DNA of 64,000 nucleotides from Bacillota bacterium (GTDB lineage Bacteria; Bacillota; UBA994; UBA5500): assembly GCA_050949085.1 (NCBI GenBank), contig JBMNFB010000009.1, positions 130,379 through 194,378 of the forward strand. The letters are read 5' to 3'. Below are positions 1 through 64,000 of this stretch, one piece after another. The notes under the pieces are model-generated. The model was not told where the DNA came from and did not search any database. It saw only the letters and a program-made list of their open reading frames with translations. The translations under genes were made by a program, and so were the position numbers. Positions within the stretch are counted from its first letter, which is position 1, and the number at the start of each line of letters is the position of its first letter.

Positions 1-957
1 CCGGATCAGCGCATCCTCGTCAAGGTTCTCCAGAGTTGCGACCACCGGAATCCGGCCGACAAACTCGGGGATCAGGCCATACTTCAGCAGGTCTACCGGC
101 TGGAGCTGTTTCAGAATCTCGCCGATCTCCATTTCCTGCCTGGCCTTGACGTCGGCACCGAAGCCCATCGTCTTCTGGCCAATCCTGTTCTGAATGATCT
201 TCTCCAGCCCGTCAAATGCCCCACCCAGGATAAAGAGCACGTTGGTGGTATCCATCTGGATAAACTCCTGATGGGGATGCTTGCGCCCACCCTGCGGCGG
301 GACACTGGCCGTGGTTCCCTCCAGAATCTTCAGCAGCGCCTGCTGGACACCCTCCCCCGACACGTCGCGGGTGATGGACGGATTATCTGAACGCCGGGCG
401 ATCTTGTCAATCTCGTCGATGTAGACGATGCCCTTCTCGGCCCGCTCGAGATCATAGTCAGCGGCCTGAATCAGCTTGAGCAGGATATTCTCCACATCCT
501 CGCCCACATAGCCGGCCTCAGTCAGTGAGGTGGCGTCGGCGATGGCAAACGGAACATTCAGCAGGCGGGCCAAGTTCTGCGCCAGATAGGTCTTGCCGAC
601 TCCGGTGGGACCGAGCAGAAGGATATTGCTCTTCTGCAGCTCGACATCGTCCTTCTTACTCCCACCAGAATAGATTCGCTTATAGTGATTATAGACAGCC
701 ACCGAGAGGATCTTCTTGGCGTTCTCCTGCCCGATCACCCACTGATCGAGAAACGCCTTGATCTCCTGGGGCTTGGGAATTTCCCTCAGGTCCAGCTCGG
801 CGTCATGCATAGTCTCCTCTTCGACGATCTCCATGCAGAGCTCGATACACTCATCACAGATATAGACGCCGGGCCCAGCTACCAGCTTGCGCACCTGCTC
901 CTGCGGCTTGCCGCAGAATGAGCACTTGACCACGTTCCTATCATCGAACTTGGACAT
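1..957 (-). CDS. clpX: ATP-dependent Clp protease ATP-binding subunit ClpX (C-terminus runs off the window start)
   Basis: Minus-strand translation from the ATG at 955-957 gives [41 protein letters not shown] (ClpX zinc-binding N-domain). Walker A GPTGVGKT and the Walker B/sensor region follow. A GGTGA ribosome-binding site sits upstream and the gene lies downstream of clpP. Confidence 0.9.
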
Positions 958-977
958 GTTTCACCTGCTTTCTGAAC

Positions 978-1562
978 CTATTTACGGTGCACCAACACTT
1001 CGTCGACGATACCATACTCCTTGGCTGCCTCCGCGTTCATCCAGAAATCTCGGTCCACATCGCGCGCGATCCTTTCCAATGGCTGCTTGGTGTGCCGCTG
1101 GTAAATCCTATTCAGCTCATCCCGCATGCGCAGGATCTCCTTGGCCTGGATCTCGATATCTATCGCCTGGCCCTGCGTGCCACCCATGGGCTGATGAATC
1201 ATCACCCGGGCGTTAGGCAGGATCATCCGCTTCCCTTCAGTGCCGGCTGCCAACAGCAATGATCCCATGCTGGCCGCCAGGCCGACGCAGATGGTGCGCA
1301 CATCAGGCTTGATATACTGCATCGTGTCATAGATGGCCAATCCCGCGTCAATGGAACCGCCGGGACTGTTGATATAGATGCTGATATCTTTTTCGGGATC
1401 CTCCCCCTCCAGATGCAGCAGCTGTGCCACCACCAGATTGGCCACGTGATCATCAATCGCTGTGCCCAGCATGATGATGCGATCCTTCAATAGGCGCGAA
1501 TAAATATCGTAGCTACGTTCTCCGCGACTGGTCTGCTCAATGACAATCGGAATTAAGCTCAT
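978..1562 (-). CDS. clpP: ATP-dependent Clp protease proteolytic subunit ClpP
   Basis: 194-aa ORF whose full length matches ClpP ([21 protein letters not shown]..., Ser-His-Asp context). Sits between tig and clpX in the usual order. Confidence 0.92.
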
Positions 1563-1613
1563 CTAAATCCTCCTTTTCTTCTGGACTGGTAACGTCAAAG
1601 CCTCTCCCTGACT

Positions 1614-2963
1614 TTACTCAGCTTCTGACGCCTCTGGGTTGTTGGATTCATCCTCGGCTGCTTCGGTTTTCGGTTCCGTCAGTTGCGCCGAGTCAACCAG
1701 CATGTTGACCGTCTTCTCGACGACGATACTATTTCTGATCTCATCCAGGCTGCCCGCTGCCTCGAGGCTGTTGCGAAGTTCGGCCGGATCCTGCTGGTAG
1801 AGTTCAGCCATTTCCTGCAGCTTCTGCTCCAGTTCATCATCACTGGCCGAAACACCTTCAACCTCGGCTACCTTCGCCAACACGAGTCGCGTCTTCACCC
1901 TGTCGGCAGCCATATCGCGATAGTCAGCCTTGATTTTATCTAGCTGATTTTCAATATACTCACGAGCGAACTCAGGTGGGAATCCCTGACGAGCCAAATT
2001 GTAGCTTAACTCGCGGACCATTTCCTCCACTTCTCGCTCGACCATCACATCCGGCAGGTCCAGTTCGGCATTCGCCACAACCGCCTTCACCACCCGGGAC
2101 TCCAGGAGGTTGCGCTCCTGCTGCCTGGCAGCCTCTGCTAGTTTATTCTCCACGTCAGCCTGCAATTCCTCAAGCGTGGCGTGCTCGCTGATCTCCGCCG
2201 CGAAGTCATCGTCCAGATCCGGCACTACCCGGCGCTTGATGTCCTTGATCTTGATCTCGAAGACGGCCGCCTTGCCGGCCAGGTGCTCAGCGCGATAGTC
2301 CTCCGGGAAAGTCACGTTGATGGCAGTCTCGGCCTCGCGCGCCAGACCCACCAGCTGCTCCTCAAAACCGGGGATGAACGTGCCCGAACCGATCTGCAGG
2401 GTATAATCACTCGCCTGACCACCTTCGAAGGCTTCGCCGTCTACAGACCCAGCGTAGTCCAGGGTCACGTAGTCGCCTTCCTGCACTGTTTCCTCAGGCG
2501 AATCGACCAGGCGTGCATGCTGTTCCTGCAATTTCTCCAGCTCAGCCTGGACATCTGCGTCCGAAATGGGGAAAGAGGCTTTCTCCACCTCTACCCCCTT
2601 GTACTGGCCAAGTGTTACCTCGGGCGGAGTCGGCACGGTGAACCTGAAGACGGCAGGCTGCTCACTTTCAAACGTGACGACCTCGACCTCCGGTTGGTCG
2701 ATAGCCTCTACCTTGCTCTCCTCAAGAGCATACTCATAGGCCTTCGGCAAGAGGAAGTCGATGGCATCATCGTAGAATACTTCAACGCCGTAACGGGCCT
2801 CGATCAGCGCCCGCGGTGCCTTGCCTCTGCGAAAGCCAGGCATGACTATCTGCCTGACTACTTTCCGATAGGCATGCTCCAGGGCTTCGGCCACTTGCGC
2901 TGCATCGATCTCAACCTGCAACTGAACTTTGCTCTGTTCAAGGTTCTGAACTTCAACCTTCAT
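1614..2963 (-). CDS. tig: Trigger factor (peptidyl-prolyl isomerase chaperone)
   Basis: 449 aa. The N-terminal ribosome-binding region has GFRRGKAPR (trigger-factor signature GFRxGxxP). An FKBP-like middle domain and acidic C-terminal tail are present. Order is tig-clpP-clpX. Confidence 0.9.
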   Translation of the reverse strand: MKVEVQNLEQSKVQLQVEIDAAQVAEALEHAYRKVVRQIVMPGFRRGKAPRALIEARYGVEVFYDDAIDFLLPKAYEYALEESKVEAIDQPEVEVVTFESEQPAVFRFTVPTPPEVTLGQYKGVEVEKASFPISDADVQAELEKLQEQHARLVDSPEETVQEGDYVTLDYAGSVDGEAFEGGQASDYTLQIGSGTFIPGFEEQLVGLAREAETAINVTFPEDYRAEHLAGKAAVFEIKIKDIKRRVVPDLDDDFAAEISEHATLEELQADVENKLAEAARQQERNLLESRVVKAVVANAELDLPDVMVEREVEEMVRELSYNLARQGFPPEFAREYIENQLDKIKADYRDMAADRVKTRLVLAKVAEVEGVSASDDELEQKLQEMAELYQQDPAELRNSLEAAGSLDEIRNSIVVEKTVNMLVDSAQLTEPKTEAAEDESNNPEASEAE

Positions 2964-3208
2964 TCCTCTTCTTGTGCCTCCTCTTACTCACAGCTCCTGT
3001 TTTGGCGCAAATTCGCCGCACAGCCCCAACAGGCGCCGCTTTTGCCTGAATTTGACCAGTACATTATATCACAGAAAGGATAACATACAAATGAAGGCAC
3101 ACGAAGGGGGCGCCGTCGTCTCATCCTCTCGAGTATGCACATTCCTGTCTTCAGACAAACATATACAAAAAGGACCTGCTGCCGAGCAACAAGTCCTGCT
3201 GTTACAGA

Positions 3209-3283
3209 TGGAGCGGAAAACGAGATTCGAACTCGCGACCCCCGCCTTGGCAAGGCGGTGCTCTACCGCTGAGCTATTTCCGC
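3209..3283 (-). tRNA. tRNA-Gly (anticodon GCC), CCA encoded
   Basis: Reverse complement reads GCGGAAATAGCTCAGCGGTAGAGCACCGCCTTGCCAAGGCGGGGGTCGCGAGTTCGAATCTCGTTTTCCGCTCCA. It folds into a cloverleaf with anticodon loop TTGCCAA. Confidence 0.85.
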
Positions 3284-3347
3284 TTTCTAGGCTTATTTTA
3301 GTACGGCCCGTCCCGAAAGTCAAGCCGTTTCCGGCTGTAAAGATCAG

Positions 3348-3424
3348 TGGCGCGCCCGGCAGGATTCGAACCTGCGACCACCGGATTCGTAGTCCGTTAC
3401 TCTATCCAGCTGAGCTACGGGCGC
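3348..3424 (-). tRNA. tRNA-Arg (anticodon ACG), CCA encoded
   Basis: Reverse complement reads GCGCCCGTAGCTCAGCTGGATAGAGTAACGGACTACGAATCCGGTGGTCGCAGGTTCGAATCCTGCCGGGCGCGCCA. Anticodon loop is CTACGAA. Confidence 0.8.
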
Positions 3425-3456
3425 GAGTTAGGAATGGGACGTGTCGGAAATAGAAA

Positions 3457-3533
<77 letters not shown>

Positions 3534-3585
3534 ATCCGATTTAGCAAAGAAGAAAACGCGGTTACCCCGCGTATATGAGACAAAT

Positions 3586-3663
3586 TGGGGTGGATGATGG
3601 GACTCGAACCCACGACCCCCAGAGCCACAATCTGATGCTCTATCCAACTGAGCTACATCCACC
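3586..3663 (-). tRNA. tRNA-His (anticodon GTG) with encoded G-1 and CCA
   Basis: Reverse complement reads GGTGGATGTAGCTCAGTTGGATAGAGCATCAGATTGTGGCTCTGGGGGTCGTGGGTTCGAGTCCCATCATCCACCCCA. Anticodon loop TTGTGGC. The extra 5' G is typical of tRNA-His. Confidence 0.8.
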
Positions 3664-3744
3664 ATGTCGTCCTTTCAGACGCAAGACTCATTTTAGCACA
3701 TCTCTGGCCTCGCCGCAAGAGGTGCACCACGGTTTGGAAAGGAA

Positions 3745-3821
<77 letters not shown>

Positions 3822-3858
3822 AAGGAATGAGCACTGATCATTATAGCTCAGATCGCTG

Positions 3859-4476
3859 CTACTGACAACAGGTCGGCGGCGGATCACGACGGATCAGGTC
3901 AGCCATGCTGCGCAATGCTTTGGCGCGATGGCTGATTTGGTTCTTTGCCGCTGGAGCCAGCTCGGCCATGGTTTGCGAAAACTGGGGAAGGTAAAACAGC
4001 GGATCATAACCAAAGCCGTTGCTGCCGCGCTCGTGGGTCCAGATCAGGCCAAAGCAGCGGCCCTCTGTAAACAGCGTCTCCTGCCCTGGCCGAGCATAGG
4101 CCAGCGCGGCCGCAAAGTGCGCCTGCCGCCTGCTCAGCGGCACACCATCCAGCATCGCCAACAGCTTGGCGTTGTTGGCCGCGTCGCTGGCAGTGGCCCC
4201 CGGCTCAGCGAAGCGGGCCGAGCGCACGCCAGGCTGGCCGCCGAGATAGTGCACAACCAGGCCAGAGTCATCAGCCAGCACCGCCATACCCAACTGACGC
4301 GAAACAGTTTCCGCTTTAATGCGCGCGTTTTCGACGAAAGTCTCGCCGTCTTCCACGATATCTTCGATCTGCGGAAATGCACTCAGGGGCAAGATCTCGT
4401 AGCCCAGCGGGGAGAACATAGCTGCGAACTCCCGCACCTTGCCGGGGTTACGACTGGCGAGGATGATCTGCTGCAT
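3859..4476 (-). CDS. rdgB: dITP/XTP pyrophosphatase (RdgB/Ham1 family)
   Basis: 205 aa starting [17 protein letters not shown]..., with the FGYDPLFY motif of the Ham1 family. Lies immediately downstream of rph, as in Bacillus rph-ysnA. Confidence 0.85.
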
Positions 4477-5227
4477 CCGGCTTCACTCCCACCAGCTCGG
4501 CGACCGGACCTAAAACCTCCCGCTGGAGCGCCATCAGCTGCCTGATGCCTGATTCAGCGAGATCCAGCAGGCAGTCAAGCTCTGCGCGGCTAAAGGTGGC
4601 TTCCTCTCCTGTCCCCTGCACTTCAACCAGACGTCCCTGACCAGTCATGACCACGTTCATATCCACATCGGTCGCTGCGTCCTCGGCGTAGTTGAGATCC
4701 AGCAGCGCCTCCCCCTGCTGGAGGCCAACGCTGACCGCTGCCAGGAAATCGTTCACCGGCAGGTAGGGGATGGCCTCTGCCACCACCAGTGTATGCAGCG
4801 CGTCGCAGAGTGCGACAAAGGCGCCGGTGATGCTGGCAGTACGCGTGCCACCATCGGCCTCGATGACATCACAATCCAGCCAGACGGTGCGTTCACCCAG
4901 GGCCTGCAGATCGACCACCGACCGAATCGCTCGACCGATCAAGCGCTGAATCTCATGGGTGCGGCCCCCGATCCTTCCCCGCGCCGACTCGCGCACATTG
5001 CGCGTAGCAGTCGCTCGCGGCAGCATGGCATACTCCGCCGTGACCCAGCCGCCGCCCGAGTTGCGGAGAAAAATCGGCACCTTGTCCTCCAGGGAAGCGG
5101 TACAGATCACCCGCGTCTTTCCCACCTCAATCAGCGCTGAACCTTCCGCCTGGCTGATGAAGCCCCGCTCAATCCTCACGGGTCGCAGTTCGTTGGGCAT
5201 CCGTCCATCAGTTCTTGTCTTCATCAT
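4448..5227 (-). CDS. rph: Ribonuclease PH
   Basis: RNase PH signature ([31 protein letters not shown]..., [15 protein letters not shown]). Likely start is MMKTR at 5227, preceded by GAGGAGGG. The longer ORF reaching 5308 probably over-extends. Confidence 0.85.
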
Positions 5228-5410
5228 CGCGTGACCCTCCTCGGCAAGCTTGTCCCATTCTAGCATGACAGCAAGGTCGGCAGAGCCGACCTTACCATTT
5301 TTTCGCAAGCAATGCCCAGACTCATTTTACACTGAAACGGACAACTTGGGTAGGCGCCTGCCAATAGTATGCGCAGCCAGAGACGCCTCACCCCTGACTT
5401 GGCCGCAGGA

Positions 5411-6478
5411 TCAGATGATAAACGGGTTGACTACCGCCGGGCGCGTTACCGGCGTTGACAGGTCTGTCCCCTCGGGCAACGACGGCACCTGCCCGTTGAT
5501 GGTGATCCTGACCTGCGAGACCCCCGGCAGCTCGGTCAGAGTGAGCAGCAATGCTCCCACCAGCGCCTGCTCGGCGGCCCGGCCGCCCCCATAGCCGATC
5601 AGGCTGGGCGAGAAGTCGACGATGGCGGTTCCATCCTCGATCCGCACACTGCGCAGCTCAGTGTTGGCCGGCAGATCAGCCAGCAACCCGCTGATCGCCA
5701 ACGGCCCTTTGATCAACTCCAGCACTGCAGCTGCCGCCGGTTCGTTCGTGTTGGGGATGATCCGCGTGACCGGCACAAAGTAGATAAGGCCGCCGCTGGG
5801 GCCAACCGCCGAAAAGTAGAGATGCACCTTAGCGCCGACTGTCGGGTCGGTCACAGCCGGAGACACTTCCAGATTGAGATCTCGCTGCGCCCGCGAGACG
5901 GGATAGCTCATGGCCAGACCGCTGGGCAGTTCAGTCAGCGGGTGGCCGTTAACCCAGATCTCCACTTCATCGACGGTGGGAAACTCGGTCATGGTATAGA
6001 GGACCGAGTCGATAGCCAGACGCTCGTGGGTAGCGTTGCGGAACTGGAGAAATTCTGGGCTGAAATCGATGATGGCCAGCCCATCGCGAATCGTCATGCC
6101 GAGAAGCTTCGTGCCCTCCGGCAGCGGCAGACCGAAATCGGTACCACTCAGCGCTACCCGGTTTTCCGGCGAATCCACCAACCGCGCCAGCACTTCCTTG
6201 GCCACGCCCTCCACCGGCGGGATGCCCAGCAGATAAGGCACCAGGTAGCGCCCCTGGTAATCCAGCAGATAGACGGTGCGCAAGCGCACATCATCTCCCA
6301 CAGTGGGGATAACGCTGGGCACAAAGGATCCGGTTCGCACCAATGGATCCTCGCCGGCTGGTGGCTGCTCCTGTCCAGGCGGGTGGTTGGTCTGATCGGT
6401 GGGCCAGAGCAGGGAACAACCGGAAACTGAAAGCAGGAAACAGACGCTCAGAACGATCAACAGTAGCTTCCGCAGCAA
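5411..6478 (-). CDS. gerM: GerM-like sporulation/germination lipoprotein (two GerMN domains)
   Basis: Signal peptide with lipobox LLSVSGC. Two tandem GerMN-like domains. Lies next to murI/racE as in Bacillus (gerM-racE). Confidence 0.7.
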   Translation of the reverse strand: MLRKLLLIVLSVCFLLSVSGCSLLWPTDQTNHPPGQEQPPAGEDPLVRTGSFVPSVIPTVGDDVRLRTVYLLDYQGRYLVPYLLGIPPVEGVAKEVLARLVDSPENRVALSGTDFGLPLPEGTKLLGMTIRDGLAIIDFSPEFLQFRNATHERLAIDSVLYTMTEFPTVDEVEIWVNGHPLTELPSGLAMSYPVSRAQRDLNLEVSPAVTDPTVGAKVHLYFSAVGPSGGLIYFVPVTRIIPNTNEPAAAAVLELIKGPLAISGLLADLPANTELRSVRIEDGTAIVDFSPSLIGYGGGRAAEQALVGALLLTLTELPGVSQVRITINGQVPSLPEGTDLSTPVTRPAVVNPFII

Positions 6479-6571
6479 AGCAACCCCTCCTCACAGCTAG
6501 ATGAGCTTCCTTCTACCATGCCTAGTACAACCTATGCCTGGATGGGGAAGCGCATGCAAACGCGAGGAGGG

Positions 6572-7432
6572 CTATTTCGTCACCTGGAGTCTGCCGCCTG
6601 CCGACTCAAAGACGGCCGGCCGGGCAGTCACAGGATGGCCCAACAGGCGGGCGGCCCGCTGCTCAAACTGCGGCAGACTGCCGCTGACATAGAAGACCTG
6701 CTCAGCCGGACCGGTTCCAGGGTTCAGCAGATCCAGCCGGTGCAATAGGCGGCGCGCTTCAGCCACGACAGGCTGCGCCGGATCCACCAGTTGCACCGGA
6801 TACCCCAGGGCACTGGCGATCTGCCGGGAAGCAAACGGATAGTGAGTGCAACCGAGAACGACCGGATCAACCGCTGCCTGACGCAGGGGCTGGACACATT
6901 GCTCGACGGCTGCAACCAACCCGGCAGGATCGTCACCGGCCTCAATCAGCGAAGCCAGCTCCGGGCAGGCGCTGGTAACAATCCTGCCCTGCACTCCCGC
7001 CGCCCGAAACCTGGCCGCATATTTGCCGCTGCGCACCGTCGCCTCTGTCGCCAGGATACCGACCGCAGCCGGCTTCGCTTGCGCCAGCAGCTGAGCTGTC
7101 GGCTCGATCATCCCCAGAATGGGCAGCGAAAGGCAGCCCCGGGCCAGATGCAGCACCAAAGCCGAGGACGTATTGCAGGCCATGATCACCAGTTTGACGC
7201 TCTGCCGCTGCAGGAAATCCAGAATGGCAAAGACCAGCTGGCGCAACTCCTGAGGGGAACGTGGCCCGTAGGGCATGTGCAGAGTGTCTGCAAAGTAGAC
7301 GACATTCTCCCGCGGCAGTTGCGCCCGCAGCTCTCTCAGCACGCTGAGACCACCAACACCAGAATCAAACAGACCGATGGGATTATGACTGATCACGGGC
7401 AGATCGCCCCCTAACAAAGCACTGTATACCAT
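6572..7432 (-). CDS. murI: Glutamate racemase
   Basis: PIGLFDSGVGGLSVLRELRAQLP and the NTSSALVL motif of Asp/Glu racemases. Proposed start is the ATG at 7432 (MVYSALLGG...). The ORF stays open upstream to 7756 (see next feature). Confidence 0.8.
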   Translation of the reverse strand: MVYSALLGGDLPVISHNPIGLFDSGVGGLSVLRELRAQLPRENVVYFADTLHMPYGPRSPQELRQLVFAILDFLQRQSVKLVIMACNTSSALVLHLARGCLSLPILGMIEPTAQLLAQAKPAAVGILATEATVRSGKYAARFRAAGVQGRIVTSACPELASLIEAGDDPAGLVAAVEQCVQPLRQAAVDPVVLGCTHYPFASRQIASALGYPVQLVDPAQPVVAEARRLLHRLDLLNPGTGPAEQVFYVSGSLPQFEQRAARLLGHPVTARPAVFESAGGRLQVTK

Positions 7433-7756
7433 AGTATGCTGCCCAGCGACAAGAGGTATCTGAATGCACAAGAGAACGGCGTGCTGCGAGACGCTCCTGA
7501 CATCTGGCAGCACGCTGTTGCCAAAGGGATTCAACCTAAATCTGGATTTTGGCCCATCTCCCGCTGCGAAAGCGCCAGATGGCGAGGCTCCCCCGACCAT
7601 CGCCATATCGACAATCTGGGTGAGGGAAGTAAAGATCTGTTCCGCTATCACCGGCAGGGCCAGGGTGAAAATGGCGCTACGCAGCGGTTTCTGAGCCAAC
7701 GCTGAGGCAGGCAGGTCCGCAGACGGCTCCGGTGTGGAGGTTGCCTGTTCCGACAA
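7433..7756 (-). pseudogene. Fragment resembling the N-terminus of the MATE transporter gene, in frame with murI
   Basis: Residues 1-60 of ORF 6572..7756 are a diverged paralog of residues 1-60 of the MATE protein at 8054..9448. MSEQATSTPEPSADLPASALAQKPLRSAIFTLALPVIAEQIFTSLTQIVDMAMVGG aligns with MSEQTASAQNRPQNSLAATLAEKPLRAAILALALPVMAEQILATVTQVVDMAMVGR. The DNA shows about 70% identity over roughly 110 nt. Confidence 0.55.
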
Positions 7757-7974
7757 GAGAAAACCCTCCTCATGCTGACGGTTTCGTCAGGCGGTATTTA
7801 TATTATTCGGTTAATTCGCCAACCGGTGCCAGCGCTCCTTCCTGGATTTATCCGTTTTCCTGCCAGGAGGGGGTTGCCCTCTGCCAGAGTGAATACCCTT
7901 CTCGGCGCTGGGGATGCTGCCTCGCATGCGGCCGGGCGTCTGCCGTACCCCGGTAGCCTGCTGTCATCAAAGAG

Positions 7975-8013
7975 AACGGGACGGGGAAGCATGCTGCTCT
8001 TACCCCGTCCCGT
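7975..8013 (-). terminator. Hairpin terminator downstream of the MATE gene
   Basis: GGGACGGGG-(16 nt)-CCCCGTCCC stem immediately after the MATE stop codon. It shares the 13-mer AACGGGACGGGGA with the 374-bp repeat family. Confidence 0.5.
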
Positions 8014-8053
8014 CCGCAATGCAACTGCGAAATAGCGCCCCGCTTCCCCTAAC

Positions 8054-9448
8054 CTAGACCTTAATCGTGGCCCACTTGCCGCTGCGGAAACGCAGGAAGG
8101 CGACGCCGCCGCGGACTACCCAGTCCATCAGCTGGGCCAGCCAGGCGCCAGCCAGACTCCAGCCGAAGACGTTAATAAACAGCAGGGAGAGTCCCAGCCG
8201 TACAAACCAGACGCTCGCCGTGCTGACAAAGAGCATGAACCGGGTATCACCGGCACCGCGCAAGGCACCGGACATGATGAAGCTGGTGCCCATCGGGATC
8301 TGAGAGAAGGCCGCAATCCTCAGGCACTGGGAGCCATACATGATGACGTCAGGGTCATCAGTATAGATACGCATCAGCAGGCCCGGGATCAGGAAGAGGA
8401 GTACCCCCATCGCCCCCATCAGCGTGGCACCCAGCTTCCAGGCCTCCCTTCCCGCCTGGCTGGCGCGCTGCGGATTTTTCGCGCCCAGATTCTGTCCCAC
8501 CAGGGTGGTGGCAGCAGCAGAAAATCCGAACCCCGGCATGTAGGAGATCGACTCGGCATTGATCGTCACCTGGTGAGCGGCGTAAAGAACCGTCCCCAAC
8601 CCCGAAACGGTGCGTGCATAGAGTATCTGCCCAGAGCGAGTGATCAATTGCTCAACGGCCGCCGGCAAACCGATGTTAAGCATCCGCTTGATCAACGGCC
8701 AGTCAAAGCCGCGCCGCAGGTGCTCCTTCCGGATATGCAGGACGCGGCGGCCGCTGAAGACAATGTAGACAAAGGTCAGTCCGCCCACACTGCGCGCGAT
8801 GGTCGTCGCCAGGGCAGCGCCGGCCACGCCCATCCTGGGGAAGCCCAGGTTGCCGAAGATGAGCAACCAGTTGAGGATCGGGTTGAGGATATTGATCATC
8901 ATGTTAACCTTCATCGGCGTCCGCGTATCGCCCGCGCCGCGCAGGGAGCCGGTGATCATCATCGAGGAGAGCATGAAGAAGATGCCCGGCATCATGAAGC
9001 GCACATAGCGAACTGCCAGTTCCAGCACGTCAGTCTCTGGATTCATGATGTTGACCAGCTGAGGAGCGAAAAGAAAGCCGATCACGGCAATCAGGCCGGC
9101 GAAGATGGCGGCAATAAGCAGGGACTGGGTCAGAGTCCGGGATGCGTTGTCCGGTTCGCCGGCACCAATGAAGCGAGCGACCAGCGCAGTATTACCGACA
9201 GACACCGCTGAGAAAAGCGACATGGCCAGCATGAAAGGCTGCATGCTGACACCGACAGCCGCAATGGATTCGGCGCCGAGGCGTCCGACCATGGCCATAT
9301 CGACAACCTGTGTGACGGTGGCCAGGATCTGCTCCGCCATGACCGGCAGGGCCAGAGCGAGGATAGCAGCGCGCAGCGGCTTTTCCGCCAGGGTAGCCGC
9401 CAGGGAGTTCTGCGGGCGATTCTGTGCCGAAGCGGTCTGTTCTGACAA
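8054..9448 (-). CDS. MATE family efflux transporter (NorM/DinF-like)
   Basis: 464-aa polytopic membrane protein with MATE repeats (...GRLGAESIAAVGVSMQPF... and a second half ...MGTSFIMSGALRGAGDTRF...). Confidence 0.85.
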   Translation of the reverse strand: MSEQTASAQNRPQNSLAATLAEKPLRAAILALALPVMAEQILATVTQVVDMAMVGRLGAESIAAVGVSMQPFMLAMSLFSAVSVGNTALVARFIGAGEPDNASRTLTQSLLIAAIFAGLIAVIGFLFAPQLVNIMNPETDVLELAVRYVRFMMPGIFFMLSSMMITGSLRGAGDTRTPMKVNMMINILNPILNWLLIFGNLGFPRMGVAGAALATTIARSVGGLTFVYIVFSGRRVLHIRKEHLRRGFDWPLIKRMLNIGLPAAVEQLITRSGQILYARTVSGLGTVLYAAHQVTINAESISYMPGFGFSAAATTLVGQNLGAKNPQRASQAGREAWKLGATLMGAMGVLLFLIPGLLMRIYTDDPDVIMYGSQCLRIAAFSQIPMGTSFIMSGALRGAGDTRFMLFVSTASVWFVRLGLSLLFINVFGWSLAGAWLAQLMDWVVRGGVAFLRFRSGKWATIKV

Positions 9449-9588
9449 ATGTAAACCTCCTAACGTCTGGGGGAGTAATGGCGATAAACCTTTGCAAGTG
9501 AGACAATTCTACATACAAAGGCATTGTCCTGCCAGAGTTCTCCCGTTCAGCGTATGCCAGGAACAGTTGCCCCAGTCCTGCCGGATCG

Positions 9589-9618
9589 TTGACTGATCAG
9601 GCGCGGGTAGACTATACT
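9589..9618 (+). promoter_or_regulatory. Candidate sigma-A promoter for the TPP-riboswitch operon
   Basis: TTGACT, an 18-nt spacer, then TATACT, about 45 nt upstream of the riboswitch. Confidence 0.45.
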
Positions 9619-9663
9619 GTATTAAGGAGCTAGCGACGGCAGCTCGACTGACAAAACTGCATA

Positions 9664-9757
9664 TGCCACAGGGGAGGTCAATTGTTGATCTGAGAGGAAG
9701 CCAGGCTTCGACCCTTAAAACCTGATGCGGGTAATGCCGCCGTAGGGAGAGACTCTG
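9664..9757 (+). promoter_or_regulatory. TPP (thiamine pyrophosphate) riboswitch, THI element
   Basis: Contains GGGGAGG...CTGAGAGG...ACCC..AACCTGATGCGGGTAATGCCGCCGTAGGGAG. This matches the conserved THI-box core (CTGAGA / AACCTGATC-GGNTAATNCC-GCGTAGGGA). Confidence 0.85.
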
Positions 9758-9773
9758 TTTGATTTTGAGGGAA

Positions 9774-9803
9774 ACAGCCCCACCTTCCGGTGGGGCTGTT
9801 TTG
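9774..9803 (+). terminator. Intrinsic terminator (expression platform of the TPP riboswitch)
   Basis: ACAGCCCCACC-TTCC-GGTGGGGCTGT followed by TTTT, lying between the aptamer and the ribosome-binding site of the first gene. Confidence 0.75.
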
Positions 9804-9818
9804 CTGGGGGAGGTTGTT

Positions 9819-10607
9819 ATGAGCAAACCGTACTTGCGCAAACTGATGCCGGTGATCCTGCCCGCTATCCTGCTCCTCCTCTGGGAGGCGACGGTGCGGC
9901 TGGGTGAGCTGCCGCTGTATCTCCTCCCCGCCCCCAGCCAGATTCTCAGGGCATTGCTGGACAACCACCAGGTGATCCTGCCCCATGCGCTGATCACGCT
10001 GGGGGAGGCGGCCCTGGGAATAGTCATCGCTACCGGGCTGGCAGCACTGCTGGGGATAGCCATGGATGCCTGGCCTACATTTCGCCAGGCGGTCTATCCG
10101 CTGATGGTCGTCTCCCAATCGGTGCCAATCATCGTTCTGGCTCCGCTCTTTATCATCTATTTTGGGTTTGGACTGGCGCCGAAGGTGATCACGGTGGTGC
10201 TGATGTGCTTCTTCCCCATCGCCGTCAATCTGGCTGATGGGTTTGGCCAGGTATCCCACAGGCTGGTCGATCTGCTGCGCACCATGGGTGCCACCCGGTG
10301 GGACATCTATCGGATCATCAAACTCCCGGCTGCGGCACCTGCGTTTTTCTCCGGGCTGCGCGTAGCGGCTACCTACAGCATCATGGGGGCGGTCGTGGGC
10401 GAGTGGCTAGGTGGGAGCGGTGGCCTCGGCTACTACATGCTGCGGGTCAAGAACGCTTACATGCTGGATCGCGTCTTCGCCATCGTTCTCCTGATCATCG
10501 TTCTCAGCCTGCTCTGTAACGCCGTCGTTCGCGCCGTCGAGTATCTGCTGACACCCTGGACGCGCTCCAGGTCAGCTACCCCAATCAAGGAAGGTGACAA
10601 CACTTGA
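9819..10607 (+). CDS. thiX: ABC transporter permease, NitT/TauT family (ThiX-like, HMP/pyrimidine uptake)
   Basis: Start [14 protein letters not shown] after GGGGGAGG. Permease with 6 transmembrane segments and an EAA loop. Follows the TPP riboswitch. Confidence 0.75.
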
Positions 10608-11587
10608 AGAAATCGCTGCTTGTTGTACTCTGCGCGCTGCTCGTCCTCAGCCTGACTGCCTGCGTGTCGCGGCAGGATCCGGCTGACCTGACCCCTGTCC
10701 GGGTGATCCTTGACTACCTGCCCAACACCAACCACACCGGGCTCTATGTTGCCAAAGCCAGGGGCTACTACGAGGAAGAAGGGCTGAATGTGGAAATCGT
10801 TCAGCCGTCGGAGGGAGCTACCGCCACTCTCATCGCCACCGGCCAGGGTGAGTTTGGCATCTCCTATCAGGAGGATGTGACCTACGCTCGCACGGCGGAA
10901 GATCCGCTGCCCATCAAGGCTATTGCGACCATCGTGCAGCACAATACGTCGGGATTCGCCTCCTATAGGCCGAAGAATATCACCTCGCCCCGCGACTTCG
11001 AAGGAAAGACGTATGTCAGCTGGGGCTCTGAGGCTGAAGCCGCCGTCATCAAGGCGGTCATGGAAGCCGAAGGGGCTGACTTTTCCACCCTGAATCTGGT
11101 CATCGGGGCCGATGCCAGCCTGGCTTCCCTGCAGTCGAACGTTGACCTGATCTGGATTTTCTATGGCTGGGACGGTATTCGGGCCGAAATGCAGGATTTC
11201 CCCCTCAACTACATCGAGCTGCGCCAGCTGGATGAACGGCTGGACTACTATACACCGGTGATCATTGCCGCAGAGCAGTTGCTGAACGAGAACCCCGAGC
11301 TGGCTCGCAAGTTCCTGGCGGCCACCGCCCGGGGATACGCTGATGCCATCGCCAACCCGATCGCAGCCGCCGACATTCTGGCCGAGGCAGTGCCTGAGTA
11401 TGATGCCGCCTTCCTGCGCAAGAGTCAGGAGTATCTCTCCACCAAATATATAGATGATGCCCCCCGCTGGGGTGAGATGAAGGCAGAGGTCTGGGACAAC
11501 TACACCGAGTTCATGCGGGAAGCCGGTCTGATCAAGAAGGATATGCCGGCCGAAGAAGCGTTTACCAACGAATTCCTGCCCAGGTAG
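10604..11587 (+). CDS. thiY: ABC transporter substrate-binding lipoprotein, NMT1/THI5-like (ThiY-like)
   Basis: Lipobox LSLTAC. NMT1/THI5-type periplasmic binding fold (..[16 protein letters not shown]..). Overlaps the permease stop by 4 nt. Confidence 0.75.
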
Positions 11588-11598
11588 GAGAAGAGGCC

Positions 11599-12333
11599 AT
11601 GAACCTGCAGGTCGACACCCTCAGTTTCTCTTTTGGCGAACAGCTGATTCTTGATCGGCTCAGCTTCGCTGCCGAGGCGGGCGAGTTTATCAGCATTCTC
11701 GGCCCATCGGGCTGCGGCAAGAGCACGCTGCTGAACATCCTCGCCGGCCTCTTGCCGCCGGCCGACGGGGCAGTCTTGCTGGATAACCAGCCCCTCAGCG
11801 GCCTGTCGCCGCACGTCGCCTATATGCCGCAGGAGGACCTCCTGATGCCCTGGCGGACAGTCCTGGATAATGTCTGTCTTCCTCTCCTCCTGCGCAAGGT
11901 GGATCGAGCCACTGCCCGCCGTCAGGCGCTGGCTCACTTCGCCGAGTTCGGCCTGGCCGGATACGAGGACGTCTATCCCGATCAGCTTTCAGGTGGCATG
12001 CGCCAGCGTGCCGCCTTCTTGCGTACCGTGCTCTCCGATGCCCAGATCCTTCTCCTGGACGAGCCGTTCGGGGCGCTGGACGCCATCACCCGCCAGCGAC
12101 TCCAGATCTGGCTGGCCGACCTGCGCTGGCGTCTGGGCCGCACCATTGTTCTCGTCACCCACGACATCGACGAAGCCGTCTTCCTCGCTGACCGGATCTA
12201 TGTGCTGTCGCAGCGTCCGGCCCGCATCCAGCTAGAGATCGCCGTTACGACGCCGGCCCAGAAGCGCAACTGGGAATGGTTGCTGGCGGCAGGCGAGACA
12301 AAACAACGCATCTATGCGGCTCTGGAGGTATAG
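11599..12333 (+). CDS. thiZ: ABC transporter ATP-binding protein (ThiZ-like)
   Basis: Walker A GPSGCGKST, signature LSGGMRQRAAF, Walker B ILLLDEPFGALD. Confidence 0.85.
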   Translation: MNLQVDTLSFSFGEQLILDRLSFAAEAGEFISILGPSGCGKSTLLNILAGLLPPADGAVLLDNQPLSGLSPHVAYMPQEDLLMPWRTVLDNVCLPLLLRKVDRATARRQALAHFAEFGLAGYEDVYPDQLSGGMRQRAAFLRTVLSDAQILLLDEPFGALDAITRQRLQIWLADLRWRLGRTIVLVTHDIDEAVFLADRIYVLSQRPARIQLEIAVTTPAQKRNWEWLLAAGETKQRIYAALEV

Positions 12334-12335
12334 GA

Positions 12336-13088
12336 TTGGAGAACTGCAGCGGGGATTTGTACCTGGTGGACGCTCATACCCACATTCAGCCCGACGAGGA
12401 AGAGGCGGCAAGGAGGCTGGCGCAGCAGGGACTCTGGCAGCTGGTGGCCGCGACGAACCCAGACGAATGCGCCCGCATCGCAGCGCTGGCCAGCAGCGAG
12501 AGCAGGATTATTTTCACAGCGGGTTTGCACCCCTGGTATTCGGCTGCGCACAGTCCCGATACCATGGATGATTGGCTGCAGCAGGCGCCGGTCATCGGCG
12601 AAATCGGCCTGGATACAGTCTGGACAGACGCGCCGCTGGAGCAGCAGCGCGTCGCTTTTCTCTATCAGTTACAGCGGGCGGTGGTGCTGCAGAAGCCGGT
12701 GATCCTCCACACCAAAGGGGCCGAGGCAGAGATCCTCACCTGGCTGGAGCGATACACGCCGCCGCTGGTCATCGTTCACTGGTATTCAGGGCCGGCCGAG
12801 CTGCTGCCCGGCTATCAGGCGCTGGGCTGCTACTTCACTCTGGGGCCGGATCTGGAACAAAATCCGGCCCAGCAGGCCGTCTGTCGCCAGGTGGCGCCTG
12901 ACCGCCTGCTGACCGAGACAGACGGGAGCGGCGCCGTAGCCTGGGCGACGGGCTGCCCCAGCCTCCTCCAGGATACCCCTCAGGTCCTGCGCCGAATCCT
13001 GAACACTGCAGCCCGGACCAGGGGAATCGCTCCAGAGGAGCTGCAGGCCGCAGTTCAGCGAAATCTGCTGCGGCTGCTGGGTATCTAG
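12336..13088 (+). CDS. TatD-family metal-dependent hydrolase (amidohydrolase fold)
   Basis: DAHTHIQ near the N-terminus, then later His/Glu/Asp ligand blocks (HTKGAE, VHWYSG, TETDG) typical of TatD. Probable TTG start at 12336, 2 nt after the thiZ stop with GGAGG upstream. Last gene of the riboswitch-controlled operon. Confidence 0.7.
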   Translation: MENCSGDLYLVDAHTHIQPDEEEAARRLAQQGLWQLVAATNPDECARIAALASSESRIIFTAGLHPWYSAAHSPDTMDDWLQQAPVIGEIGLDTVWTDAPLEQQRVAFLYQLQRAVVLQKPVILHTKGAEAEILTWLERYTPPLVIVHWYSGPAELLPGYQALGCYFTLGPDLEQNPAQQAVCRQVAPDRLLTETDGSGAVAWATGCPSLLQDTPQVLRRILNTAARTRGIAPEELQAAVQRNLLRLLGI

Positions 13089-13124
13089 CCCTGGATCCTG
13101 CGGACTTGCCCTGGCATAACAAAA

Positions 13125-13149
13125 GGGAGCCTCCACCTCTGGGGCTCCC
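13125..13149. terminator. Bidirectional hairpin between the convergent TatD and MarR genes
   Basis: GGGAGCC-TCCACCTCTG-GGCTCCC stem. Confidence 0.4.
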
Positions 13150-13172
13150 TTATATGCTAAGTGAAGTAGCTG

Positions 13173-13649
13173 CTAAGCCCGGCTGCTTGTCACCTGGCTA
13201 TCGCGCATCAGCTCTTCCAGATGAGTCATGCCGGCAATCATCACCTTGAGCTCTTCCAGCGAGACATCCTGCAGAATCTTCGATAGATAGCGGATCCGCG
13301 CGGTCATCACCTCGTCCACCATCTGCATGCCCCGTTCCGTCACGTTGAGGCGGATCACCCGCCGGTCGTTGCTGTCCCGCACCCGCTCAACCAGATTGTT
13401 ACGCTCCATACGATCGATCAGATCTGTGGCCGTGCTGCAGGCAAGAAACATCCTCTCACCCAGCTCACCGATGGTCAGGTTGCGATGCCTGAGAATCAGA
13501 AGGGCATTGAACTGCGGTGTCGTAATGTCGAAGTCTTGGAGAACGTCGCGACCCCGCCGCTTGATGATACTGCTCACAGTCCGCAAAAGTCGCTCCAACT
13601 GGATGACACACTGTTCAAACTCCTGAATGCTGCTCTCTGTCACCATCCT
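13173..13649 (-). CDS. MarR family transcriptional regulator
   Basis: Winged-helix MarR pattern (TTPQFNALLILRHRNLTIGELGERMFLACSTATDLIDRMERNNLVERVRDSNDRR). Start probably MVTESS. Confidence 0.8.
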   Translation of the reverse strand, partial: RMVTESSIQEFEQCVIQLERLLRTVSSIIKRRGRDVLQDFDITTPQFNALLILRHRNLTIGELGERMFLACSTATDLIDRMERNNLVERVRDSNDRRVIRLNVTERGMQMVDEVMTARIRYLSKILQDVSLEELKVMIAGMTHLEELMRDSQVTSSRA

Positions 13650-13778
13650 CACCCCCTCCCCAAGCACGTGGACTCCGAAGCACGCGCAAATTTCCGTTGG
13701 CGAAACTTCCCTTGTGTCGATATTATCAAACAGGGGGAAATTGTGTCAAGGCGTTGTCAGAATTAACGGCCAAGTCTC

Positions 13779-16112
13779 CTAGAAATATCTCTCAATCGCC
13801 CGGAAGAGGGCCTCGGCGATGCGGATCCTGACCGATTCCTGCAGCAACAGTGCTTCTTCGGTGGCATTGGAGATAAAGCCGATCTCCGCCAGAGCACCGG
13901 TGGTATGAGTCTCCTTAATGATCAGATAGCGGGTATTGGGGATGACGCCGCGATCGGGCCAGCCCAGTTCATCTACCAGCTCACCGTGTACCAGGCGCGC
14001 AAACCGTTCATTCTCATAGCGTGGGTAGTAGAATGTCTCCAGCCCCCGTACGTCCCGCTTGGTATAGGAATTGATGTGGATGCTGAGGAACGCATCCACG
14101 TTGGCCTGGTTGATCAGCGCCGCCCTGCGGGGAGCGTCAATATAGGGGCTGTTGACCTCGCGGGTCATCACCACGTTGGCGCCAGCGCTGACCAGCAGCT
14201 CGCGCAGCCGGTAGGCGATATCATGGGTGAAATCCTTCTCGTTCCAGCCCTTTGTACCCATCGCACCGGGGTCGGTAGCCCCATGACCCGGATCGAGAGC
14301 GATCGTCTTCCCCACCAGGGAGGGAGAGGCGATCTTGATCTCCCAGACCTCATTGCCGTTGACGGCATTCAGGTGATAGGCGCTCTGCTCCCGCAGCCTG
14401 ATCGTCAGGCGCACTTCATCGCCCAACTGCGTCGCCTCGACGGCCTGCACCAGTCCCCCTACTCCCTGCAGATGCGTCGGCAGCTCGCTGCTCATTCCGG
14501 CTCCCGGAATGGTCACGAGCAAGGCCTGCTCGCTGGCAACATACCGCGCCGTTGGCCGGCTCTGCCCCTGCAGCCTGACCCGGAGGGTGGTACCGCCGCT
14601 GGCCTGCGAGAGGCTGATATCCTCCACCAACGTTCCCAGCATCAGGCGCCAACCATTTTCGTCCTGCAGCAGGTGGGAGTTGATCGGTTTCTTCAGGCGC
14701 AACTCCAGCGCCAGCTCTGACTCCGCTTCGATCCACTGGGCGGTTTCGATATAGATAGACTCTGCCCAGGGGCCAGACAGCTCACTGTCCCGCACCACTT
14801 GCGGGAAAACGATGCGCAGACCGGAAATTGTCACTGGCTGAGTGAGGCGGCTGCCAATGGGAACCAGATCTTCGCGGATCCAGCCAGGCTGCTTACCGCC
14901 AAAATCCACCCGGCACCAGCCATTCTCACGTTTGAGCACCACTACCTTATGGCCAGGGTAAAGCGTTGTGATCCGGTTGCTGTTATCCCGCTTGACTTCC
15001 GGTGTGGAGCGCACGTTGACGCCCACCTTCTCCTCAATTTCGGTGGTAACCGTCACCCACTCATCTGTCATCCAGCCTTCCTGCCCATCAGCCAGACGGA
15101 CCTGATACCAGCCGGTCGTTTCACCGACAACTTCTACCTCGGTCAGATAAGGTACTGTACAGATTTTGTCCTGGGCGGTGCTGGGAGTCGGGCGCAGATT
15201 GACGCCTACCTCTGCATTGACCCGGCCGGGCAGACTACCGCCAGCTTCTACCTCTTCCGTAGTATCGATCAGCTCTGGCACAACGCTCAGGGGCAGCCCA
15301 AACGAGAAATGCTCGATGGCTCCTGACTGGGAGAAAGCCGCCTGCTTCAGCCCGATTGGCCAGCTGATGGTCAGCTGCTCCTCGTCGTCACTTAGCACTG
15401 CCTGAGGCACCAGGCTGGCCGCGGCGTCATCGAAATGCAGCACAACCTGCAACGAGTTATCCTCAAGTGGGTGGATCTCCAGGCGCTCGAGGGGGGCACT
15501 TTCTATCTCTTGCGTCAGCTCCTCGGCGGTAACCCGCGACAGATTGACGGTGAATGTCCCCTCCTCCGGCAGAAAGCTGCTGCTCTCCAGCACCAGCCGC
15601 CGGCTGGACCTGAGCACCAGTGCACTAGCCCGCCCTTCGGTAACCGTCAGCCCAGGCTCGCTCAGCTCGCCAATTGCCGAGGTAATGTGGACACTGCGGG
15701 ACGCATTATCCCATTCGACCCCGGCGCCAAAGCTCTGCCCGATGAAGCGCAGCGGGACCATGATTCGGCTCTGGATCAGCACTGGCGGCGCATCCAGCTC
15801 TACAGCCGCCCCATCCAGATAGGCGATCTTCTGGCCGAGCGTCAGTTCCACCCGGGTCGCCCCCTGGCGGATGAGGACGGGCTGCTCATTGGAGATCCAG
15901 GTTACATCGGCGCCCAGTTCCTCACTGATGATCCTGACGGGAACCATCGTGCGGCCGTTGATGATCACCGGTGGCACGTCCTGCGGCCCCAGCACCAGCC
16001 GCTGGCCATCCAGATAAATGGGAACTCCTGTGCTAGCGATGACCGGGGGACTGATCGCCATTAGAATCATCAGGCTGAGCAGCGATATTATGTAGTAGTG
16101 GCGTTTTTGCAT
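13779..16112 (-). CDS. N-acetylmuramoyl-L-alanine amidase (Amidase_3) with copper-amine-oxidase-N, SH3b and AMIN-like domains
   Basis: Signal peptide, a Cu-amine-oxidase N-terminal repeat (YLDGQRLVL...VPLRFIGQSFGAGVEWD), two SH3b-like segments, and a C-terminal Amidase_3 domain (IALDPGHGATDPGA...E..H.N...). Confidence 0.8.
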   Translation of the reverse strand: MQKRHYYIISLLSLMILMAISPPVIASTGVPIYLDGQRLVLGPQDVPPVIINGRTMVPVRIISEELGADVTWISNEQPVLIRQGATRVELTLGQKIAYLDGAAVELDAPPVLIQSRIMVPLRFIGQSFGAGVEWDNASRSVHITSAIGELSEPGLTVTEGRASALVLRSSRRLVLESSSFLPEEGTFTVNLSRVTAEELTQEIESAPLERLEIHPLEDNSLQVVLHFDDAAASLVPQAVLSDDEEQLTISWPIGLKQAAFSQSGAIEHFSFGLPLSVVPELIDTTEEVEAGGSLPGRVNAEVGVNLRPTPSTAQDKICTVPYLTEVEVVGETTGWYQVRLADGQEGWMTDEWVTVTTEIEEKVGVNVRSTPEVKRDNSNRITTLYPGHKVVVLKRENGWCRVDFGGKQPGWIREDLVPIGSRLTQPVTISGLRIVFPQVVRDSELSGPWAESIYIETAQWIEAESELALELRLKKPINSHLLQDENGWRLMLGTLVEDISLSQASGGTTLRVRLQGQSRPTARYVASEQALLVTIPGAGMSSELPTHLQGVGGLVQAVEATQLGDEVRLTIRLREQSAYHLNAVNGNEVWEIKIASPSLVGKTIALDPGHGATDPGAMGTKGWNEKDFTHDIAYRLRELLVSAGANVVMTREVNSPYIDAPRRAALINQANVDAFLSIHINSYTKRDVRGLETFYYPRYENERFARLVHGELVDELGWPDRGVIPNTRYLIIKETHTTGALAEIGFISNATEEALLLQESVRIRIAEALFRAIERYF

Positions 16113-16407
16113 ATGTCTGCCCCCTCTCGTAATCTGTCATTGGCTCCCATGCATCTTGCCACAATCAAATCGGTATCGCCCTGTGTATAGACGAGCCATT
16201 CAGCGAGCTGGTTTCAAACCCCATTTCAGCCCGAGCGCTCGTCCTCCTCCAACAGGATTCAACATAGGCAAAATGGTCTCCTGTCCGGAGACCCTCAGGT
16301 AACATATTCCACAACCCGAAAGCACTGCTGCGCTCCAGATAGCAGAGAGTCATCATCCCTGCTTCTGTGTTATACTGCTTTCAGAACATCAGTAGGGGGG
16401 AACAAGA

Positions 16408-16926
16408 ATGCAGTCTAGCTCGCCGCTTGCCAAGATGGTCCTCATTGCCCTCTTTATTGCCCTGGTGACCGTCGGCACTATGCTTGTCCAGATCCCCACG
16501 CCGGGAACCCAGGGGTATATCAACTTTGGCGATACACTGATCTTCCTGGCGGGGGCGCTGTTGGGGCCGCTGCCGGGGGCAGCCGCCGGTGGTCTGGGCT
16601 CGGCGCTGGCTGACCTGCTCTCCGGATATGCCCATTATGCCCCCTGGACATTGCTTGTCAAGGGATTAGAGGGACTTGTAATCGGACTGTTGCTGGGGAG
16701 GGGGAGCGGCACGGCCAGACCAGGCCTGGGGGTGCTGCTCTCGATGGCCAGCGCCGGATTGCTGATGGTGGCCGGCTACTGCCTGGTTGAGATATACCTG
16801 TACGGTTGGGTGGCTGCCTGGGCCGGCGTGCCGGGCAACCTGATCCAGGCTGGAGGTTCACTGATACTGGCTTCAGTGCTCCTGGGCCCGGTCGGCAAGG
16901 CGCTGGAGGGGTTTCGTCGCCGTTAG
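16408..16926 (+). CDS. Small integral membrane protein, ECF-transporter S-component-like (ThiW/QueT-like?)
   Basis: 172 aa with 5-6 predicted transmembrane helices. Motif YINFGDTLIFLAGALLGP...GSALADLLSGYAHYAPWTLLVKGLEGL is reminiscent of ECF substrate-capture components. No recognisable riboswitch upstream. Confidence 0.4.
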   Translation: MQSSSPLAKMVLIALFIALVTVGTMLVQIPTPGTQGYINFGDTLIFLAGALLGPLPGAAAGGLGSALADLLSGYAHYAPWTLLVKGLEGLVIGLLLGRGSGTARPGLGVLLSMASAGLLMVAGYCLVEIYLYGWVAAWAGVPGNLIQAGGSLILASVLLGPVGKALEGFRRR

Positions 16927-16960
16927 GCACGGCTACAGATCGATAAAGGAGGAATGAACG

Positions 16961-17773
16961 ATGAAGGTCTACATTTCGGTGGACATCGAGGGTGTCTGCG
17001 GAGTAGTCAATGGGGAAATGACCAGTCCCGCGGGGCGCGGCTATGAACAGGCCCGGCGGCAGATGACGGCCGAGGCTAACGCCGCTGTCCTGGGGGCCAG
17101 GGCAGCCGGGGCGCAGCTGATCGTCGTCAACGACTCCCACGGCAGCATGACCAATCTGATTCCGGCTGAGCTGGATGAAGCGGCTGAACTGATCCAGGGC
17201 AGCCCCAAGCCGCTCTCGATGATGGAGGGGGTACAGGAGGGTTTTGATGCAGTCCTGTTTGTGGGCTACCACGCGCGCATGCTGCAGCATGGGATCCTCA
17301 GCCACACCATCAGCGGCGGCACGGTGAGCACTGTCCGCCTCAACGGTGTGCCGATGGGTGAGACAGCCATCAACGCCGCTATCGCCGGCTACTACAAAGC
17401 GCCGGTCGTCTTTGTGGCCGGAGATAAGGCTGTGACCGAAGAGGCCAGGGCGCTGCTGGGCGACATTGAGACGGTAGCGACCAAGACGGCCATCACCCGC
17501 TACTCGGCGCGTTCGCTGCATCCGGCCAGAGCCTGCCGCGAAATTCAGGCTGGCGTCCAGCGGGCGCTGCAGAACCTGGCCGACAGGAAGCCCTTCCTGC
17601 CGGAAGGACCCTACACGTTTGAACTGGAGTTCATCCAGGCGGGTCAAGCCGATGCGGCCTCGCTGATGCCGGGCACCGTACGCGTCAATGGCAACACAGT
17701 GAGCTTCACCAGCGACGACTATGTGGAAGCCTTCAGGGGGCTGCGCAGCATGATCAGCCTGGCGCGCCCCTAG
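16961..17773 (+). CDS. dppA: D-aminopeptidase DppA (peptidase M55)
   Basis: N-terminus MKVYISVDIEGVCGV plus the conserved His/Glu ligand pattern of the M55 family. Confidence 0.8.
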   Translation: MKVYISVDIEGVCGVVNGEMTSPAGRGYEQARRQMTAEANAAVLGARAAGAQLIVVNDSHGSMTNLIPAELDEAAELIQGSPKPLSMMEGVQEGFDAVLFVGYHARMLQHGILSHTISGGTVSTVRLNGVPMGETAINAAIAGYYKAPVVFVAGDKAVTEEARALLGDIETVATKTAITRYSARSLHPARACREIQAGVQRALQNLADRKPFLPEGPYTFELEFIQAGQADAASLMPGTVRVNGNTVSFTSDDYVEAFRGLRSMISLARP

Positions 17774-17814
17774 CAGCGGCGCGGACGCCCGCGAGGGTCA
17801 GGAGGCGGTGCTAA

Positions 17815-18765
17815 ACCGGCTATGCTCAGCCAGGGCACACCCCCTCCGGCGCTGGCGATGCCTCCAGAACTAAGGTATCAAGCGAAACGGGACGGGGAGC
17901 AGCAAAACTCGCCCGCCTAAGACCAGGATTTCTGGTCCTGAGTGACGCCCAGCAGTCTGGTGCACTATCTGGCACCGCCAGGCTCGGGGCGCTTAGGCGG
18001 ACTCAGACAGTTGCTGCATTTTCCCCCGTTCCGTTTCGCTTCTTGTCAACTGACGGCTAATCGCAAGGCACCTTCGCGGGTGATGCCCTGACTTTATCGC
18101 CACTTGCCTACTCCGGTGCAACAACCCTTTGTACCGCGTGACCGGCCACGGCCCTCTGCAGGAGCACAGAACTCAGCCGTGAGGAACGGTCGCTCGCCAG
18201 CCCCCAGGGCACACCCTCTCCGGCGCTGGCGATGCCTCCAGAACTAAGGTATCAAGCGAAACGGGACGGGGAGCAGCAAAACTCGCCCGCCTAAGACCAG
18301 GATTTCTGGTCCTGAGTGACGCCCAGCAGTCTGATGCACTATCAGGCACTGCCAGGCTCGGATTGCTTAGGCGAGCTCAGGCAGTTGCTGCATTTTCCCC
18401 CGTTCCGTTTCGCTTTTTGTCAACTGACGGCTAATCGCAAGGCACCTTCGCGGGTGATGCCCTGTCTTTATCGCCACTTGCCTACTCCGGTGCAATAACC
18501 CTTTGTACCGCGTGACCGGCCACGGCCCTCTGCAGGAGCACAGAACTCAGCCGTGAGGAACGGTCGCTCGCCAGCCCCCAGGGCACACCCTCTCCGGCGC
18601 TGGCGATGCCTCCAGAACTAGGGTATCAAGCGAAACGGGACGGGGAGCAGCAAAACTCGCCCGCCGAAGGCCAGGATTTCTGGTCCTGAGTGACGCCCAG
18701 CAGTCTGATGCACTACCTGGCACCGGCAGGCTCGGATCGCTTAGGCGAGCTCAGATAGTTGCTGC
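17815..18765. repeat. 374-bp tandem direct repeat, 2.5 copies, about 95% identity, non-coding
   Basis: Copies begin at 17831, 18205 and 18579 (exact period 374). The third copy is truncated after GTTGCTGC at 18765. Lies in the convergent intergenic region between dppA and the aminotransferase. Confidence 0.9.
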
Positions 18766-18917
18766 TAGAGCACGGCCGCGGGTACATAAGAGTTTGAGCA
18801 CAAAGAAGGGACGGGTGATCCAAAGGGTCTCCCGCCCCTTTCTGCTTTCCTCCAACGAAGGCTAACAGCGCGGCGGCCTGGCTGCGGAACGCTCGGCGGG
18901 GTGACAACCCCTGCGGC

Positions 18918-20078
18918 TCACCAGCGCAAGCGTCTGATTCGCTCCACTGCCTCCCGCAGCCGGGCATCGTTGACAGTGAGGGAGAAGCGGATGTAGCCCT
19001 CTCCGTGCTCGCCAAAACCGATGCCAGGCACCACAACGACGCCGATCTCCCTGAGCATGTGCATAGCGAATTCCATGGACGTGTAACCTGCCGGCACCGG
19101 CGTCCAGACATAGAAGCTGGCGCGCGGCACATGAGGAGAGAGACGGCAGGCGCGCAGCCCTGCCACCAGAAGGTCGCGCCGCTCCTGATAGAGGGCAGCC
19201 TGCTGCCTGACGGGGTCATGTACGTGGCGCAAGGCATAGGCACCTGCCGCCTGGATGGCGCCGAACTGGCTGGAATCCACGTTCACCTTGATCCGGCGCA
19301 GGTTTTCCAGCAGGCGCCGCCCCCCTACCGCCATTCCCAGCCGCCAGCCCGTCATGTTGTAGGTCTTGGAGAGCGAGTTGAACTCAATGGCGACATCTTT
19401 CGCCCCTGGAATCTGCAGGACGCTGGGCGGTCGATAGCCGTCAAAAGCAACTTCACTGTAGGCCAGGTCATGGGCCAGGACCAGCTGGTGCCGCCGTGCA
19501 AAGGCCACTGCCTCCTCAAAGAAATCCAGGTCTACCGTAGCCCCGGTCGGGTTGTTTGGGTAGTTGAGGTAGAGCAGGGTCGCGCGTTGACAGACCTCAG
19601 CCGGCACCAGAGAGAAGTCAGGCAGGAAATCGTTTTCCGGCCGCAAGGGCAGTAAATAGGACTCAGCGCCGGCGAAGATGGCGCTGATCCGATAAACCGG
19701 GTAGCCGGGGTCTGGCACCAACACTACGTCGCCCGGTCCCGCCCAGCCCAGGGAGAGATGGGCGATTCCCTCCTTGGAACCGATCAGGGCCAGCACTTCC
19801 TCATCAGGATCCAGCTCTACCGCAAACCGCGCCTGATACCACTCAGCCACCGCCTGCCGAAAATCGCGGATCCCAGCATAGGGCGGGTACTGATGATGCT
19901 CCGCCTGGGCAGCCAGCCGTTGCAGCTGCTGTACGATCACATCTGGCGTCGGCTGATCTGGATCACCTACCCCGAGGCTGATGATGTCCCGCCCTTCCCG
20001 GATGGCAGCTTCCTGCAAGCGGTCAATCTCCGCAAAAATGTAAGCCGGCAGTTGATCGATTCTCGCCGGGTTTTTCAT
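18918..20078 (-). CDS. Class I/II pyridoxal-phosphate aminotransferase (LL-diaminopimelate aminotransferase-like)
   Basis: Start MKNPARIDQLPAYIFAEID after GGAGGAG. The LGVGDPDQPTP and SLSKTYNMTGWRLG (PLP-lysine) motifs resemble DapL / AlaT-type enzymes. Confidence 0.65.
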   Translation of the reverse strand: MKNPARIDQLPAYIFAEIDRLQEAAIREGRDIISLGVGDPDQPTPDVIVQQLQRLAAQAEHHQYPPYAGIRDFRQAVAEWYQARFAVELDPDEEVLALIGSKEGIAHLSLGWAGPGDVVLVPDPGYPVYRISAIFAGAESYLLPLRPENDFLPDFSLVPAEVCQRATLLYLNYPNNPTGATVDLDFFEEAVAFARRHQLVLAHDLAYSEVAFDGYRPPSVLQIPGAKDVAIEFNSLSKTYNMTGWRLGMAVGGRRLLENLRRIKVNVDSSQFGAIQAAGAYALRHVHDPVRQQAALYQERRDLLVAGLRACRLSPHVPRASFYVWTPVPAGYTSMEFAMHMLREIGVVVVPGIGFGEHGEGYIRFSLTVNDARLREAVERIRRLRW

Positions 20079-20152
20079 CTGGCACTCCTCCTCATGCAGG
20101 TACAATCGGCTTCACTATCTCTATTCAGCCGAGAGGAGGAGCATGCCTCGGC

Positions 20153-21400
20153 CTACTCGGTCGGCTCCTCAGCCAGCGCCTTAAGCGTGTTGAGCAGCAG
20201 CGTGGCGCCGCGGATGCAATCGGCATCGCGCGTCAACTCAGCCGGTGCATGACTGATGCCGCCGACACTGGGCACAAAGATCATGCCGGTCGGACAGATC
20301 CGGGCCAGATGCTGGGCGTCATGTCCTGCCCCACTGGGCATCTCGCGGAATGAATAACCGAGGGCGCCGGCGATCTCGCCGATGACCTGGCGCAGCGTTT
20401 CATCCAGTGGCGCCGGCTTGACATCCGCCGTCCGCTCCCAGTGCAGATCCAGCCCGCGACGCTGGGCGATAGCCTCCAGGGCGGGGAGGATCAACTCCGC
20501 CAACCGGTCCATTACGCCAGCCTCCAAGTCGCGGATCTCGAGACTGAAATCAACCCGCCCGGGGACGATATTGACGCCGCCGGGGGAGACGGTCAATTTG
20601 CCCACGGTGGCGACAGCCTGGGTGAAGCCGCTTTCCCTGGTCAAGCGTTCGACGCTCTGCACCATCTCGGCGGCTCCTACCAGCGCGTCGCGGCGCAGCT
20701 GCATCGGCGTGGTCCCTGCATGGTTGGCCTGTCCCAGCAGGCTGAGATCATAGCGGCGAATGCCCACGATGCCGGTGGGGATGCCGATCTGCTCGCCAGC
20801 GGTATCCAGCACACCACCCTGCTCGATATGCAGCTCGAGATAGGCCCGAATATCGCCGGGCTCCCTCTTCAACCGAGGGATCTCAGCGACGTCGAGACCG
20901 CGCTGTTCCAGTGCCTCGCGCAAAGAGACCCCTTCCTCGTCGGCCTCGTCCAGCTCACTCAGCGGTAACTCGCCAATAAAGGCTCGGCTACCGACCAGCC
21001 CGCCTTTGAAGCGGCTGCCCTCCTCTTCCGTCCAGACAACCAGCTCAACCGGGTGCTTGAGGCACGCCGCCGCTTCTTTCAGCCGGATCAGGCATTCCAG
21101 CGCGGACAGCACCCCCAGCGCTCCATCGTAACGACCGCCGTTAAGAACGGTGTCCAAGTGTGAACCCACGAGAATCGGCGTCTTGTCATTGGCATGCTCA
21201 GGATCAAACACAAAGAGGTTACCGGCCGCGTCGGTTCGGCCATGGAAACCATACCGCCCAGCCTGTCCGAGCAGCCACTCCCTGGCCCGCCAATCAGCGT
21301 CGGTTAGCGCAAAGCGGGTAACTCCGCCCTCCGCAGTGGCCCCGATCTGCGCCAGCTCACTCAATGTCCTGATCAGGCGATCAGCGTTAATCTCTAACAA
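20153..21400 (-). CDS. Zn-dependent M20 hydrolase, allantoate amidohydrolase / N-carbamoyl-L-amino-acid hydrolase family
   Basis: 415 aa with HLDTV, GALGVLSALE, VVWTEEEGSRF and a C-terminal dimerisation-domain pattern of the AmaB/AllC family. Confidence 0.75.
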   Translation of the reverse strand: MLEINADRLIRTLSELAQIGATAEGGVTRFALTDADWRAREWLLGQAGRYGFHGRTDAAGNLFVFDPEHANDKTPILVGSHLDTVLNGGRYDGALGVLSALECLIRLKEAAACLKHPVELVVWTEEEGSRFKGGLVGSRAFIGELPLSELDEADEEGVSLREALEQRGLDVAEIPRLKREPGDIRAYLELHIEQGGVLDTAGEQIGIPTGIVGIRRYDLSLLGQANHAGTTPMQLRRDALVGAAEMVQSVERLTRESGFTQAVATVGKLTVSPGGVNIVPGRVDFSLEIRDLEAGVMDRLAELILPALEAIAQRRGLDLHWERTADVKPAPLDETLRQVIGEIAGALGYSFREMPSGAGHDAQHLARICPTGMIFVPSVGGISHAPAELTRDADCIRGATLLLNTLKALAEEPTE

Positions 21401-21418
21401 TGCTATCCCTCCAACCCC

Positions 21419-21655
21419 CTAGTGTTTCTGCCTATGCGGGTGGTGATGATGGCTATGGCAGCCACAGGAACACCCATTCTGCTGATTCGGCTTGGCCAGG
21501 CGAGCCTCCAATTGCTGCCTGAATGACTCCCGAAAACGCGCCAGGTAGAGCTGTCTTAACTGGTGCTGCTCGGCCTTCTCCTCTTCCGTCAATCCTACGG
21601 AACGCTGCTTGCGCGAAAGCTGGCTGATCCGGTCCAGCTGCTCTTTAGGCAACAC
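21419..21655 (-). CDS. DUF896 (YnzC-like) protein with a C-terminal Cys/His-rich tail
   Basis: MLPKEQLDRISQLSRKQRSVGLTEEEKAEQHQLRQLYLARFRESF resembles B. subtilis YnzC. The tail NGCSCGCHSHHHHPHRQKH is not typical of the family. Confidence 0.7.
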   Translation of the reverse strand: MLPKEQLDRISQLSRKQRSVGLTEEEKAEQHQLRQLYLARFRESFRQQLEARLAKPNQQNGCSCGCHSHHHHPHRQKH

Positions 21656-21736
21656 TCGATCACTCCTTCTCTATGTAAGAGCTCATCTGGTTGGCTATAA
21701 CATAGCCCTGGCCTACCACAATAATGCACTTTATTG

Positions 21737-21880
21737 CTAAGGGCTGGTACTCATACCGTTCACTCGCCAGCCTGCCTGGTCGCTGCAAGCGACCAATGAC
21801 AGGGAGACCAGTAGGTAGGCCAGACCGAGGCTGATGATCCGCCGGCAGCACCTGCCTGATAGCATGGCTCTGCACTTCAT
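21737..21880 (-). CDS. Possible small lipoprotein (47 aa)
   Basis: MKCRAMLSGRCCRRIISLGLAYLLVSLSLVACSDQ... has a signal peptide plus lipobox LVAC, and GGGGTGAG lies upstream. Short and unsupported otherwise. Confidence 0.25.
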   Translation of the reverse strand: MKCRAMLSGRCCRRIISLGLAYLLVSLSLVACSDQAGWRVNGMSTSP

Positions 21881-22074
21881 GTTCTCACCCCACAGACTTG
21901 TTTGACCGCGCTCTTGCACACCATAGCTCATCCCTGTTTTCATTTTCTCCTCTCCGCGAGCTTGTCCTGCCCCTGAGGGGCAGCGCCACGGTATACAATG
22001 TGCATCACATGCAGAATTGTGCGATTAACTGGCGGTTACTAGCGCTGTTTGGCTGCGGTCCCTGGCTATACCGA

Positions 22075-22104
22075 TTGACATGGACGAAAGGATGTTTTTA
22101 TAGT
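22075..22104 (+). promoter_or_regulatory. Candidate sigma-A promoter for the PFOR gene
   Basis: TTGACA, an 18-nt spacer, then TATAGT, about 85 nt upstream of the start codon. Confidence 0.45.
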
Positions 22105-22111
22105 AGGGTGA

Positions 22112-25705
<3,594 letters not shown>

Positions 25706-25718
25706 GAGCCGACGATAA

Positions 25719-25752
25719 AAACACCGCAGCCAGCGCGCTGCGGTGTTTTTCT
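25719..25752. terminator. Bidirectional intrinsic terminator between nifJ and the S9 peptidase
   Basis: ACACCGCAG-CCAGCGCG-CTGCGGTGT followed by TTTTT. Confidence 0.8.
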
Positions 25753-25775
25753 ATTTGTTGTGGCCGGTAGCCAGA

Positions 25776-27749
25776 CTAGACGTAGCGGTTGAACCAGTCC
25801 AGAATGAAGTTCAGCCGATCGATGCGGTTACGTGGCTTGCCAGAGCGAGAGAGCTCGTGGTTCTCGCCGGCAAAGCGGACAAATTCCACCGTCTTGCCGA
25901 GGCGCTTCAGAGCAACATACCACTGCTCCGCCTGCTCCATCGGGCAACGGAAGTCCAGCTCGCTATGGATGATCAGGATCGGGGTCTTCACCTGGGGAGC
26001 ATAGCGGATCGGCGAGCGTGACATGATGAAGTCTTCCGAATCCCACAGATCGCGCCCGCCCATGCCGGCCTTGTTACCGTACCAGCCGATGTCGCTGCAG
26101 CCATACTTGGTGTACATGTTGCTGATACTGCGCAGCGTCACGGCTGCTTTGAAGCGATCGGTCTGGGTGACGATCCAGTTCGTCATGTAGCCGCCATAGC
26201 TGCCGCCGGTAACGCCCAGCCGCTCGGCGTCCACCCAGTCGAGCTGGATCGCGTAATCCACGGCGCTCATGCAATCGGCATAGTCCATGCCGCCCCAATC
26301 GCCAACGACGCCCTTGGTAAACTCTTCGCCGTAGCCCCTGCTACCGCGAGGATTCATGAAGAGTACGCCGTAACCGGCTGATGTCAGCATCTGAAACTCG
26401 TGGAAGAAGCCGTAACCATACGTGGAATGGGGGCCGCCGTGAATCTCCATGATCAGGGGATACTTCTTGCCTTCCTCGAAACCGACAGGTTTCATGATCC
26501 AGCCTTCCAGCGGTAGCCCATCGGTGCCCTGGAATTCAACTCGCTCGGGCACGGATAGCTGCCACTCAGCCAATATGTCGGCATTGACGGCAGTCAGCTG
26601 CTTGATGGCGCCAGGCTGCCAGAGATAGACATCGCCTGGATTTGTCACGTCGCCAGCGATATAGGCGATGCGATCCTCACCATCTACCGCTACATGGTGG
26701 AAGGCAGTGATGGCCAGATCGCCATGGGTAAGCTGCTCGATCTGCCTGGTCGCGACGTTTACCCGATAGAGGTGGCAAGTGCCGCCATCGGTGATGGACA
26801 CGATGAGATGCTGGCCATCCGCCGACCAGCAGGCCTTGGTGTTGCCACCGCCAAAGCGGGCATCGCTGCCGACGCTGCACCCGACAGAGCGGTCCATGGC
26901 CTCGGTCAGGTTGACGGCTTCTCCCCCCGCCAACGGCATTACCCAGAGGTCGGTATTGGCGTAGCCAATCTGTCCCTTAACATGCCCGAAGAAAGCGATC
27001 CACTGGCCATCTGGAGAGCAGACCGGATTGGTGGCTGTGCCCTCGCCGGCGGTAAGCCGCCGCAGGTTGTCGCCAGTGAGGTCAATCACATGGATGTCTG
27101 GAATCATTCGCAGCTCGCAGTCGGGCGAGATACAGGCCGAGAACAGCAGCTGCTGGCTATCGCTGGTCCAGTTGATGCCGGAAACGTCAAAGTCCCCTTT
27201 GGTTACCTGCCGCACGCTGCTATCGCTGGTATCCAGCACGTAGAGATGGCGGCGGCGGGTATCGGTGAAGCCCCTGCCGTTGAACTTGTAGCGCAGATGG
27301 GTGATATGGCGCACGTCGGGGTTCTTGTCCTTTTCAGCGGCTTCGTCCCGCGGATCGGTGCTGGTGAAGGCTATGTACCGGCCGTCCGGCGACCAGGTCG
27401 GTTCGCCGACACCCTCCGGCATCTTCGTCAGTTGCACTGCCTCGCCACCCAGATCGTCCAGCGCAAACAGCTGGGGCCGGCCGTTGCGGTTGGAGACAAA
27501 GAGCAGCTTCCGCCCATCTGGTGACCAGCGCGGGCTGGTTTCCCTGACCAGGCCGCCATCGCTGCGCTGCCCGTAGGTAAAGCGGCGCCTCTCCCCCTGT
27601 GGGGTCTCCACCCAGATGGCAGAGCTATAGCCGTTCTTCTCCAGATTGCTCTCGGTGATCACGTAGGCGATGCGCCCGTCAACCGAGAGGGCTGGATCAC
27701 TGACAAAACGCAAGGCAGTGATATCTCGAGCTACAACTTTTCGCTTCAT
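25776..27749 (-). CDS. S9 family peptidase (acylaminoacyl-peptidase / prolyl oligopeptidase-like with N-terminal beta-propeller)
   Basis: WSPDG propeller repeats. C-terminal alpha/beta hydrolase with GGSYGGYM (GxSxG) followed by Asp and His. Confidence 0.85.
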   Translation of the reverse strand: MKRKVVARDITALRFVSDPALSVDGRIAYVITESNLEKNGYSSAIWVETPQGERRRFTYGQRSDGGLVRETSPRWSPDGRKLLFVSNRNGRPQLFALDDLGGEAVQLTKMPEGVGEPTWSPDGRYIAFTSTDPRDEAAEKDKNPDVRHITHLRYKFNGRGFTDTRRRHLYVLDTSDSSVRQVTKGDFDVSGINWTSDSQQLLFSACISPDCELRMIPDIHVIDLTGDNLRRLTAGEGTATNPVCSPDGQWIAFFGHVKGQIGYANTDLWVMPLAGGEAVNLTEAMDRSVGCSVGSDARFGGGNTKACWSADGQHLIVSITDGGTCHLYRVNVATRQIEQLTHGDLAITAFHHVAVDGEDRIAYIAGDVTNPGDVYLWQPGAIKQLTAVNADILAEWQLSVPERVEFQGTDGLPLEGWIMKPVGFEEGKKYPLIMEIHGGPHSTYGYGFFHEFQMLTSAGYGVLFMNPRGSRGYGEEFTKGVVGDWGGMDYADCMSAVDYAIQLDWVDAERLGVTGGSYGGYMTNWIVTQTDRFKAAVTLRSISNMYTKYGCSDIGWYGNKAGMGGRDLWDSEDFIMSRSPIRYAPQVKTPILIIHSELDFRCPMEQAEQWYVALKRLGKTVEFVRFAGENHELSRSGKPRNRIDRLNFILDWFNRYV

Positions 27750-27983
27750 GACTCTTACCTCCTACTCAGAAAAACATGGTGCCAGGTTCCTCCCGGGTGT
27801 CCCAGGCAAGTCCTCTGAACTTGCGATCCAGATGCTGTTGTCAAACAGCGGATGGCACCCATTAGCAGTACCCTGCATCCCTATCTTGATTCACCATCGC
27901 CGGGCAATTACCTGCCCGGCTGCCACCAGGTCCCGCTGTAATATGCAGGGAGCCGCTGGTCACCCAGCGGCTCCGACTCGTGC

Positions 27984-28106
27984 CTAGTCCTCTTTGGCCC
28001 CAGAAAAGTTGCCGATGGCCTTGATCATAAAATAGAAGATTGCCGTAACCAGGAAGATGGCGGGGTAGGCAATACCAGCGATCCGCAGCGCTTCTTGAAA
28101 AGCCAT
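27984..28106 (-). CDS. 40-aa single-transmembrane peptide directly downstream of oadB (OadG-like?)
   Basis: Sequence MAFQEALRIAGIAYPAIFLVTAIFYFMIKAIGNFSGAKED. A GAGGTG ribosome-binding site overlaps the oadB stop. Below the 60-aa threshold of the ORF track. Confidence 0.5.
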   Translation of the reverse strand: MAFQEALRIAGIAYPAIFLVTAIFYFMIKAIGNFSGAKED

Positions 28107-28116
28107 GCCGTTCACC

Positions 28117-29217
28117 TCACTTCACCAGGGCGAGGATCAAGCCGCCGGCGATAATCGACCCGATCTGACCGGCCACGTTGGCGGCTGTAGCCGACATCAG
28201 CAGGTAGTTGCTGGGGTCCTCAGCGCGGCCAAGTTTGTGAATGACGCGGGCAGACATGGGGAAAGCCGAAATGCCTGCAGCACCCACCATCGGGTTGATC
28301 TTCTTCTTGAGGAAGATATTCAGCACCTTGGCGAAAATCACACCGCCAGCCGTATCAAAGACAAAAGCGACCAGACCCATACCGATAATCAGCAGCGTAT
28401 CCGCATTCAGGAATGCTTCAGCCGTCATCGTCGAGCCGATGGTGATCCCCAGCAGGAGGGTAACCAGGTTCCCCAGCTCGTTCTGCGCGCTCTGCGAGAG
28501 GCGATCCAGGACGCCGCACTCGCGAATCAGGTTGCCGAACATCAGGGCACCGATGAGCGCAACGCTGATGGGGGCAATGATCCCAACCACGATGGTAACC
28601 AGGATCGGGAAGAGGATCTTCGCCTTCTTGGAGACACTGTCAAAGCGGTAATCCATGCGGATCTTCCGTTCTTCAGAAGTGGTCAGTGCCCGGATGACGG
28701 GGGGCTGGATGATGGGCACCAGGGCCATGTATGAATAGGCGGCCACGGTAATCGGGCCAAGATATTCGCGAGCCAGCAGCGAGGCTACATAGATCGATGT
28801 AGGGCCGTCCACCGCACCGATAATGCCGATGGAGACTGACTGTTTGAGGGTAAACCCAGCCAGGGCGGCCACCGCCATCGTAAAGAAGATGCCGAACTGC
28901 GCCGCTGCCCCGAAAAACAGCAGTTTCGGATTCTGCAAAAGCGGGGTAAAGTCGATCATCGCACCGACAGCAATGAAGATGAGAATCGGGAACAGCTCCG
29001 TGGTGATACCGGCGTTAAAGAGGATGCTGAGGAAACCGGATTCACCGATGGCAGATGAGAATGGGATATTGGAGAGGATCGCTCCAAATCCGATCGGCAG
29101 TAGCAGGGCTGGCTCATAGTCTTTTTCGATGGCCAGGTAGATCAGCACGCCGCCGATCACAAACATTACCAGCTGCCCGGGGGTGATGTTCAGGATTCCG
29201 TTGAGTAATTCCTGCAA
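28117..29217 (-). CDS. oadB: Na+-translocating decarboxylase beta subunit (OadB/GcdB/MmdB family)
   Basis: 366-aa polytopic protein with full-length match to the OadB family, including its conserved Asp-containing region. Confidence 0.85.
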   Translation of the reverse strand: MQELLNGILNITPGQLVMFVIGGVLIYLAIEKDYEPALLLPIGFGAILSNIPFSSAIGESGFLSILFNAGITTELFPILIFIAVGAMIDFTPLLQNPKLLFFGAAAQFGIFFTMAVAALAGFTLKQSVSIGIIGAVDGPTSIYVASLLAREYLGPITVAAYSYMALVPIIQPPVIRALTTSEERKIRMDYRFDSVSKKAKILFPILVTIVVGIIAPISVALIGALMFGNLIRECGVLDRLSQSAQNELGNLVTLLLGITIGSTMTAEAFLNADTLLIIGMGLVAFVFDTAGGVIFAKVLNIFLKKKINPMVGAAGISAFPMSARVIHKLGRAEDPSNYLLMSATAANVAGQIGSIIAGGLILALVK

Positions 29218-29342
29218 GACACCCTTCCTCCTTCGATGAGATTGTCTGTTCGAGGCCAGGCATATCTTATGCGCCCAGCCTCAGATCCCATCACCTATTG
29301 TACCAGAGATCGGACTGGCTTCCATACAGAATAGTGACTATC

Positions 29343-30245
29343 TCATTTCAGGAGATCAAGCAATTGCGGCATAGCTGCCTCGGTTGCCTGCCGCCCCAGG
29401 CGGATTGCCTGGGGCAGATCCTGCAGATTCCCGAGGCCAATATGAGGCACTGGAGGGCTGATCACCAGATCGACCGCGTCCGCCAACTGGCGATCGGTCA
29501 GTTGGCTGCTGAGAATGTCAAACGACTGGGAGATGACATCGATCAGGTTACCGGCATGTTTTGGAGCCCGAGCGGCATAGCCCAGATCCACCCCAACCAC
29601 CACATCCGCCCCCAGGGCCCGGACGAGTTCCACCGGAACAGCGGCTTTGACTGCACCATCCACGAGGAGATATTCGCCGATTTGCAGCGGCACAAATACA
29701 CCGGGTATGGAGCTGCTGGCCCGCGCTGCCTTGACCAGGGTTGCGTCACACACCGCGGCGCTGCCCACCTCCGCCACGTTGGAGAAGATCACTTCCGCGC
29801 CGCTGTTCACATCAGCGGCCAGAATGGCCAGTGGCACCCGGACGTCAGCCACCAGACGCTCACCGAGCAGCATGCCTAATACCCGCTCCAGCGCCCTCCC
29901 GGACAGCAGCCCCAGCGGCAGCCGCAGCGTAGCGCTCCGCCGCGCACGCCAGCGGGCAATCGGCCCTGAGCCAGCAACCTGCCCTGATGGCAGTTCTGAA
30001 AGATCTGTGGGCCGCAGCCGGAGGATCGCCTGCTCCATGTCGTCTGCTGTATAACCCACGGCGTAGAGGGCTGCAACAACGGCACCGGCACTGCTGCCGG
30101 ACAGCGCTTCGGGTACGATTCCGTACTGCTGCAGCGCCTGCAGAACACCGATATGCGCGGCCCCCCGCAGCCCGCCACTGCCCAGGGCCAGGCCCAGCCG
30201 CTTCTGCCCAACTTGCACCCGCATCAGACCACCCCCCCTGGTCAA
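29343..30245 (-). CDS. Patatin-like phospholipase
   Basis: GSGGLRG oxyanion motif, GSSAG (GxSxG) and the DGA(V) Asp dyad motif. Confidence 0.85.
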   Translation of the reverse strand: MTRGGGLMRVQVGQKRLGLALGSGGLRGAAHIGVLQALQQYGIVPEALSGSSAGAVVAALYAVGYTADDMEQAILRLRPTDLSELPSGQVAGSGPIARWRARRSATLRLPLGLLSGRALERVLGMLLGERLVADVRVPLAILAADVNSGAEVIFSNVAEVGSAAVCDATLVKAARASSSIPGVFVPLQIGEYLLVDGAVKAAVPVELVRALGADVVVGVDLGYAARAPKHAGNLIDVISQSFDILSSQLTDRQLADAVDLVISPPVPHIGLGNLQDLPQAIRLGRQATEAAMPQLLDLLK

Positions 30246-30334
30246 TGTCTATGCTGAAAGTGCCGCCTACTGCAGTATCTGGTGTAAACCGGACGCCAAA
30301 CAGAGCATGCTAACAAAAAAGGAGGTATGTTGCC

Positions 30335-30691
30335 ATGTCAATGATGGAAATCCGCATCCAGGGGGAACGGGCTGAAGCCAGCTTCGACGGGTTGCTGGTC
30401 GCCACCGGCGATGACGACACCCCTTCCCCCTTTCAGCTGTTCCTCGCCTCCCTCGGCTGCTCCGGCTACTGTGAGAATCACGACCTGCCGACTGAGGGCT
30501 TGAGACTGCTGCTGGATGTTGAGCGCGACCCGCAGACGCGGCTGGCGACGCTGGTCAAGCTGCAGTTCGTCCTGCCCGAAGGGTTTCCCGCGAACCGGCG
30601 CAAGGCCCTGCTGCGGGCAGCGGAGGCCTGCCTCGTCAAGCGGCATTTTTCCAGTCCACCGCGGTTTGAGACGACGATTGTCGGCGAGTAA
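30335..30691 (+). CDS. OsmC/Ohr family protein
   Basis: SPFQLFLASLGCSGY and AAEACLVKR match the two conserved Cys regions of OsmC. Lies 11 nt upstream of splB. Confidence 0.6.
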   Translation: MSMMEIRIQGERAEASFDGLLVATGDDDTPSPFQLFLASLGCSGYCENHDLPTEGLRLLLDVERDPQTRLATLVKLQFVLPEGFPANRRKALLRAAEACLVKRHFSSPPRFETTIVGE

Positions 30692-30702
30692 GGAGCAAAC
30701 TC

Positions 30703-31728
30703 GTGTATCAATGGCGTCCCAAACGAGTGATCTTCGAGCAGCGCGCCCTGGAATATGAGCGCGGGCGCCGTCTATGGGTTCTGTTTTCCCAGCAGCCAGA
30801 CGTTGAGGTCAGGCAGACGTCCTCCCATAACCGGGTCACCGGCATTCCGGGCAAGACTGCCCGGGAGGCCTACGACGAAGCCAAACGAACCCTCGTGGTG
30901 GGAGTGCGCAAGAGTGATTCGTTCCAGACCTGTAGACCCTCGGCTCATTACCAGCTGCCGCTGGCCACCAGTTGCCCCGGCAAGTGCGAATACTGCTACC
31001 TGAACACGACACTGGGCAAGAAGCCCTATGTCCGCATCTATGTCAATCTGGAGGAGATCCTGCAGCGCGCCGGCAGGTACATTGAGGAGCGCCTGCCGGA
31101 GACAACCGTCTTCGAAGGAGCCGCCACCAGTGATCCACTGCCGGTGGAGGACTACAGCGATGCGCTGAAGACCGCCATTGAGTATTTCGCTGGGTACGAG
31201 CAGGCCCGCTTCCGTTTCGTGACCAAGTTCACCAATGTCGAATCCCTCCTGGGACTAAGACACAACGGCCACACCCGGATCCGCTTCAGCCTCAACACGG
31301 ATACAATCATCCGCCAGTATGAGGCAGGTACCCCTCACCTGGCGGAGAGAATCGCTGCTGCCCGGAAGGTGCAGCAGGCCGGTTATCCGTTGGGTTTTTT
31401 GATCGCGCCCATTTTCATCTATGATGGCTGGCAGAGCGACTATGCGCAGCTGCTGACGGCGCTGGCAGAACAACTGCCGCCGGAAACCGCGGACCTGACG
31501 TTTGAACTCATCGCCCATCGCTACACAAAGCGAGCCAAACAGAACATCCTGGAGCGCAATCCGGCCAGCACCCTGCCCCTGCGCGAGGCAGAGCGCCGCT
31601 TCAAGTACGGGCAATTCGGCTACGGGAAGTACCTCTACCCAGAAGATGTCTACACGGAGTTGCGCGAGTTCTTCACAGCCAGCATCAACGAGCACTTTCC
31701 GCGCGCCACCATCGCTTACCTGGTCTAG
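30703..31728 (+). CDS. splB: Spore photoproduct lyase (radical SAM)
   Basis: Collinear with B. subtilis SplB over the full length (TSHNRVTGIPGK, CPGKCEYCY CxxxCxxC cluster, YVNLEEIL, GYPLGFLIAPIFIYDGW, FELIAHRYTKRAK). Confidence 0.9.
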   Translation: MYQWRPKRVIFEQRALEYERGRRLWVLFSQQPDVEVRQTSSHNRVTGIPGKTAREAYDEAKRTLVVGVRKSDSFQTCRPSAHYQLPLATSCPGKCEYCYLNTTLGKKPYVRIYVNLEEILQRAGRYIEERLPETTVFEGAATSDPLPVEDYSDALKTAIEYFAGYEQARFRFVTKFTNVESLLGLRHNGHTRIRFSLNTDTIIRQYEAGTPHLAERIAAARKVQQAGYPLGFLIAPIFIYDGWQSDYAQLLTALAEQLPPETADLTFELIAHRYTKRAKQNILERNPASTLPLREAERRFKYGQFGYGKYLYPEDVYTELREFFTASINEHFPRATIAYLV

Positions 31729-31806
31729 TGCGCCGAGGAAGGATTTCGGCTGAAATGTCGAAGTATAGACAGGAATCAACAGAATGCTCATGAGGAGGCA
31801 AATGGA

Positions 31807-32256
31807 ATGGGAAAGATTGAGAAACGCCTGGAGGAACTGGGGATTATCCTGCCACCGGTGCCGATCCCGCTGGGCACCTACAAGCCGGTGAATCAGGTCG
31901 GCTCGCTGCTCTACACCTCCGGTCAGGGCTCGCTTTCGGTGATAGGCAGAGTAGGCGAAGATCTGACACAGGAGGAAGGTTACGAGGCGGCGCGTGAGGC
32001 GGCGTTGCGCTGCCTGGCCTGCATCCAGGAAGAGCTGGGGACCCTGGATCGGGTGGAAAAGGTCTGGAAGGTGCTGGGCTTTGTGAACAGCGCCCCCGAC
32101 TTCACCCAGCAGCCCAAGGTCATGAACGGTGCATCCGACCTGCTGGTGGAGATCTTCGGCGAAGCCGGCCGCCACGCCCGCTCAGCCATCGGCGCCAGTC
32201 AGTTGCCGGATGGCATCGCCGTGGAAGTTGAGATGATCGTTCAGATCAGGGACTGA
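31807..32256 (+). CDS. ridA: RidA family protein (YjgF/TdcF, reactive enamine deaminase)
   Basis: 149 aa with the conserved YjgF core (...NGASDLLVEIFGEAGRHARSAIGASQLP). Confidence 0.75.
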   Translation: MGKIEKRLEELGIILPPVPIPLGTYKPVNQVGSLLYTSGQGSLSVIGRVGEDLTQEEGYEAAREAALRCLACIQEELGTLDRVEKVWKVLGFVNSAPDFTQQPKVMNGASDLLVEIFGEAGRHARSAIGASQLPDGIAVEVEMIVQIRD

Positions 32257-32327
32257 GGAGAGCGCGCTGCATGACTTCCGGCAGAGTCAGGCAATTTAAC
32301 AGCAAAGAACTCTCAGGAGGTCAGCGC

Positions 32328-32573
32328 ATGATCAAACTCTTCAATCTGGAACACTGCCCCTACTGCCGCCGTGTGCGGGAGAAGCTGGATCAGCTGGGGC
32401 TGGAATGCCAGCTGATCGAGGTCCATCCCGAACGCACGCTGCGCCAGGACGTGATCGATATCAGCGGCCAGACCGCTGTGCCTGTGCTCGTCGATGGCGA
32501 CGTGATTATTGCTGATGACGATGATCGGGCCATCGCCTATCTGGAAGAGAAGTATGGCGGGAGCGCATACTAA
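32328..32573 (+). CDS. Glutaredoxin-like protein (CPYC active site)
   Basis: MIKLFNLEHCPYCRRVREKLDQLG...TAVPVLVDGDVIIADD. Thioredoxin fold with a CxxC motif. GGAGG lies upstream of the ATG at 32328. Confidence 0.75.
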   Translation: MIKLFNLEHCPYCRRVREKLDQLGLECQLIEVHPERTLRQDVIDISGQTAVPVLVDGDVIIADDDDRAIAYLEEKYGGSAY

Positions 32574-32609
32574 CCCCTGAGACATCTAGCAGACAAGGGG
32601 GTTCAGTAC

Positions 32610-33920
32610 ATGGATAAAGCCGCGCTGAAGGCGAAGGTCCTGGAGATCATCGACCAGGAGGCCGAAAAGATCATCTCCATCGGCAACCAGATCTTTGATA
32701 ACCCGGAGTTGGGGTTCAAGGAGCACGCAACGGCAGCAGTCGTGAAACAGACCTTTGAGGAACTCCAGCTGCCACACGAGGCTGAAATCGCCATCACCGG
32801 CCTGCGCGCCGAGTTGGCCGGACGCAAGCAGGATCTGAAAGTAGCGGTGATGGGTGAGCTGGATGCTGTCCTCTGTTATGACCACCCTAAGGCGCATCCA
32901 GAGACAGGGGCGACCCATGCCTGTGGTCATAACGCGCAGATTGCAGGCATGCTGGGGGCGGCCATCGGCCTGGTCAAAGCCGGCGCAGCCGAACATCTGG
33001 ACGGCTCAATAGTCTTTCTTGCTGTGCCAGCCGAGGAGTTTGTGGAACTGGAATACCGCAACCGGCTGCGCGAGGAAGGCAAGATCGAGTTCTTTGGTGG
33101 CAAGCAGGAGTTCATTCGCCTCGGAGTATTTGACGATATCGATATCTCGATCATGTTCCACTCGGAGAGTGACTGCCCGGGACGCCGCGTTATGGTGGGC
33201 GGCAGCAGTAACGGATTCATCGGTAAGTCCATCCGCTACATTGGGCGGGAGGCCCATGCTGGTGGTGCTCCTTTTGAGGGAATTAACGCCCTCAATGCTG
33301 CCCTGCTGGGCCTGATGGGCATCCATGCCCAGCGGGAGACGTTCCGCGATGAGGATCACATTCGGGTGCATCCGATTATCACCCGCGGCGGAGACCTGGT
33401 AAACATCGTCCCGGCCGATGTCCGGCTGGAGACATATGTGCGCGGGCGCACTCTGGAGGCCATCCTGGATGCCAACAGGAAGGTAAACCGCGCCTTGCTG
33501 GCAGGCGCTGACGCAGTCGGCGCCGAGATTGAGATCGGCGAGATCCCGGGTTATCTGCCCCTGCGCAACGACCCAAATCTGTCGGAAATCTTCCGCCAGA
33601 ACGCCAGCGATGTCATCGGCGCTGAGAATGTAGGCGACTGGGGCGGGATGGGTGGCTCCACCGATATGGGCGATGTCACTCATCTCATCCCCGGCATCCA
33701 TCCGGCGGTGGGTGGCATCAAGGGCACCGCCCACACCCGCAACTTCCTTGTCAGCGATCCGGATGCCGCCTACATCGTCCCAGCAAAGGTGATGGCACTG
33801 ACTGTCATCGATCTGCTCTATGAGGGAGCGGAGCTGGCCAGGAAGGTGAAGCAGGAGTTCAAACCCGCCATGACCAAGGATGAGTACCTGAAGATGTGGC
33901 GCGATCTGGTGGCCAAATGA
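32610..33920 (+). CDS. M20 family amidohydrolase (aminoacylase/hippurate-hydrolase-like)
   Basis: HACGHNAQIAGMLGAA and downstream Glu/His metal ligands typical of the M20D family. Confidence 0.75.
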   Translation: MDKAALKAKVLEIIDQEAEKIISIGNQIFDNPELGFKEHATAAVVKQTFEELQLPHEAEIAITGLRAELAGRKQDLKVAVMGELDAVLCYDHPKAHPETGATHACGHNAQIAGMLGAAIGLVKAGAAEHLDGSIVFLAVPAEEFVELEYRNRLREEGKIEFFGGKQEFIRLGVFDDIDISIMFHSESDCPGRRVMVGGSSNGFIGKSIRYIGREAHAGGAPFEGINALNAALLGLMGIHAQRETFRDEDHIRVHPIITRGGDLVNIVPADVRLETYVRGRTLEAILDANRKVNRALLAGADAVGAEIEIGEIPGYLPLRNDPNLSEIFRQNASDVIGAENVGDWGGMGGSTDMGDVTHLIPGIHPAVGGIKGTAHTRNFLVSDPDAAYIVPAKVMALTVIDLLYEGAELARKVKQEFKPAMTKDEYLKMWRDLVAK

Positions 33921-33926
33921 CAGATA

Positions 33927-33955
33927 AAAGCAGCCCGGCTGAGGCCGGGCTGCTT
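33927..33955. terminator. Bidirectional terminator hairpin
   Basis: AAAGCAGCCCGGC-TGAG-GCCGGGCTGCTTT between the convergent M20 and S9 genes. Confidence 0.7.
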
Positions 33956-33971
33956 TCTATTGCGCGAGAGG

Positions 33972-35993
33972 TTAGTCCTCTTTAGCCTGCGGAATATACT
34001 TATCCATCCAGTCGACGATGGCATTCAGCCGCGCGATGCGCAGTGAAGGCCGGCCGCTGCGGGAGAGCTCATGCGTGCTGTTCGGGAAGCGCAGCAGCTG
34101 GGTCGTCTTGCCCAGTTTCTTCAGGTAGACGTAGAGCTGCTCTGCCTGCTCGATCGGGCAACGCAGGTCTTCCTCGCCGTGGATGATTAGCAGCGGGGTC
34201 TCGACGTTCTTGACATAGGTCAACGGTGAGCGCTTGATCATCTCCTCCGGGTCATCCCACGGCGTGGCGTTATGCTCGTTCTCGGTGAAGGTGGCACCGA
34301 TATCGGCAGCGCCGGTGAAGCTGAACCAGTTGGAGATACTGCGCTGAGTGACGGCGGCCTTGAAGCGATTGGTATGGCCGACAATCCAGTTGGTCATGAA
34401 CCCGCCGTAGCTGCCACCGGTGACGCCGAGGCGGTCTCCATCAACATAGTCCACGTTCTCCAGCACCCAATCCATCGCGTTCATCAGATCCTCATAATCC
34501 TTACCGCCGTAATCGCCGCGGCAGGCATCGACAAACTGCTGACCATAGCCATGGCTGCCGCGCGGGTTGGTGAAGATGACAACATAGCCGCGGGAGCAGA
34601 GCAGCTGGAACTCGAAGAAGAAGCTGTCGCCAAACATGGTGTGAGGGCCGCCATGGATCTCGAGGACTGCCGGATACTTCTTGCCCGGTTCGAAATTGAT
34701 CGGCTTCATGATCCAGCCCTGGACATTCCAGTCATCAACGCTCTTGAAGTTGAATTCCTCGGGCGTGCTCAGGGCGACGCTGTTCAGGAACTGATCGTTG
34801 GCTTCGGTCAGGCGAACACTCTCGTGGCTTATCAGGTCATAGCAGTACAGCTCACCGGGAGAGAGAGGCTCGCTGAGGGCCAGAGCCACCCGCTTGCCCT
34901 CGTTATCCATGGTAAACCCATAGATGGCACCCTTCAGCTGGCTGACCTGCTCAACCGGACCGCCAGCAGCCGGGAAACGCCAGAGGTTGGCATAGCCGTG
35001 GTCGGCCGCCGCAAAGTAGATGTAGCCGTTGGTGGCCCAGATTGGCGACATCGAGCCGCCGCCCATCCGCGAGTCAGTGTTGGCCGTAGCACCCACCGGC
35101 AGCTCCATGTCAGGAGTCAGGCAGGTAGCTTCGCCGCCGTCGCGGGACATGCGGTAGAACTTGGGCAGAGTGGCTCCCTTGTACTCACTCTGGTGATAGA
35201 GGTAAACAAGATCCTTGCCGTCTAGCGACCAGAGCGCACCGCGCACCGCACCGTCGCTCTTGGTCAGTTTGACCAGTTCGCCGCCGGCCGCAGGCATGAT
35301 GTACAGGTCGGAGATATTGGGGTGGTTTTCCGGGTTCTCGAGGCGATTGGATGTGAAGGCGATATACTCACCGCAGGGGGACCAGACGGGCGCACCAACG
35401 CGATAGTCGCCGCTGGTGAGCTGCTTGGCTTCCTTGGTCTCCACATCGATGACCCAGATCTGGTTGTTCCGCTTGGGCAGGAGGCCCACGCCATTCATCT
35501 TGTAGTGGAGCCGATCGACGACGTACGGCTTATCTGCCCGTTCCTTGCTCATCTTCTCCCGGTCAGCCTTACTGAGCTCCTTGGTCAGCTCCTCAGGCTT
35601 ATCCTCGGGGGCGACGGCGCTCATGAACATGATCTTCCTGCCGTCGGGTGACCACTGCGGGTTACCGGCACCCCAGCGCATCGTCGTCAGCTGTTCGGCC
35701 TCACCAAAACCTTCGCGCAGCAGCCAGATCTGGCGCGAGCCGCTGCGGTCGGTGACGAACGCCAGGGTCTTGCCGTCCGGCGACCAGGTGGGAGAGCTCC
35801 CGCCGCTGGTCAGGCGCTGGCGGCGCTTGTCGTCGGTGCCTACCAGATAGAGTTCGCCCCTGTAAGTGCGGGTCTTCTCGTCAATGTACGTCTGCACATA
35901 GGCCACTTTCTTGCCATCGGGAGACATCTGGGGATCGGAGACAAACTTCAGTTGGAGCAAGTCTTCTGCTACTACTGGTCTCTTCAACGTCAT
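33972..35993 (-). CDS. S9 family peptidase (paralog of 25776..27749)
   Basis: Same architecture as the other S9 gene (WSPDG propeller, GGSYGGFM catalytic Ser) at about 45% identity to it. Confidence 0.85.
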   Translation of the reverse strand: MTLKRPVVAEDLLQLKFVSDPQMSPDGKKVAYVQTYIDEKTRTYRGELYLVGTDDKRRQRLTSGGSSPTWSPDGKTLAFVTDRSGSRQIWLLREGFGEAEQLTTMRWGAGNPQWSPDGRKIMFMSAVAPEDKPEELTKELSKADREKMSKERADKPYVVDRLHYKMNGVGLLPKRNNQIWVIDVETKEAKQLTSGDYRVGAPVWSPCGEYIAFTSNRLENPENHPNISDLYIMPAAGGELVKLTKSDGAVRGALWSLDGKDLVYLYHQSEYKGATLPKFYRMSRDGGEATCLTPDMELPVGATANTDSRMGGGSMSPIWATNGYIYFAAADHGYANLWRFPAAGGPVEQVSQLKGAIYGFTMDNEGKRVALALSEPLSPGELYCYDLISHESVRLTEANDQFLNSVALSTPEEFNFKSVDDWNVQGWIMKPINFEPGKKYPAVLEIHGGPHTMFGDSFFFEFQLLCSRGYVVIFTNPRGSHGYGQQFVDACRGDYGGKDYEDLMNAMDWVLENVDYVDGDRLGVTGGSYGGFMTNWIVGHTNRFKAAVTQRSISNWFSFTGAADIGATFTENEHNATPWDDPEEMIKRSPLTYVKNVETPLLIIHGEEDLRCPIEQAEQLYVYLKKLGKTTQLLRFPNSTHELSRSGRPSLRIARLNAIVDWMDKYIPQAKED

Positions 35994-36088
35994 ACCTCCT
36001 CGTTAAGGGTTGTACAGAAACTTATTTCGCGATGCGTAAAAGTATCCCTGCTTTTCTCTGCACAAATGGCGCAGGTTGTTTGATCGGC

Positions 36089-37258
36089 CTAGCCTTCGCG
36101 CCGCATGCCCTGCACACCGATAGCGATAAAGACGGCGCTGCAGCCCAGGAGGACGAGCAGGGGCGTACGCAGCGCTGCCCAGTCGGTTCCGCCACGCAAA
36201 ATCAACTGCACATAGCCCTCTCTGGCCCAGTATTGGGGCGTCAGTCGGGCAACCCTGAGCAGGGCGGGGCTGAAGAACTCCAGCGGTATGAACAGGCCGC
36301 CCAGCATGCTGCCCACGTTGAGGATCAGGGCGGAGAATGCCTGCTGCTGCTGATATGTCTTGACCAGCGCGCCGATGGTCAGACCGATAGCCACCGAGCA
36401 GAGCACCAGCAAGCTGGTGAGGACCAGCAAACCAAGCCCTCCCCCAAAACTGACTCCATAAAGAAACCTCTGCAACACGAGCAGGATAGCAAACTGGAAC
36501 CAGCCGCAGCAGAAGTAGCCGAGGATAGAGCCGAGCATGATCTCGGCCCGGCTGACGGGTGCGGCCAGCAGCCGCTGCCAGGTCCCCCAGCTGCGCTCCT
36601 CCAGAATGCTTCCGGTCGCCATCCCCTGCCCCATCATCACAAACATCACCAGAAAGCTGATGCCGAGGTTCGTGGGCTGGTTAACATCAGTCTCGACTTT
36701 CACGATCGCATCGCGCGCGACGACCTTCACCGGGGGCTCAGCCCAGGCCTGCATGGCGCGTTGAAAGACCTCCTGCCAGTCGGCTGAGCCAGGATCAGTG
36801 ACCACCAGGCTGGCCGTGACGGTGGCGCTGGCCAGATGGGACAGAACGCGCTCAACCTCCTGCCGCAGCGCCGCCGAGAGGTTCGTCTCTGCCTCCCTTA
36901 TCCAGGTTAGCTGCGGCGCTTGTCCAGCCGCCATCTGCTGGTTGAAGCCGTCTCCCACCAACAGCGCCGCGATTACGTCAGCGTCAGTCACCATCTGCCT
37001 CGCCTGATCAGCACTTTCCACCTCGTATACCGATAGGGCCGCAGCCTCGATGAGGGCAGTGCGCAGAGCATCCGCCGGGCCATCCGCCTCCGGCAGATAC
37101 AGAGCCAGCCCCAGGCGGGCTTCTTCGCCCCCGCCGCCGCCAAATATCAGCCCGAACACCAGGCTGAAGGCCAGCGGCATCAAGAACATCATCATCAGGT
37201 TTCTCTTGTCACCGAGGGCCCCGCGCAGCGTGCGCCAGGCAACATTCAGGATCTTCAT
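36089..37258 (-). CDS. ABC-2 family transporter permease
   Basis: 389 aa with an N-terminal transmembrane helix, a large extracytoplasmic loop and a C-terminal 5-TM bundle, as in the ABC-2/YhgE type. Confidence 0.7.
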   Translation of the reverse strand: MKILNVAWRTLRGALGDKRNLMMMFLMPLAFSLVFGLIFGGGGGEEARLGLALYLPEADGPADALRTALIEAAALSVYEVESADQARQMVTDADVIAALLVGDGFNQQMAAGQAPQLTWIREAETNLSAALRQEVERVLSHLASATVTASLVVTDPGSADWQEVFQRAMQAWAEPPVKVVARDAIVKVETDVNQPTNLGISFLVMFVMMGQGMATGSILEERSWGTWQRLLAAPVSRAEIMLGSILGYFCCGWFQFAILLVLQRFLYGVSFGGGLGLLVLTSLLVLCSVAIGLTIGALVKTYQQQQAFSALILNVGSMLGGLFIPLEFFSPALLRVARLTPQYWAREGYVQLILRGGTDWAALRTPLLVLLGCSAVFIAIGVQGMRREG

Positions 37259-37259
37259 C

Positions 37260-38453
37260 CTATTGATGCACCCCCTGTCGCTTCGTCAGGCGCCAGACGG
37301 CGACGGCAATACCAGCAAAGCCGATGATAAACATGGGCATGATCTGCCCCAGCGGCAATGCCTGCCCCCGGGCCACCGGCAGGAAGCTGTTCATCCCCCA
37401 GTAGTTGGGGCTGAGCAGCGCCAGCTTCAGCATCAGCGGCGAGAACTGGCTGAGGGGCACCATGGAGCCGCCGAGCGCGGCAAAGATCTGCACACCGATA
37501 ATCCAGGCGTTGAGGGCGGCTGTAGTTCCCTTAACCAGGGAGGAAACCAGCATCACCAGCCCGGAGACGGCACATGAGTAAGCGAGAGCCACCAGCATCA
37601 CTGCCGGCGGGCTGCCCCAACTGACCCGATAGATGAGCGTCGTGCCGCCATACAGAATCAGAAACTGGGCCAGAGCCAACGCCACTTGTCCTCCCGCTTT
37701 CCCCAACAGGAACTGAATGCGGCTGACAGGGGCAGAAAGGATTCGGGCGTAGGTCTCGTTGCGTTCCTCAGCGACGATGGACCCCAGGCCCATGCTGCCT
37801 GACAGCAGCAGAAACATGCAGCCCATGCCGATAGCGTAATACTGCAGGGCCGATATCCTGACACCTGGCACGACGTCTTCGGTTATCAGCTGAGCGCGCC
37901 CCTGATCAATCTGTTGGGCGATGCCCGCCCCCAGGTTGCCTAAATCGACCAGCGGCAGCCCGGCCTCCAGCGCAGTGCGAATGGCAATCTGACTGGCAGC
38001 CAGATAGTCTGCGTAGCCATTGGCGATAGCCTCGATGATCACCGGCTGCAGCTGCCGGCCGGGGTCACGCAGGACGGTCAGTTCGGCGGGCCTGCCCTGC
38101 AGTACGGCGCTGGTGAACCCAGCCGGGATGACGATGGCCCCAGCTACCTGCCCCTCGCTGACCAACCGCTGGGCTTCAGCCAGATCGCGCTCCACCGGCC
38201 TCACCAGGCTGGAGAGCTCTTCCCCCTGCATGATCTCAGCTAGAGGCTGAGCTAACGCCCCACCGTCCTCATCAACCAGCAGCACCGGGAACTGTTCGAT
38301 GGTCGGAGTAGCATCGAAAGCATTGCCGAAGATGGCGCCGAGGACTCCAATCAGAATCAGCGGCATCGCCAGGAGCATAATCAGCCCCGTCCTGTCTCGA
38401 GCGGATACCTGCAAGTCCTTGAGAGCGATTCGGATCGCATGCATGGCGCTCAC
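37260..38453 (-). CDS. ABC-2 family transporter permease (second subunit)
   Basis: Paralog of the previous permease. The two genes are separated by 1 nt. Confidence 0.7.
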   Translation of the reverse strand: MSAMHAIRIALKDLQVSARDRTGLIMLLAMPLILIGVLGAIFGNAFDATPTIEQFPVLLVDEDGGALAQPLAEIMQGEELSSLVRPVERDLAEAQRLVSEGQVAGAIVIPAGFTSAVLQGRPAELTVLRDPGRQLQPVIIEAIANGYADYLAASQIAIRTALEAGLPLVDLGNLGAGIAQQIDQGRAQLITEDVVPGVRISALQYYAIGMGCMFLLLSGSMGLGSIVAEERNETYARILSAPVSRIQFLLGKAGGQVALALAQFLILYGGTTLIYRVSWGSPPAVMLVALAYSCAVSGLVMLVSSLVKGTTAALNAWIIGVQIFAALGGSMVPLSQFSPLMLKLALLSPNYWGMNSFLPVARGQALPLGQIMPMFIIGFAGIAVAVWRLTKRQGVHQ

Positions 38454-38455
38454 CC

Positions 38456-39439
38456 CTAATCGCGCAAGGCCCTGCCGGTCAAGTGCAGGAACACAGCTTC
38501 CAGGTTGGGCTCGTCGATTTGCACGCTCCGCAGGGTCACGCCGGCTTCAGCCAGCAGGTGAGAGATGGCCCCCAGAGCCAGGGCGGGGACGGCGCTGACC
38601 ACAGTCAGCTGATCGCCCTCTACGGTCAGGTGCTTGACTTCATCCAGCGCCAGCAGCCGATCATTCAGGCTCTCCTGGTATCCCACCACATTGAGCACCA
38701 GGTGCGCGTCTTCACCTACGACCTGACGCAACTCGTCTACTGTACCACAGGCGATGATCCGGCCCCGATCGATAATGCCGACCCGGTTGCAGAGGTACTC
38801 GACTTCCTCCATATAGTGACTGGTATAGATGATGGTCATCCCCTGGGCGTTTAGTGACCGCACCGTCTCGAGGATGTGATTGCGCGATTGCGGATCGATG
38901 CCCACCGTCGGCTCATCCATGATCAGGATCTTGGGTTCGTGTAGCAGCGCAGCAGCGATGTTGATGCGCCGCTTCATGCCGCCAGAAAAAGTACTGACGC
39001 GTCCCCGAGCCCGATCACTGAGACCGACGATCTCCAGGGCCCCTGCCACCTGTCGCTCCAGCTCCTGACCCGACAACCCGTAAAGGCGGCCCCAGAACCT
39101 CAGGTTCTCCTGGGCCGACAGCTCAGGATAGAGCGCTACCTCTTGCGGCACGTAGCCGAGACACCGCTTGACGGCCAGAGGATCTTTGGCCAGCGTCCGT
39201 CCATCAACCCAGATCGTCCCGCTGTCAGGAGGGAGTAGACCAAAGAGCAGCTTGATTGTCGTTGACTTCCCCGCTCCGTTGGGTCCCAGCAAACCGAACG
39301 ACTCCCCTGCGTCCACCTGAAAACTGACATCGGCAACAGCCTGCGCCTTCCCATACGACTTCGATAGGCCTTCAACACGCAGAATAACGTTCAACTTGAT
39401 AACATCTCCCCTCACGACTGACTTGCCGAGGATTACCAA
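38456..39439 (-). CDS. ABC transporter ATP-binding protein (ABC-2 exporter ATPase with C-terminal extension)
   Basis: [36 protein letters not shown]. The true start is probably an internal TTG/GTG near [10 protein letters not shown]. Confidence 0.85.
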
Positions 39440-39575
39440 TCAATTATAGCCGAAAATCAGGTGATCCGCCCAGTGTTTATTGTGGATGTAGCATCGCCAG
39501 CGTATCGGTGAGGAGGCTCACTCCTGTGCCAGCAGCAACATATGCTGTAAGCAAACTTGAAGGGGGAGATCGGAT

Positions 39576-40727
39576 TTGCCTGTAAGGTCGAAGAGAAGGG
39601 GCAGACAAGCCAGAGCGCGGCGTCGCGCCAGCCAATCGGGCTCTGGCTATGCCCTGACAGTGTTCCGCAGCCCCGCCGTCAGCCGCTTTCCGCTCCAGGT
39701 CAATGGCGAAACGCGTGACGGCGGAGTATCTGGCCTGAAGCTGATCCTGGCGCGAGCGGAAGGCGAGGTCATCGAAACGATTGGCGGGGTGCCCGCCGGC
39801 GCCAGCGGCAGCCCTGTCTACATAGGAAATCAGTTGCTGGGCGCCATCTCAACGTTGTTCTATCCCGATCCCAAGCTGGTGGGCATCACGCCCCGGGAGG
39901 CGATGCTGCGCCTCGCCGACGAACCACTGCTGCCGTCTGACATTGCGCCGGTCGGCTTCCAATCCAGCCTGCAGCCGCCTGTCACGGCCATCGGCATTTC
40001 CTCCGGACGAATCCTGCGGCAGATCAGTCAGCGCTACGGTTCGGCTATCGTCGGTGGCGAGGCACGCCAGCCAGTCACGGTTCACGAATTGCCTCGACCT
40101 GGCAGTGCCATTGGCGCCGCCCTGCTGCTAGGTGACATCCGCCTCGGGTTTGTGGGAACCACGACGCTGGTCGACGGCCAGATGCTGTTTGCCTTTGGCC
40201 ACCCGCTGCTCTACGCTGGCCCGACCAGCATGCCGCTGACGGAGGCCATCATCCTGGACGTCGCCCGCGGCAGCTTTCCCAACAAGGTGGCCGACCTGGG
40301 GGCCATCATCGGCACTGTCATTCAGGATCGGGCGGCTGGAATCCTCGCCTATCTGGGCCAGATGCCAGACCTGGTGGAGATGAAGTTTACCATCAAGGAC
40401 GAGGATCGGGGTCAGACTGAGATCGTCCAGGTACAGGCAACGCGGCTCAACTCAGAATTGCCTTTTCTCGTGTTGATTGCCACGCTGGAAAGCATGCAGC
40501 GGGCGATGAACCGTGTCGGTCCCGGCACGGCCATCTGGGAGTGGGTGATCACTCTGCAAGGCGCGGCCGAGCCAATGCGCATCACCGAGATCCGCTACGA
40601 TCCCAACATCGGGTTTACTCTCGCTCTACAAATCGAGACTACGGTGCGCGAGCTGCTGGAAAACGGCCAGGTGATTGAGGCAATCGAGTTGCGCGCTGCA
40701 GTAACTGCCCGTCGCACCAGCAACTGA
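39576..40727 (+). CDS. Putative secreted/serine-peptidase-like protein (GxSGSP motif), function uncertain
   Basis: TTG start after GAAGGGGGAG. Arg-rich N-terminus. GASGSPVYIGNQLLGAIS resembles a trypsin/SpoIVB-type catalytic-Ser block, but overall domain order is unclear. Confidence 0.35.
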   Translation: MPVRSKRRGRQARARRRASQSGSGYALTVFRSPAVSRFPLQVNGETRDGGVSGLKLILARAEGEVIETIGGVPAGASGSPVYIGNQLLGAISTLFYPDPKLVGITPREAMLRLADEPLLPSDIAPVGFQSSLQPPVTAIGISSGRILRQISQRYGSAIVGGEARQPVTVHELPRPGSAIGAALLLGDIRLGFVGTTTLVDGQMLFAFGHPLLYAGPTSMPLTEAIILDVARGSFPNKVADLGAIIGTVIQDRAAGILAYLGQMPDLVEMKFTIKDEDRGQTEIVQVQATRLNSELPFLVLIATLESMQRAMNRVGPGTAIWEWVITLQGAAEPMRITEIRYDPNIGFTLALQIETTVRELLENGQVIEAIELRAAVTARRTSN

Positions 40728-40813
40728 ATGAATGCTCGAGATGACAAAAGGCGTGCCGCACGACGCTTCCCGCTGGGAGACGTCGTACGACACGCCTGTG
40801 CATGTTCCGTAGT

Positions 40814-42400
40814 CTACCTTTCAGTTGTGACCATGACGATGTCCAGCCCCTCCAGATTGAAGTCAACGGCGATGATCAGATAAGGAAAGGTCAGTGCAGT
40901 CGTCACATCGTCCTCGGGAGCAGGATCGATCTCGCGCACTATGACTTGCAGCACATCGCCTAGTTGCCGCAACTGCCGCATTTCCAGCCCATATCCGCCA
41001 GTCCGGCACATTCCCCGCTTGATGACGATCAGGTAGTGATCCGCCCACTTGCCCGGCCGCTCCAGAATATCCTGGCCGTAACCGGCAGCAATGCCGCGCT
41101 CGGTCAGATCTACCCTGTCCAGATCAGGGTGTGCGTTCACCAGCTGATAGCGATGTTCTTGTGCCTGCAGCTTCTCCGGCCGCAGCACGAACCTGCAGCC
41201 TTCTGTTCCCCGGGGAGCCCTGACGATCTGATAAGGGTAAGTGATCGCCTGAGTGACCATGGAGCCCGGCCTTGGATCTATGTCCTTCACCCAGACATAG
41301 ACAACGTCGTCAACCCGTTCAAACTTGACGACCTCGATGCCGTAACCGCCAGTCGGGCACTGACCGCGCATAACGACGACCAGGAACTCGTTCGCCAGCT
41401 CACCGGGTTCCTTCAACAATTGCCTGCCATAGCCGGTGATTAGGCCCCGCTGGCTGAGATCGATCCTGTCCAGCAGCCTCGCCTTCACTGGGACAACCCC
41501 CTCAGCCGCGGGCGACTGCAACCGCAACCTGACATTGTCGAACCTGGGTGCATGACCTGCATCGATCTTAATCACCTGATAGACATAGTGCAGCGCCGGC
41601 AAAGTGAGTGACTTCGGCGGCGGATCTACCAGTTCGACCGTGACCACGAGGTCACCATCCTCCAGCGCTACCTGCCGGGTCTCAATGCCGTAGCCACTGG
41701 TATTGCACCAGCCGCGAATCACAGCCAGATAGATGCTATCTTCATCCAGATCCTGCCCATTCTTGAAATCGGCTGGTTCGACAACCTTGACAAGCGGTCT
41801 GGTCACGTCGGGACGCTCTTCTAGCCGCAGACCCTCGACAACGGTAAATCTTATCTGCTTGACGCCGTCCTCATCATCTGGCAGTTCCGGGTACTCTCTG
41901 GGGCGGGAGATAATCTGAATCTTGCCGTTGGGCAGCCAGCGAACCTCGGCCCCCAGCGTCTCGGCCAGGAAGCGCACGGGAACGAAAACCGTCCCGTTGT
42001 TGCCTGCCTGCACGGGAGCTATCGGCATTTCCACCTTACGACCGTTGATAAGACAGACTTCGTCGTTAACCGTCATCACTATTTCGATCTTGCCAAACGT
42101 CATGATCACCTGTTTGGCGCGCTGATCCCACTGCACATCGCCGCCCAGGCGACTGACAATGCTGCGCACCGGCATCACAGTGTGACCCTTACGAGCGACA
42201 AAAGGAGCTTCAGGGAGTTGACCTTCGCCCTGATCATCCCTGACCCACTTGCTGCCCACCGCAAACTCGATCTGGCGTTGTCCATTGACCGCCCAACCCA
42301 GGTGCTTCCCCTGATCTGCCCTGGCAAAGGCGGCACCAGGAAGCAGAACTGATCCGATCAGGAGAATCAGAGCCAGCGCCGCGACAGATGACCTCCTCAA
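40814..42400 (-). CDS. Secreted protein with copper-amine-oxidase N-terminal domain and three PrcB-like (PrcB_C) repeats
   Basis: Signal peptide beginning at the TTG at 42400 (RRSSVAALALILLIGSVLLPGAAFA). Three repeats carry the Cys-containing core YLAVIRGWCNTSGYGIE / FLVVVMRGQCPTGGYGIEV / YLIVIKRGMCRTGGYGLEM. Confidence 0.6.
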   Translation of the reverse strand: MRRSSVAALALILLIGSVLLPGAAFARADQGKHLGWAVNGQRQIEFAVGSKWVRDDQGEGQLPEAPFVARKGHTVMPVRSIVSRLGGDVQWDQRAKQVIMTFGKIEIVMTVNDEVCLINGRKVEMPIAPVQAGNNGTVFVPVRFLAETLGAEVRWLPNGKIQIISRPREYPELPDDEDGVKQIRFTVVEGLRLEERPDVTRPLVKVVEPADFKNGQDLDEDSIYLAVIRGWCNTSGYGIETRQVALEDGDLVVTVELVDPPPKSLTLPALHYVYQVIKIDAGHAPRFDNVRLRLQSPAAEGVVPVKARLLDRIDLSQRGLITGYGRQLLKEPGELANEFLVVVMRGQCPTGGYGIEVVKFERVDDVVYVWVKDIDPRPGSMVTQAITYPYQIVRAPRGTEGCRFVLRPEKLQAQEHRYQLVNAHPDLDRVDLTERGIAAGYGQDILERPGKWADHYLIVIKRGMCRTGGYGLEMRQLRQLGDVLQVIVREIDPAPEDDVTTALTFPYLIIAVDFNLEGLDIVMVTTER

Positions 42401-42523
42401 GCTCACCACTCCTTCCACCTGTTGCTTTACTCGATCTGACGCATGGCAGGGGAAAATTGTTCCACGCCAGGGAAAGCGGGCGAGGAAAGACGCGAGCGGT
42501 TCCTTAGGTGCGGGCTTCACCCG

Positions 42524-43447
42524 CTAGAAGAGGACGGCCGCCAAGAGTGGTATGGAGAGAGCCGACAGCAGAGTGGAGATGAAGACGGCCTGAGAGGCCA
42601 GCGACGGGTTCGCTCCGTATTCCTGAGCCAGGATCACCGAGTTGACTGCAGCCGGCATGCCGGAGAGGATGGTCGGTACCCCGACCAACAGTGGGTCGGC
42701 GATAAACAGGCGCAGGATCGCCCAGATAACATAGGGAATCGCCAGCAGGCGCATCAGGCTGACGGCATAGACACGCCAGTTGCCAAACACTGTCCGCGCT
42801 TCCATGTTGGCCAGGATTCCCCCGACCAGGATCATAGACAGGGGCGTTGTCAGCGAACCGAGGGTGGCCAGGGCCGAGCTGATCGCCCCCGGCAACTGCA
42901 CCGAAAAGACAAACAGCACCAGGCCGATAGCGCAGGCGGCGCTGGCTGGGCTGATCAGCGAGCGCCAGTTAAAGCGGGCGCCTTCCTCGCGACCCAGGCT
43001 GAGCATCGCTACCCCCAGGGTAAACACCAACAGGTTAAACGGCAGATTGTAGATGGCGGCATAAAACAGCGCTTTCTCCCCGAATATGGTCTGGATCACC
43101 GGGAAGCCCATGAAGCCCACATTGGGGAACATCGTTACAAAACGGAAAACGCCCAATTCTGCGGGTGGCGTTTTTAGCAGAGCCGGCAAGAGCCAGGCCA
43201 TGAGCGCCGAAAACGCGTAAGTGAGCACGGCAATGCCCAGCATCTGACCGCCAGCCTTGAGCAGCTCGGCATCATAGGATTGAAGCAGCGAGTTGATGAT
43301 CAGAGCGGGAAGCGCCACCTTCAGCAGAAATCCAGAGAGACCAGCGATAAAGTTGTCGCTGATTACCTGCAGTTTGCGGGTGACAAAACCGACGATGAGG
43401 ATAATGAACAGGATAGAGATCTGTTCAAAGACGCCATAGAAGCCCAT
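42524..43447 (-). CDS. AEC family transporter (auxin-efflux-carrier / malate permease-like)
   Basis: 10-TM protein with the AEC/MleP pattern. Start MGFYGVF after AAAGGGAGAG. Confidence 0.75.
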   Translation of the reverse strand: MGFYGVFEQISILFIILIVGFVTRKLQVISDNFIAGLSGFLLKVALPALIINSLLQSYDAELLKAGGQMLGIAVLTYAFSALMAWLLPALLKTPPAELGVFRFVTMFPNVGFMGFPVIQTIFGEKALFYAAIYNLPFNLLVFTLGVAMLSLGREEGARFNWRSLISPASAACAIGLVLFVFSVQLPGAISSALATLGSLTTPLSMILVGGILANMEARTVFGNWRVYAVSLMRLLAIPYVIWAILRLFIADPLLVGVPTILSGMPAAVNSVILAQEYGANPSLASQAVFISTLLSALSIPLLAAVLF

Positions 43448-43645
43448 TGGTCTCTCCCTTTCCGTTATTGATGCCACGTCATATGTTCCTATGATAGCAG
43501 GTCATTGCACGCAACCCAAGCGCGCCAACCAGAGATCAGTTTTGTTTGCTGCGTCTAGACCTGCTGCCTTGCTTCTTGTACAATAAAATTCGGCATACAT
43601 AATTCTTAGCATTGAATCTATTTCAATCGGAGGAGGTTATCGCCC

Positions 43646-43909
43646 ATGAAGCAGATCACCCTGTTCGGCAGCAGCCTTTGACCCGGCTGCGCCCCGGTGA
43701 AAGAGTTTCTTTCCCAAAATGATGTCGAGTTCACCTATGTGGACATCACCAGCAGTATGCGCAATCTGCGGGATTTCCTGCGCTACCGCGACAGTCACCC
43801 AGCATTTGCAGAGGTCCGCGAGAAGAACCGGGTCGGTGTGCCCTGTATCGTCATCGAGGATGGCGAAAAGATCCTCTTTGGCAAGCCCGACCTGACAGAG
43901 CTCGCCTAG
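43646..43909 (+). CDS. Glutaredoxin-like selenoprotein (YruB-type Grx with U-P-G-C active site); in-frame TGA at 43679-43681 read as selenocysteine
   Basis: ATG at 43646 follows GGAGGAGG. Translation reads MKQITLFGSSL-U-PGCAPVKEFLSQNDVEFTYVDI...VGVPCIVIEDGEKILFGKPD. The TGA sits exactly where the first Cys of the CxxC motif belongs, and the frame is continuous with ORF 43697..43909. Confidence 0.7.
43696..43715 (+). promoter_or_regulatory. Candidate bacterial SECIS-like hairpin
   Basis: GGTGAAAGA-GTT-TCTTTCCC: a 6-bp perfect stem plus 2 GC pairs, with an apical G-U-containing loop about 24 nt downstream of the UGA. Confidence 0.4.
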
Positions 43910-43923
43910 GTCCGAAGCAGGCA

Positions 43924-43950
43924 GCAGGCGTGTCACAGCGACACGCCTGC
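43924..43950. terminator. Bidirectional terminator hairpin
   Basis: GCAGGCGTGTC-ACAGC-GACACGCCTGC between convergent genes. Confidence 0.6.
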
Positions 43951-43955
43951 CCTGT

Positions 43956-44195
43956 TTACATCTTCAGCAGCGAGCTCAGGGTTACCGCCTTTAGCTCCGG
44001 CATGGTGACCACCTTGGAGTAGATCAGCTTCTTGGCCAGCTTCAGGTCATCCTCCCTCCCCAGATTCAGCTGGCGCCCGCTGGCCAGGGTGAGGATCTTG
44101 CTCTCCGGGTCAAACTCGCCCTGCTGCGCTTCCTGAGTGTTCTTCAGAGTGTAGGTTAGCTGCATGCCATTCACCTCCATCCCTAGCTTGAGCAA
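43956..44195 (-). CDS. Hypothetical small protein
   Basis: 79-aa ORF (or 74 aa from MEVNG). No recognisable motif. Confidence 0.4.
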   Translation of the reverse strand: MLKLGMEVNGMQLTYTLKNTQEAQQGEFDPESKILTLASGRQLNLGREDDLKLAKKLIYSKVVTMPELKAVTLSSLLKM

Positions 44196-44331
44196 ACGCG
44201 GCAGACTTCAATCAGGGCGTAATCAGCGCCGCATGGTTATAAGGACTGGATAGTGAAATGGCAGCGACTCAATAGGAAGCACCCTGAGAAAGATGAATCT
44301 CAGGGTGCTCTTGTCTTTGCAGCGAGTTTTC

Positions 44332-45147
44332 TCACCCATGCAGCGCCCGGGCGACGACTGCCTCCAGGCAATCATCCCGGGGACCTACGGTTGAGGCAAA
44401 CTCATACCCCTTTTGCAGGTGCAGCAAGAACTCCACTGTCCCCCTGCTCCCCCGGATGGGAGAGGGGGCTACACCGGCCACCGCCCAGCCGCGCTGGGTG
44501 GCCGTCTGGCATATCCTCTGCAGGACGCGCACATACTCGTCGTCGCTGTCAAAGATGCCGGTGCGCCGCGCCTCCATGTTTTCTGTCTCAAACAGGGGCT
44601 TCACCAGACAGATCAGATCTGTCGGCTCAGCCACCAGCGGCTCGACCAGGGGAATCGCTTTACAGAGGGACAGGAAGGAAAGATCCAGCGTCACCAGATC
44701 AGGCAAAGGCTGCAGCTTCTCGGGCTGGACGTCACTGAGGTTGGTGCGCTCCAGGTTGCGCACCTGCGGCGAGTTGCGCAGCGTTCCTGCCAACTGACCG
44801 ATCCCGACATCAACGGCATAGACGAGGCTGCAGCCATGCTGCAGGAGACAGTCGGTAAAGCCGCCGGTGGAAGCACCGCAATCCAGAGCCACCCGGCCGC
44901 TGACATCCACCTGAAAGGCGGCTAGCGCCCCCTCCAGCTTCAACCCGCCCCGGCTGACATACCTGCACTCCATCCCTTTGACCCGGATGACCTGCCCCTC
45001 ACGTATTTCGGCGCCAACCTTGTCCACCAGCTGCTCGTCGACCAGAACCTTGCCGGCCATTATCCAGGGCCTGGCCTCCTCGGGGGTGGCACACCAGCCC
45101 TGCGATACCAGCGCATCCACGAGCCTGATTCTGCGGCCCTTAGCCAA
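44332..45147 (-). CDS. tlyA: TlyA family rRNA 2'-O-methyltransferase (hemolysin A-like)
   Basis: S4 RNA-binding N-terminus (RLVDALVSQGW...SRGGLKL) and an FtsJ-like methyltransferase with LDCGASTGGFTD. Confidence 0.85.
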   Translation of the reverse strand: MAKGRRIRLVDALVSQGWCATPEEARPWIMAGKVLVDEQLVDKVGAEIREGQVIRVKGMECRYVSRGGLKLEGALAAFQVDVSGRVALDCGASTGGFTDCLLQHGCSLVYAVDVGIGQLAGTLRNSPQVRNLERTNLSDVQPEKLQPLPDLVTLDLSFLSLCKAIPLVEPLVAEPTDLICLVKPLFETENMEARRTGIFDSDDEYVRVLQRICQTATQRGWAVAGVAPSPIRGSRGTVEFLLHLQKGYEFASTVGPRDDCLEAVVARALHG

Positions 45148-45407
45148 AGCACTCCCCCTCCGTACCTCATTCGGCCTTCGGTTTCCTGGGCGTCCTAGTA
45201 ACGCCTGGAAGGCCCATCCCCTGGGGTGTTCGCCAGCGGCAGCCGCAAGTCCTCCAGATTGGCCGTTCAGTCTTTGGTATAATGCACCTGGTCAGGCTAC
45301 CTTAGCCAAAGGATATCGTACCCGTATAGCGAAATATCTATTGGGACGCCTGCACCATCAGGGTGAGACGTGACCCGAGAAATAACCAGATACAAGGAGG
45401 GGTATGC

Positions 45408-47273
45408 ATGATCAAACGCTTGTCTGCCATCCTCTTGGCGCTGCTTCTGGTGTTGCCACCGCTGACCGGAACGGCGGCTCCGGCTGACACCACCTGGCAC
45501 GTCAACTGGATGCAGGAAGCAAAGCTCGTGCGCGGAAGGGGAACCGGCCTTGAACTGGATGCGATTGTCACCAGAGCTGAAATGGCCGCCTTCCTGCAAC
45601 GGGTGCTGGAATGGCCGACGCCGACCAGGCCGACAGCAATCGCTGATGTGGACGAAGACCATTGGGCCTATGAAGCGATTCAGGCTGCGCTGGCCAAGGG
45701 GGCGCTGGAGCTGGAGGATGGCCGGGCTAACCCTGCCGCACAACTCAGTGCCGCGGAGGCCGTCGCCATCGCGGAACGGGCGGGGCTGATCCTGGACCTG
45801 CCAGCGACCGCCAAACTGTCCAGAGGACAGCTGCTGGAGGCCCTGGGCGAGGCCGTGACGGTGACGCTAACCATTGTGCACACCAATGATACCCATGGCC
45901 GCATCCTGACCGATGATGCCAACGGACTCCTCGGCTGGGAACGCGTCGCCACCATCATCGAATGGACGCGCCGGGAGAACCCGCATACGCTGGTTCTGGA
46001 TGCCGGTGATGCCATCCATGGTACCAACGAGGTACAGCTGTTTGGCGGCGCCACGGCGGTGAACATCATGAATACGGCCGGCGTGGATGTAATGGCGCCT
46101 GGTAACCACGAGTTCAACTACGGGCAGGATGCACTGCTGGCGCTGGCGGAGAACGCTGCCTTCGAGCTGATCAGCGCCAACGTGCTCAAGGACGGGGAGA
46201 ATCTCCTGACGCCTTACGTAATCCGCGAGCTGGGCGGAATCAGACTAGCCATCATCGGCTTCTCGACGCCCGAGACGCCGACATCTACCCATCCTAAGAA
46301 CGTGGTCGGACTCACCTTTGCCGACCCAATCGCAACGGCGACTGACATTGTTGCCGAGCTGGAAGACGTGGACTGCATCATCGCCCTGACCCATCTGGGC
46401 TATGGTATGGACGAGTTGCTGGCTGAAGCGGTACCGGAGATCGACCTGATCATCGGTGGCCATAGCCATACCGAACAGCTGGAGGCCATCAAGGTTAACG
46501 AGACCTATCTCGCCCAGACCGGCGAACACACCAAGTACGTCGGGCGCCAGAACCTGATCTTCTATCAGGGTCAACTCGTCGACGTGATCAGCACGCCGGT
46601 GAGCTATGACGCCTCCATCCCCGCCTCGCCGCGAACCAGCAAGCTGGCCCAGACCGTCGCCCAGCGGGTGACGACGGAGATGGGGAAAGTGATCGGCCAG
46701 ACTCTGGTTGAGCTGGATGGCGTGCGGGAGCACGTCAGGCTGGGAGAGACGAACCTGGGCAACCTGATTACCGATATCATGCGCGAGGCCACCGGCGCTG
46801 ACGTGGCGCTGATGAACGGCGGCGGCATTCGCGCCAGCATCGCGGCCGGCGAGATCACCATGAACGACATCAAGACGGTGCTGCCGTTTGGCAACACCCT
46901 GGCCACTGTGGACATCACCGGTGCGCAGCTGCTCGAGGTACTGGAGCACGGGGTACGCCTCTATCCTGAAGCCAGCGGCGGTTTTCCGCATGTTTCCGGT
47001 GTCAGATTCACCTTCGATCCCAGCCTGCCCGCGGGTGAGCGGGTCGTCGCCGTCACGGTTGGCGGCAAGGAGCTGGATCTCGAGGCAGTCTACACCGTGG
47101 CCACCAACGACTTCCTGGCTGCTGGCGGCGATGGTTTCACAGCATTCGCCGCAGGCGAGAATCTGCTGGATACCGGTGACGCTCTGGACTACGTGGTGAT
47201 CCAGTACATCCAGGCTCATTCCGAAGGAGTAAATCCGGTGGTGGATGGCAGAATCGAGATCATCGGTGACTAG
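45408..47273 (+). CDS. Bifunctional metallophosphatase/5'-nucleotidase with N-terminal SLH domains
   Basis: Signal peptide. Two SLH-like segments (ITRAEMAAFLQRVLEW; DVDEDHWAYEAIQAALAKGAL). Calcineurin-like domain (HTNDTHGR, GNHEF) plus a C-terminal 5'-nucleotidase substrate-binding domain. Confidence 0.85.
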   Translation: MIKRLSAILLALLLVLPPLTGTAAPADTTWHVNWMQEAKLVRGRGTGLELDAIVTRAEMAAFLQRVLEWPTPTRPTAIADVDEDHWAYEAIQAALAKGALELEDGRANPAAQLSAAEAVAIAERAGLILDLPATAKLSRGQLLEALGEAVTVTLTIVHTNDTHGRILTDDANGLLGWERVATIIEWTRRENPHTLVLDAGDAIHGTNEVQLFGGATAVNIMNTAGVDVMAPGNHEFNYGQDALLALAENAAFELISANVLKDGENLLTPYVIRELGGIRLAIIGFSTPETPTSTHPKNVVGLTFADPIATATDIVAELEDVDCIIALTHLGYGMDELLAEAVPEIDLIIGGHSHTEQLEAIKVNETYLAQTGEHTKYVGRQNLIFYQGQLVDVISTPVSYDASIPASPRTSKLAQTVAQRVTTEMGKVIGQTLVELDGVREHVRLGETNLGNLITDIMREATGADVALMNGGGIRASIAAGEITMNDIKTVLPFGNTLATVDITGAQLLEVLEHGVRLYPEASGGFPHVSGVRFTFDPSLPAGERVVAVTVGGKELDLEAVYTVATNDFLAAGGDGFTAFAAGENLLDTGDALDYVVIQYIQAHSEGVNPVVDGRIEIIGD

Positions 47274-47304
47274 GACAGGCTGAGGGCCTGGATCCTCCCA
47301 AAAG

Positions 47305-47338
47305 AAAAAGCCTCCTGCACCTGCGGGAGGCTTTTTTA
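47305..47338. terminator. Bidirectional intrinsic terminator
   Basis: AAGCCTCC-TGCACCTGC-GGGAGGCTT followed by TTTTT. Confidence 0.75.
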
Positions 47339-47347
47339 TCCTTTGAG

Positions 47348-47707
47348 TCAGTCGGCGTTCCGGGAACCCATCCGCTCAGCAAATACTGCCTCATAGTAAA
47401 GATTAGCCATGACGCGGGCCAACGTCTCCGCCTTGCGAATATCCTTCTCCAGGTAGACCTGAGTCAGATCTCCCAACAAGTTCGCCCGCTCACGCCAAAT
47501 GGGATCCTGCCTGGACAGGCTGGTGAACGCGCTGCTAAACTGCTCCATCGTCAGCATCTCAACCTGATTGGTTGACCGCTGGTGCTGGAGCAGGGCATCG
47601 ATCACCGCATCCAAGGCGCCCAGATACATCTGAAAGTCCTGTTCCCTATTGAACCTACTCCTCAGCGCAGTGACAAACTGCTGCCTCGAATCAGTTGCCA
47701 TTCCCAT
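47348..47707 (-). CDS. Hypothetical protein
   Basis: 119-aa ORF with no recognisable motif. Coding-like composition. Confidence 0.4.
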   Translation of the reverse strand: MGMATDSRQQFVTALRSRFNREQDFQMYLGALDAVIDALLQHQRSTNQVEMLTMEQFSSAFTSLSRQDPIWRERANLLGDLTQVYLEKDIRKAETLARVMANLYYEAVFAERMGSRNAD

Positions 47708-47840
47708 ACTCCCTTTCTGCCTGACCGTGCGCTGACACCCTTGAGTAAATGAGAAGCATTAGTTCACGTCTCGTGTCCCATGGCTTATTATACCATGAGA
47801 ATTGCGGCTTGGGTTAGGTCAGCGGGAGAAAACCACTGTC

Positions 47841-50546
47841 TCAGCGGAGCAGGCTGCGCCGAACAAGCTTGGTCAGTTCGCCAAATAACAGGGGCAAGAG
47901 GCCCATCAGGAGCACCGGTTTCAGGTCATGCCACTGCAGCTGGGCAACGCTAAACACCTGGCGCAGGGCGGGAACACCCATGATCAGGAGTAGCAGAACC
48001 AGAGAACCCAGGGTGGCGAAGTTCATTTGGCGGTTGCTGAAGAGTCCAATCTCAGCGATGGTATACCTCGCTGAACGCGCCGTATAGGCACGCAGCAATT
48101 CGCTGAGCGTCAAGGTCACAAACGCGTAGGTGCGACCGACCCCCAGGCCATACCGTTGCCAGCCAATATAGTAAGCGGCGAGGACGGCAACTGTCATCAC
48201 GACACTCTGGATGCCGATGTTCAGAAACATGTCGCGATTGATGATCGATTGGGTGGCAGAACGGGGTCGCTCATCCATGAGACCAGGCTCCTTCTTTTCC
48301 ACACCGAGAGCCAGCGCCGGGAGCGCGTCGGTCAGCAGGTTGATCCACAGCAGGTGGATAGGCAGCAGCGGGATCGGCCAGTTGAGCAGCATGGAGATAA
48401 AGATAACCAGTATCTCACCCACATTACACGACAGGAGGAAGAAGACAAACTTGCGAATGTTGCTGAAGATCACCCGGCCTTCTTCCACTGCGGCAACGAT
48501 GCTGGCAAAGTTGTCGTCGGTAAGGATCATTTCGGCCGTTTCCTTCGTGACGTCGGTGCCGGTAATGCCCATGGCAATGCCGATGTCGGCACGCTTCAGT
48601 GCCGGGGCATCGTTGACGCCGTCCCCGGTCATCGCCGCGATCTCCCCGTTGTTCTTCAACGCCTGCACGATGGTGACCTTGTGTTCGGGGGAAACGCGGG
48701 CATAGACGTTGACCGTCCGCACGGCTTCGTCGATCTCGGTCTCGCTCATCTGGTTCAGCTCAGCTCCGGCCAGAACCTGATCTTCGGCCGTGATAATCCC
48801 CAGTTGACGGGCAATGGCGGCAGCCGTATCGCGATAGTCACCCGTGATCATGACGACGCGAATGCCGGCAGACTTACACACCTTGATAGCATCAATGGCT
48901 TCTGGCCGCGGTGGGTCGATCATGCCCACCAGCCCGCAAAAGACCAGATCCTGTTCGTCCGCTTCGCTGGAAGGATGTTCTGGAATTGCATCCAGCGGCT
49001 TGAACGCCATAGCCAGTACCCGGTAAGCCTGGGCGGCCAGGGTGCTGTTTTCCTTGAGAATTGCCTCGACATCTGACGGGGTGATCTGCCCGATCTTCCC
49101 ATCGCGCCGCATGATTCGCGTACAACGCTCGATAAGGACATCAGGGGCCCCCTTGGTCGCGGCCATAAACCGGCTCTCACCGTCAGTATGGAATGTGGTC
49201 ATCAGCTTGCGCCCTGAATCAAACGGCAGTTCCTGGAGGCGCGGCTTCTCGTTGTGGAGCTGCTCCCGGTGGATTCCAACTTTGGCAGCAGCGACAATCA
49301 TCGCCGCCTCAGTGGGGTCACCGTAGACGCACCATTCTTCCGCTCCATGTTCCAGGCTGCGCTCCAGCCGCGCATCGTTGCACAACGCCCCGATTTCCAG
49401 CAGGCGGCAGATGGCCGGCTCATGGGCCAGATCCAGCATGCGCTTCTCGGCTGTCAGGGCACCAATCGGCTTATATCCATCTCCCTGTACATCGATCTCC
49501 AGACCGGGGATATACATCTTGACAATGGTCATCTGGTTCTGGGTCAGCGTTCCGGTCTTATCCGAGCAGATGACGGTCGCGCTCCCCAGCGTCTCCACCG
49601 CATGCAGCTTCTTCACTATCGCGTGCTGCTGCGCCATGCGCTGCATACCCAGGGCCAGCACGATGGTGACGACCGCCGGCAACCCCTCAGGGATAGCCGC
49701 CACCGCCAGGCTAACAGCCGTCATGAATATCTCCAGGGCTGGTTGACCGCGCAGCAGGCCCAGGAAGAACACTATTGTACAAATCGCTAGGCACCCAGTC
49801 CCCAGGAACTTGCCCAGCTCGGCCAGCCTCCTCTGCAGAGGAGTAGTTTCGTCCTCCCCTTCCTGCAGCATCTCCGCTATCCTGCCGATGACGGTGTTCA
49901 TTCCAGTCGCCGTAACGATGGCCATACCGCGCCCATATGTGACCAGCGTGCTCATGAATGCGCTGTTAATCTGATCGCCCAGGCCCACGTCACCTTCCAG
50001 CCGGGCCTCGGCATCCTTCTCCACCGGAACCGACTCGCCCGTCAAGGCGGCTTCCTCGATTTTCAGATTCACGGACGAGATCAGCCGCACATCGGCCGGA
50101 ACATAGTCGCCTGTCTCCAGCACAACAACATCGCCCGGGACAAGCTCGACAGCAGGGACTTCCTGCTGCACCCCGTTGCGCAGGACTGTGGCGTTCGGGG
50201 CCGATAGTCGCCTCAGTGCCTCCAGCGCCTGACTGGCCCGGTACTCCTGAAACACTCCCAGGCCGGCGTTAATGATCACGATGAGGATGATCACCAGGGA
50301 GTCGGTCACCTCACCCAGGAGCATCGATACCAGGCTGGCCACAAACAGAATGATCACCATGTAGTCTTTCAGTTGGGACAGGAACATCTGAAAAACGCCG
50401 GGGCCAGCCTTACGGATCAGTTCGTTGGGGCCGTATTGCTCCAGACGGCGACGGGCCTCGTCGGGGGAGAGCCCTTGATCAACCCTGGTTCCCAGAGCCT
50501 GGCTCACTTCTGCTACGCTGCGCTGATACCATGGAACCTGCTGCAT
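47841..50546 (-). CDS. P-type cation-transporting ATPase, Ca2+-type (P2, YloB/PMCA-SERCA-like)
   Basis: 901 aa with DKTGTLTQNQM phosphorylation motif, TGDGVNDAPALKRADIGIAMG hinge and 10 TM segments with the PEGL motif. Confidence 0.88.
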   Translation of the reverse strand: MQQVPWYQRSVAEVSQALGTRVDQGLSPDEARRRLEQYGPNELIRKAGPGVFQMFLSQLKDYMVIILFVASLVSMLLGEVTDSLVIILIVIINAGLGVFQEYRASQALEALRRLSAPNATVLRNGVQQEVPAVELVPGDVVVLETGDYVPADVRLISSVNLKIEEAALTGESVPVEKDAEARLEGDVGLGDQINSAFMSTLVTYGRGMAIVTATGMNTVIGRIAEMLQEGEDETTPLQRRLAELGKFLGTGCLAICTIVFFLGLLRGQPALEIFMTAVSLAVAAIPEGLPAVVTIVLALGMQRMAQQHAIVKKLHAVETLGSATVICSDKTGTLTQNQMTIVKMYIPGLEIDVQGDGYKPIGALTAEKRMLDLAHEPAICRLLEIGALCNDARLERSLEHGAEEWCVYGDPTEAAMIVAAAKVGIHREQLHNEKPRLQELPFDSGRKLMTTFHTDGESRFMAATKGAPDVLIERCTRIMRRDGKIGQITPSDVEAILKENSTLAAQAYRVLAMAFKPLDAIPEHPSSEADEQDLVFCGLVGMIDPPRPEAIDAIKVCKSAGIRVVMITGDYRDTAAAIARQLGIITAEDQVLAGAELNQMSETEIDEAVRTVNVYARVSPEHKVTIVQALKNNGEIAAMTGDGVNDAPALKRADIGIAMGITGTDVTKETAEMILTDDNFASIVAAVEEGRVIFSNIRKFVFFLLSCNVGEILVIFISMLLNWPIPLLPIHLLWINLLTDALPALALGVEKKEPGLMDERPRSATQSIINRDMFLNIGIQSVVMTVAVLAAYYIGWQRYGLGVGRTYAFVTLTLSELLRAYTARSARYTIAEIGLFSNRQMNFATLGSLVLLLLIMGVPALRQVFSVAQLQWHDLKPVLLMGLLPLLFGELTKLVRRSLLR

Positions 50547-50981
50547 CTACACGCCCTCTCTCCTGCCTGCTAATAGTTGAGGACAGAAGCAGAACTGCCT
50601 GGCGCCTGTCAAATCTCTGCTCCAGCCCACTACTAAACTTATCCTGAATGCTTGCTGACTATTTCTAGCGGGCAGTATCGTCTGCTTTCGGTCCAGGCTC
50701 CACCCAGAGGAAACCGGCCATGGTCGCTCAGGGTACCATCCGCTGTCTGGCGGCGAACATCGTCTTCTTTGGCTCGGGGCTGTTGCACTAGCAGGAGTTC
50801 CTTAGTCAGGGCGCGCCGCTTCGTGCGCGTCGATGTCTCCAGAATTGATGTACCAAGCGAAACGCGATAGAGAGCAGCAAAAATCGCCCAACAAGACAAG
50901 AGCATTGGGTACCCAGCCCAAGGGTCGGGTCCCTGCCGCCGTATCCCAGCAGGGCACAGTGGATGGGCTTGCGACAGCCCC

Positions 50982-51674
50982 TTACTCGGTGGGAGCCAGT
51001 GTCTCCAGGCCGCTTCTGTCCTTGATGACGATCCCTCGGTGCCCCTGCAGCTGAATCAGCCCTTCATCCTGGAAGGCCGCCAACTTGCGACTCAGCGTTT
51101 CCTGACTCATGCCCAGCTGCGAAGCCAGGTCGCGCTTGCTCATCTCCAGGGAGAAACGCCGTCGGCCAGCGGCCAGGGTTAGCAGACGCTGGGCTAGCCT
51201 CTCTTCGACGGTGTGCAGATTGATCTCCTCGATCAGCTTTTCCGCCGTCTCCAGGCGCCGGCTCAAGGCCTCCATCACTTTCAGCGCGATGGAAGGATTG
51301 CCCGCCAGGAGCTGTTTCAGCCGCTCACCCTCAATTATGCACATGGTTGTCTGCTCCAGGGCCTCGGCATTGTCAGTCCGCGCCAGCGGGCTGAACAGAG
51401 AAAACTCCCCTATGAACTCACCGGGGCCAAGCACTCTGATCACCTGTTCCTTTCCGGCCGGACTGACGCGGGTGATCTTTACCTTTCCTACGTGGATCAC
51501 ATAGAGCCTCTCGTCCCTGTCCCCGGCCAGATAGATCATCTCCCCCTTCTGATAGGTTCTGGCACGGGTAATGGCGGCTATCTCGCGCATCTCTTCCTCG
51601 GTGACATTACTGAAGATAGGCACCATCTGAATGCAGTTGGCAGGTGACTCGTGACCACAGCTCATGTTACTCAT
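50982..51674 (-). CDS. Crp/Fnr family transcriptional regulator
   Basis: cNMP-binding beta-barrel plus a C-terminal HTH (RDLASQLGMSQETLSRKLAAFQDEGLI). Start MSNMSCGH after GGGGAGGGG. N-terminal Cys residues could indicate redox or metal sensing. Confidence 0.8.
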   Translation of the reverse strand: MSNMSCGHESPANCIQMVPIFSNVTEEEMREIAAITRARTYQKGEMIYLAGDRDERLYVIHVGKVKITRVSPAGKEQVIRVLGPGEFIGEFSLFSPLARTDNAEALEQTTMCIIEGERLKQLLAGNPSIALKVMEALSRRLETAEKLIEEINLHTVEERLAQRLLTLAAGRRRFSLEMSKRDLASQLGMSQETLSRKLAAFQDEGLIQLQGHRGIVIKDRSGLETLAPTE

Positions 51675-51761
51675 CCAAAACCCCTCCCCACGCAAACAAA
51701 TCCAGCTGAAATCCTTCACCTGGATTTGTTCACTCAGATTATTTCTCCTCAGTCAGATGGA

Positions 51762-53627
51762 TCAGGCACCCCTGAGACTGGGGCGCTCTCGATACCCCAG
51801 GAGGCGAACAGCGTTGACAATCACCAGCAGAACCGATGCTTCATGGACCAGCATACCGAAGGACAGATCCACCGTCTTGATCAATACCCCTGCCAGCAGC
51901 AGACCCGCCACCAGCAACGCGAAGTAGATGTTCTGCCGCATGTTCGCAACCGTGGCGCGGCTGAGGCCGATTGCATAGGACAGCTTCTTCACTTCGGCTG
52001 ACATCAGGACCACATCCGCGATCTCCAGCGCTACGTCAGTGCCGGCACCGCCGATAGACACACCCAGATCAGCCGAGGCCAGCGCAGGAGCATCGTTCAC
52101 CCCGTCGCCCACCATCGCGGCTCGCCCGTACCGTTCCTGCAGTTCGTTGAGAACCTGCACCTTGCCCTCCGGTAGCAGCTCAGCGTAGTAGCCGTCCAAG
52201 CCTAACTCCTGGGATATGGCCCTGGCCGCTCGCTGATTGTCGCCGGTGAGCATGACGACCTTGCGTACACCCTGGGTGCGCAGGTTGGAGATCAGGGCGC
52301 GGGCGTCGGGCCGGATCGTGTCTGCAATGGAAATGACGCCCAACACTTCAGATGTGTTCCCCACAATCACCGCCGTCTGCCCCTTCTCCTCCTCGGACTG
52401 AAGGTAGGCCTCCTGGTCAGGTGCCAGTGCTACCCCCCTCGCCTCAAAGAGGCGTCGGTTACCGATCAGGTATTCCTCGCCCTGGTAGCGGAAGGCGAGC
52501 CCCTGCCCGGTGATGATCTCTGCCTGCTCGGGTGCTTCGTTCAGCTGCCCGAGACTGTCCTGAGCGGCGCTGACGATAGCTCTGGCCAGAGGGTGCTCCG
52601 AATATGACTCGCCGATGGCTGCGATCCTCAGCAGTTCAGCATCGTCCAGACCATAGGCGTGCACCCGCGTCACCGATGGCTTGCCGACGGTAAGGGTGCC
52701 AGTCTTATCAAAAGCGATGACGCGCACCGTGCCCAGCTTCTCCATAATCTCGCCGCCCTTGATCAGCACACCGTTCTTCGCCCCGTTGCCGATTCCGGCT
52801 ACAATTGAGACCGGCGCCGAGATCACCAGCGCCCCAGGGCAGGCGATCACCAACAGGGTTAGGGCCAGCACCAGGTCGCGGGTCAGGAAGTAGAGCAGCA
52901 CTGCCAGCACGATAATCGCTGGTGTGTAGTAGCGAGAGAACCTCTCTAGGAATTTCTGCGTCTTGGCCTTTTTATCCTGCGCCTCTTCGACCATGTCCAG
53001 GATACGTGCAAATGTCGTATCCTCCCCGACCCGGTCGGCATTGACCAGCAGGTAGCCCGATTCAATGATGGTTCCGGAGAATACTGACTCACCGACCGTT
53101 CGCTCCACCGGTATCGACTCACCCGTGATAGCCGACTGGTTGATATAGGCTGTGCCCTCGACGACCGTGCCGTCCACGGCAATCTTTTCACCCGGTCTGA
53201 TGATCACCAGATCACCGCGCTGCACGTCGGCGGGGTCAACTTCTACCTCCTGATTGCCTCTCCGCACCCGGGCCACATCCGGCGCCAATTCCAGCAAAGC
53301 CTTGATGGACGACCGCGTCTTCTCAATGGTTCGTGCTTCCAGGTAATCGCCCAGCATAAAGAGGAAGGTGACTGCAGCGGCCTCCCAGTATTCGCCGATG
53401 ATCAGGGCGCCGACCACGGCGATCGTGACCAGCGCATCGATGCCAACGATTCGGTAGCGCAGCGCCCCGATCGCCTTGAAGAAGATGGGGGTACCAGCTA
53501 CGATCGTTGACGCCAGCATGAAGATGACCGTGACCGGCTGATACCCGATAGTCTGCCTCAGTAGATAGGAAACGGCAATCAGGACACCCGACAGAGCCAC
53601 CCTCTGTCCTTTCGTCAACGTGCGCAT
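51762..53627 (-). CDS. P1B-type heavy-metal-translocating ATPase with CPG (not CPC) transmembrane motif
   Basis: DKTGTLT, HP and GDGVNDAPALA motifs are present, with 8 TM segments. TM6 reads VIACPGALVISAPV (codons TGC CCT GGG). There is no fused HMA domain. Start MRTLTKGQ at 53627. Confidence 0.8.
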   Translation of the reverse strand: MRTLTKGQRVALSGVLIAVSYLLRQTIGYQPVTVIFMLASTIVAGTPIFFKAIGALRYRIVGIDALVTIAVVGALIIGEYWEAAAVTFLFMLGDYLEARTIEKTRSSIKALLELAPDVARVRRGNQEVEVDPADVQRGDLVIIRPGEKIAVDGTVVEGTAYINQSAITGESIPVERTVGESVFSGTIIESGYLLVNADRVGEDTTFARILDMVEEAQDKKAKTQKFLERFSRYYTPAIIVLAVLLYFLTRDLVLALTLLVIACPGALVISAPVSIVAGIGNGAKNGVLIKGGEIMEKLGTVRVIAFDKTGTLTVGKPSVTRVHAYGLDDAELLRIAAIGESYSEHPLARAIVSAAQDSLGQLNEAPEQAEIITGQGLAFRYQGEEYLIGNRRLFEARGVALAPDQEAYLQSEEEKGQTAVIVGNTSEVLGVISIADTIRPDARALISNLRTQGVRKVVMLTGDNQRAARAISQELGLDGYYAELLPEGKVQVLNELQERYGRAAMVGDGVNDAPALASADLGVSIGGAGTDVALEIADVVLMSAEVKKLSYAIGLSRATVANMRQNIYFALLVAGLLLAGVLIKTVDLSFGMLVHEASVLLVIVNAVRLLGYRERPSLRGA

Positions 53628-53646
53628 TCCGCTACCCCCCTTCCCC

Positions 53647-53862
53647 TTACCTCTCTCTGAGTACCCGATAACCGAGCCGGTTGATGTTCTCCTTGATCTC
53701 CTCGGAGCTGACGACAGCCTCATCGAAGGTGACTTTCACCCGCGACGAGTTGAAGAGTACCGCCGACTCCTTGACTCCCTTGGTGCGCTGCAGCATGCCC
53801 TCGATTTTGGCAATGCAGCTTGGGCAACTGACAGTCTCCAGCTGATAGGTTTTCGTTGTCAT
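53647..53862 (-). CDS. Heavy-metal-associated (HMA) domain metallochaperone, CopZ-like with CPSC motif
   Basis: 71 aa, MTTKTYQLETVSCPSCIAKIEG..., with a ferredoxin-like HMA fold. Lies 20 nt upstream of the ATPase gene. Confidence 0.8.
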   Translation of the reverse strand: MTTKTYQLETVSCPSCIAKIEGMLQRTKGVKESAVLFNSSRVKVTFDEAVVSSEEIKENINRLGYRVLRER

Positions 53863-53922
53863 GATATGCCTCCTTTACTCGCTTTGTTGGCTTAATCATA
53901 CCCGGGAGACGGAAGCGCTACT

Positions 53923-53936
53923 TTGACGCAGGTCAA
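53923..53936. promoter_or_regulatory. FNR/CRP-like palindrome TTGAC-N4-GTCAA upstream of the copZ-ATPase-crp operon
   Basis: Perfect 5-4-5 inverted repeat about 60 nt upstream of the copZ-like start. Resembles the FNR box TTGAT-N4-ATCAA. Confidence 0.4.
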
Positions 53937-54201
53937 AATCCTGATGAAAAATCAAAGCTCCCGCAGTGGGACGCGGGAGCTTTTCAAGGGAGTACTGTGA
54001 GAACGTCATGATCACACACCGTCCTCGAACAGTATCCCTGCATGTTCAAGCATATGCTATCGGCGGGCCAAATATTCGGTCGCTCCACCGGAGGAAGCCG
54101 GGGACAATCATCGCCGGCGAGGGGCAGGAGTTGGGGGCAGGCAGGCGAAGTAGATGAAACACATCAGCAAGTCCTGCAGGATTTGCCAAGGGGGATTCTA
54201 T

Positions 54202-55002
54202 ATGGAGTGGAAAATGATTCGCAGCATCAGCGATGAGGCTGAGCGTGTGAACGCTATCTATCGGATGTTTGACGAGGATACCCGTCTCAACCGATCCAGG
54301 GCTGCGCGGGTGGAGTTCCTGACCACGGTGCGTTACGTCGAGAAATATCTGCGGCCAGGGAGCAGCGTCCTTGATCTCGGTGCCGGTGCCGGCGAGTACA
54401 GCCTCTACTTCGCCAGCCAGGGCTATGCCGTCACGGCCATCGAGTTGGCTGAACGCAACGTGGAAGCATTCCGGCGGAAAATCCAGCCAGGGATGAACAT
54501 CGACCTGCGACAGGGAAACGCTCTGGATCTGAAGGCGTTTGCCGACAACTCGTTTGACGTCGTGCTGCTGCTGGGTCCCCTCTATCACCTGGAGAACGAG
54601 GCGGACCGACTAACGTGCATCCGCGAGGCGCTGCGCGTCTGCAAGCCGGGTGGCGTGGTGTTCTTCGCCTTCATCTCCAATGACATGGTTATCATCACTG
54701 AGTTCATGTATCGGCCTGACTTCTTCAGGGAAGACACCTACGATCACACAACCTTCAAGGTTGTGGATTTCCCCTTTGTGTTCTTTACCGTCGACCAGGC
54801 CAGGGAAATGCTCAGGAAAGCCGGCGTAGACATCATCGCGGAAGTGGCAGCCGATGGCTTGAGCGAGCTGTTAGCCGACAAGATCAACGCCATGGATGAG
54901 TATAGCTACCAGCAATGGCTACGCTATCACTTCTACTGCTGCGAAAAGCCCGAGATGCTGGGGCGGAGCAACCACCTGCTCTTCATCGGGCGTAAGGTAT
55001 AG
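54202..55002 (+). CDS. Class I SAM-dependent methyltransferase
   Basis: VLDLGAGAGEY (motif I) and VVLLLGPLYHL (post-I/II). Start MEWKMIRS probably at 54202. Confidence 0.7.
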   Translation: MEWKMIRSISDEAERVNAIYRMFDEDTRLNRSRAARVEFLTTVRYVEKYLRPGSSVLDLGAGAGEYSLYFASQGYAVTAIELAERNVEAFRRKIQPGMNIDLRQGNALDLKAFADNSFDVVLLLGPLYHLENEADRLTCIREALRVCKPGGVVFFAFISNDMVIITEFMYRPDFFREDTYDHTTFKVVDFPFVFFTVDQAREMLRKAGVDIIAEVAADGLSELLADKINAMDEYSYQQWLRYHFYCCEKPEMLGRSNHLLFIGRKV

Positions 55003-55132
55003 GCCCTGCAGGAAACGCGCCTGATGGGGTGTGCCCTGCCCCGTCCTGAGATTCACTTCCAGAAAAAAACCCACTGTAACCCGGGAGGGAAACAGTGGGT
55101 TTGTTCATTGCTACAGCCCGAATAGATCCATC

Positions 55133-55894
55133 TCACTTTACCCAGTAGGCGCTGCCATCCCGCTTCCTGTCCAGATAGCCATACTGGATCAGGTAGCGGC
55201 GGATAGTGACAAAGTCAGGGTAGATGTCAGCGAGGATGCTGTTCACATCCTTCTCGCTATACTGACGCCCTCGCTCGAACTCCTGGGCAATCTGGCGCAG
55301 CACAACGATTTTCTTCTTTTCTTTGGCCGGAAACACCTTTAGCCTCAATGGCGCCAGGCTGGAGAAGAGGTCTGCTATGATTTTCCTGCTTTCAGCTTCG
55401 GTTATCTCGTACCTCTGATCCACCATCGTTGCACCTCCATGCACCGGCACCAGACTATGCTGGCCGGAATCTCCACCCTTCTCCAGACCGGCGCAAACCA
55501 TCTCCCAAAGCGCCAGATACAGTTTCGCCGATTTGGCCTTCTCCCGAAACACGAAACGCCTGTGCCTGACTGTCGATGGCGAAATGCCCAGGCGGGCAGA
55601 GATCTCCTGATCAGACAGGCCGGCGCTAAGCAGGTGCAGGAGCTCCCGTTGGTTCTCAGTCAGCGAGAGGTACCTGCTATCCAGGTTCAGGAGATCGGCC
55701 AGTCGCTTGCAGTGGTCGGACTGAATATGGATCTGAGTCGCCCGCTCCGCCACATAGAATCTGTCGCCTATCCTGAACACCTCGTTGACCGGAAACCGCC
55801 GGCCACAATCAACGCAGACATACTCCTCCCCTGCCTCATCCAGGAAGTAGCCAGCGACGATCTGCTGAACCGTCAAAGCCTCCAAATCCAGCAT
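55133..55894 (-). CDS. DUF2087-like / LuxR-type HTH transcriptional regulator
   Basis: LTENQRELLHLLSAGLSDQEISARLGISPSTVRHRRF is a GerE/LuxR-type HTH. The C-terminal part resembles DUF2087. Confidence 0.6.
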   Translation of the reverse strand: MLDLEALTVQQIVAGYFLDEAGEEYVCVDCGRRFPVNEVFRIGDRFYVAERATQIHIQSDHCKRLADLLNLDSRYLSLTENQRELLHLLSAGLSDQEISARLGISPSTVRHRRFVFREKAKSAKLYLALWEMVCAGLEKGGDSGQHSLVPVHGGATMVDQRYEITEAESRKIIADLFSSLAPLRLKVFPAKEKKKIVVLRQIAQEFERGRQYSEKDVNSILADIYPDFVTIRRYLIQYGYLDRKRDGSAYWVK

Positions 55895-56106
55895 CCTATC
55901 CCCCTCCGTTTACCTTTAACCTAAACAGATTCTATTATTGTTGGCACACAAAGTCAACGCCTTCCGCCGCGGCGGAAGCAGGAGCTCTGTTTACATGCAA
56001 CTGGCAAACCTCAGGTGCTCACCCAAAAGCTCAGGTATGGTTTATGATTAGGGTATCTGGGCTGAAGAGCGGGACAGGGGCCCGCAATATAAGCAGTAGG
56101 AGAGAG

Positions 56107-57033
56107 ATGATGAGCAAAAAGCTAAGGGGAGAGTTGATGCTGCTGTTGACAGCACTGATCTGGGGAGCATCGTTTGTTGCCCAGAGGGCAGGAATGGCCT
56201 ATATCGGTCCGTTTACGTTTAACGGCATCAGATCATACATCGGCGCCCTGACCCTGCTCCCATTGATCATCGCCATGGATCGACGCGAGCAGAAAACTGG
56301 GCGCAACGCTGATAGCGATTCAGCGCAGTGCCGATGGGCGGAACGGCGGGTCTCATTGACGGGCGGAATCTGGTGCGGGATCATCCTTTTTGTTGCCAGT
56401 TCGCTGCAGCAGTATGGCATGCTCTATACAACAGCGGGCAAGGCAGGGTTTATCACCGCCCTCTACATCGTGCTGGTGCCGCTGCTGGGCCTGTTCCTGA
56501 AGCGCCGGGTGCGCCCGCTCGTCTGGCTCTGTGTGGCGCTGGCGACCATCGGTCTCTACCTGCTCTCCGTCGAAGAAGGGCTGTCCATCGGCAAAGGCGA
56601 CTGGCTGGTCATGGCCTGCGCCGTCGGCTTCGCCGTCCACATTCTGGTCATTGACCATTTCTCGCCCCATGTAAACGGCGTGAAGCTATCCTGCCTGCAG
56701 TTTTTCGTCTGCGGGCTGCTCTCGACCCCGTTCATGCTGGCGTTCGAGACCATCGACTGGGCAGGCATCGTCAGCTCCTGGCTACCGATTCTCTACGCAG
56801 GAATCATGTCCTGCGGGGTAGCCTACACCCTGCAGATCATTGCGCAACGAGACACCGACCCCACCATCGCCTCGATAATTCTCTCGCTGGAGTCGGTGTT
56901 TGCGCTGCTGACCGGCATAGCCATCCTCAGCGAGCAGGTTACTGCGCGCCAGGCAGCAGGTTGTGCCACCATGTTGACAGCCACGATTCTCGCCCAGCTT
57001 CCTTCCCGGGAGGGACGCCGGGCGGCGACTTGA
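56107..57033 (+). CDS. DMT superfamily transporter (EamA)
   Basis: Two EamA-like 5-TM halves. Start MMSKKLRG after AGGAGAGAG. Confidence 0.75.
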   Translation: MMSKKLRGELMLLLTALIWGASFVAQRAGMAYIGPFTFNGIRSYIGALTLLPLIIAMDRREQKTGRNADSDSAQCRWAERRVSLTGGIWCGIILFVASSLQQYGMLYTTAGKAGFITALYIVLVPLLGLFLKRRVRPLVWLCVALATIGLYLLSVEEGLSIGKGDWLVMACAVGFAVHILVIDHFSPHVNGVKLSCLQFFVCGLLSTPFMLAFETIDWAGIVSSWLPILYAGIMSCGVAYTLQIIAQRDTDPTIASIILSLESVFALLTGIAILSEQVTARQAAGCATMLTATILAQLPSREGRRAAT

Positions 57034-57146
57034 GGCACCTTCCTGGGCTTCGCTCGTTCAGAGGCTGGTGCACGATCGGATATCTAGCCTGGGCATACCC
57101 TTTAGGGCTCATCGCCATAGGCACGAAGGAGGACATCCCCTGCACT

Positions 57147-57872
57147 TTAGGGGGACAATGGTGAGGGCTCTCGCGACGACCTCAGTCCTTGCAGCACTTC
57201 CTTTTTCACGCCGTGCCCCGGCAGCTTCCGGACAGAGAATCCGGCGGCAGCCAGGCTCCGCTGGACAGCGCTGGCCACAGTAAACGTAGAACAGGCGCCG
57301 CCAGGCTTAGTCCTTTCGCCAATGGCAGCTAGCAGTTCCGGGCGCCACATGGACGGGTTCTTGCGCGGGCTGTGACCGTCCAGGAACCAGAGATCGCAGG
57401 CTGTATCCAGCGCCTCCACCATTTCCAGCGCCTCGCCGATCCAGAGGCGCAGGCCAATCACCCCGAAGGGGCGCTGAAGCCGCATGCTGTGCCAGCCGGG
57501 CCGCTGGATATCCAGCGACCGATAGGCCTCCACCAGGGCGGCGATCTCCTCGTCGGCCCTGTCCTGGAAATGGGCGAGGATGGTGCAGATGCGATCCACG
57601 CTGAGCGGGTGCAGCTCCACCGAGTAGTAGTCGATCGCGACGTTCTCCACGCCGTGCCGCCGCAGGAAATCCATCAGCGCGACGACAATGCGCCCCGCCC
57701 CAAACCCTGTTTCTCCGATCACCAACCGCCCGTCGTTAGCCGCGAGCCGCTCCAGCAGCCGATTGTGCCGGAAGTGGATGTGCTCAGCCTCTTCCAGCGC
57801 ATCGACCACGTCGAAATAGCGGTCTGCATAGCGCTCGTTGATCAGGTGGGGCGGTGTGCGCACTTCCCTCAC
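57147..57872 (-). CDS. tRNA mnm5s2U34 methyltransferase domain protein (MnmC2/MnmD-like, stand-alone)
   Basis: DLWFLDGHSPRKNPSMW and the ...PGGACSTFT... block match the MnmC methyltransferase (DUF752) domain. Confidence 0.65.
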   Translation of the reverse strand: MREVRTPPHLINERYADRYFDVVDALEEAEHIHFRHNRLLERLAANDGRLVIGETGFGAGRIVVALMDFLRRHGVENVAIDYYSVELHPLSVDRICTILAHFQDRADEEIAALVEAYRSLDIQRPGWHSMRLQRPFGVIGLRLWIGEALEMVEALDTACDLWFLDGHSPRKNPSMWRPELLAAIGERTKPGGACSTFTVASAVQRSLAAAGFSVRKLPGHGVKKEVLQGLRSSREPSPLSP

Positions 57873-58309
57873 AGCTGCCCCTTCCTCACGCAGTCCTCCA
57901 TGATGCGCAGCCGCTCTTCAAAGCTGATCACCCGGTGGACTTGATGGAGCAGCCACTGAAAGCCGAATGGATCCTGAAATATCGCGTTGCTCACACCCAT
58001 GGCCGGCAGTTCCTTCACCGGCTGGATCTCCACACAGCCCGCGGCCATCGCCTTGGCATAAGTCGCCTTGATATCCGGCACCAGAACGTTCATCCACATG
58101 GGCTGGATACCACCCTTAGGGGCGATGAGCATATACTCGGGATTCTCGTCGAGCATGTGGAACCGCGTTCCATACATGCTGAAGATCGCTTCGTTCATGC
58201 CCTTCTCGAAGTTGGTTACCTCAAGGCGCTCCACGTCAAAAATGCTCTCATACAGCGCCAGCGCCTCCAGACTATCTGGCACTACCATGTTGACCTCTAC
58301 ACGAACCAC
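57869..58309 (-). CDS. VOC family protein (glyoxalase/bleomycin-resistance fold)
   Basis: 146 aa with a paired beta-alpha-beta-beta-beta module pattern. Confidence 0.6.
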   Translation of the reverse strand: MVRVEVNMVVPDSLEALALYESIFDVERLEVTNFEKGMNEAIFSMYGTRFHMLDENPEYMLIAPKGGIQPMWMNVLVPDIKATYAKAMAAGCVEIQPVKELPAMGVSNAIFQDPFGFQWLLHQVHRVISFEERLRIMEDCVRKGQL

Positions 58310-58400
58310 TGTCTTTCCTCCTTCCAGGAATCGCGTTTACCATTAGCTTCTCCCTGGAGCTAACCCCATCCTCCCCAGGGGGGTAGTCGCTGGTGATTTT

Positions 58401-58441
58401 CCCAGAGAAAAAGCGGCACCGGCGCTTGCGTCCGATGCCGC
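58401..58441 (-). terminator. Intrinsic terminator after the VWA gene (minus-strand orientation)
   Basis: GCGGCA...TGCCGC stem with TTTTTCTCTGGG on the minus strand. Confidence 0.55.
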
Positions 58442-58464
58442 GCTGAATCGTCGATGACGACACA

Positions 58465-59148
58465 TCACTTCGGCTGCTGCGTGCCGCGCCCGGGGCTCCT
58501 CTGGCCGCCACGACGCACGAAATCCTGCCGGATCTCCTCGCCCCAGTCGTCCCTGATGGAGCCGCTGGTGCGGAACGACCTGACTGCGTCCGCCGTTACT
58601 GCGTAGTTGAGCCGCGTGCCCTCGCTATCGGCGTGGAAGTTCTGCGCCCGCTCCGGGGCAATGCCGAAACGTCCGGCGAATTCCACCGCATCGATATTGG
58701 CGCCAAGAAAGATGAACTCCCAGCCATATCTGGACTTCTCATACTCAATCATCGACCTGACCTGGCCATAGGTGAACTCGCGGCTGGCATTCTCCATACC
58801 ATCGGTGATAATCACGAACAACACCTTGTCGGCCCGAAACTCCGCCAGCGTATGCTTCTGAGCGCTGACAATCTTGTTGATAGTTCTGCCGATGGCGTCC
58901 AGCAGCGCTGTCGAACCCCCCACCGAGTACTCCATCTCGGTGATGGGGGCCACCGCCCGGATGGCAATCCGGTCGTGCAGCACTTCATAGCCGTGGTTAA
59001 ACAGCACCGTCGTGATCCGCGCGTCGCCCTCGACCGCCTTCTGCTTCTCCAGCATGGAGTTGAATCCACCGATGGTGTCGCTCTCCAATCCGGACATGGA
59101 CCCACTCTTATCCAGGATAAACACCAGTTCCGTCAGGTTCTTCTTCAT
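58465..59148 (-). CDS. von Willebrand factor type A (VWA) domain protein
   Basis: MIDAS motif DKSGSMSG...T..DG. 227 aa, cytoplasmic (no signal peptide). Confidence 0.75.
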   Translation of the reverse strand: MKKNLTELVFILDKSGSMSGLESDTIGGFNSMLEKQKAVEGDARITTVLFNHGYEVLHDRIAIRAVAPITEMEYSVGGSTALLDAIGRTINKIVSAQKHTLAEFRADKVLFVIITDGMENASREFTYGQVRSMIEYEKSRYGWEFIFLGANIDAVEFAGRFGIAPERAQNFHADSEGTRLNYAVTADAVRSFRTSGSIRDDWGEEIRQDFVRRGGQRSPGRGTQQPK

Positions 59149-59231
59149 CGCCTGTTCCTCCGTTCCTTATTGTTCTGAACAGAGGATACCACCCGCCCTA
59201 ATCAGTCAGGTCGCTTCCCAGGCGACAAATC

Positions 59232-60227
59232 TCATCCGCCCAGCAGCGGTTGATCGTAGTAGAATAGTACCTCATTGATCTCAAAAATGTCGTATTTCCC
59301 GTTGCTGATGAAGTACTCAATGATCACATCGAACTTCTGGCTGCGGGAGAGGGCATAACCAGCCCGTTCCAGCAAGTCGTTCGTCTCCTCCAGATCAAGC
59401 TCCAGCGCGATGGCCAGAGCGATGGCGGTTTTCTTGCTCGGCCGATAGCCCTGATTGCTGCGTATTTTGGAGAACAGCCGCCGATCAAGGTTAGCACCCT
59501 TGTAGACCTCAACATCGGTCATGCCCTTGGCATCGATCAGCCGCAGCAGCGTTTCGGAGAACGATTCATCAAGCCGGCCGATCAGCTCATCGACGCCCAT
59601 GACCCGGCTGAAGACTACATCCTCAGCCGGAGCTTCCTTAAGCGCCACCATCTCGGCATCGAGCAACTGCCTTCGGCGGCGCATATCTATGTGCCGATCA
59701 ACGTAGTGCTGATCGACGTAGGCGCTCACTTCCCCCAGCAACTCCTGGGAGAGAGCGAATGCCGCTTTGTCAAAGACGACGAGGTAGACCGTGAGGTCGT
59801 TGTCCAGCAGGAAGCCGCGGATAGCAGACATGGCAATCGCCAATGCTTCGCCCTTGGGATAGCCAAAGAGGCCGCTGGAGATCAGCGGAAAAGCGACTGA
59901 TTCACACTCATATTGCTGCGCCAGCTTAAGCGAATTGAGGTAGCAGGCCTGCAGCAACCCCGCCTCGCCATGCTGCCCACCCCGATATACAGGCCCCGCC
60001 GTATGGATGATATACCTGGCTGGCAGGTTGAAGGCGCTAGTGATCACGGCCTCACCCGTATTGATGGGCTTCAACGCGTCACAGGCCGCCTGCAGCTCCC
60101 GGGCGCCGGCAGCTCGAAAAATGGCTCCGCAGACGCCTCCGCCCATCTGCAGCTCAGTGTTGGCGGCGTTGACGATGGCATCGACCTTCATCCTGGCAAT
60201 ATCGTTTCTCACGATCTGCAATGGCAT
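59232..60227 (-). CDS. Macro domain (ADP-ribose binding/processing) protein with C-terminal XRE-type HTH
   Basis: N-terminus VDAIVNAANTELQMGGGVCGAIFRAAG...GYPKGEAL is a Macro/Appr-1-p processing domain. The C-terminal ...DVEVYKGANLDRRLFSKIRSNQGYRPSKKTAIALAIALELDLEETNDLLERAGYAL is HTH_XRE-like. Confidence 0.7.
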   Translation of the reverse strand: MPLQIVRNDIARMKVDAIVNAANTELQMGGGVCGAIFRAAGARELQAACDALKPINTGEAVITSAFNLPARYIIHTAGPVYRGGQHGEAGLLQACYLNSLKLAQQYECESVAFPLISSGLFGYPKGEALAIAMSAIRGFLLDNDLTVYLVVFDKAAFALSQELLGEVSAYVDQHYVDRHIDMRRRRQLLDAEMVALKEAPAEDVVFSRVMGVDELIGRLDESFSETLLRLIDAKGMTDVEVYKGANLDRRLFSKIRSNQGYRPSKKTAIALAIALELDLEETNDLLERAGYALSRSQKFDVIIEYFISNGKYDIFEINEVLFYYDQPLLGG

Positions 60228-60458
60228 CTACAAACCCTCCGCCTCTCTGGTGAATTCGCTTCCTGATTTCGACACCGCACCGCACCTTCCCTGCCGCGGA
60301 TTCCCCCGAGACCAGTCTGCGCTTGTTTCGGCAAGACTGGTGGGCCAGCAATTCCTGTCATCTCTTCATGAAGGGGACTTTAAGAGGATATTAGACTGAC
60401 ACAATGAAGTAGGATGTGATGACTTCTGTTCCAGAGATAGTTTTAGGGAGGGATTGCG

Positions 60459-61892
60459 ATGTTAAAGACCGATGTTTTTGCCCCTTCTCGCTTCACTGGA
60501 GAGGGGACCATTACGCTGCGCGGCAAGGAAGTGCCCTACCATACGGTCAGTGAGGATAATGTCTTCTATGACGACGAGGGGAAACCCATCGCCTCCATCT
60601 TCTCGTACTCGTATTTTCGTTCTGATGTAGAGGATGTGAAGTCGCGGCCAGTCATCTTTGGGTTCAACGGGGGACCAGGCACCTCGTCCATGATGGTACA
60701 CGTGGGATTTCTGGGGCCCAGACGGGTTAAGTATGGCGAGGTAGATGATGACGGTCTGCCGCTCCCACCTTATGAGGCGTGCGACAACGACCAGTGCCTG
60801 TTGGATATCGCCGATCTGGTGCTCATCGACCCTGTCGGCACCGGCTTCGGACGCCTGCTGGATGAGTCCAGGCGGGACATGTTCTACGGGATTGAGGAGG
60901 ATGCTGAGGCGATCCTCACCTTCATTCAGGCCTGGCTGGCCCGCTACAACCGCTGGCAGAGCCCCAAGTACCTGCTGGGCGAAAGCTACGGCTGTACCCG
61001 CGCCACCACGGTGGCGGGGATGGGCTCCCTCTCTGGAGCTGAGCGCGCCTACAGCGTCACCTTTGACGGCCTGATCCTGATCGGTAATACCGTCAAAGTA
61101 GGCAAGTACCGCGAGGCACCCCCGGTGTACCCGGCGGTGCTGGCTTTCCCGACTCTGGCAGCCGTCAACTGGTACCACAACCATCCTTCCAACCAGACGG
61201 TAGAGGAGTTCGTGGCCGAGGCGAAGCAGTTTGCTGACACCGACTATCTGCTGGCACTCTATCAGGGGAACACCCTGCAGGGCGAGGCCCGGGAGCGGAT
61301 CATCGAGCGCGTAATGTATTACACCGGCGTTTCCCGCGAATATCTGGAGAAGCGGGCCCTGGTGGTTGAAGAAGTGGAATTTCGCAGCCAGGTGGCTCGC
61401 AAGAAAGGCCGAGCAGTCGCCCGCCTCGATGGGCGGATCACCCGGCCACTCTACTCGCCAGGCCTGGATGAGCAGACTTTTGGCCCACGCGACGACGCCG
61501 CCGAGGGGAAGTACAATGCCTTCTACCAGTCGGTGCTCTGTGGGGAACTCTTCCCGTTGCTGGGCATCAAGACTGACCGCAATTTCGTCAACTCCCATTC
61601 GTTGTGGCCGAGCTGGAACTACGATGTCAAGGGGCGCACGACAGCGCAGAACCTGAGCGCTGCCATGCGCCGCACACCGACCATGCGCACGTTCTTCATC
61701 AACGGCTGGTATGACATCTGCACGCAGATCGGCATCCTCTATTACACCCTGGATCACTCCGACCTGCCATTGGATCGGGTGTTCGTCAAGGGATATGAAG
61801 CGGGCCACATGGCGTACCTGGGCGAGGATAATATTCAGAGCGTCACCGACGACATCTATACCTTTATTCAGGGCGGCGATCCAACTAAGTAA
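60459..61892 (+). CDS. Serine carboxypeptidase (peptidase S10)
   Basis: FNGGPGTSS and GESYG catalytic-Ser motifs with a C-terminal His region. GGGAGGGA upstream. Confidence 0.8.
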   Translation: MLKTDVFAPSRFTGEGTITLRGKEVPYHTVSEDNVFYDDEGKPIASIFSYSYFRSDVEDVKSRPVIFGFNGGPGTSSMMVHVGFLGPRRVKYGEVDDDGLPLPPYEACDNDQCLLDIADLVLIDPVGTGFGRLLDESRRDMFYGIEEDAEAILTFIQAWLARYNRWQSPKYLLGESYGCTRATTVAGMGSLSGAERAYSVTFDGLILIGNTVKVGKYREAPPVYPAVLAFPTLAAVNWYHNHPSNQTVEEFVAEAKQFADTDYLLALYQGNTLQGEARERIIERVMYYTGVSREYLEKRALVVEEVEFRSQVARKKGRAVARLDGRITRPLYSPGLDEQTFGPRDDAAEGKYNAFYQSVLCGELFPLLGIKTDRNFVNSHSLWPSWNYDVKGRTTAQNLSAAMRRTPTMRTFFINGWYDICTQIGILYYTLDHSDLPLDRVFVKGYEAGHMAYLGEDNIQSVTDDIYTFIQGGDPTK

Positions 61893-62086
61893 CGTAGGCA
61901 GCTGGAGGATATGGGCCGCTCTTGCGGCAACGAGAAGGGCGGTGCCTCTGCTGGATCACCAGCAGGGCATCGCCCTTAACCTTCGCTCTTGCTGAAACAC
62001 CAGCGCTGCCGTCCTGTACCGACAGCTATCTGTGCCAGGGAAGTGCTCCTGCAGCGACGGCAGCCGCCGCCTTGCCAGGGTGCAGG

Positions 62087-63946
62087 TTATCTGCTTCTGC
62101 GGCGAACCCGCTTCTGATAGATGGGAAGATGGTCAGGCAGCGACCCTACAATAACCTTTTGTTGCTCAGCGTCCCAGAGGAAGTAGATGCGGATCAGGTG
62201 GGTGCCTACCCCGTGTTTGAGGTGTAGGTCGAGCAAGCGCCGTTCTCTGATTCCCTCCTGATTGGTTACCTGGATTTCATAGTGCCGCTTGGCTACCTGC
62301 AGTGTCGCCCTGCCCACAGAGCATGGCACCCAGAGATAGTCAATCTGGTAGAGCTCGAGCATCGCCTGATCGATCTCCTGCCGCCGATACCGCGCATAGG
62401 CAGCCAGAAAATATAGACCATCAGCTAGCGCCGTCGGCGAGGCGGGGCGCTTCGCCTTTCTCAGCTCCGCTACCGCGCGTTCGTGGAGAACTACATCCTC
62501 GGCGAGGTTATCCCTGACCCATTCCTCGATCTGCCCCAGCGTTGTTGGAAACTTCGCCGCGTCCTGGGCCTTGCGCTGATAGAAGGCGATGGCTCTGTCC
62601 CGATCAGCGATCAGGGAGGCCTGTCCTGCTAGCTTGTCCCGCAGCTGATCCACCTGCTGCCGCAGCTCGCTACAGCGGTCCACTGCCTGGCGGAACTCCC
62701 GCTCGAGGCGCTCATTGGCTGCGGCACGCTGGATGATGTCGCGGCGCTCCTCCTGTAGCTCGCGGATCCTGGTGCGGAGCTCGTTGCATTCTTCCTGCAA
62801 GAGCTCCACCGTCGCCCCCTGCTTGGCGAGACTGGCGGTTCTCCGGCTGCTCTGCTGGATCTGGGCATCGGAAAAGAACAGCACATCGTGGAAATCGACG
62901 TCCCGGCGTTTGGGGAAGAGCTTTAGTTTCTCAGCTAGTTCCCGGCGAGCCTGCTCTGGGTCGCAGACGATCTCCTGATAGGGGATTACCTCCACATACG
63001 AGTCTGGATAGAAGATGACCGCGTCGCCGGGCTGCAAGTCACTGTCGGGAACGCATTGCCTAAGCTTCGCCAACTGACTGTCGGCGCAACTGGCCACATG
63101 GGCAAAGGCGACCAACGACTGCGCCAACCGCTGAGCGTTGATCTGTCGCGGCCGAATTTCCTTCGGCGGCAGCAGGCGAATCGCCAGCCGAGCGCGCTGA
63201 GACTCCAGTACCGAAGCAGGCATCAATGCTCTGTGGAGTTCCTCGCCCTCAAATCCGTGCAGCGCCGCAGCAATCTCGGCACTCGGCGGCTCCGTGATGA
63301 CCACCAGCGGCAATGCCCTCTCCCTGGCGCGGATCAACCCCTTCAGGTTGCGGAAGTCGGCATTGGTCGTTACGGGTATTATCTCGGGCCGAAGCTTCAC
63401 CACCTGCCGCAATCCCAGAAGGGGGTTGTTGGCGATACTTCTGACGGCCACCGGCCGGAATACCTCACAATCCACCGTCTGGTGCTCCGGCTCTGAGCAG
63501 ATGGTGCGAAACCCCACCTGAACTCGATCGCGGACGATCCGCAGGGCCATATTGGTCTCAAAGAGCCTGCCGATAACCGGCGGGCGCGGCACTGGGCCGT
63601 CCTGATTGGCACCCTGATCGGGTTCAACCAGCCGCAGGGCCCAGATGCCATCCTCTGGCACGTAAAGCACGTCTACTTTATGACCTAAATCCGCATGGAA
63701 CGACCTGATGGCGCCTGCCGGCAGCGATGCATAATCGTCGGCTGTCGGCAGCTCCATCTCAGCCGGCAGCTCGCCAAAAGCCGCAAATCGTTTGCGCAAC
63801 CAGCTCATGATCTCCAGCACAGCTATCTGTAATGCCAGATCGGGTGCCAGCTGCCTGTTGTAGATCTCCGCATAGAGCTGAAAAGTTGAGTATCGTTTGT
63901 TTACCTGTAACGGAATGGGCTCTCCTCTCACCCGTGCCATGTTCAT
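62087..63946 (-). CDS. Large hypothetical protein (619 aa) with central coiled-coil
   Basis: Strong ribosome-binding site AGGAGG. An N-terminal domain of about 330 aa, an Arg/Glu-rich coiled-coil at about 380-470, and a C-terminal domain of about 150 aa. No recognisable motif. Confidence 0.5.
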   Translation of the reverse strand: MNMARVRGEPIPLQVNKRYSTFQLYAEIYNRQLAPDLALQIAVLEIMSWLRKRFAAFGELPAEMELPTADDYASLPAGAIRSFHADLGHKVDVLYVPEDGIWALRLVEPDQGANQDGPVPRPPVIGRLFETNMALRIVRDRVQVGFRTICSEPEHQTVDCEVFRPVAVRSIANNPLLGLRQVVKLRPEIIPVTTNADFRNLKGLIRARERALPLVVITEPPSAEIAAALHGFEGEELHRALMPASVLESQRARLAIRLLPPKEIRPRQINAQRLAQSLVAFAHVASCADSQLAKLRQCVPDSDLQPGDAVIFYPDSYVEVIPYQEIVCDPEQARRELAEKLKLFPKRRDVDFHDVLFFSDAQIQQSSRRTASLAKQGATVELLQEECNELRTRIRELQEERRDIIQRAAANERLEREFRQAVDRCSELRQQVDQLRDKLAGQASLIADRDRAIAFYQRKAQDAAKFPTTLGQIEEWVRDNLAEDVVLHERAVAELRKAKRPASPTALADGLYFLAAYARYRRQEIDQAMLELYQIDYLWVPCSVGRATLQVAKRHYEIQVTNQEGIRERRLLDLHLKHGVGTHLIRIYFLWDAEQQKVIVGSLPDHLPIYQKRVRRRSR

Positions 63947-64000
63947 TCCTCCTCATCATCAAGTCGCGCAAACAAATATTTACTTCGACAAGGCATCTGC

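What the first reader, a model, noticed from the sequence alone, without database searches (positions are those of the whole stretch)
17815..18765. 374-bp tandem repeat (2.5 copies) with internal inverted repeats and a hypervariable core
Copies start at 17831, 18205 and 18579 (period exactly 374 bp), in the convergent intergenic space between dppA and the aminotransferase. No strong terminator sits immediately flanking the genes. Each unit contains inverted-repeat arms (CAAGCGAAACGGGACGGGGA at 17879-17898 and CCCCCGTTCCGTTTCGCTTCTTG at 18023-18045). They can pair as a 19-bp stem with a 3-nt bulge and one G-U, around a loop of about 125 nt. Nearly all inter-copy differences cluster in about 60 nt of that loop (17950-18010); elsewhere the copies are near-identical. 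A perfect small hairpin GACCAG-GATTT-CTGGTC also lies inside each unit. The short ORFs in the region are inconsistent between copies, so a structured non-coding RNA, a MITE-like element or a recombination hotspot is more likely than a protein gene. The substitution pattern does not match diversity-generating-retroelement (adenine-specific) mutagenesis.
Basis: seen in the sequence. Interest (0 to 1): 0.7.

Follow-up and report, generated by a model that had tools for sequence, protein, structure and literature searches.

The report
Tandemly amplified palindromic intergenic repeat element
The 374-bp tandem repeat is real, but it is best read as a locally amplified copy of a scattered, hairpin-forming "junk-like" repeat family of this uncultured Bacillota lineage built around a terminator-like stem, not as a special hypervariable RNA gene.

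Summary
There is a 374-bp unit in 2.5 copies at 17830-18765, 95% identical with no indels. It has an 18-bp basal stem, and inter-copy differences cluster in unit positions 130-178 (Fisher p = 4e-6).

The unit is not unique to this site. Diverged members lie at window 7882-8020 and 50804-50908, with a fragment at 55015-55038. Two further members sit on contigs of other organisms (L024, L028). Orthologous intergenic regions in relatives are empty, holding only a 50-170 bp plain terminator.

Unit positions 1-260 form one long imperfect palindrome with inverted ends CAGGGCA(T)CACCC. In short family members the same arms close a 7-16 nt loop followed by a T-rich tail, which is a terminator-like hairpin. 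The window's roughly 120-nt "loop", including the variable core, is therefore an expanded hairpin centre.

The three core variants are identical across independent metagenomes, so they are fixed paralogue differences and not ongoing hypervariation. They are not compensatory. Rfam finds nothing, and no reverse transcriptase, integrase or transposase lies within about 10 kb. Alleles with 0.5 and 1.5 copies exist, which points to recombination between units.

Verdict: a new member of the MITE / SPRITE / BOX / ERIC kind of interspersed repeat, tandemly amplified. Interest is modest.

The parts
17826..18765 (+). Whole array: 2.5 tandem units of 374 bp, including the conserved CAGCC lead-in of the first unit
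   Evidence: TRF, alignment A1, family alignment
17831..18204 (+). Unit 1 (complete)
   Evidence: The copy-1 core is seen independently in L010 and L008
18205..18578 (+). Unit 2 (complete)
   Evidence: The copy-2 core is seen independently in L001, L002 and L003
18579..18765 (+). Unit 3. It is truncated after unit position 187, so it has the 5' arm and the core but no 3' arm and cannot form the long hairpin
   Evidence: The same truncation and right junction (TAGAGCACGG) occur in L001, L002, L003, L009 and L022
17831..18090 (.). 260-bp imperfect palindrome of unit 1, with TIR-like ends CAGGGCACACCC (17831-17842) and GGGTGATGCCCTG (18078-18090). The equivalent in unit 2 is 18205-18464
   Evidence: The self reverse-complement alignment covers positions 1-260 (60.6% over 279 columns, E = 2e-5). 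Arm against arm gives 89 of 144 columns identical, and 0 of 1000 shuffles reach that score
17880..17897 (+). 5' arm of the 18-bp basal stem, AAGCGAAACGGGACGGGG (also at 18254-18271 and 18628-18645)
   Evidence: It is identical in L024 and L028
18024..18041 (+). 3' arm of the basal stem, CCCCGTTCCGTTTCGCTT, followed by a T-rich tail (CTTGTC in unit 1; TTTGTC in unit 2 at 18398-18421)
   Evidence: The homologous short hairpin in L028 is scored terminator-like
17960..18008 (+). Divergent core of unit 1 (unit positions 130-178). The cores of units 2 and 3 are at 18334-18382 and 18708-18756
17921..17937 (+). Small perfect hairpin GACCAG-GATTT-CTGGTC inside the expanded hairpin centre
18091..18204 (+). 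114-bp tail of the unit, with a second predicted hairpin. Its first 40 nt or so are shared with L028
18805..18841 (.). Bidirectional terminator-like hairpin between the array and the aminotransferase stop. It is not part of the repeat
7882..8020 (+). Diverged family member: the 5' module plus a short hairpin AACGGGACGGGG-16 nt-CCCCGTCCCGT, lying 3' of the minus-strand MatE gene
   Evidence: nhmmer of module A gives E = 5.6e-4. See also (-34.7 kcal/mol, z = -5.9 on the minus strand)
50804..50908 (+). Decayed family member: 76% identical to unit positions 1-96, including the start of the expanded centre. The 3' arm is missing
   Evidence: blastn E = 6e-14, nhmmer E = 1.9e-8, sequence
55015..55038 (-). 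Solo fragment of the terminal motif (CAGGGCACACCCC...)
   Evidence: weak: nhmmer E = 0.16

Best explanation
The array is a locally amplified copy of a lineage-specific interspersed intergenic repeat. It is non-coding, palindromic and modular, of the MITE / SPRITE / BOX / ERIC kind.

**Anatomy.** One element consists of four parts:
- a 5' module, (CAGC)CAGGGCACACCCCCTCCGGCGCTGGCGATG;
- an 18-bp G+C-rich stem with a T-rich 3' tail, which in short family members is an ordinary-looking intrinsic terminator hairpin;
- an inverted copy of the 5' module;
- a tail of about 110 bp.

In the variant found here the hairpin centre has grown to about 120 nt.

**Origin (inferred).** The element inserted between the convergent M55 aminopeptidase and aminotransferase genes. 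This site is empty in related species. It was then duplicated head to tail by unequal recombination or replication slippage between unit ends. Recombination between units continues to change copy number, giving alleles of 0.5, 1.5 and 2.5 copies.

**Divergent core (inferred).** The flanks of the units are kept about 99% alike by recent duplication or gene conversion. The weakly paired, asymmetric centre of the palindrome escapes homogenisation, or mutates faster, for example through hairpin-apex breakage and repair. The core is an evolutionary by-product and not a specificity determinant.

**Effect on the cell (inferred).** If there is any effect, it is opportunistic. When transcribed as the 3' end of dppA, the long hairpin with its U-rich tail would terminate transcription or stabilise the mRNA 3' end.

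Shown here: the repeat, the family, the palindrome, the empty sites, the fixed cores and the copy-number alleles. Inferred: the transposition and amplification mechanism, the terminator activity and the cause of core divergence.
For: **The family is dispersed.**
- Window 50804-50908 matches the unit (blastn E = 6e-14; nhmmer E = 1.9e-8).
- Window 7882-8020 matches module A (nhmmer E = 5.6e-4; sequence).
- L024 is 90% identical over 82 nt and lies directly after an M42 peptidase gene in another organism.
- L028 holds a 293-bp unit plus the start of a second one, in a 56% G+C organism.
- Four Logan contigs all break 24 nt into the unit. This fits further near-identical copies elsewhere.

**Orthologous sites are empty.** The dppA intergenic regions of relatives are 50-170 bp and hold only a plain hairpin. 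The M42 loci L031-L036 lack the element. About 90 kb of DNA from relatives contains no family member.

**The unit is a palindrome with inverted ends**.

**The hairpin is terminator-like.**
- L028: 14 pairs, 8-nt loop, tail ACTTTCTTTC, scored by the scan and folding at -28.3 kcal/mol, z = -7.1.
- Window 7968-8030, minus strand: -34.7 kcal/mol with tail UUCUCUUUG.

**Nothing points to another system.**
- There is no Rfam family.
- No mobile or RT genes lie nearby.
- The three cores are fixed across samples.
- Core changes are private to each copy and not compensatory, and the predicted apical folds differ.

**Copy number varies.** L009 has 0.5 copy, with a crossover between unit positions 160 and 177 that a k = 127 graph collapse cannot create. 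L003 has 1.5 copies.

**Published repeat families have the same properties.** MITEs are small, have TIRs, fold into long stem-loops and are often co-transcribed at gene 3' ends (PMC3184786). SPRITE has an 18-bp duplex plus a U-rich tract and is enriched between convergent genes. BOX is modular, 67-637 bp, with tandem boxB modules (PMC3049150).
Against: - No target-site duplication could be identified, and no autonomous element with matching ends was found. The rest of the genome could not be searched, so mobility by transposition is not shown.
- Only five or six family members were available, three of them fragmentary.
- The roughly tenfold excess of substitutions in the core, with near-identical flanks, is not directly explained by simple duplication. 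The gene-conversion and apex-repair explanation is an inference.
- The consensus terminator scan does not call the long hairpins of the array, because their loop is too large.
- No transcript data were available.
- The 1.5-copy allele (L003) could be an assembly collapse.
Confidence: 0.68

Rival explanations
1. The array encodes paralogous structured small RNAs. These could be 3'-UTR-derived from dppA or independently transcribed. Each would be a long hairpin whose divergent 50-nt apical segment acts as a specificity (seed or guide-like) region.
For: - The fold is strong and better than shuffles.
- One G-U pair in the basal stem slightly favours the plus-strand RNA.
- No terminator lies between the dppA stop and the array, so co-transcription is likely.
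- Divergence is concentrated in one segment.
- The hairpin is followed by a U-rich tail.
Against: - There is no Rfam match.
- No promoter-like site is found in the array.
- The stems are invariant, so they give no covariation signal. Core changes break predicted pairs, and the apical folds differ between copies.
- Other family members lack the whole apical domain (L028, window 7882-8020) or the 3' arm (copy 3, window 50804-50908).
- A natural allele, L009, keeps only the truncated half-unit.
Confidence: 0.1
2. The hairpins are single-strand DNA recombination or transposition substrates, and the tandem array arose from repeated site-specific or rolling-circle insertion. Candidate systems are integron attC-like cassettes, or the ends of IS200/IS605- or IS91-type elements.
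For: - The unit is a long imperfect hairpin with bulges.
- Units are bounded by the same CAGCC(AGG) motif, and L028 also carries one unit plus the first 24 nt or so of a second.
- The motifs GCCTAAG ... CTTAGGC resemble the attC R''/R' boxes.
- The dppA intergenic region is an insertion hot spot in relatives, as shown by L012.
Against: - The defining attC triplets AAC/GTT are replaced by AAG/CTT.
- No integrase, transposase or Rep gene lies within about 10 kb.
- Family members occur singly at scattered loci and not in cassette arrays.
- The variable part lies inside otherwise identical units. In integron arrays the cassettes differ while the attC sites stay alike, which is the reverse pattern.
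Confidence: 0.1
3. The unit encodes a small protein. Candidates are a type I toxin, or the micro-ORF MPPELRYQAKRDGEQQNSPA that starts at the conserved ATG of the 5' module.
For: - The ATG is conserved in all five loci and stays in frame with the stem arm in window 7882-8020.
- The minus-strand 31-aa and 58-aa ORFs are in register between copies.
- Several differences from window 50804-50908 fall on third codon positions (read directly from the sequence).
Against: - The period of 374 is not a multiple of 3.
- There is no Shine-Dalgarno sequence before the ATG.
- The frame is closed after 10 codons in L028.
- All three changes in L024 are non-synonymous. Overall about 4 of 13 changed codons are synonymous, which is what neutrality predicts.
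- The peptides are hydrophilic or arginine-rich, with no membrane segment.
- JGI and ENA gene callers called nothing in this region.
- Module D differs from L028 by indels of 1, 1, 5 and 2 nt.
Confidence: 0.03
4. The array is an assembly artefact, produced by false expansion or collapse of a repeat.
For: - L001 has a garbled first copy and L002 has an N gap there.
- Short-read contigs break at the repeat.
- Copy number differs between assemblies.
Against: - Three distinct cores, each with its own junctions, recur identically in independent assemblies from different samples and assemblers.
- L010 spans the left flank, copy 1 and the next copy. L001, L002 and L003 span copy 2, copy 3 and the right flank.
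Confidence: 0.04

Closest known systems
[quoted passage not shown] 2011, PMC3049150)
   Same: Both are interspersed non-coding repeats of a Bacillota genome built around an unusually long duplex followed by a U-rich tract. The duplex is 18 bp in both. Both lie close to gene 3' ends and between convergent genes. In both, target-site duplications could not be established.
   Different: - There is no sequence relationship: SPRITE is about 105 bp and A+T-rich, while this element is 300-374 bp with about 61% G+C.
- This element carries extra conserved flanking modules that make the whole a 260-bp palindrome.
- It has an expanded hairpin centre.
- It is tandemly amplified here.
BOX elements (boxA-boxB(n)-boxC) of pneumococci and S. 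suis (PMC3049150, PMC3184786)
   Same: Both have a modular, mosaic build in which modules are present, absent or multiplied in different copies. Both vary in length through tandem repetition. Both are predicted to form stable stem-loops when transcribed.
   Different: In BOX only the roughly 45-bp internal boxB module is repeated. Here the entire 374-bp unit, palindrome plus tail, is repeated. The two share no sequence similarity.
ERIC/IRU, Correia, RUP, Chunjie and other bacterial MITEs (review PMC3184786)
   Same: All are small and non-coding, with inverted ends. All are imperfect palindromes that fold into long hairpins. All are intergenic and often sit in 3' UTRs. All are lineage-specific, and size variants arise from internal insertions or deletions.
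   Different: Classical MITEs have defined target-site duplications and often a partner IS with the same TIRs, and neither could be shown here. In this element the best-conserved block is internal (the terminator-like stem) and not terminal.
Minisatellite-containing MITE of Porphyromonas gingivalis (PMC4596501)
   Same: Both combine a MITE-type interspersed element with tandem repetition and copy-number variation.
   Different: According to that paper's abstract, the P. gingivalis case is a minisatellite contained within the MITE. Here whole 374-bp units are in tandem. I did not read the paper beyond the abstract.
Integron attC sites / CALIN arrays
   Same: Both involve imperfect palindromes with a variable centre, spaced a few hundred bp apart in direct orientation.
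   Different: The R''/R' consensus (RYYYAAC / GTTRRRY) is not met. There is no integrase nearby. The inter-hairpin 'cassettes' are identical rather than diverse. Family members are scattered singly.

Membership tests
MITE (miniature inverted-repeat transposable element) | Small size (under about 400-600 bp) and no transposase gene | tested here: met
   The unit is 374 bp and the L028 unit 293 bp. Only short ORFs are present, and they are unsupported
MITE (miniature inverted-repeat transposable element) | Terminal inverted repeats | tested here: met
   CAGGGCACACCC matches the reverse complement of GGGTGATGCCCTG. The arms align at 89 of 144 columns, and 0 of 1000 shuffles reach that score. The same holds in L028. 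The repeats are imperfect, and the unit has a further 114-bp tail outside them
MITE (miniature inverted-repeat transposable element) | Target-site duplications flanking the element | tested here: inconclusive
   No direct repeat outside the conserved CAGCCAGG lead-in is visible at the five loci. The empty sites in relatives are too diverged to align
MITE (miniature inverted-repeat transposable element) | Multiple dispersed copies in a genome, with presence/absence polymorphism between relatives | tested here: met
   There are four loci in the 64-kb window and two on other contigs. About 90 kb of DNA from relatives holds none, and the orthologous sites are empty
MITE (miniature inverted-repeat transposable element) | A related autonomous IS with matching TIRs | not testable with these tools
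No transposase lies within about 10 kb
Terminator-like interspersed repeat (SPRITE-like, by function not homology) | A long duplex followed by a U-rich tract | tested here: met
   The array has an 18-bp stem followed by UUUCGCUU(C/U)UUGUC. The L028 hairpin is scored terminator-like and folds with z = -7.1. The long-loop version is not called by the scan
Terminator-like interspersed repeat (SPRITE-like, by function not homology) | Location at gene 3' ends or between convergent genes | tested here: inconclusive
   All five loci lie downstream of at least one gene 3' end and none lies between divergent genes. With n = 5 this is not significant, since p is about 0.24 under a 25% divergent expectation
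Terminator-like interspersed repeat (SPRITE-like, by function not homology) | Actual termination of transcription | not testable with these tools
   This needs Term-seq or an in vitro termination assay
Any curated RNA family (Rfam 15) | A covariance-model hit at or near the gathering score | tested here: not met
   The best hits in 17000-19500 have E of 0.5 or more and score far below gathering. The whole-window gathering scan finds only tRNAs and a TPP riboswitch
Integron attC / cassette array | R'' RYYYAAC and R' GTTRRRY boxes, with an integron integrase or a CALIN context | tested here: not met
   The nearest motifs are GCCTAAG / CTTAGGC, so the AAC/GTT triplets are not kept. No integrase appears in the neighbourhood Pfam calls
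Diversity-generating retroelement | A reverse transcriptase nearby, and a template/variable repeat pair differing at adenines | tested here: not met
   No RT lies within about 10 kb. The substitutions are G/A, T/A, C/T, G/T and C/G, not adenine-specific. The cores are fixed across samples
Type I toxin-antitoxin tandem repeats (LDR / Sib-Ibs style) | A conserved small hydrophobic ORF in each repeat | tested here: not met
   The ORFs are hydrophilic or Arg/Pro-rich and are not conserved in L028

The most novel reading that the evidence does not exclude
The apical 50 nt of each long hairpin could be a functional specificity segment. In this reading the array is a small 'library' of paralogous hairpin RNAs, or ssDNA hairpins, carried by a mobile terminator-like element, and each core is fixed under diversifying selection to recognise a different nucleic-acid or protein partner. 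Alternatively, the core could mark a previously undescribed hairpin-apex-targeted mutational process in long bacterial palindromes.
Probability: 0.07. Interest if true: 0.7.

Novelty: new member of a known kind. Interest (0 to 1): 0.27.

Why it matters
**Practical value**
- It explains why short-read assemblies of this common anaerobic-digester Bacillota break at this locus and at others.
- It gives a strain-typing marker of VNTR type, through copy number and core haplotype.
- It adds a G+C-rich, terminator-centred, modular repeat family to the few described outside model pathogens.

**Conceptual value**
- It is a clean natural example of a terminator-like hairpin behaving as a dispersed element.
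- It also shows a long palindrome whose centre diverges about ten times faster than its flanks. That could be used to study gene conversion against hairpin-apex mutagenesis.

It does not currently open a new class of system.

Tried and rejected
- **Rfam.** An E-value search of 17000-19500 and a gathering-threshold scan of the whole window found nothing at the array.
- **Phage and plasmid collections.** blastn in distant mode found no match.
- **Viral contigs.** Two patterns gave no hits.
- **Genome contigs.** The 20-mer of the arm gave one chance hit in an alphaproteobacterial MAG whose flanks are unrelated. The source species seems absent from that collection, or its representative lacks the region.
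- **Metagenome contigs.** The degenerate arm pattern gave 13 loci. Of these, L022, L024 and L028 are real. L023 is a look-alike terminator, and the rest are chance matches.
- **Sigma-70 promoter and terminator scans of the array** found nothing.
- **Synteny in relatives** showed empty sites only. The M42 orthologue loci are also empty.
- **Extending the genome beyond the window ends** gave no new members.
- **Coding tests.** I compared the micro-ORF and the minus-strand ORFs across family members. They were rejected because of frame loss in L028 and neutral codon-position statistics.
- **Covariation in the core.** I checked several candidate pairings by hand (129-133/142-146, 127-131/137-141, 83-91/162-170). 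None is maintained across the three copies.
- **Internal half-unit periodicity.** None was found beyond the inverted symmetry.
Full report
**1.

Tandem Repeats Finder reports a single array at 17830-18765, with period 374, 2.5 copies, 95% matches and no indels. Aligning the three copies confirms the starts at 17831, 18205 and 18579. Copy 3 stops after unit position 187.

The array lies between the stop of an M55 D-aminopeptidase gene (16961-17773, +) and the stop of a class I/II aminotransferase gene (18918-20105, -). The 5'-arm 27-mer occurs exactly three times in the window, against none in 100 shuffles.

Each full unit folds into a long imperfect hairpin of about 165 nt. Its base is an 18-bp stem, AAGCGAAACGGGACGGGG / CCCCGTTCCGTTTCGCTT, with one G-U pair. 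The whole unit folds better than shuffles on both strands, with z = -5.2 and -4.9.

Differences between copies cluster in unit positions 130-178:
- Copy 1 vs copy 2: 9 of 13 differences (Fisher p = 3.9e-6).
- Copy 2 vs copy 3: 7 of 10.
- Copy 1 vs copy 3: 8 of 12.

First, a bidirectional terminator-like hairpin does lie at 18805-18841, next to the aminotransferase stop. Second, the minus-strand ORFs are in register between copies.

**2. It is not an assembly artefact, and copy number varies.**

The exact DppA protein is found on about 20 metagenome contigs, from anaerobic digesters among other sources. The organism is an uncultured Bacillota MAG.

L010 independently shows the left flank, copy 1 and the start of a further copy. 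L001, L002 and L003 show copy 2, copy 3 and the right flank. Each of the three core variants recurs base for base in independent samples. The cores are therefore fixed paralogue differences, not a segment that is currently hypervariable.

L009 is a k = 127 assembly. It carries only one half-unit between the same two flanks, and its core is copy-2-like up to position 171 and copy-3-like at positions 177-178. The switch falls within 17 nt, so it cannot come from a graph collapse at k = 127. It is best explained as a real deletion allele produced by recombination between units. L003 has 1.5 copies, which could be real or a collapse.

Four Logan contigs all end 24 nt into the first unit. That is earlier than the array's own copies would force. 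I infer from this that other loci in those samples share the same 30-mer.

**3. The site is empty in relatives.**

DppA homologues of 70-78% identity lie in the same gene order. Their intergenic regions are only 50-170 bp and hold one plain terminator hairpin (L013, L014, L016). One relative, L012, instead has a 3.2-kb, three-gene insertion at this spot, whereas L013, which encodes the identical DppA, has the 50-bp spacer. The convergent spacer is therefore an insertion hot spot, and the repeat is a lineage-specific insertion.

**4. The unit belongs to a dispersed, modular family.**

A pattern scan of metagenome contigs with the stem arm returned three real hits:
- L022 is the same locus.
- L024 has the 5' 82 nt of the unit at 90% identity, directly after an M42 peptidase gene. 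The contig ends in the arm.
- L028 has a 293-bp unit, followed by the first 24 nt or so of a second unit, in a 56% G+C contig.

The L024 M42 protein exists on that contig only. Its nearest relatives are 81% identical, and their loci lack the element. L024 therefore comes from a different organism.

Sensitive searches of the window itself found further members:
- 50804-50908 is 76% identical to unit positions 1-96 (blastn E = 6e-14, nhmmer E = 1.9e-8). It includes the first bases of the expanded hairpin centre but has no 3' arm.
- 7882-8020 has the 5' module (nhmmer E = 5.6e-4) plus a short hairpin with the same arms.
- 55015-55038 is a weak 25-nt fragment.

About 90 kb from related species contains none. 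The roughly 10 kb beyond the left window end adds none either.

**5. Anatomy.**

Unit positions 1-260 align with their own reverse complement (E = 2e-5). Arm against arm gives 89 of 144 identical columns, and 0 of 1000 shuffles reach that score. The shared blocks are:
- CAGGGCA(T)CACCC at the ends;
- GCGAT;
- the 18-nt stem;
- GCAGCAA.

L028 shows the same inverted ends. A 114-bp tail with a second hairpin follows, and its first 40 nt or so are also shared with L028.

In L028 and at 7882-8020 the same stem closes a loop of only 7-16 nt. In L028 it is followed by ACTTTCTTTC, which the scan scores as terminator-like (14 pairs, 9 G-C) and which folds with z = -7.1. At 7968-8030 the minus strand gives -34.7 kcal/mol with a UUCUCUUUG tail, 40 nt after the stop of the upstream gene.

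The '125-nt loop' of the finding, divergent core included, is therefore an expanded centre of a terminator-like palindrome. The short loop at 7882-8020 (AGCA|TGCTGC) looks like the joined outer ends of the long centre (GCAGCA...TGCTGC). This fits growth or central deletion of a palindrome; that reading is an inference from the sequences.

**6. What the evidence does not support.**

- *A curated RNA family.* There is none.
- *A structure-conserving RNA.* The arms are conserved as sequence across loci, with no compensatory changes. Core substitutions break candidate pairs, and the minimum-energy apical folds differ between copies. Several family members, and the natural 0.5-copy allele, lack half of the hairpin.
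- *A cis-regulatory leader.* No locus has a co-oriented gene downstream.
- *A protein.* The period of 374 is not a multiple of 3. The conserved ATG lacks a ribosome-binding site, its frame closes after 10 codons in L028, the codon-position statistics look neutral, and gene callers called nothing.
- *DGR, integron, CRISPR or type I/III TA.* The defining features are absent; see the membership table. No reverse transcriptase, integrase or transposase lies within about 10 kb.

**7. Most likely mechanism.**

The element is a non-coding interspersed repeat that spread in this lineage. It landed in a convergent spacer, where insertions are tolerated. It was then amplified head to tail and is still gaining and losing units by recombination.

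The flanks of the units are about 99% identical. The same modules differ by 10-24% between loci (L024, 50804-50908). The near-identity inside the array therefore reflects recent duplication or gene conversion, not constraint.

That leaves the core's roughly 17% pairwise divergence to explain. It needs either escape from conversion, because divergence blocks heteroduplex formation, or faster change at the asymmetric centre of a long palindrome, or conversion from other family members. All three are inferences.

The changes private to copy 2 create two short perfect palindromes, CTGAT..ATCAG and GGCAcTGCC (read directly; GAGCTC is shared by copies 2 and 3). This hints at template-switch events in a quasi-palindrome. 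I did not test this.

Functionally, dppA has no terminator before the array. The first long hairpin with its U-rich tail is therefore the likely 3' end or stabiliser of its mRNA, as proposed for SPRITE, Correia and ERIC elements (PMC3049150, PMC3184786). This was not tested here.

**8. Comparison and novelty.**

The closest analogues by behaviour are:
- SPRITE, which has an 18-bp duplex plus a U-rich tract and is enriched between convergent genes;
- BOX, which is modular with tandem internal modules;
- ERIC, Correia and Chunjie-type MITEs, which are imperfect palindromes forming long hairpins and often lie in 3' UTRs.

There is no sequence homology to any of them. Target-site duplications and a partner IS could not be shown, so strict MITE membership stays open.

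I file it as a new member of a known kind. It has two unusual features: tandem amplification of the whole 374-bp unit, and a palindrome centre that diverges about tenfold faster than its flanks. Interest is modest.

Noticed in passing
window 7882-8020 (+): A diverged member of the same repeat family, with the 5' module and a short hairpin that uses the same arms. It sits 40 nt after the stop of the minus-strand MatE-like gene (8054-9448), where it probably serves as that gene's terminator.
   Followed up: partly
window 50804-50908 (+) and 55015-55038 (-): A decayed family member, 76% identical to unit positions 1-96 with no 3' arm, lies between two minus-strand genes. A 25-nt solo fragment of the terminal motif CAGGGCACACCCC lies next to an ordinary terminator.
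   Followed up: partly
L012 5814-9015 versus L013 5814-5862: Two contigs encode the identical DppA homologue (78% identical to the window's). One carries a 3.2-kb insertion of three genes (200 aa unknown, 399 aa CarboxypepD_reg, 98 aa unknown) at the same dppA/aminotransferase spacer. The other has a 50-bp spacer. This convergent spacer is a recurrent insertion site.
   Followed up: no
L028 1301-1272 (-); homologous window positions about 18045-18010 and 18419-18384 (-): A promoter-like match TTGAAA-18 nt-GATAAT (10 of 12) overlaps the family hairpin on the minus strand of L028. At the equivalent unit positions the match is TTGACA-20 nt-GAAAAT, where the spacer is too long. This could be an outward-facing promoter in some family members.
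   Followed up: no
L004-L007, position 4894 (= window 17854): Four independent Logan contigs all end 81 nt after the dppA stop, only 24 nt into the first unit. This suggests that another locus in those samples shares the 30-mer TCAGCCAGGGCACACCCCCTCCGGCGCTGG, meaning there are more near-identical family copies than could be fetched.
   Followed up: no
window 18334-18382 (core of unit 2): The substitutions private to copy 2 create two short perfect palindromes, CTGAT-GCACT-ATCAG and GGCA-C-TGCC. GAGCTC is shared with copy 3. This may be a signature of template switching in a quasi-palindrome.
   Followed up: no
window 9660-9765 (+): A TPP riboswitch (Rfam RF00059, 74.7 bits) lies upstream of an NMT1/THI5-like binding protein and ABC transporter genes (10604-12333).
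   Followed up: no
window 3209-3821 (-): A cluster of five tRNA genes: Gly-GCC, Arg-ACG, Arg-TCG, His-GTG and Arg-TCT.
   Followed up: no
window 62087-63946 (-): The look-up for this 619-aa protein, which has no Pfam hit, returned only three short contigs and not the 569-kb or 402-kb contigs that carry the rest of the window. The right end of the window may be strain-variable.
   Followed up: no
L013 5824-5857: The plain dppA terminator of a relative (GAAACGCGGGGACAG-TGAC-CTGTCCCCGCGTTTC, -30.2 kcal/mol) resembles the family stem (GAAACGGGACGGGG...). So does the window's own terminator at 18805-18841 (GGGACGGG...). Either terminators of this lineage share a common form, or the repeat's stem derives from a host terminator.
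   Followed up: partly

What the first reader, a model, noticed from the sequence alone, without database searches (positions are those of the whole stretch)
43646..43909. Glutaredoxin-like selenoprotein hidden behind an in-frame TGA
The ORF track only reports 43697..43909, but an ATG at 43646 with a strong GGAGGAGG ribosome-binding site opens the same frame 51 nt upstream. The only interruption is TGA at 43679-43681. The translation MKQITLFGSSL-U-PGCAPVKEFLSQNDVEFTYVDI...VPCIVIEDGEKILFGKPD is a YruB-type glutaredoxin-like thioredoxin fold. The TGA falls exactly at the first redox-active Cys of the CxxC motif, giving U-P-G-C. A stable hairpin GGTGAAAGA-GTT-TCTTTCCC starts 15 nt after the UGA at a SECIS-compatible distance. 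A Cys-containing Grx (CPYC) lies at 32328..32573. Standard annotation would call this a truncated gene or a pseudogene.
Basis: partly seen in the sequence, partly recalled or inferred. Interest (0 to 1): 0.72.

Follow-up and report, generated by a model that had tools for sequence, protein, structure and literature searches.

The report
Selenocysteine glutaredoxin gene, miscalled as truncated
This is a real gene for a small redox protein that uses the rare amino acid selenocysteine (encoded by a "stop" codon) in its active site. The type of protein is already known, but this branch of the family is routinely cut short by automatic annotation.

Summary
ATG 43646 (Shine-Dalgarno GGAGGAGG, 43629-43636) opens an 87-codon frame ending at TAG 43907-43909, interrupted only by TGA 43679-43681. 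With Cys at the TGA, the product passes the Pfam Glutaredoxin threshold from profile position 1; the 70-aa annotated ORF does not. Full-length Cys homologues (63% identical, no gaps) place the TGA on the first Cys of CxxC. Twenty relatives from genomes of 30-67% GC keep the start, the upstream frame and the TGA. The hairpin 43696-43715 has no synonymous variation in Sec forms, but decays in Cys forms encoding the same peptide VKEFL. In a hairpin-anchored metagenome scan, 119 of 120 hits had TGA at the redox codon. A 74%-identical orthologue lies 5.4 kb from a tRNA-Sec. Sec-glutaredoxin is a known, experimentally verified selenoprotein (C. oremlandii Grx1), which carries the same VKEFLS peptide at the same offset. 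What is mildly new: this gene belongs to a distinct "glutaredoxin-related" subfamily with an extra helix, not YruB by NCBIfam's cut-off. About a third of its clusters appear Sec-type, and RefSeq truncates it in all five cultured isolates checked. Sec machinery could not be checked for the window's own genome. No compensatory base-pair changes were seen.

The parts
43556..43584 (+). Candidate sigma-70-type promoter (TAGACC-17-TACAAT). This is a consensus match only.
   Evidence: 9 of 12 matches. Three such sites were found in 560 nt against 0.2 expected. Function is not shown.
43629..43636 (+). Shine-Dalgarno sequence GGAGGAGG, 9 nt upstream of the ATG
   Evidence: Every orthologous locus has a comparable SD (GGAGG, AAGGAGG, GAGGAGG) 10-13 codons upstream of the TGA. 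There is no SD in front of the annotated GTG at 43697.
43646..43909 (+). Complete coding sequence of the selenoprotein: 87 codons plus the TAG stop. The product is MKQITLFGSSL-U-PGCAPVKEFLSQNDVEFTYVDITSSMRNLRDFLRYRDSHPAFAEVREKNRVGVPCIVIEDGEKILFGKPDLTELA.
   Evidence: Pfam PF00462: 37.6 bits full length against 21.8 truncated, cut-off 22.9. (63% identity, no gaps, to Cys homologue P0190)..
43679..43681 (+). Sec-UGA codon (residue 12), the first position of the U-P-G-C redox motif
   Evidence: TGA at this aligned codon in 17 of 17 orthologues and 20 of 20 genome or metagenome relatives. It aligns with Cys12 of CxxC homologues. 119 of 120 hairpin-anchored metagenome hits carry TGA here.
43688..43690 (+). 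Resolving Cys codon (TGC, residue 15) of the U-x-x-C motif
   Evidence: Invariant Cys, with TGC and TGT both used, in all orthologues. Invariant C15 in the Cys-form alignment.
43696..43715 (+). SECIS hairpin. The stems are 43696-43697 plus 43699-43704, pairing with 43708-43715. U43698 is bulged. The apical loop GUU is at 43705-43707. The hairpin overlaps codons V18-K-E-F-L-S-Q24.
   Evidence: fold. (no synonymous variation at GTG, GAG, TTT, CTT). (kept in divergent Sec forms, lost in Cys forms with the same peptide). (93% of cells paired, no compensatory changes).. It fits the published bSECIS constraints quoted.
43697..43909 (+). The ORF as gene callers report it (GTG start, 70 aa). This is an annotation artefact that lacks strand beta-1 and the redox motif.
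   Evidence: P0001 in JGI is this 70-aa product, named 'glutaredoxin-related protein'. Its Pfam score is below threshold.
43925..43949 (.). Perfect 10-bp inverted repeat (CAGGCGTGTC-ACAGC-GACACGCCTG) between the convergent Grx gene and the 79-aa ORF. It is a possible bidirectional terminator hairpin.
   Evidence: Read directly. The terminator scan did not call it because the T-run is weak, so function is inferred only.

Best explanation
Window 43646-43909 encodes an 87-residue thioredoxin-fold oxidoreductase of the glutaredoxin family. Its catalytic nucleophile is selenocysteine, residue 12 of a U-P-G-C motif.

How it is made. During translation, the UGA at 43679-43681 is decoded by Sec-tRNA(Sec), delivered by SelB. 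SelB is recruited by the hairpin at 43696-43715. That hairpin has a G-first GUU loop and lies 23 nt after the UGA, inside the coding sequence for helix alpha-1 (peptide VKEFLSQ). Shown here: the frame, the Cys/Sec alignment, nucleotide-level constraint on the hairpin that is tied to the presence of TGA, and a tRNA-Sec beside an orthologue.

How it works (inferred). The selenolate attacks a disulfide, sulfenate or selenenylsulfide in a substrate. Cys15 then resolves the intermediate as an intramolecular Se-S bond, which an upstream reductase or low-molecular-weight thiol re-reduces. A likely client is methionine sulfoxide reductase A. This rests on gene neighbourhood in five related loci and on the published C. 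oremlandii Grx1-MsrA pair. No MsrA gene is adjacent in this window, and the electron donor is unknown.
For: 1. Frame and start. ATG plus a strong SD at 43629-43646, with a single in-frame TGA. All 20 relatives have an SD plus start codon 10-13 codons upstream of the TGA.

2. Protein-level selection upstream of the TGA. F8, G9 and S10 are conserved with free synonymous variation. The N-terminal 17 residues raise the Pfam Glutaredoxin score from 21.8 to 37.6 bits, and the match then starts at profile position 1.

3. Sec/Cys pairing. P0190, P0197 and P0201 are 60-65% identical full-length Cys forms, and the P0190 alignment is gap-free with C12 opposite the TGA. C12 and C15 are invariant in 76 Cys forms.

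4. TGA conservation. It is present in 20 of 20 loci from Bacillota, Chloroflexota and Acidobacteriota, at 30-67% GC. The 'W' forms in databases are TGA in the DNA.

5. SECIS.
- Codons GTG, GAG, TTT and CTT are invariant in 17 of 17 sequences, while other V, E, F and L columns have 1-2.4 bits of codon entropy.
- Divergent Sec forms keep the stem GAAAG(A)/(U)CUUUC.
- Cys forms encoding the same VKEFL use other codons and lose the hairpin.
- A scan anchored on the hairpin, with the redox codon's third base left free, gave 119 TGA, 1 TGT and no TGC or TGG.
- The geometry meets the published bSECIS model: loop of 3 nt starting GU, 8 bp, 23-nt spacing, -9.5 kcal/mol in 48 nt.

6. Machinery. A tRNA-Sec (Rfam 77.2 bits, cut-off 47) lies 5.4 kb from the 74%-identical orthologue in L004.

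7. Genetic code. TGA is an ordinary stop for many genes in the window, so this is not a code-4 or code-25 genome.

8. Fold. An AlphaFold model of P0190 (pLDDT 95) puts the redox residue at the N-terminus of alpha-1 in a Trx fold. The best PDB matches include cGrx1, a native selenoprotein.

9. MsrA genes lie 1.3-3 kb away in L001, L004, L005, L006 and L010.
Against: - No selA, selB, selD or tRNA-Sec is present in the 64-kb window. The rest of this genome could not be examined, so the organism's Sec-decoding ability is inferred from the intact gene and from relatives.
- No other selenoprotein gene was recognised in the window (the scan is noisy).
- The hairpin shows no compensatory double substitutions. 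Its free energy is unremarkable against shuffles, and the isolated 23-nt hairpin is -7.1 kcal/mol, just short of the -7.5 criterion.
- No Rfam SECIS model matches it.
- The genome-contig loci were retrieved with a pattern that includes the VKEFLSQN peptide, so those loci are not an unbiased sample. The codon-level and Cys-form controls mitigate this but do not remove it.
- MsrA is not adjacent in the window, and the neighbouring MsrA genes in relatives are Cys forms.
- There is no biochemical evidence of selenium incorporation for this subfamily.
Confidence: 0.92

Rival explanations
1. The annotated 70-aa ORF starting at GTG 43697 is the real gene. The upstream 11 codons ending in TGA are an unrelated short leader or chance ORF.
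For: Gene callers choose this model in JGI and RefSeq. GTG is a legitimate start codon.
Against: - There is no SD before the GTG, while a strong SD precedes the upstream ATG.
- The 70-aa product lacks strand beta-1 and the CxxC motif, and it falls below the Pfam threshold.
- The upstream 11-12 codons are conserved as protein, with synonymous drift, in 17 orthologues.
- Those codons align without gaps to the N-terminus of Cys homologues.
- The GTG is invariant because it is part of the hairpin stem. In Cys forms the same Val is GTT.
Confidence: 0.02
2. It is a pseudogene: a Cys-glutaredoxin that suffered a TGY-to-TGA nonsense mutation. Alternatively, it is a relic selenoprotein gene in a lineage that has lost Sec decoding.
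For: No Sec machinery is visible in the window. A single-base change turns TGC or TGT into TGA.
Against: - The same TGA occurs in 20 of 20 relatives across phyla and in 119 of 120 metagenome hits.
- The SD, start codon, frame, second Cys and SECIS are all intact in the window, with no frameshift or additional stop.
- The window hairpin is identical in its 6-bp core to all the others.
- A recent loss of Sec decoding cannot be excluded from 64 kb alone, but it would be expected to leave decay or a reversion to Cys, as in L080.
Confidence: 0.04
3. The UGA is read by something other than Sec: Trp or Gly reassignment as in genetic codes 4 and 25, or near-cognate read-through.
For: Many database entries show W at this position.
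Against: - Those W residues come from translation tables applied to short metagenome contigs. The same genes in RefSeq isolates are called under code 11 and truncated.
- TGA terminates many well-supported genes in this window.
- The position is the catalytic Cys in homologues, where Trp or Gly would abolish function.
- A dedicated tRNA-Sec sits beside an orthologue.
Confidence: 0.02

Closest known systems
Selenoprotein glutaredoxin 1 of Clostridium (Alkaliphilus) oremlandii OhILAs (cGrx1; PDB 7c10, 7c12, 7c13; Kim et al. 2011 Mol Microbiol, cited in PMC13188914; PMC7642778)
   Same: - It is a native selenoprotein with a U-P-x-C motif at the N-terminus of alpha-1.
- The following peptide is identical (x-x-VKEFLS-x-N-x-VEFT) at the same offset from Sec, which implies the same type of in-frame SECIS.
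- It has a thioredoxin fold (TM 0.67/0.77 to the model of the Cys homologue).
- It is the proposed reductant of MsrA, and MsrA genes neighbour five orthologues of the window gene.
   Different: - Sequence similarity is confined to residues 2-45. Identity in the structural alignment is about 30%.
- The window protein has an extra helix (alpha-2', residues ~52-59) carrying the family signature LKxFLxxRD…F…VG[IVL]P, and only a stub of the C-terminal helix.
- cGrx1's partner MsrA is itself a selenoprotein, whereas the neighbouring MsrA genes here are Cys forms.
Generic 'Glutaredoxin (Grx), PF00462, UxxC' selenoprotein family of the prokaryotic selenoproteome catalogues (Zhang and Gladyshev; PMC1794560, PMC13188914)
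   Same: It passes the Pfam PF00462 threshold and has the UxxC motif. It occurs in anaerobic Bacillota, like the catalogued cases in Alkaliphilus and Moorella.
   Different: The catalogues give one representative (a Geobacter protein) and describe Sec-Grx as limited to a few species. Here the same SECIS was found in more than 120 metagenome contigs, and a separate subfamily has about one third Sec-type clusters. I could not check whether this subfamily is already included in those catalogues or in BSepDB.
'Glutaredoxin-related protein' subfamily. The name is given by JGI, UniProt and NCBI to the Cys forms and to the truncated Sec forms. From memory it corresponds to COG4545; I did not verify that.
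   Same: The window protein is a full member by sequence. A profile of the family retrieves it at 1e-24. It is 63% identical to Cys member P0190 and carries the invariant R, G and P and the near-invariant L, F and D of the family.
   Different: Public entries for the Sec-type members are truncated at the helix alpha-1 Val or carry W. None that I saw is annotated with selenocysteine.
Thioredoxin-like protein BC3987 of Bacillus cereus (PDB 3zij, 3zit)
   Same: It is the best Foldseek match. It is a small CxxC redoxin with the peptide CPPCVIVKEFLKHNN after the motif.
   Different: It is a Cys protein of 78 aa without the extra helix. It shares 27-29% identity and there is no evidence of a Sec form.
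YruB-family glutaredoxin-like protein (NCBIfam TIGR02196)
   Same: It is the top-scoring NCBIfam model and a small CxxC glutaredoxin-like protein of anaerobic Firmicutes.
   Different: The score of 36.2 bits is far below the 88.55-bit cut-off, so this is not a member by the family's own criterion.

Membership tests
Bacterial selenoprotein gene (Sec-UGA decoded through an in-frame SECIS) | An in-frame UGA that aligns with Cys in homologues (Sec/Cys pair) | tested here: met
   A gap-free 63% alignment to P0190 places C12 opposite the TGA. C12 is invariant in 76 Cys forms. TGA is present in 20 of 20 relatives.
Bacterial selenoprotein gene (Sec-UGA decoded through an in-frame SECIS) | Coding potential on both sides of the UGA, under purifying selection | tested here: met
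   Upstream residues F8, G9 and S10 and the downstream residues are conserved with synonymous variation. The Pfam match starts at profile position 1 only when the upstream part is included.
Bacterial selenoprotein gene (Sec-UGA decoded through an in-frame SECIS) | [quoted passage not shown] | tested here: met
   Loop GUU, 8 bp with a bulged U, 23-nt spacing, -9.5 kcal/mol in the 48-nt context. The isolated hairpin is -7.1, which is borderline on that criterion.
Bacterial selenoprotein gene (Sec-UGA decoded through an in-frame SECIS) | Evolutionary support for the RNA structure | tested here: inconclusive
   Support is strong from synonymous-site invariance that is tied to the TGA. Compensatory covariation is absent: 0 pairs changed on both sides.
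Bacterial selenoprotein gene (Sec-UGA decoded through an in-frame SECIS) | selA, selB, selD and tRNA-Sec present in the same genome | not testable with these tools
   None is in the 64-kb window, and the genome is not in the searchable collections (one search returned no identical locus). In relative L004, a tRNA-Sec lies 5.4 kb from the orthologue.
Bacterial selenoprotein gene (Sec-UGA decoded through an in-frame SECIS) | Selenium actually incorporated at the UGA | not testable with these tools
   This requires 75Se labelling or mass spectrometry.
Glutaredoxin, Pfam PF00462 | Whole-protein score at or above the gathering threshold (22.9 bits) | tested here: met
   37.6 bits with Cys substituted for Sec. 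The truncated form scores 21.8.
Glutaredoxin, Pfam PF00462 | Thioredoxin fold with the redox motif at the N-terminus of helix alpha-1 and a cis-Pro loop before beta-3 | tested here: met
   AlphaFold model of the 63%-identical Cys homologue: pLDDT 95, order b1-CxxC-a1-b2-a2-a2'-b3-b4-a3, with an invariant G-x-P before b3. The PDB matches are Grx and Trx-like proteins.
Glutaredoxin, Pfam PF00462 | Glutathione-dependent activity | not testable with these tools
   No assay is available. Glutathione-binding residues were not analysed.
YruB family, NCBIfam TIGR02196 | Score at or above the curated cut-off (88.55 bits) | tested here: not met
   36.2 bits.
cGrx1-type Sec-glutaredoxin (C. oremlandii) | A U-P-x-C motif followed by x-x-VKEFLS | tested here: met
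cGrx1-type Sec-glutaredoxin (C. oremlandii) | Full-length sequence homology (orthology) | tested here: not met
   The phmmer alignment covers only residues 2-45. The C-terminal half has a different architecture.
UXX-star glutaredoxin-like selenoproteins (NCBIfam NF041212, NF041114) | Score at or above the cut-off (66 or 72 bits), and a Sec in a C-terminal UXX motif | tested here: not met
   Scores are 26.9 and 21.0 bits. The protein ends in …TELA with no C-terminal Sec.
NrdH-redoxin (NCBIfam TIGR02194) | Score at or above the cut-off (85.75 bits) | tested here: not met
   18.2 bits.

The most novel reading that the evidence does not exclude
The window gene may represent a distinct clade of Sec-using glutaredoxin-like proteins that the selenoprotein catalogues do not yet list. 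This is the 'glutaredoxin-related protein' subfamily with an extra helix, in which about one third of sequence clusters appear to be Sec-type.

The 17-nt element GUGAARGAGUUUCUUUC may also be a single SECIS conserved at the sequence level. It is shared across at least four glutaredoxin architectures (this subfamily, classical ~77-aa Grx, Grx-PDZ-like fusions, and cGrx1) and across several phyla at 30-72% GC. That would imply either sequence-specific SelB recognition or repeated transfer of a 'Sec module', meaning the N-terminal beta1-U-x-x-C-alpha1 segment together with its SECIS.
Probability: 0.3. Interest if true: 0.45.

Novelty: new member of a known kind. Interest (0 to 1): 0.3.

Why it matters
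Practically, it corrects an annotation. The true product is an 87-residue selenoprotein, not a 70-residue fragment. The same error is present in RefSeq for at least five cultured species (Wukongibacter baidiensis, Acetoanaerobium pronyense, Fonticella tunisiensis and two Oceanirhabdus) and in many metagenome entries.

It also marks the unknown organism of this window as a probable selenium user.

The simple signature TGA-N6-TGY-N6-GTGAARGAGTTTCTTTC was about 99% specific for TGA in the one scan run (119 of 120). It could be used to rescue Sec-glutaredoxins in bulk.

Scientifically it adds breadth rather than a new principle. Sec-glutaredoxins, their in-frame SECIS elements and their frequent misannotation are already established.

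Tried and rejected
I used the two 70-aa database forms instead.
Only the truncated forms could be looked up.
- A metagenome scan with a 58-sequence family alignment failed because no stretch was conserved enough. I replaced it with a DNA-pattern scan.
- Rfam found no SECIS family at the site, either at gathering threshold or at E up to 10 on 43600-43800. The only hit there was a spurious RSV_PBS match on the opposite strand.
- Pfam annotation of the 30 largest ORFs in the window found no selA, selB or selD.
- A crude scan for other genes interrupted by an in-frame TGA gave only noise typical of a high-GC sequence, with no convincing second selenoprotein.
- The covariation test found no compensatory changes, so I do not claim covariation support.
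- Literature searches for 'COG4545' and 'YruB' with 'selenoprotein' returned nothing relevant.
- The primary paper on cGrx1 (PMC3062254) is not held. I relied on PMC7642778 and on reviews.
- I considered and rejected three alternatives: the GTG start as the true start, a pseudogene, and a code-4/25 reading. These are covered under the rival explanations.

Full report
**Observation**

- The mechanical ORF list reports only 43697..43909, with a GTG start and 70 aa.
- An ATG at 43646 opens the same frame 51 nt upstream. It is preceded by GGAGGAGG (43629-43636) with a 9-nt spacer.
- The only interruption is TGA at 43679-43681. The frame ends at TAG 43907-43909.
- Read through, the product is MKQITLFGSSL-U-PGCAPVKEFLSQNDVEFTYVDITSSMRNLRDFLRYRDSHPAFAEVREKNRVGVPCIVIEDGEKILFGKPDLTELA.
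- The hairpin GG(U)GAAAGA-GUU-UCUUUCCC occupies 43696-43715.
- The separate Cys glutaredoxin (CPYC) at 32328-32573 is also real.

**Is the upstream part coding?**

With Cys in place of the TGA, the 87-aa protein scores 37.6 bits against Pfam Glutaredoxin (threshold 22.9), matching from profile position 1. The 70-aa form scores 21.8, below threshold.

A genome-collection scan gave 21 related loci.
- In all 19 retrieved through the peptide VKEFLSQN, and in metagenome locus L001, an in-frame TGA lies exactly six codons upstream, in a U-x-x-C motif.
- In each, a Shine-Dalgarno sequence plus a start codon lies a further 10-13 codons upstream.
- These genomes span 30-67% GC and include Bacillota, Chloroflexota and an Acidobacteriota MAG.
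- In 17 orthologue-type sequences, the residues before the TGA (F8, G9, S10) are conserved while their codons drift synonymously. That indicates selection on a translated protein.

**Does the TGA stand for the catalytic Cys?**

An exhaustive HMMER search and a profile search (1639 proteins at E ≤ 1e-5) show one family with three kinds of database entry:
- full-length Cys forms, mostly CPDC;
- entries truncated exactly at the Val that begins helix alpha-1;
- full-length entries with W at the redox position.

The W entries are TGA in the DNA.

The Cys form P0190 is 63% identical to the window protein over all 87 residues without a gap, and its C12 lies opposite the TGA. C12 and C15 are invariant in 76 Cys forms.

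An AlphaFold model of P0190 (pLDDT 95, pTM 0.85) is a thioredoxin fold in the order b1-CxxC-a1-b2-a2-a2'-b3-b4-short a3. The redox residue is at the N-terminus of a1.

**Is the hairpin a SECIS?**

On energy alone it is unremarkable (z about -0.9). Rfam has no model that matches it. The evidence is comparative.
- In 17 Sec-type orthologues, the codons GTG, GAG, TTT and CTT (V19, E21, F22, L23 of the alignment; residues 18 and 20-22 of the window protein) are invariant. Other Val, Glu, Phe and Leu columns of the same genes have 1-2.4 bits of codon entropy.
- More divergent Sec forms keep the stem GAAAG(A)/(U)CUUUC even where the peptide changes. Phe to Ala uses GCT and Phe to Val uses GTT, and both preserve the closing A-U pair.
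- Two Cys forms that encode the identical peptide VKEFL use GTT AAG GAA TTC CTC and GTT AAG GAG TTT TTG, and they lose the hairpin.
Of these, 119 had TGA, one had TGT, and none had TGC or TGG.
- The geometry meets the published bacterial SECIS model, whose constraints are quoted from PMC13188914. The window has a 3-nt loop beginning GU, 8 bp with a bulged U, 23 nt from UGA to loop, and -9.5 kcal/mol in a 48-nt context. The isolated hairpin is -7.1.

One limitation must be stated. A pair-by-pair count found no compensatory double substitutions, and the core is simply invariant. The structure is therefore supported by TGA-linked conservation, not by covariation.

**Sec machinery**

The window contains five ordinary tRNAs and no tRNA-Sec. 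None of its 30 largest ORFs is SelA, SelB or SelD. That says little for a 64-kb window, and the source genome is not in the searchable collections.

In the closest genomic relative (L004, 74% identical, a Bacillota MAG), a tRNA-Sec with anticodon UCA lies 5.4 kb from the orthologue. Rfam scores it 77.2 bits against a threshold of 47.

TGA is the normal stop for many well-supported genes in the window, so a reassigned code is excluded.

**Mechanism**

Shown here: the gene structure, the Sec/Cys correspondence, and a cis element whose conservation depends on the UGA.

Inferred from established knowledge of bacterial Sec insertion (summarised in PMC13188914): SelB bound to Sec-tRNA(Sec) is tethered by the hairpin as the ribosome reaches the UGA, and it inserts Sec at residue 12.

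Inferred from glutaredoxin and thioredoxin chemistry, and from the cGrx1 literature (PMC7642778): the selenolate attacks an oxidised substrate, Cys15 resolves the intermediate to an intramolecular Se-S bond, and an unidentified reductant regenerates the protein.

A candidate substrate is MsrA. Cys-type msrA genes lie 1.3-3 kb from the orthologue in L001, L004, L005, L006 and L010. In C. oremlandii, the selenoprotein Grx1 is the proposed reductant of MsrA. In this window the neighbours are instead a Mem_trans transporter, a 79-aa ORF of unknown function and a TlyA-like methyltransferase, so the substrate here is open.

**Comparison with what is known**

Sec-containing glutaredoxin (PF00462, UxxC) is listed among experimentally verified prokaryotic selenoproteins. 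It has been catalogued since 2006 in Geobacter, Alkaliphilus and Moorella.

PDB 7c10 is cGrx1, a native selenoprotein crystallised as the Sec-to-Cys variant. Its sequence C13-P-H-C16-F-T-V-K-E-F-L-S-E-N-N-V-E-F-T has the same peptide at the same offset as the window protein. The kind of thing is therefore already known.

The window protein is not an orthologue of cGrx1. Similarity ends at about residue 45. The rest carries the signature LKxFLxxRD…F…VG[IVL]P with an extra helix.

It is also not YruB by NCBIfam's cut-off (36.2 against 88.55 bits), nor NrdH, nor a UXX-star protein.

It belongs to a subfamily that sources name 'glutaredoxin-related protein'. No solved structure exceeds 30% identity to it.

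Of 150 cluster representatives of this subfamily, 42 look Sec-type and 76 Cys-type. This is a classification by sequence pattern, verified at the DNA level only for the loci fetched.

RefSeq annotates the orthologues in five cultured isolates as 70-72-aa 'hypothetical', 'glutaredoxin domain-containing' or similar proteins. Recent literature stresses that such truncations are common.

**Verdict**

It is a new member, in a poorly annotated subfamily, of an already known kind.

Its value is mainly corrective. It also provides a very specific sequence signature for Sec-glutaredoxins.

The most novel reading still open has two parts: that this subfamily is an uncatalogued Sec clade, and that one sequence-conserved SECIS module is shared across several glutaredoxin architectures and phyla. 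I did not test module transfer.

Noticed in passing
window 17830-18877: A unit of about 374 bp is repeated three times in tandem (100%, 96% and 67% identity to the first copy). It lies between a 270-aa gene and an aminotransferase gene. It contains only short ORFs and has no Rfam match at E up to 0.1. Its nature is unexplained.
   Followed up: partly
L022 5944-6510, L023 5944-6492; also L042, L067, L087, L098, L117, L144: Longer proteins of about 160-190 aa, in Chloroflexota and in metagenomes. An N-terminal Sec-glutaredoxin (U-P-[WY]-C-x-x-VKEFLS, with the same hairpin) is fused through a linker to a C-terminal domain that looks PDZ-like by eye. The domain was not tested against Pfam.
   Followed up: no
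L080 (match on the minus strand) compared with L081: This is the only hairpin-anchored metagenome hit with a Cys codon (TGT) at the redox position, and the SECIS sequence is still intact. Its closest relative in the set, L081, has TGA. It looks like a recent Sec-to-Cys conversion.
   Followed up: no
window 42524-43477 (-); L012, L014, L017 about 370-440 nt downstream of the Grx TGA: A Mem_trans (PF03547, auxin-efflux-carrier-type) transporter gene lies next to the Sec-Grx gene in the window and in three distant low-GC clostridial genomes, though in a different relative orientation. This could be a functional link or a coincidence.
   Followed up: partly
L001 1917-2390 (-), L004 3080-3556 (-), L005, L006, L010: A Cys-type methionine sulfoxide reductase A gene (GCFWG active site, C-terminal GYCH) lies 1.3-3 kb upstream on the opposite strand in the five closest Sec-Grx loci. 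The Prevotella Cys-form locus L021 has an MsrAB-type fusion nearby.
   Followed up: partly
L004 11392-11484 (-): A tRNA-Sec gene (anticodon TCA; Rfam RF01852, 77.2 bits) lies on the same contig as a Sec-Grx orthologue, next to a 404-aa membrane protein. No sel protein genes were seen within the 12 kb held.
   Followed up: partly
L005 6187-6189: The orthologue in this MAG has a TAG where the others have a Lys codon, eight codons before the usual end. This is either a real C-terminal truncation or an assembly error.
   Followed up: no
window 9660-9765 (+): A TPP riboswitch (Rfam 74.7 bits) lies upstream of a gene cluster that includes an NMT1/THI5-like protein (10604-11584). This is ordinary thiamine-related regulation.
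   Followed up: no
window 3209-3821 (-): A cluster of five tRNA genes (Gly-GCC, Arg-ACG, Arg-TCG, His-GTG, Arg-TCT) lies next to trigger factor (1614-2963).
   Followed up: no
window 43956-44195 (-) and 62087-63946 (-): Two ORFs have no Pfam match: a 79-aa ORF convergent with the Sec-Grx gene, and a 619-aa ORF near the end of the window. The 79-aa ORF is not conserved next to the Grx gene in other loci.
   Followed up: partly
window-wide (e.g. 30703-31725, 5414-6478, 22187-25705): The gene content points to a spore-forming anaerobic Bacillota with about 59% GC: spore photoproduct lyase, a GerM-like Germane protein, pyruvate:ferredoxin oxidoreductase, and copper-amine-oxidase-N-domain wall proteins. 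The organism is not among the 185,579 species representatives searched.
   Followed up: partly

What the first reader, a model, noticed from the sequence alone, without database searches (positions are those of the whole stretch)
50833..50900. Diverged copy of the repeat's core motif in the 435-nt intergenic region upstream of the Ca-ATPase gene
CTCCAGAATTGATGTACCAAGCGAAACGCGATAGAGAGCAGCAAAAATCGCCCAACAAGACAAG at 50835-50898 aligns with the repeat segment CTCCAGAACTAAGGTATCAAGCGAAACGGGACGGGGAGCAGCAAAACTCGCCCGCCTAAGACCAG, at roughly 75% identity. Many differences fall at third-codon positions of a short ATG-initiated frame (MPPELRYQAKRDGEQQNSPA in the repeat versus MSPELMYQAKRDREQQKSPN here). 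Neither copy has a ribosome-binding site, so translation is doubtful. A third, shorter relative (AACGGGACGGGGA in a local hairpin) forms the MATE gene terminator at 7975-8013. Together these point to a dispersed family of small structured elements sharing a core of about 60 nt.
Basis: seen in the sequence. Interest (0 to 1): 0.55.

Follow-up and report, generated by a model that had tools for sequence, protein, structure and literature searches.

The report
Orphan half of a palindromic repeat
The segment upstream of the calcium-pump gene is a real but broken copy, the left half only, of a lineage-specific family of long hairpin-forming intergenic repeats in an uncultured digester bacterium, and it most likely does nothing and encodes no peptide.

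Summary
The similarity is real. Window 50807-50898 matches the first ~90 nt of the 374-bp tandem unit at 17830-18765 (77-80% identity, blastn E 1e-13 to 1e-15).

The shared "core" is not a 60-nt element. It is the left arm of a long imperfect palindrome of 155-260 bp that folds into one rod-like hairpin.
- Complete copies are W1 and W2 in the window, plus L026 and L028a on contigs of the same organism.
- Their left end (CAGGGCACACCC) pairs with their right end (GGGTGATGCCCTG).
- 48 pairs are predicted and 6-8 of them show compensatory double changes.

The copy upstream of the ATPase has no apical part, no right arm and no complementary partner. It shows no excess folding and is the most diverged copy, so it is a solo left arm and most likely a decayed relic. 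Two other solo left arms exist (W3, L028b).

The peptide frame is not conserved and has no protein homologues.

There is no Rfam match, no copy in GTDB representative genomes, no transposase nearby and no target-site duplication. Verdict: a new family of a known kind (MITE/REPIN/ERIC-like palindromic repeats), of modest interest.

The parts
50807..50898 (+). Solo left arm of the palindromic repeat. It holds the left terminus (CAGGGCGCGCC), the internal-loop segment, the 5' strand of the main stem (AAGCGAAACGCGATAGAGA, 50855-50873), the 5' strand of the upper stem (GCAGCAA, 50874-80) and the first ~15 nt of the apical region. The right arm is absent.
   Evidence: blastn E 1e-13 to 1e-15. Model R1, built without this copy, gives E 1.9e-4. 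There is no homology or complementary partner downstream. Fold z = 0.22. Identity to every other copy is 74-81%, the lowest in the family.
50778..50806 (+). A 28-nt left-flank extension shared only with copy L026 (GGCTG..GCA.TAGCAG.AG....TTAG).
   Evidence: Local alignment scores 14, against a null of 7.1 +/- 1.3 with maximum 12 in 300 shuffles. nhmmer envelope 50778-50889.
17831..18090 (+). Complete palindromic element W1 (260 nt, long apical region), the first unit of the tandem array.
   Evidence: TRF: period 374, 2.5 copies, 95% matches. Rod-like fold, plus strand -131.7 and minus strand -138.9 kcal/mol.
18091..18204 (+). Spacer amplified together with the element. It is not conserved in other family members.
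   Evidence: The W2 right flank against the L026 right flank scores at chance level.
18205..18464 (+). Complete palindromic element W2 (260 nt).
   Evidence: Fold z = -7.0. 48 consensus pairs, 6 of them compensatory.
18579..18765 (+). W3, a truncated copy with left arm and apical region only. It ends after GTTGCTGC and lacks the lower 3' strand and the right module.
   Evidence: Alignments. R1 matches only the 5' module.
7884..8045 (+). Diverged family member of the short-hairpin type. It has the left module at 7884-7917, a ~48-nt insertion, the core ATCAAAGAGAACGGGACGGGGA at 7966-7987, and the hairpin CGGGACGGGG/CCCCGTCCCG within 7976-8013. It lies between the MATE gene's 3' end (8054) and the racemase gene's start (7756).
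   Evidence: Collinear alignment scores 27.4, against shuffles of 11.3 +/- 1.9 with maximum 19.8. R1 gives E 0.021. The same hit appears in two other assemblies.
55015..55040 (-). Possible 26-nt fragment of the left terminus (GCAGGGCACACCCCATCAGGCGCG) just after a terminator. The evidence is weak.
   Evidence: blastn E 0.18, nhmmer E 0.27, R1 E 0.23. Sequence read.
47841..50546 (-). P-type Ca2+-ATPase gene. Its start codon lies 232 nt from the element. This is context, not part of the element.
   Evidence: Pfam hits Cation_ATPase_N, E1-E2_ATPase and Cation_ATPase_C.
50982..51719 (-). Crp/Fnr-family regulator gene. Its stop codon lies 84 nt from the truncated side of the element. This is context.
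   Evidence: Pfam hits cNMP_binding and HTH_Crp_2.

Best explanation
The segment at 50778/50807-50898 is an orphan left arm of a lineage-specific family of long imperfect-palindrome intergenic repeats. Complete members are 155-260 bp.

In a complete member, the left half pairs with the right half from the termini (CAGGGCACACCC with GGGTGATGCCCTG) to the apex. This gives a rod-like hairpin with a large asymmetric internal loop and an apical region of variable length.

**Inferred history.** Copies were scattered into intergenic regions by a past transposition-like process (inferred). They have since decayed by internal deletions of the kind long palindromes suffer (inferred from the different apical deletions in each copy). 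Where two copies lay side by side, unequal recombination amplified them into the 374-bp tandem array (inferred).

**The copy upstream of the ATPase.** It has lost its apical region and right arm, so it cannot form the hairpin. It is the most diverged member. It most probably has no function of its own and does not encode a peptide.
For: **Shown:**
- The homology is significant.
- The complete copies fold as single rods: z = -7.0, -5.5 and -3.9.
- The consensus structure has 48 pairs, with 95.8% of cells paired against 35-45% when partners are slid. Six pairs have changes on both sides, against 0-1 in the slid controls and 1 of 500 shuffles.
- Two more compensatory pairs lie at the very termini: CA...TG in W and L026 versus GT...AC in L028a.
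- Family members lie at three loci in the window. Two further loci sit on contigs from a metagenome that also holds a 99.96% copy of the window. Those two contigs have the same tetranucleotide signature as the window (r = 0.94-0.96).
- The 50.8-kb copy has no right arm: no downstream homology, no complementary partner within ~500 nt, and fold z = 0.22.
- It is 74-81% identical to the others, which are 79-89% identical among themselves, leaving aside the near-identical tandem units W1-W3.
- Different copies carry different internal deletions (alignments).
- Array copy number differs among assemblies: 0.5, 1.5 and 2.5.
- No Rfam family matches at either threshold.
- The coding reading is rejected.
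Against: - Mobility is not demonstrated. No target-site duplication flanks L026, L028a or W1/W2. No transposase lies in the ~90 kb available. No empty site could be examined, because only one strain-level population is in the databases.
- All three truncated copies keep the same (left) arm and no solo right arm was seen. Random decay does not predict this, so the left arm could carry a function or mark a directional copying mechanism.
- The compensatory changes show that pairing is maintained in complete copies, so the family as a whole is not simply junk.
- Only three independent complete sequences support the structure.
Confidence: 0.72

Rival explanations
1. The left arm is a functional module in its own right, for example the seed or body of a small RNA family or a protein-binding site. 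On this reading the 50.8-kb copy is a working paralogue that acts on, or is read with, the Crp-ATPase region.
For: - Three independent solo left arms (W3, L028b, the 50.8-kb copy) and no solo right arm.
- The unpaired internal-loop segment AAGGTATCA is invariant in W, L026 and L028a, while the opposite side of the loop varies.
- In all five loci the element's right side faces the 3' end of a gene on the opposite strand.
- The minus strand folds 6-9 kcal/mol better than the plus strand in every complete copy.
Against: - No promoter-like site on either strand at any locus. Terminator-like signals are inconsistent.
- The 50.8-kb copy is the most diverged, including in the loop segment (GATGTACCA).
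- G-U and A-C mismatches are about equally frequent, so no strand is clearly favoured.
- n = 3-5 is too small for the orientation and arm biases to be decisive.
Confidence: 0.15
2. The shared segment encodes a small protein (MPPELRYQAKRDGEQQNSPA and relatives).
For: - The frame is open through YQAKR..EQQ in W, L026, L028a, the 50.8-kb copy and 7888.
- 6 of 10 differences between W2 and the 50.8-kb copy are at third positions, and 4 of 8 changed codons are synonymous.
Against: - No Shine-Dalgarno sequence.
- In L028a the ATG is in another frame and meets a stop after 3 codons. L028b has no ATG and carries frameshifts.
- ORF lengths are 20, 57, 73 and 47 aa with unrelated C-termini.
- Homology continues at similar identity for 27-55 nt upstream of the ATG.
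- The 'synonymous' changes CGG>CGA (L026) and the non-synonymous GAC>TAC (L028a) are both compensated in the opposite hairpin strand.
- A profile of the peptides finds nothing among 5.8 billion predicted proteins. Pfam finds nothing.
- No gene caller annotated it in any assembly.
Confidence: 0.03
3. The resemblance is chance similarity or low-complexity GC-rich sequence.
For: None beyond the short length.
Against: - E 1e-13 to 1e-15 within the window.
- Independent-model E 1.9e-4.
- 0 of 100 shuffles reach the motif count.
- Further members exist elsewhere.
Confidence: 0.01

Closest known systems
MITEs (miniature inverted-repeat transposable elements) of bacteria, e.g. Correia, RUP, bcr1 (reviewed in PMC3184786)
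   Same: - Small, non-coding and multi-copy.
- Confined to intergenic regions.
- Have terminal inverted repeats.
- The whole element can fold into a long stem-loop.
- Copies are diverged and often truncated.
- The termini begin CAGGG, as do the inverted repeats of the ISAs1 family (PMC11946415). This is a lead only.
   Different: - No target-site duplication at three complete copies. ISAs1 makes 8-10-bp duplications.
- No cognate transposase seen.
- The terminal bases themselves co-vary between copies (CA/TG versus GT/AC), which fits a pairing constraint better than a fixed transposase-binding sequence.
- Palindromy runs through the whole element, not only the ends.
REPINs / REP sequences mobilised by RAYT transposases (PMC3116915; PMC3733652)
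   Same: - Intergenic hairpin-forming repeats whose pairing is preserved.
- Recognised as single-stranded hairpins.
- No target-site duplication.
- Occur singly and in clusters.
   Different: - REP units are 20-40 bp and REPINs about 70-110 bp, carrying a GTAG or CGTC tag at one end (PMC3733652). These elements are 155-260 bp with no conserved tag: GACG/CGTC occurs inside the stem in some copies only.
- No RAYT gene could be looked for in the rest of the genome.
ERIC / IRU elements of enterobacteria (from general knowledge)
   Same: - Imperfect palindromes of more than 100 bp in transcribed intergenic regions.
- Size variants are created by internal insertions and deletions.
- Mobility has never been shown.
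   Different: - Different phylum (Bacillota versus Proteobacteria).
- No sequence relationship was tested or is expected.
- ERIC is about 127 bp.
6S RNA (Rfam RF00013)
   Same: A rod of about 150-200 nt with a closing stem, a large central internal loop and a terminal stem.
   Different: - No match to the Rfam model even at E <= 10.
- Multi-copy, with truncated copies and a tandem array.
- No promoter.

Membership tests
MITE | Small (under ~500 bp) and without coding capacity | tested here: met
   Elements are 155-260 bp. No frame has a conserved start and stop. No protein hits.
MITE | Terminal inverted repeats | tested here: met
   CAGGGCACACCC pairs with GGGTGATGCCCTG. Helix 1 has 10 pairs and 97.5% of cells paired.
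MITE | Target-site duplication flanking the element | tested here: not met
   No direct repeat of 6 nt or more in the 15 nt either side of L026 (605-759), L028a (1493-1729) or W1/W2. Sequences read.
MITE | Several dispersed copies in one genome | tested here: met
   Three loci in the window plus L026 and L028, which have the same composition as the window.
MITE | A cognate autonomous IS with the same ends, and insertion polymorphism (empty sites) | not testable with these tools
   No transposase in the window. The rest of the genome could not be scanned. All assemblies are one strain-level population.
REP / REPIN | REP units of 20-40 bp in inverted pairs, with a GTAG or CGTC tag at one end (PMC3733652) | tested here: not met
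   By inspection of the sequences there is no GTAG. GACG/CGTC lies inside the stem in W, L026 and 7888 but not in L028a or the 50.8-kb copy. Element size is 155-260 bp.
REP / REPIN | A RAYT (Y1 transposase) gene in the genome | not testable with these tools
   Only ~90 kb of the genome was accessible.
Any Rfam RNA family (including 6S RNA, ribozymes, riboswitches) | Score at or above the family's gathering threshold | tested here: not met
   No hit at the gathering threshold. Only noise-level miRNA-type hairpin hits at E up to 10.
Small protein gene | Conserved start, stop, frame and ribosome-binding site across copies, plus homologues | tested here: not met
Intrinsic terminator | GC-rich hairpin directly followed by a U tract | tested here: inconclusive
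   The plus strand has a T-rich tail after the main stem in W2, L026 and L028a but not at 7976-8013. After the whole rod, W1, W2 and L026 have a T-rich tail (TCTTT, TCTTTT) but L028a does not (CTCTCC). The scanner flags only L026. The 50.8-kb copy has no hairpin at all.

The most novel reading that the evidence does not exclude
The rods could be a previously undescribed hairpin-dependent genetic element, or a structured RNA, whose copying starts at one fixed end.

- Every truncated copy (three of three) keeps the same arm.
- All five loci share one orientation relative to the neighbouring gene.
- Pairing is kept right to the terminal bases by compensatory change.
- The minus strand folds better.

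Together these would fit one-ended, single-strand (rolling-circle or Y1-type) or reverse-transcription-mediated propagation that leaves 5'-truncated copies. On that reading the 50.8-kb half-element is an abortive copy rather than a deletion product.
Probability: 0.12. Interest if true: 0.6.

Novelty: new member of a known kind. Interest (0 to 1): 0.3.

Why it matters
Practically, it removes a false lead. The 20-aa frame should not be annotated as a gene, and the ATPase upstream region holds a repeat relic rather than a regulatory RNA.

More generally, it documents a new family of long palindromic intergenic repeats in a deep-branching, uncultured spore-forming Bacillota lineage from anaerobic digesters. 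ClpP has no relative at 90% identity or above, and the nearest ATPase homologue is 73% identical.

The family explains why short-read assemblies of this organism break or collapse at 17.8-18.8 kb. With its compensatory changes and one-sided truncations, it would be a usable system for asking how palindromic repeats are copied and maintained, once a complete genome is available.

Tried and rejected
1. **Peptide family.** A profile of five translated copies against 5.8 billion proteins gave 0 hits at E <= 10. Pfam gave nothing. A six-frame comparison shows no conserved ORF on either strand, including the hydrophobic minus-strand tail VLLLPVPFRLIP that I considered as a type I toxin.

2. **Known RNA families.** Rfam found nothing at the gathering threshold or at E <= 10 over all four loci. 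That covers 6S RNA, ribozymes and riboswitches.

3. **Related genomes.** An exact-pattern scan of 185,579 GTDB representative genomes gave 16 hits, all taxonomically scattered. None extends beyond the seeded pattern, so they are chance hits. The viral contigs gave 0 hits.

4. **Orthologous-locus comparison.** The nearest ATPase homologues are 73% identical or less and not syntenic. Their loci hold no family member.

5. **Hidden right arm for the 50.8-kb copy.** The faint resemblance of 51010-51040 to the right module lies inside the Crp coding sequence and is at chance level.

6. **Extension of homology into the 108-nt array spacer.** Chance level.

7. **Promoter and terminator scans.** Nothing consistent at the five loci.

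8. **Extending the sequence.** 8.4 kb beyond the window start and 1.4 kb beyond its end held no further copies.

9. **Integron attC, CRISPR, retron and viroid-like multimer readings.** Rejected on anatomy: no R boxes, a period that is too long, no RT or integrase, and a spacer that is not conserved.

Full report
**Observation**

The ATG is at 50833.
- The string is 80% identical (52 of 65 columns) to the repeat string at 17862 and 18236.
- blastn of one 374-bp unit against the window recovers 50807-50889 at 77% over 84 nt, E 9e-14. The reverse query gives E 1.4e-15.
- The 11-mer CAAGCGAAACG occurs six times against 0.92 expected.
- A covariance model built without this copy still detects it (24.8 bits, E 1.9e-4).

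The similarity is therefore real, and it begins 27 nt upstream of the ATG. "The repeat" is a 374-bp tandem array of 2.5 copies at 17830-18765. It lies between the convergent M55 D-aminopeptidase and aminotransferase genes. The 50.8-kb copy lies between the stop of a Crp/Fnr-family gene (50982) and the start of a P-type Ca-ATPase (50546), both on the minus strand.

**More members**

The source is an uncultured "Bacillota bacterium" MAG from anaerobic digesters. It is a spore former (spore photoproduct lyase, GerM-type domain). It has no close relatives: ClpP is alone in its 90% cluster, and the nearest ATPase is 73% identical.
- An exact-pattern scan of GTDB representative genomes returned only scattered chance hits. 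Viral contigs returned none.
- The metagenome scan returned three contigs from one GenBank metagenome.
  - L021 is the window's own array at 99.96% identity.
  - L026 and L028 are new loci. Their tetranucleotide composition matches the window (r = 0.96 and 0.94, against 0.58-0.81 for unrelated GC-rich loci).
- L026 carries one short copy. L028 carries one long copy followed 27 nt later by a diverged partial copy.

**What the family is**

- In W1 and W2, AAGCGAAACGGGACGGGGA pairs with CCCCCGTTCCGTTTCGCTT about 140 nt downstream.
- In L026 the same stem closes over a 20-nt loop.

The rest of the left module also pairs with the sequence that follows the stem. The left terminus CAGGGCACACCC is the inverted repeat of GGGTGATGCCCTG. 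GCGATGCC pairs with GGCTAATCGC.

Each complete copy folds into a single rod:
- W2 z = -7.0, L026 z = -5.5, L028a z = -3.9.
- Coordinates are W1 17831-18090, W2 18205-18464, L026 605-759 and L028a 1493-1729.

RNAalifold on the four complete copies, with apical interiors removed, predicts 48 pairs, six of them with changes on both sides.
- On that structure 95.8% of cells pair, against 35-45% when partners are slid by 1-3 columns.
- Six pairs have double changes, against 0-1 in the slid controls. Only 1 of 500 shuffles reaches the observed values.
- Two further compensatory pairs lie at the very termini: CA...TG in W and L026, GT...AC in L028a.

Only three of the sequences are independent, so this is good but not overwhelming support.

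Both strands fold as rods. The minus strand is 6-9 kcal/mol more stable in every copy. G-U and A-C cells are about equally frequent on the plus strand, so the transcribed strand, if there is one, is undecided.

The element ends at the right terminus.
- The 108-nt remainder of the 374-bp unit is not conserved in L026. The array is therefore (element + spacer) x 2 plus a truncated element.
- The apical regions differ by deletions. W and L028a share CCAGGCTCG(G)ATTGCT. L026 and the 7.9-kb copy have lost most of the apex in different ways.

**The copy in question**

Downstream of 50898 there is no homology to any apical region, 3' stem strand or right module. No sequence within about 500 nt is complementary to the left arm. 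The region folds no better than shuffles (z = 0.22).

The faint resemblance at 51010-51040 lies inside the Crp coding sequence, whose C-terminus reads ...GIVIKDRSGLETLAPTE. It is at chance level.

This copy is the most diverged: 74-81% identical to all others, which are 79-89% identical to one another once the near-identical tandem units W1-W3 are left aside. It shares a 28-nt left-flank extension with L026 only (50778-50805). It shares the start of a W-type apical region (AAGACAAG versus AAGACCAGG).

It is therefore a solo left arm. Two other solo left arms exist:
- W3 (18579-18765), which stops after GTTGCTGC.
- L028b (1757-1832).

No solo right arm was found in the window or in the extra ~10 kb obtained beyond its ends.

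**The third relative**

Taken alone, the 13-mer at 7975-7987 is unimpressive (blastn E 1.6). The locus as a whole is a different matter.
- It carries the left module (7884-7917, ACCCTTCTCGGCGCTGGGGATGC), then a ~48-nt insertion.
- Then comes the core, followed by a near-perfect short hairpin whose 3' side resembles L026 (CTCTTACCCCGTCCCGT versus CTCTTACTCCCGTCTCGT).
- The collinear alignment scores 27.4, against 11.3 +/- 1.9 (maximum 19.8) in 300 shuffles.
- The independent model gives E 0.021.

It is a genuine, diverged member, not merely the MATE terminator.

**Coding**

- There is no Shine-Dalgarno sequence.
- In L028a the ATG is in another frame and is followed by a stop after three codons. 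L028b has ATT instead of ATG and frameshifts. ORF lengths are 20, 57, 73 and 47 aa.
- A profile of the peptides finds nothing in 5.8 billion proteins. No assembly's gene caller annotated it.
- Third-position differences are 6 of 10 (P = 0.077; 7 of 10 against L026, P = 0.02, not independent and uncorrected for six frames).
- The changes inside the stem are matched by changes on the opposite strand, whether synonymous or not.

I reject the peptide. The minus-strand tail (LLLPVPFRLIP) likewise has no conserved start.

**Mechanism**

*Shown:* this is a dispersed, lineage-specific family of long imperfect palindromes whose pairing is preserved. The 50.8-kb copy is a half-element that cannot pair.

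*Inferred:*
- Copies spread by a transposition-like process and then decayed through deletions, to which long palindromes are prone.
- Side-by-side copies (a complete one followed by a partial one, as also seen in L028) allowed unequal recombination to build the 374-bp array.
- This fits the 0.5, 1.5 and 2.5-copy states in different assemblies, although assembly collapse cannot be excluded. L030 has an N gap, L029 is a patchwork, and many short-read contigs end 81 nt after the peptidase gene.

*Not shown:* mobility.
- There is no target-site duplication.
- There is no transposase in the window.
- No empty sites could be examined.

The termini begin CAGGG, as do ISAs1-family inverted repeats (PMC11946415). 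But ISAs1 makes 8-10-bp duplications, which are absent here, and the terminal bases co-vary between copies. That looks more like a hairpin constraint, as in REP/RAYT or IS200/IS605 substrates, than a fixed binding sequence.

Promoter and terminator scans give nothing consistent.

Three regularities remain unexplained on small numbers:
- All truncated copies keep the left arm (3 of 3).
- In all five loci the right side of the element faces the 3' end of a gene on the opposite strand.
- All three window loci have the same orientation on a strand with uniformly negative GC skew.

These keep alive a directional-copying or functional-left-arm reading, at roughly 10-15%.

**Comparison and verdict**

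By architecture this belongs with bacterial MITEs, REPINs and ERIC-type elements (PMC3184786, PMC3116915, PMC3733652).
- It meets the size, non-coding, inverted-repeat and multi-copy criteria of MITEs.
- It fails the target-site-duplication test.
- It fails the REP size and tag criteria.
- It matches no Rfam family, including 6S RNA, whose rod-with-central-loop shape it superficially recalls.

It is a new family of a known kind. The specific finding, the 50.8-kb segment, is best read as an inert orphan arm. Interest is modest.

Noticed in passing
window 17830-18765; L029, L030, L031, L037: The tandem array has 2.5 units in the window, 1.5 in L031 and 0.5 in L037. L029 has a patchwork first unit and L030 has an N gap. 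Four Logan contigs end 81 nt after the peptidase gene. This is either real copy-number polymorphism or collapse of the repeat in short-read assemblies.
   Followed up: partly
window 55015-55040 (-): GCAGGGCACACCCCATCAGGCGCG resembles the family's left terminus (about 22 of 26 bases). It sits just after the terminator of the DUF2087/GerE-type gene. E is about 0.2-0.3 by three methods, so it is either a tiny fragment or chance.
   Followed up: partly
window 18808-18849: Imperfect hairpin GGGACGGGTGATCC / GGGTCTCCCGCCCC, flanked by AAAGAA and TTTCTGCTTTCC. It is a likely bidirectional terminator between the array and the aminotransferase gene, and it also contains the GGGACGGG motif. The consensus scanner does not flag it.
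   Followed up: no
window 9660-9765 (+): TPP riboswitch (74.7 bits) directly upstream of an ABC transporter operon with an NMT1/ThiY-like binding protein.
   Followed up: no
window 3209-3821 (-): Cluster of five tRNA genes: Gly-GCC, Arg-ACG, Arg-TCG, His-GTG, Arg-TCT.
   Followed up: no
window 50778-50805 and L026 575-603: The 50.8-kb copy and L026 share 28 nt to the left of the CAGGG terminus that other copies lack. Either a subfamily has a longer left end, or one copy was duplicated together with its flank.
   Followed up: partly
left flanks of all copies (window 50802-50806, 17826-17830, 7879-7883; L026 600-604; L028 1488-1492): A TTAG/TAAG/TCAG-like tetranucleotide lies 1-3 nt before the left terminus in most copies (CTTAGT|CAGGG, ATTAGGC|CAGGG, GTAAGGT|GGG, CTCAGC|CAGGG). 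It could be a target preference or part of the element.
   Followed up: no
window 25776-27749 and 33972-35993; L026 4305-4771: Two paralogous S9 prolyl-oligopeptidase genes lie in the window. L026 holds a further stretch 65-71% identical at DNA level to both.
   Followed up: no
whole window: GC skew is negative in every 8-kb bin of the plus strand, so the plus strand is probably the lagging strand throughout. All three family loci in the window have the same orientation.
   Followed up: partly
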